Assembly: GCA_045047305.1 (NCBI GenBank)
Contig: JASFYO010000048.1
Coordinates: 1-10,763, forward strand
Direction of reading: 5' to 3'
Length of the DNA: 10,763 nucleotides
Origin: Planctomycetota bacterium
Lineage (GTDB): Bacteria > Planctomycetota > UBA1135
Position numbers and translations under genes: made by a program. The notes beneath the pieces were generated by a model, which did not search any database, was not told the DNA's origin, and worked only from the letters and a program-made list of their open reading frames with translations. Of this stretch, positions 1 to 10,763 are shown one piece after another (position 1 is the stretch's first letter; each line of letters begins with the position of its first letter).

Positions 1-2544
1 GATGGATGGAAGGCCGTCGCGCCTTGGCTGGAGCTTGCAGCACGTGGCAATCGCAACCTCACGGCACCTTTCTTGCGCGCAACTTTTGGCATGCCGCCAA
101 AAATCCTTGGCTCCTCTCAACACACCGGACTAGATGATTTTCCACCGGGTGACTACTCCATTACAGCGCACCTTAAGGATTACGTACCAAGCGAACAAGC
201 CTTGCATCTAGAGGGTGGCGGCGAACAAATCGTGGAGCTTGAGCTCATCGCTGCCGGCCAAGCAACAGGACGTGTTTTGGTCGACGGCAAGCCCTATGCG
301 AACGCCAAAGTAGCCTTGCTTTTTACCGAACGCAGCGACGATATTTTCGGATTCACCCTTGATCTATTCCGCAGCCACGGTGTCTTCCCTAGCAACATTC
401 CTGAAGATCTCATCGTCACCACGGATACCGATGGGAAGTTTTCTATCCGCAATGCAAAGCCTGGCTCCTATCAAGTCTTGATCCATGCAAAGGATTATCT
501 CCCCACCATCCAATCGCCAAAGAATGAAATCCTTGCCCGGCAGAGCGTCGACCTTGGTGATTTTGATTTAGCTCTAGGCTTTGGCCTGGAACTAGTTGTG
601 CGCAATCGCGATGGTGAAAACATTGAAGGCGTGGAGGTGCAATGGACTCGCGTTTCCACCAACTCGTTGATGAGCCTCCGCCGTAATCAGCGCGCTCCAG
701 TGGCACAGACCGATGCAGAGGGTCGCGTGTTTTTTGGTGGCCTACCCAGCGAACGTATCACTCTGACTTTAGTCCACGATGATTACGCGCGCCATACAGA
801 GGAATACGACTTCGCCGGGCGCACTGGCCGCGGCACCGACTTATTGGAGATCACCCTAATCCCCGGTGCTTCCATCGCAGGAAAAATCATGGATGGGAGT
901 TCTGGCGCTGCGGTTGCTGGCGCCGAAATCGAGTTGTTTGATGCCGCAGCTAGCGATGAGTTTTTGGCCATGTTCGGCGAAGCAACCTGGGAGGCGCGCA
1001 GTGCCGAAGATGGAGCATTTCACTTCTCGCGCCTACCCGCCGGCGAATACATCATCACTGCCAAACATGATGAGTTTTCAGAAACTCAGTATGGGCCATT
1101 CATGGTCGAAGAAACTGCGGTAGAAGACATCACCATCATGCTGCATAGGGGGGCCACGCTACACGTCAAAGTTTTGGATAGTGAAGGTATTCCCGTCAGC
1201 GACGCTAGCGTAAACGCTCTAAACTCGCAAAGCCAAATCGCCGAGAGTGCAACCACTGATATGGATGGTATCGCGACACTGCCGCCACTGGCTGCAGGCA
1301 ACTATCAAGTCACCTTCACCGACTTGGCCGGCTTCAACACCACCGATAACACCGGATCTCTTGATGTGGCTATGAAGTTCGTCACGCTTGAGGATTATGA
1401 GGAACGAACCCTGGTGATTGGTGGCATTGTGCCTCGTGCAGACCTCGAGGGCGAGGTCCGGCGCGCAGGAGAATTGATGGCAAGCGCAACCATTGCCATC
1501 ATTACCGATTCTGGGGTCAAAGTTGGCATTGCGGATAAACAGGGTTGGTACGAAGTGAAGGGTGTTCCCTTAGGAACCTACACCTACACCGTGACTGCCG
1601 GTACCCCTCTGCGCGGCGGGTCCACGATTTTCGGCCTTCTAGAGCTCACTTCCGAAGGTACCGTACGCAAAGACATTGAGATGCCCCTGGAAGGCATCGA
1701 AGTGCATGTGACTGAAGCTGGCTCTGGCAAAGACTTGGCCAACCTTCCCGTCGCCATGCGTCCGATGGATGGCACCAACATTCAAGGCGGTACTTTTGGC
1801 CTAACTAATAACGATGGCGTTCTGGAGCTTGGCAGCCTAGAGCCTGGACAATACATTTTATCGGTTGGCAACCTTGCCGCAGTGTTCTTGGCTGGCGGCG
1901 ATGCCGGACTCGGGTCCAAACAGATTAGTCCGATTGAGATTCGTGAAGGTAGCGGCATCCAACGCTTTGAAGTGCAGCTGGATCAAGGTGCGACCTTCCG
2001 CGTGCGGGTGCGCGACAGTAATGGCAACTTACTCAAGGGCGTGCACATGCATTACCTCGATTCCAACGGGCAAATCATGAATATCCTGTCCACCAAAGGC
2101 ACCAATTCCAAGGGTGTCGCGGAACTTTCCGGCCTGCCTTCTGGCCCCGGCATCATTCTCATTCGCCACCCGAACCTTGGAGCTACGGAAATCCCTGTCG
2201 ACCTCAGCGCGGGCACTCTCACCAAACGCGAAGCAACCCTCAAGGCCGGAACGCGGGTTTACGTGACTCCTACCGATGCCGATGGCAACCCCATGTCTGG
2301 GATCCTGGTCACCGCCTTAGATTCGCGCGGCGCTCCGGCCTCCTTTGCCTGGTCACAAGCAGAAACTCAGGCCACCAATGCTGCTTTCTTCTCCGGCGGA
2401 GAGCAAAAAGTAGGGCCTTTGTTGCCTGGTGAGTATCAGATTCAGCTCTACCGTCCGGGAAAAGCTCCAGTGCGGCATCGTATTACGGTTGGCGGACAAG
2501 AGGAAATGCACCTGCGGCTTCCCTATTCGTCCGACCAACGCTAG
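1..2544 (+). CDS. Large repeat protein with tandem carboxypeptidase regulatory-like (CarboxypepD_reg / transthyretin-like beta-sandwich) modules; 5'-truncated, probably exported or surface-associated
   Basis: Frame +1 is open from base 1 (GAT GGA TGG AAG...) with no stop before the track's TTG at 73, so the gene probably starts upstream. The stop is TAG at 2542-2544. About 9 degenerate copies of the pattern G/L-x-V-x-D-x-x-G-x-P...T-D-x-x-G-x-F...L-x-P-G-x-Y occur, e.g. TTDTDGKFSIRNAKPGSY, RSAEDGAFHFSRLPAGEY, TTDMDGIATLPPLAAGNY, LTNNDGVLELGSLEPGQY. Confidence 0.85.
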   Translation, partial: DGWKAVAPWLELAARGNRNLTAPFLRATFGMPPKILGSSQHTGLDDFPPGDYSITAHLKDYVPSEQALHLEGGGEQIVELELIAAGQATGRVLVDGKPYANAKVALLFTERSDDIFGFTLDLFRSHGVFPSNIPEDLIVTTDTDGKFSIRNAKPGSYQVLIHAKDYLPTIQSPKNEILARQSVDLGDFDLALGFGLELVVRNRDGENIEGVEVQWTRVSTNSLMSLRRNQRAPVAQTDAEGRVFFGGLPSERITLTLVHDDYARHTEEYDFAGRTGRGTDLLEITLIPGASIAGKIMDGSSGAAVAGAEIELFDAAASDEFLAMFGEATWEARSAEDGAFHFSRLPAGEYIITAKHDEFSETQYGPFMVEETAVEDITIMLHRGATLHVKVLDSEGIPVSDASVNALNSQSQIAESATTDMDGIATLPPLAAGNYQVTFTDLAGFNTTDNTGSLDVAMKFVTLEDYEERTLVIGGIVPRADLEGEVRRAGELMASATIAIITDSGVKVGIADKQGWYEVKGVPLGTYTYTVTAGTPLRGGSTIFGLLELTSEGTVRKDIEMPLEGIEVHVTEAGSGKDLANLPVAMRPMDGTNIQGGTFGLTNNDGVLELGSLEPGQYILSVGNLAAVFLAGGDAGLGSKQISPIEIREGSGIQRFEVQLDQGATFRVRVRDSNGNLLKGVHMHYLDSNGQIMNILSTKGTNSKGVAELSGLPSGPGIILIRHPNLGATEIPVDLSAGTLTKREATLKAGTRVYVTPTDADGNPMSGILVTALDSRGAPASFAWSQAETQATNAAFFSGGEQKVGPLLPGEYQIQLYRPGKAPVRHRITVGGQEEMHLRLPYSSDQR

Positions 2545-2554
2545 TCTTTGGCGC

Positions 2555-3901
2555 ATGTTCCATCGCATCTTTATCGCCAACCGCGGCGAGGTCGCGGCCC
2601 GTCTGGTTCGCGCGTGCCAAGAGATGGGTATCGAAGCTGTATGTGCAGCCTCGCAACCTGACCTTGATGCTGGTTACCCCTACTTGGAGCAGGCAGCAGA
2701 GGTGGTCAATTTGGGCCCAGGCAGCGCCGCTGAATCCTACTTAAAGATGGAGCAGGTGGTGCAAGCGGCCAAGCAAACCCACTGCACCGCGCTGCATCCA
2801 GGATGGGGATTCCTCGCCGAGAACCCACGCTTCGCTGCCCTGTGTGAGGAACATGGCATTACCTTTATTGGCCCAGCACCAGAAGTCATGGACCGCATGG
2901 GGCGCAAGGTGTCGTCGCGCATCGCGGCTGCAGCAGCTGGCTTGCCAGTAGTACCTGGCAGCGATGGTCTACTTTCGAGTGTGGAAGAAGCCGTCGAGGT
3001 TGCGAAACAAATCGGTTACCCCGTGGTGCTGAAAGCTGACGCCGGGGGTGGAGGACGCGGTATTCGTCGCTGTGACCGCGAGGAGGATATTCGTGGTGCA
3101 TTCCAAGAAGCATCGCGCGAAGCCGTGGCCGCATTCGGCAATGGCGATTTGTACATGGAAAAGTACCTGCTTGGCGGGCGTCACATTGAGTTCCAGATTC
3201 TGGGCGACGGCTTCGGCAAGGCGATTCACCTCGGCGAACGTGAGTGCTCGATTCAGCGTCGGCATCAAAAGTTGTTGGAGGAGGCGCCATCTCCGGTCAT
3301 CGACGCAGAGAAGCGCGCTTATTACGGTGGATTGTCGGCGTCGGCAGCGGCCAACTGGAATTATGCGGGCGCCGGCACCATGGAGTACCTATTGGCCGAT
3401 GACGGCAAGCTGTACTTCTTGGAGATGAACACCCGCTTGCAGGTTGAGCATCCGGTGACCGAGCAAATTACTGGCATCGATATCGTGGAGGCGCAAATTC
3501 GGATTGCCGCAGGCGAAGGTCTTCCCTGCACGCAGGAAGAAGTGCAATGGAATGGACATGCTCTTGAGGTACGCTTGAATGCAGAGGACCCAGAGCAAGA
3601 TTTCCGCCCAGCACCAGGAGTTGTGGAGCAAATCTCCTTCCCCGCTGGGCAAGTGCGCATCGATACGCACATGGTTGCGCATGCAAAGATTTCTCCGTTC
3701 TACGATTCTTTGCTTGCCAAAGTGATTGCCTACGGCGACACCCGTGAAGAAACCATCAAGGTCATGCTCGACTGCCTTGCTGGCGCCGATATCCAAGGGC
3801 TCCCAACCACCGCAGCTTTGCATCAGAGCATCCTGCAGCATGAGGACTTCCGGGCCGGCAACTTCGACACCCTTTGGCTTGGGGAATTCCTCAAAGCCTA
3901 G
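2555..3901 (+). CDS. accC: Stand-alone biotin carboxylase subunit of an acetyl/acyl-CoA carboxylase (ATP-grasp), 448 aa
   Basis: Canonical BC motifs are present: IANRGE, HPGWGFLAEN, KADAGGGGRGIR, ERECSIQRRHQKLLEEAPSP, FLEMNTRLQVEHPVTE, RLNAEDP, YDSLLAK. The start is reassigned from the track's 2429 to ATG 2555 (MFHRIFIANRGE), which matches the normal BC N-terminus and lies just after the upstream stop. No fused biotinyl domain. Confidence 0.95.
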   Translation: MFHRIFIANRGEVAARLVRACQEMGIEAVCAASQPDLDAGYPYLEQAAEVVNLGPGSAAESYLKMEQVVQAAKQTHCTALHPGWGFLAENPRFAALCEEHGITFIGPAPEVMDRMGRKVSSRIAAAAAGLPVVPGSDGLLSSVEEAVEVAKQIGYPVVLKADAGGGGRGIRRCDREEDIRGAFQEASREAVAAFGNGDLYMEKYLLGGRHIEFQILGDGFGKAIHLGERECSIQRRHQKLLEEAPSPVIDAEKRAYYGGLSASAAANWNYAGAGTMEYLLADDGKLYFLEMNTRLQVEHPVTEQITGIDIVEAQIRIAAGEGLPCTQEEVQWNGHALEVRLNAEDPEQDFRPAPGVVEQISFPAGQVRIDTHMVAHAKISPFYDSLLAKVIAYGDTREETIKVMLDCLAGADIQGLPTTAALHQSILQHEDFRAGNFDTLWLGEFLKA

Positions 3902-3948
3902 GCCCCACGACTCCACCTGAGTCCCACCCGAGGGGCCTTGCGCGAGGC

Positions 3949-3954
3949 TAATCT
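3949..3954 (+). promoter_or_regulatory. Putative -10 hexamer (TAATCT) for a leaderless transcript of the carboxyltransferase gene
   Basis: TAnnnT ends 6 nt before ATG 3961, with no Shine-Dalgarno in between. Confidence 0.45.
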
Positions 3955-3960
3955 GCTGCC

Positions 3961-5697
3961 ATGGCCATCGTCCCACTCCACCCTTACGGCAGCCCCCGGG
4001 AGCAAACCCTGGATGATGCCGAGGTCGCGCGCAATGTCGCCTTCCTCGATGCTGCCAAGGAGAAGCTCACCGCCAACCGCGCTACCGTGCGTCTTGGTTG
4101 GGGCGAAAAATACACCGAGCGCGTGCATGCCAAAGGCAAACTGACTGCTTGGGAACGCGTGGATGCGTTAAAGGATGAAGGCAGCCCGGTGTTTCCGCTA
4201 GGCACCTTTGTGAACTGGGGACGCGAGTTCGATCAAGGTGGCCGCAAAATGCTGTCTCCTGGTGCTGGCGTAGTCACTGTTTTCGCCAAGGTAGAAGAGC
4301 GCTGGGTCATCATCATTGCGAATGACAACACCGTAGCCAGTGGGTCATGGTGGCCGGAGACCTCAGAGAAAATCCAGCGCGCACAAGAGATAGCATTACG
4401 TTTGCGTTTGCCTGTGGTCTACTTGGTCGACTGCAGTGGCCTGTTCTTGCCAGAGCAGTCACTCTCCTTCCCCGGCGGCACTGGAGCCGGGCACATCTTC
4501 ATGAAGAACTCGCAGTTGTCGGCTGCCGGTGTTCCGCAGATTGCTGGCGTGTTCGGTGATTGCATTGCCGGTGGTGGTTATATGCCCATCATCTCCGATC
4601 GCGTGTACATGACCGAACAGGCCTACATGGTGATCGCCGGGGCGGCACTGATTAAGGGTGCCAAGTCACAGCACCTAACCTCGCTTGGGATTGGCGGTCC
4701 AGAAGTGCATGTGCACCAATCCGGCTGTGCCGATGAACGCGTACCTGATGACGAAGCCTGCATCGCAGCCTTGCGCAGAGAAGTTGCAAGCACTGCCGGT
4801 TCGGGTGCTGATTATCGTCGCGGTGGGGTTGCAGCAGCCGAACCCGAGTTCCCAGCGGAAGAGTTAGATAGCCTCTTCCCACCAGATCATCGCACGGTTT
4901 ACGACGCACGCGAAGTGATTGCACGCTTAGTCGACCGCTCCCTGTTTTGGGAAATCATGCCTGACTTCGGGCAGGAAATGGTGGTTGGAGTCGGACGCAT
5001 CCATGGACTTTACTGCGGCATCATTGCAAATGTGCAAGGGCCGATTGCAGATCCAGAGCATCCTGGCAAGTTACGCCCGGGCGGCATTTTGTACCGCGAT
5101 GGCATCGCTAAGATTTCGCAGTTTTCACGCGCTTGCGATTCGGATGGAATTCCAATTGTGTGGCTGCAGGACATCAGCGGATTCGACATTGGCACCGACG
5201 CGGAAGCACGCGGCTTACTCGGTTATGGATCCAACTTAATCTATACCAACAGCACCAATCAAACTCCGATGTTTACGGTGTTGATGCGCAAAGCCAGTGG
5301 AGCTGGATACTACGCCATGGCTGGCCTGCCCTATGAGCCAGTGGTTCAACTCAGCACGGTGATTGCACGCCAGTCGGTTATGGAAGGACGCACCCTGGCG
5401 ATTGCGGCTTACAACACCAAGCTAGATGACGATTTTGAAATCGCATCGAAGGATCCGGAAGAAATCGCCGCAATCAAGGCTGGCATGGCTGCAGTAGAAG
5501 AGCGTATTGAAGGCGATATGGATCCATACAAAGCGGCCAGTCAACGCGACACCGATGAAATCATTTCCCCAGCAGAGTTACGCCCCTGGCTGTGTTGCCT
5601 AGTGGAATCCGCATATCAAGCTCAAGGCTATCGCCGGGTGAAGAACCCCCGGATTTGGTCGCTGCATGACTTAGCCGCTATCCATGGGGGTGCTTAA
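3961..5697 (+). CDS. Acyl-CoA carboxyltransferase subunit (two crotonase-fold halves), GcdA/MccB-type, 578 aa
   Basis: Motifs include [97 protein letters not shown] and DEII. It lies between the BC and biotin-carrier genes. Carboxyltransferase identity is secure; the substrate is not. Confidence 0.92.
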
Positions 5698-5699
5698 AC

Positions 5700-6284
5700 A
5701 TGAAGGTTAGCCCTATCGTTATGATTTCCAAACCACTCGAGGGCGAGCTTGGTTGGAGTGTGCAGGCCCCTGGTGTCGGCATCGTGCGCGGTTTACCAGC
5801 AACTGGGAGTCGATTACAGCCTGGACAAGCCTGCGGTTTCCTCGAGGTCCTCGGCGTACGCCACCCGCTCCTGCTCCCCCACGATATTGGCGGCGCGGTC
5901 GCCAGTTTGTCTCTCGGTGTGGAGCGCTTACACGCTGTTGCTTATGGTCAAGAGCTGTTGCAGTTAAAGCCGCAACTCGATGCGGAAGACGGCATCGACG
6001 TAATCCTCAGCCCAGACCACGGCGAAGGCGGTTTGCTTTTCCGCTCTCCCCAAGCCGGCCGATTCTATGCCTCACCCGACCCCGATTCTCCCCCCTTTCT
6101 CAAGGTGGGCGATGAACTGGAAGTCGGACGCACCCTTGGCCTACTAGAGGTCATGAAAACCTTCAACCCGATCAAGTATGGCCAAACCCCTGGTATGCCT
6201 CCACGCGCCAAAGTCAAATCCATCTTGGTTCAGGATCGCGACGACGTAGAAGAGGGCACTCCTTTACTGGAACTCGAAATTTGA
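5700..6284 (+). CDS. accB: Biotin carboxyl carrier protein with a C-terminal biotinyl domain and an N-terminal degenerate biotinyl/lipoyl-like domain, 194 aa
   Basis: The C-terminal domain SPQAGRFYASPDPDSPPFLKVGD...LEVMKTFNPI...ILVQDRDDVEEGTPLLEL resembles AccB, including the thumb loop. The biotin-accepting Lys is in EVMK (AAA at 6156-6158, K153). ATG 5700 follows the CT stop after a 2-nt gap; ATG 5721 is an alternative start. Confidence 0.88.
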   Translation: MKVSPIVMISKPLEGELGWSVQAPGVGIVRGLPATGSRLQPGQACGFLEVLGVRHPLLLPHDIGGAVASLSLGVERLHAVAYGQELLQLKPQLDAEDGIDVILSPDHGEGGLLFRSPQAGRFYASPDPDSPPFLKVGDELEVGRTLGLLEVMKTFNPIKYGQTPGMPPRAKVKSILVQDRDDVEEGTPLLELEI

Positions 6285-6859
6285 GTGCGACGCTGACCTT
6301 AGAGCAGGAAATCTTGCTCGCAGAACTAGATATCTACCGCGGCGTCGATGTTGCGGAAGAAGCGCATCGTAAGTTCATTCGCAAGCATGTCGCATCCACA
6401 CCTCAGTGGTGGCACCGCGACACCATGCCCGGACATGTCACCGCAAGCTCCTTTGTGGTCACCCCAGATTTTCAATGGATGCTTTTACACCATCACCGCA
6501 AGCTCGATCGATGGCTGCAGTTTGGCGGGCACGATGATGGCGAACAACATCCGGCCAAAGCCGTGTTGCGCGAACTGGCAGAAGAAAGTGGCCTGCAAGA
6601 CTTCTCCTTCTATGGGAATCCGGTCATCTTTGACCTCGATGTCCACACCATTCCAGCGCGTGCCTCGATGCCGGAGCACAAGCATTTGGATGTACGCTAC
6701 CTCTTCGTTGCCACCATCGAGCAAGAGCTTCAGCCTGCTGCCGGAGAATCCAGAATCCTTCGCTGGACCCGGTTAGAAGACTCCGCTGCCCTCCTGATGG
6801 ACGCAGGCGGGCAGCGTGTGTGCAGAAAACTAGAACAACTCAGGCGCAGCAACGATTGA
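6281..6859 (+). CDS. Nudix hydrolase (GHxTAS...HHRKL..WLQxGGH subfamily), substrate unknown
   Basis: Nudix box variant GGHDDGEQHPAKAVLRELAEESGL, plus family motifs GHVTASSFVV, LLHHHRKLDRWLQ, DLDVHTIP and HKHLDVRYLF. The TTG start overlaps the upstream TGA stop (TTGA, 6281-6284). The exact start is less certain than the gene. Confidence 0.9.
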   Translation: MSATLTLEQEILLAELDIYRGVDVAEEAHRKFIRKHVASTPQWWHRDTMPGHVTASSFVVTPDFQWMLLHHHRKLDRWLQFGGHDDGEQHPAKAVLRELAEESGLQDFSFYGNPVIFDLDVHTIPARASMPEHKHLDVRYLFVATIEQELQPAAGESRILRWTRLEDSAALLMDAGGQRVCRKLEQLRRSND

Positions 6860-6882
6860 GTGACCCCGCAAGCCATACTCTC

Positions 6883-6891
6883 TGCTAGGCT
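6883..6891 (+). promoter_or_regulatory. Putative extended -10 element (TGc-TAGGCT) for the EAL gene
   Basis: TGn-TAnnnT ends 6 nt before ATG 6898, within a 38-nt intergenic gap. Confidence 0.5.
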
Positions 6892-6897
6892 GGGGAC

Positions 6898-9285
6898 ATG
6901 ACGCAAGGTGATATTTTGACCTACGCGTTGCAATTTTGCGCCGCAGTCAGCCTTTTCTGTTTAGCTCTCCAATTATGGCGGCAGAAAAAGGCCAAGGGGA
7001 AAGTCCATCAACTCATTCAAGAGCTTGAAGAAGGTCGCCGTAGTTACCACCTTCTAAAGTACCGCGCCGAATCGAACCGGATGCTGATGGAGATTTCCAA
7101 TCTCTTCATTCACGTTTCGGAAGAGGAACTCGATGACTCCATTACCGAGTCCCTTGGTGTGCTAGGTAAGTTCCTCAAAGCGGACCGCGCCTTTGCCTAT
7201 CTGTTCGCGGATAACCATAAGAGTTTCTCCAAAACGCATGGCTGGGCAAAAAAAGGTATCCGCTTAGAGATGGATTCACTGCAAGACTTGCCGATGCGGG
7301 ACTACGCCTGGTTTACCGACCGCATCTTGCGACGGCAGCAAGTTCAGATTCCAAAAACCAGTGCCATCCCAAACGAGGGCAAGCTACTTCGCGATGCTCT
7401 GGTGAAAGAAAAAGTGCAATCCATGATTGCGGTGCCGATGATTAGCCGCGGCACGGTACTAGGGTTTATGGGGCTTGATTCTGTCACCAAGGCACGAACT
7501 TGGCTGGAAGATGAATCCGCAGCCTTACGCGTAGTGGCAGAAATCGCAGCCTCGGAATTCTCCCACCGCGATTCAGAGCAAGAGGCGCGCTCCAACCGGG
7601 GACAATTTGAAACTCTTATTGCCTATGCCCCCGTCGCGATGTTCGTATTTGACCCACGCGGCCGCATTCTCTTTGCGGAAGGTCGAGCGCTCGCCCGTGC
7701 AGGAGTGATTGCCGGTCAACTGGTTGGAAAGTCTGGTTTCGACCTCCTTTCTAAATCTCCAGAAATGTTGCTAAGCCTCGAGCGTGGTATTTCCGGGCAA
7801 GATTTTCGCTCTGAAATCCGCCTTGGAGATCGCGTTTTTGACGGGCAGTTCACCCCAGTCTTGGGTAAAGGGGACAGCATTGAACAGCTCATCGTCATTG
7901 CTACCGATGTCACTGACCGCTCAACGGCAGAGGACCGGCTTTCGAGAGAAAAGCTTTACGACAAGGTCACGCAAATGCCCAACCGGACTCTCTTTCTCGA
8001 TCGGGTGCAGCAGTATTTAGACCGGCAGCAGCATGGTATGACCGGATCCGGCGCAATCCTATTCCTCGACCTCGATCGCTTCGTCAATCTTCACGATGCA
8101 TTAGGACTGGAATCCGCGAATCATTTCCTTGCCCAAGTCGCTGGCCGTTTGCGCGAATTTTTCGCCCCCACCACTTTGATGGCGCGAGTGGGAACCAACG
8201 AGTTTGCAGTTTTAGTAGAGAATACTCCAGATGAAAAAAAGGCCCGAAGCCTGGCCGCAGAGGTGCAATCCAACCTCCGCGATGGTTTTCTGGTAGATGA
8301 ACGCCGCATCGCTGCGACCGCAAGTATTGGTATCGCGTTGTCTTCGGTACGCCATAAATCACCTGCCGACTGGTTGCGAGAAGGACATACCGCCATGGTT
8401 TCCGCAAAACAACTTGGTGGCGCCACCGAGGTTGTCTTTGCACCGGTCATGCATACACGCATTCTGTCGAGTTGGAAATTAGAAGAGGAGCTCAACGATG
8501 CTGTGCGCCAAGAAGCAATTGAGGCTTGGCTACAACCTATCGTCGATTTGAACGATGGCAGTCCCGTTGGCTTTGAAGCCTTGGCTCGTTGGAATCATCC
8601 CGAAGGCGGCATGATTCCTCCAGCGCATTTCATTCCTATTGCCGAAGAAAATGGGCTGATTGTTTCCATCGGGTGGCTCATGCTTCATCAAGCCTGCAAA
8701 CAACTTAGGGCGTGCCATGATTTACATCCTCGTTGGAAGGACCTATTTGTCAGTGTCAATCTTTCGGTGCAACAGCTTCGTGATCCAAGCATGCTGGAGC
8801 GCACCTTACGGATTCTGACTCGCTATGGCCTTAGGCCAAGGCACCTACACCTGGAAGTGACTGAACGCGAGGCACTGAATACATCGGAAGAGGTCATTCC
8901 ACTGCTCGAGAGCATTCACCGTAGTGGTATCAGCCTAAGCCTTGATGATTTTGGAACTGGATACAACTCGCTCAACTATCTCAATAGCCTGCCAGTTGGC
9001 CTTATCAAGATTGACCGCTCCTTCGTGGTCAATATGAGTCGCAGCCACACCGGTCATAAAGTGATTTCAACCATCCTTCTCTTGGCCCATGGACTAGAGC
9101 TCGACACCATCGCGGAAGGCATTGAAACCAAGGAACAACTGCAGGAGTTGTTCGACCTTGGGTGTCGATTGGGCCAAGGATTTTTATTCGCCAAGGCCCT
9201 CGAACCCTCCCTGCTGGCCGATTACCTAGAGAATGGTCATCGCCTAGGTGCTGCCACCATCGGCTCGAAGTACCCAGTGAAGTGA
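6898..9285 (+). CDS. Membrane-anchored GAF-PAS-GGDEF(degenerate)-EAL protein; probable c-di-GMP phosphodiesterase, 795 aa
   Basis: N-terminal hydrophobic helix (ILTYALQFCAAVSLFCLALQLW) followed by a basic stretch. GAF signatures ADRAFAY...SMIAVPM...GFMGLD. PAS region ending in DVTDR. GGDEF domain (DKVTQMPNR, FLDLDRF, ASIGIA) with GTNEF at 8191-8205. EAL domain with EAL (8575-8583), VNLS, LEVTE, DDFGTGY, IKIDRSF, AEGIE and QGFLF. Confidence 0.95.
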   Translation: MTQGDILTYALQFCAAVSLFCLALQLWRQKKAKGKVHQLIQELEEGRRSYHLLKYRAESNRMLMEISNLFIHVSEEELDDSITESLGVLGKFLKADRAFAYLFADNHKSFSKTHGWAKKGIRLEMDSLQDLPMRDYAWFTDRILRRQQVQIPKTSAIPNEGKLLRDALVKEKVQSMIAVPMISRGTVLGFMGLDSVTKARTWLEDESAALRVVAEIAASEFSHRDSEQEARSNRGQFETLIAYAPVAMFVFDPRGRILFAEGRALARAGVIAGQLVGKSGFDLLSKSPEMLLSLERGISGQDFRSEIRLGDRVFDGQFTPVLGKGDSIEQLIVIATDVTDRSTAEDRLSREKLYDKVTQMPNRTLFLDRVQQYLDRQQHGMTGSGAILFLDLDRFVNLHDALGLESANHFLAQVAGRLREFFAPTTLMARVGTNEFAVLVENTPDEKKARSLAAEVQSNLRDGFLVDERRIAATASIGIALSSVRHKSPADWLREGHTAMVSAKQLGGATEVVFAPVMHTRILSSWKLEEELNDAVRQEAIEAWLQPIVDLNDGSPVGFEALARWNHPEGGMIPPAHFIPIAEENGLIVSIGWLMLHQACKQLRACHDLHPRWKDLFVSVNLSVQQLRDPSMLERTLRILTRYGLRPRHLHLEVTEREALNTSEEVIPLLESIHRSGISLSLDDFGTGYNSLNYLNSLPVGLIKIDRSFVVNMSRSHTGHKVISTILLLAHGLELDTIAEGIETKEQLQELFDLGCRLGQGFLFAKALEPSLLADYLENGHRLGAATIGSKYPVK

Positions 9286-9743
9286 ATCCTGCGCAGCAAG
9301 TCGGTCTTCTCTACCGAGCGGTAGTTCAGCCACATTTCTTGCCCTTGACTAAAAGACACGCCAGTTTGCCATTGCAGAGGCAAACGCAACTCTCGAATGG
9401 GCGAGTCGAAGACAACCAAACGATTACTGCCATGTTGGCATTCCAACCATACGCGGTCCTCGTCGTTTACAGCTAAATACTGCTCCGCGCGCGAGAGGAA
9501 CCACATGTCGGTTAGGACAAAGCGATAGCCCTTGGGAACGCGAAGCAACATGCGGGGAGTATCGTCATCAACATTCACACTATTCCAGTAAGGCTCATGG
9601 GCAAGCCCAAGTAATTCTAGAGAATCTTGCTGGGTCGGCACATTGACCGAAGCCAGCGCTTGGTTGTGTTCAGAGAGCAAAACGCCAACGAGGCCGCCGA
9701 CGATTAGAAGTGGAAGGAATGGGAGTATTCTCATGCGTGTCAC
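9237..9743 (-). CDS. Hypothetical exported or membrane-anchored protein (about 165-168 aa), probably a beta-sandwich
   Basis: Fills the gap between two clear genes. The N-terminus looks like a signal peptide (MRILPFLPLLIVGGLVGVLL...QALA). Alternating beta-strand patterns VPKGYRFVLTD, TGVSF, IHFTGYF. The start is either GTG 9743 (7 nt after a TAAACT) or ATG 9734. The stop is TGA at 9239-9237. Confidence 0.75.
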   Translation of the reverse strand: MTRMRILPFLPLLIVGGLVGVLLSEHNQALASVNVPTQQDSLELLGLAHEPYWNSVNVDDDTPRMLLRVPKGYRFVLTDMWFLSRAEQYLAVNDEDRVWLECQHGSNRLVVFDSPIRELRLPLQWQTGVSFSQGQEMWLNYRSVEKTDLLRRIHFTGYFEPMVAAPRR

Positions 9744-9784
9744 CAACTCGAGTTTAGGGTGGGCGTTGCTACCCTGGGACGCGA
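9744..9784. promoter_or_regulatory. Compact divergent promoter region with back-to-back -10-like elements
   Basis: Plus strand TGc-TACCCT (9767-9775) ends 9 nt before ATG 9785. Minus strand TAAACT (9756-9751) ends 7 nt before GTG 9743. The genes are divergent, so promoters should lie here or nearby. Confidence 0.5.
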
Positions 9785-10763
9785 ATGGAACACATTCTCG
9801 TCCTCAATCTGGTTGGATTAACCCCTAAGCTCTTACATTCCGGCAAGATGCCGGCGTTAGAGGCTTATGCGGCGGCGGAAACGGAGCGCACCATGACGCC
9901 CCCGCTGCCTGCTGTCACCTGCACGGCGCAAGCCGACATGCTGATGGGGGTTTCTGCAAGCCAGCATGGCGCCGTCGGTAACGGTTGGTATTTCAAAGAC
10001 TTAGCCGAGGTTTGGTCATGGCGCCAATCTTGCCATTTGATTGATGGCGGCGGCAGTTTGGACTCAATCTTTGACCGCTGGAAAAAGAAGTATCCTCAGT
10101 CCACCACCGCACAGATTTTTTGGTGGTGGAACCTACCTGGTTTCGCTGACTTTTGCGTGACTCCGCGTCCGACCTATTACGCCGACGGCCGTAAGGGCCC
10201 CGATTTCCATACCTCGCCCCCACAACTGCACGATGAACTGCAGGAAACTTTGGGCGACTTCCCACTCTTCCAATTTTGGGGGCCGGGTGCGGGCATTGCC
10301 AGCACCCGATGGATTGCCGCAGCCACTTGCCACATTTTGCAGAAGCACAAACCAGGTCTCGCTTTGGCTTACCTGCCACATCTGGACTATGACCTGCAAC
10401 GCTTCGGCCCCGACTCCGCGCAAGCACTCACGGCCGCTGAAGATTTAGACCATGAGTTTGATCGTTTGCATCAGGCGGCAAGCGCACTTGGCTACCGCGT
10501 GGTCGTGGTCAGCGAATATGGTATTGAAAAAGTCCGTAAAGCTGTATTGCCTAACCGAGCCTTGCGTGAGGCGGGACTCCTTCAAATCCATGCAGCACGA
10601 AATGGTTCGTTATTAGACCCAGGCAATTGCAAAGCCTTCTGCGTTTGCGATCATCAAATCGCGCATGTGTACGTGGCCAATGACGAAGACCTTGCGCCAA
10701 CGAAAAAGGTACTCGCCAAACTCGATGGCATCGAACGTATTCTCGAATCCTCTGAGCTGGCAA
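9785..10763 (+). CDS. eboF: EboF-like alkaline phosphatase superfamily / nucleotide pyrophosphatase-phosphodiesterase protein; 3'-truncated (326 codons in window)
   Basis: Not in the ORF track because it runs off the window. Hand translation from ATG 9785 has no stop: MEHILVLNLVGLTPKLL...PPLPAVTCTAQADML...HGAVGNGWYFKDLAEVWSWRQS...IFWWWN...VTPRPTYYADGRKGPD...GDFPLFQFWGP...YLPHLDYDLQRFGP...VVSEYGI...NRALREAG...CDHQIAHVYV. These match motifs I recall for the EboF family. The putative nucleophile is Thr45 (9917-9919). Confidence 0.88.
   Translation, partial: MEHILVLNLVGLTPKLLHSGKMPALEAYAAAETERTMTPPLPAVTCTAQADMLMGVSASQHGAVGNGWYFKDLAEVWSWRQSCHLIDGGGSLDSIFDRWKKKYPQSTTAQIFWWWNLPGFADFCVTPRPTYYADGRKGPDFHTSPPQLHDELQETLGDFPLFQFWGPGAGIASTRWIAAATCHILQKHKPGLALAYLPHLDYDLQRFGPDSAQALTAAEDLDHEFDRLHQAASALGYRVVVVSEYGIEKVRKAVLPNRALREAGLLQIHAARNGSLLDPGNCKAFCVCDHQIAHVYVANDEDLAPTKKVLAKLDGIERILESSELA

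Follow-up and report, generated by a model that had tools for sequence, protein, structure and literature searches.

A three-gene carboxylase locus of Planctomycetota and Myxococcota is a likely non-orthologous 3-methylcrotonyl-CoA carboxylase

Here we describe a three-gene locus in a Planctomycetota contig (10,763 nt, analysed at its full length and referred to below as the window) that encodes a split biotin-dependent carboxylase, probably the non-orthologous 3-methylcrotonyl-CoA carboxylase (MCC) of the host, in place of MccAB. Four lines of evidence bear on this role: the genomic partition between this and other MCC-type carboxyltransferases, the operons of relatives, the pathway genes of the host, and the gamma-lineage connectivity and N-terminal helix of the carboxyltransferase. 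As originally predicted, biotin carboxylase (BC), carboxyltransferase (CT) and biotin carrier form a contiguous cluster of three intact, co-directional ORFs separated by 59 nt (BC–CT) and 2 nt (CT–carrier), with a NUDIX gene overlapping the carrier stop by 4 nt (Table 1); a profile search of the window likewise bore out the absence of a membrane pump subunit of the GcdB/OadB type. Because the carrier was present in 77 and the BC in 67 of 80 related loci, the BC–CT–carrier linkage is not due to chance. The three loci lacking a carrier all break off at contig ends, and the distance to the CT was at most 400 nt for the carrier in 75/80 loci and at most 200 nt for the BC in 42/80; among the 13 BC-less loci, four retain the full 6 kb upstream and one retains 5.9 kb. 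The trio is kept across Planctomycetota and Myxococcota, and when the 80 closest genome loci were clustered by gene neighbourhood, only the trio emerged. A promoter and terminator scan gave no signal above shuffled sequence, and a candidate hairpin in the BC–CT spacer was rejected (z -0.96).

Table 1 Features of the carboxylase locus, in positions of the window
Feature	Position	Strand	Description
BC (stand-alone biotin carboxylase)	2555-3901	+	448 aa; PF00289/PF02786/PF02785
CT (two-domain carboxyltransferase, 'clade X')	3961-5697	+	578 aa; PF01039, E 4.5e-105
Ala176 of CT	4486..4488	+	site of MCC-beta Phe191 / GCC-beta Gly162 (alignments)
Biotin carrier	5700-6284	+	194 aa; PF00364 at residues 114-192; motif EVMKTF
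Carrier N-terminal domain	5700..5987	+	predicted all-beta biotinyl/lipoyl-type (barrel-sandwich hybrid) fold
Carrier C-terminal biotinyl domain	6024..6284	+	E. coli AccB-like

Whole-sequence scores place the CT at about the same distance from MCC-beta (AccD1, 277.5 bits; P. aeruginosa MccB, 259.6) and GcdA (C. symbiosum, 262.7; A. fermentans, 250.2), the best PCC-type score being 205.9 bits; its affinity to GcdA is visible in the tree and not in these scores. In the tree, GcdA has as its sister a lineage made up of clade X and a small deep group (SH-aLRT 99–100); clade X does not nest within GcdA and lies outside MccB/AtuC. An AU test of a grouping named after earlier trees had been seen rejected (p=0.00685) a clade of MccB/AtuC/Y, X and the sister group of X that leaves out GcdA; branch support is SH-aLRT/aBayes on an IQ-TREE topology, together with a quick C20 tree, and without bootstraps. 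The idea that the CT bridges MCC and Gcd holds as a statement about tree position: it sits beside GcdA and does not nest in the MccB clade, although its nearer kinship with a decarboxylase than with MccB counts against an MCC role. The eight metagenome loci of the deep sister group contained no BC, carrier or GcdB match.

An AlphaFold2 model of the CT (pLDDT 92.2) superimposed in VIA-align on GcdA (1pix; Z 46.9, rmsd 2.1) and on MCC (3u9s; Z 46.7, rmsd 2.4), with an rmsd of about 23 Å to full-length PCC-type chains. The model suggests domain connectivity of the MCC/GcdA type, not of the PCC type, and has the long N-terminal helix typical of MCC (residues 19–45); features of the PCC/ACC lineage, namely PCC-type connectivity and the lack of that helix, are not seen in it. 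The CT motifs quoted in the original prediction were all found in the translation and align to GcdA (3gf3) or MCC (3u9r) as stated there.

The pocket residue counts against an MCC role. Phe191 has been given as diagnostic of MCC, and the Pseudomonas enzyme lost its MCC activity when this residue was changed to Gly (PMC4673880); the CT has Ala at this site, as do 116/119 homologues (the remaining three did not match the pattern). Nor does it have the Gly162 and three-residue deletion of geranyl-CoA carboxylase (GCC): the three-residue insertion before the pocket residue, which separates MCC from GCC (PMC4673880), is present in the CT at MCC length. CTs of a third type, Z, in leucine-type operons also have Ala at the Phe191 site (motif visible in 4/5), and the IVD-linked CTs L169, L170 and L176 have Gly; if the function of these enzymes is read correctly from their context, the Phe191 objection is softened, not removed.

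Clade X is present where standard MCC is missing and therefore likely does the MCC job. In samples of 151 Myxococcota and 201 Planctomycetota genomes, which are incomplete and, being related, not independent, clade X was found in 42 Myxococcota, LiuB-type CTs in 36 (at least 63% in 22, 53–58% in 14 more) and the leucine-operon type Z in 47, with no genome holding two of these MCC-type CTs where chance predicts 23 overlaps; the corresponding Planctomycetota counts were 21 for X, 59 for LiuB-type, 23 for type Y and 1 for Z, and 0/21 X genomes overlapped with another MCC-type CT (8.7 expected). The 41 genomes of the host's own order divide into 26 X-band (10 checked by identity, the others assigned by score band), 6 LiuB, 5 Z, 1 Y and 3 with none, and two types never occur together; within one family (f24), X is found in one genome and LiuB in four. 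LiuB-like CTs at 46–54% were seen in 30/42 Myxococcota and 7/21 Planctomycetota X genomes, and were rejected as MccB for the 18 of these 37 that were examined, since all 18 have the GCC signature; this classification leaves out third CTs in three genomes (G020, G053 and G115). Such GCC-like CTs count against the MCC role because GCC has weak MCC activity (PMC4673880).

Eleven of 72 clade-X metagenome loci, two of them near-copies (L339 and L341), adjoin a LiuC-type hydratase, an acyl-CoA dehydrogenase and/or HMG-CoA synthase plus thiolase. Hydratases of these operons match liu-operon hydratases best (41–48%) and share their top NCBIfam models, and in genome G053 a LiuC-type gene directly precedes the trio. 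The leucine-type context is absent from the other 61 loci, many of them short contigs, and this scarcity counts against the MCC role; in neither the window nor the 80 closest genome loci is the trio immediately flanked by a leucine-type gene, the sole match nearby being a hydratase at a distance of 4.6 kb on the opposite strand. A role of the trio in leucine/isovalerate catabolism is likely, a conclusion supported by the CT exclusion and the leucine-type operons of relatives, not by the window.

The host genome (87.7% complete) encodes, on contig C3 and unlinked to the trio, an HMG-CoA lyase above cut-off next to a PRK07657-like hydratase that is 50–57% identical to hydratases of Z-type operons; a host dehydrogenase with an IGEGTSE motif was the best host match of four of the six X-operon dehydrogenases compared. 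The search for a separate liuB envisaged in the original prediction found neither a LiuB- nor a Z-type CT. HMG-CoA lyase occurs in 40/42 Myxococcota X genomes; it was found in only 8/21 Planctomycetota X genomes, which counts against the MCC role, and in 0/9 tested LiuB genomes (families f3, f20 and f24).

By analogy with MCC, the BC would use ATP and bicarbonate to carboxylate biotin on carrier Lys153, the predicted biotinylation site (codon 6156–6158, in EVMKTF), which is invariant together with Met152 in 36/36 aligned carriers. The carrier would then move to the CT, where the gamma-methyl group of 3-methylcrotonyl-CoA would be carboxylated to give 3-methylglutaconyl-CoA, and the hydratase and HMG-CoA lyase on contig C3 could convert this product to acetoacetate and acetyl-CoA. 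The fused BC–BT–BCCP alpha subunit of canonical MCC is not found in the trio, whose carrier is separate and helix-free. Its BC is AccC-like and ends without a C-terminal BT/BCCP extension; all 22 clade-X-locus BCs in the BC tree form one clade (SH-aLRT 98; C-terminal tails of 0–16 residues), which adjoins a single AccC row and stands apart from the MccA, AtuF and PCC BCs. The carrier C-domain superimposes on 4hr7_B (VIA-align Z 14.5, rmsd 1.5, 40% identity). The N-domain (pLDDT 89–98 per block, residues 1–90) resembles H-protein (1dxm, Z 8.8) and HlyD (5c21, Z 9.2) in the same structural search and has a hairpin without lysine, LEVLG in alignments where the C-domain has LEVMK; BLAST of the carrier N-half against the C-half gave no alignment, and their likeness is seen in the alignment pattern and in the model. 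As modelled, the N-domain is not a BT domain because it has no helix; it might, speculatively, tether the carrier to the CT or BC in place of one.

The kinship with GcdA raises the question of whether the CT is mainly an ATP-dependent crotonyl-CoA carboxylase that forms glutaconyl-CoA by GcdA chemistry in reverse. The sister position, a GcdA-like Cys after the YLVD site, a Trp-rich W-x-P motif, RK before the second glycine loop, a C-terminal AYQ and, like the GcdA-like P0150, a small residue where MCC has Phe191 would fit such an enzyme, but it would leave the CT exclusion and the leucine-type operons unexplained. The GcdA-specific GTN(P/V)AGGGY motif, at whose site the CT has another ten-residue sequence, and the ~20-residue insertion after the GAG helix, both defined here from four GcdA-like rows and PDB alignments and not from a paper, are absent. 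In addition, the host glutaryl-CoA dehydrogenase (GCDH) appears from its sequence to be of the self-decarboxylating type, with Thermus, Mycobacterium and human GCDH as best matches, 494 bits versus 192 for 3mpi, and TYEGT at the site of a Tyr-versus-Val distinction that we take to separate the types; because of this, a crotonyl-CoA carboxylase would form a futile cycle with it. We regard this reading as improbable: nothing positive speaks for crotonyl-CoA carboxylation as the physiological role, though it may be a side activity, and among the substrates first proposed the comparative evidence favours a separate 3-methylcrotonyl-CoA carboxylase lineage. There is a similarly slim chance that the CT is a broad-pocket enoyl-CoA carboxylase whose true substrate is a larger, geranyl-CoA-like 3-methyl-branched enoyl-CoA. 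With Ala in place of Phe191 the pocket could be wider, an effect that Gly has in GCC (PMC4673880), and the X-operon hydratases also match the gamma-carboxygeranoyl-CoA hydratase model, but the liu-operon hydratase L099 scores on it in the same way; moreover, the MCC-length insertion is lacking in GCC, many X genomes encode a separate AtuC-type CT as well, and clade X excludes MccB, not AtuC.

It is very improbable that the BC is incidental and that the CT works in a glutaconyl-CoA decarboxylase or transcarboxylase, paired with a GcdB pump or some other acceptor, even though the CT is kin to GcdA, some loci have no BC, 7/63 X genomes have an OadB/GcdB gene and a cluster for benzoyl-CoA degradation is present in the host (contig C18). 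Those seven genes lie on contigs other than that of the CT, and OadB/GcdB was not above cut-off in the remaining 56/63, host included (PF03977 was not found in its 87.7%-complete genome), whereas both GcdA control genomes have GcdB on the GcdA contig; the dedicated BC clade and the apparently self-decarboxylating host GCDH also argue against it. A link between the trio and the benzoyl-CoA pathway was rejected because of this GCDH type. The surveys of loci and genomes are in keeping with the original view of a split three-component enzyme of the gamma-carbon lineage that has its own BC and no GcdB pump partner; of the contrary outcomes accessible to computation, nesting in MccB or PccB and a GcdB partner encoded elsewhere, neither was found. 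An extra acetyl-/propionyl-CoA carboxylase would account for the AccC/AccB-like BC and carrier C-domain, yet it is extremely improbable given the modelled CT connectivity and a host that already has separate accBC, accA and accD and a PccB–BC–carrier trio. Clade X might also be the living form of GcdA's ancestral carboxylase, one that, with Ala instead of Phe191, acts on crotonyl-CoA at a useful rate besides 3-methylcrotonyl-CoA and, in the absence of a BT domain, is tethered by the lysine-less biotinyl-fold domain, which we consider unlikely overall; if true, ATP-dependent carboxylation of crotonyl-CoA would occur in nature, in a holoenzyme whose architecture had no match in the searches made.

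Among known systems, the Na+-translocating glutaconyl-CoA decarboxylase subunit GcdA (A. fermentans 1pix, C. symbiosum 3gf3) is the nearest characterised relative of the CT in the tree and shares its modelled fold and connectivity and several motifs, but is only 29–30% identical in structural alignment, and clade X has an ATP-dependent BC as its partner and in most cases no GcdB. MccAB/LiuBD (P. aeruginosa 3u9s; mycobacterial AccD1 4q0g/9yx0) shares the likely reaction and pathway slot, the connectivity, the modelled helix and the three-residue insertion, whereas clade X is a separate CT clade with Ala for Phe191, with BC and carrier separate, no BT domain and a BC outside the MccA group. Type Z has the same split BC/carrier, pocket Ala and leucine-type operon, but occupies an unrelated branch of the CT tree (33–34% identity to clade X) and never shared a genome with X in our samples; we take its CTs to resemble B. 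subtilis YngE of the yng operon. A preprint presents that operon as leucine-catabolic (bioRxiv 10.1101/2023.04.14.536918). AtuCF (GCC, 5ikl) also belongs to the gamma lineage and has a small pocket residue, but clade X lacks its three-residue deletion, is 26% identical, and co-occurs with separate AtuC-type genes. Heteromeric acetyl-CoA carboxylase has a stand-alone BC and an AccB-like biotinyl domain, whereas the trio has a single-chain gamma-lineage CT and an extra lysine-less carrier domain.

A literature search, with most subscription journals outside its range, found no description of clade X. The BT-less carrier build is unusual; the proposed reaction is the ordinary MCC one. If our assignment is right, a common MCC lineage, in 28% of sampled Myxococcota and 10% of sampled Planctomycetota, is hidden by annotation labels, and the published Phe191 rule fails to cover all enzymes in the MCC slot. 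With carboxylases as GcdA's nearest relatives, it becomes testable which residues turn a gamma-carboxylase into a sodium-pump decarboxylase, and the BT-less build with its decoy biotinyl domain is a structural target. On that assignment, clade X proteins carry vague or wrong labels, for example 'propionyl-CoA carboxylase', because of which leucine catabolism would be mis-scored in X genomes. Near the trio, a NUDIX gene in 16/80 loci and a phosphodiesterase in 18/80 represent local synteny.

The window, contig C48, belongs to a 2.83-Mb host genome that is 87.7% complete and whose nearest named relatives are Planctomycetota MAGs. Its genes for a biotin carboxylase (BC), a carboxyltransferase (CT) and a biotin carrier are intact and, as originally predicted, form one cluster whose linkage recurs in related genomes: a carrier was found in 77 of 80 related loci (the three misses being contig ends), lying within 400 nt after the CT in 75; these loci come from Planctomycetota, Myxococcota and a few others. 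Across phyla, these 80 loci revealed no conserved neighbour beyond the trio; the NUDIX hydrolase is kept in 16, close kin only, the 169-aa protein has no match in Pfam or NCBIfam, and the window itself offers no pathway context for the trio.

Features of the window and of three stand-alone BC clusters in other clade-X genomes
Feature	Position	Strand	Remarks
Protein with repeated carboxypeptidase-regulatory/Ig-like domains	1-2544	+	5'-truncated
BC	2555-3901	+	448 aa, intact
CT	3961-5697	+	578 aa, two-domain, intact
Biotin carrier	5700-6284	+	194 aa, intact
NUDIX hydrolase	6281-6859	+	overlaps carrier stop
GAF-PAS-GGDEF-EAL protein	6898-9285	+	
169-aa protein	9237-9746	-	conserved in 15/80 loci
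Alkaline-phosphatase-family protein	9785-10762	+	cut by contig end
MccA/PCC-lineage BC cluster	L241 6180-9932		stand-alone BC
MccA/PCC-lineage BC cluster	L242 4415-8168		stand-alone BC
MccA/PCC-lineage BC cluster	L243 7971-11548		stand-alone BC

All CT motifs listed in the original prediction, which had likened several of them to the glutaconyl-CoA decarboxylase CT (GcdA), were found in the translation. Whole-sequence scores against GcdA and the beta subunit of 3-methylcrotonyl-CoA carboxylase (MCC) were roughly tied; the abstract of bioRxiv 10.64898/2026.03.23.713199 gives AccD1 as the mycobacterial MCC beta subunit. We built three CT trees (FastTree, 119 rows; SH-aLRT, 53 rows; C20 mixture, 38 rows) from chosen subsets that included 24 of the fetched loci of the window CT's family (clade X), with long-branch rows omitted from the smaller trees. 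GcdA (P0150 and L128) and AtuC (L122), the CT of geranyl-CoA carboxylase (GCC), were represented by stand-ins anchored via PDB searches, and LiuB by an IVD-linked Rhizobium LiuB. The trees were concordant: clade X (99-100) joined first a small deep group (98), next GcdA (99-100), set apart from MccB, AtuC and type Y CTs (98-99), so that the predicted GcdA kinship holds and the CT lies outside the MccB clade. An AU test rejected holding X with MccB, AtuC and Y away from GcdA (p=0.00685). The deep group (L287, L291-L296, L303) had no BC, carrier or GcdB match in its 8 loci. The AlphaFold2 model of the CT (pLDDT 92.2), which has a long N-terminal helix, matched GcdA at Z 46.9 and rmsd 2.1 and MCC equally well, at Z 46.7 and rmsd 2.4; against full-length PCC-type chains the rmsd was about 23 A. 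Under the division into two lineages set out in PMC4673880, the window CT is a gamma-carbon, enoyl-CoA enzyme.

The clade-X CT is not a pump subunit and not a glutaconyl-CoA decarboxylase. The predicted pairing with BC rather than the membrane subunit GcdB was seen in the survey: BC is present in 67 of the 80 loci, and just 7 of the 63 clade-X genomes had PF03977 above the cut-off, each time on a different contig from the CT. PF03977 had no match in the 87.7%-complete host genome, and in both GcdA control genomes it lay on the same contig as GcdA. BCs from 22 clade-X loci form a single clade (98) adjoining the one AccC row, and lack a BT tail. Separate accBC, accA and accD genes and a PCC trio are encoded in the host. 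It also carries a benzoyl-CoA cluster of the anaerobic type that includes glutaryl-CoA dehydrogenase and box-like genes (C18:16527-25464 and C3:112233-116881), whose gene names we assigned presumptively; this dehydrogenase matches the decarboxylating type.

On the substrate, the strongest evidence is the partition of CT types among genomes. Among 151 Myxococcota-phylum genomes, 42 carry clade X, 36 a LiuB-type CT and 47 type Z, with an overlap of 0 against 23 expected; among 201 Planctomycetota genomes, 21 carry X and 83 some other MCC-type CT, and here too the overlap is nil, types Y and Z being classed as MCC-type by operons with HMG-CoA lyase and/or hydratase, not by assay. The hypergeometric values (1e-19 and 6e-6) overstate this partition because kin are not independent. 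In the host's order, where X was mostly assigned by score band, just one of the four types X, LiuB, Z and Y is present in 38 of 41 genomes, and the swap of CT type is repeated inside one order and inside family f24. LiuB-like CTs accompany X in 37 genomes, and all 18 examined bear the GCC signature. Type Y CTs (L089-L098, L100) stand at 45-49% to LiuB; several of their loci have HMG-CoA lyase and/or hydratase, with no adjacent BC.

Operon context in relatives agrees with a leucine-pathway role. A metagenome scan recovered 72 clade-X loci, 11 with the trio in leucine-type operons, ordered either BC-CT-carrier-dehydrogenase-hydratase or HMG-CoA synthase-thiolase-small gene-hydratase-BC-CT-carrier. 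The small gene, presumably DUF35, had no NCBIfam match; the hydratases are nearest to those of liu operons. An archaeal-type HMG-CoA synthase and/or thiolase heads the operon upstream of the trio in L311, L323, L327, L339, L364 and L365. HMG-CoA lyase had no match in the 72 loci. In the host, the remaining pathway genes are unlinked to the trio: HMG-CoA lyase and hydratase lie on C3, and a dehydrogenase on C77 has generic short-chain enzymes as its best PDB matches and shares with three X-operon dehydrogenases the motif IGEGTSE, which we take to be isovaleryl-CoA-type.

Speaking against the MCC reading are Ala at the Phe191 site, patchy HMG-CoA lyase in Planctomycetota and the want of pathway context in the window. 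Phe191 is a published MCC marker, and F191G abolished Pseudomonas MCC activity, according to PMC4673880; mapped from that text and our alignments, it is replaced by Ala in 116 of 119 clade-X homologues. X CTs within leucine operons have Ala there too, and other leucine-operon CTs have Ala or Gly, which suggests that the Phe191 rule may not be general. Among X genomes, 40 of 42 from Myxococcota have HMG-CoA lyase, against only 8 of 21 from Planctomycetota. At 1e-25 it had no match in 13 clade-X Planctomycetota genomes or in the nine LiuB ones tested, so the gap is not specific to X; genomes without a match include G004, G069, G091, G158, G190, G043, G109 and G142. We consider it likely that the trio enzyme works like MCC, while placing it outside the canonical MccAB family because it lacks Phe191 and a fused alpha subunit and its CT lies outside the MccB clade. 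The original prediction of an enoyl-CoA (crotonyl-CoA-type) carboxylase stands as to its gamma-carbon enoyl-CoA type, from trees and model; for its role, partition and operons favour an MCC-like one. Our literature search found no description of a clade-X enzyme.

The carrier comprises two all-beta domains and a disordered linker (alignment of 31-36 sequences; model pLDDT 90.7). Its C-domain is AccB-like (Z 14.5, model) with an invariant MK; in the model, its N-domain has the same fold type, with a middling match to H-protein (Z 8.8) and a hairpin without lysine. Since in MCC, GCC and PCC the subunits make contact through a BT domain, as described in PMC4673880 and PMC3199775, the N-domain is, by analogy, a candidate tether.

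Three clade-X genomes (G230, G236 and G289) have a stand-alone MccA/PCC-lineage BC beside HMG-CoA lyase and hydratase, with no CT or carrier match nearby. These clusters (L241, L242 and L243) look like a leucine operon minus its lost CT; the BCs of L241 and L243 are each preceded by a ferredoxin-like gene.
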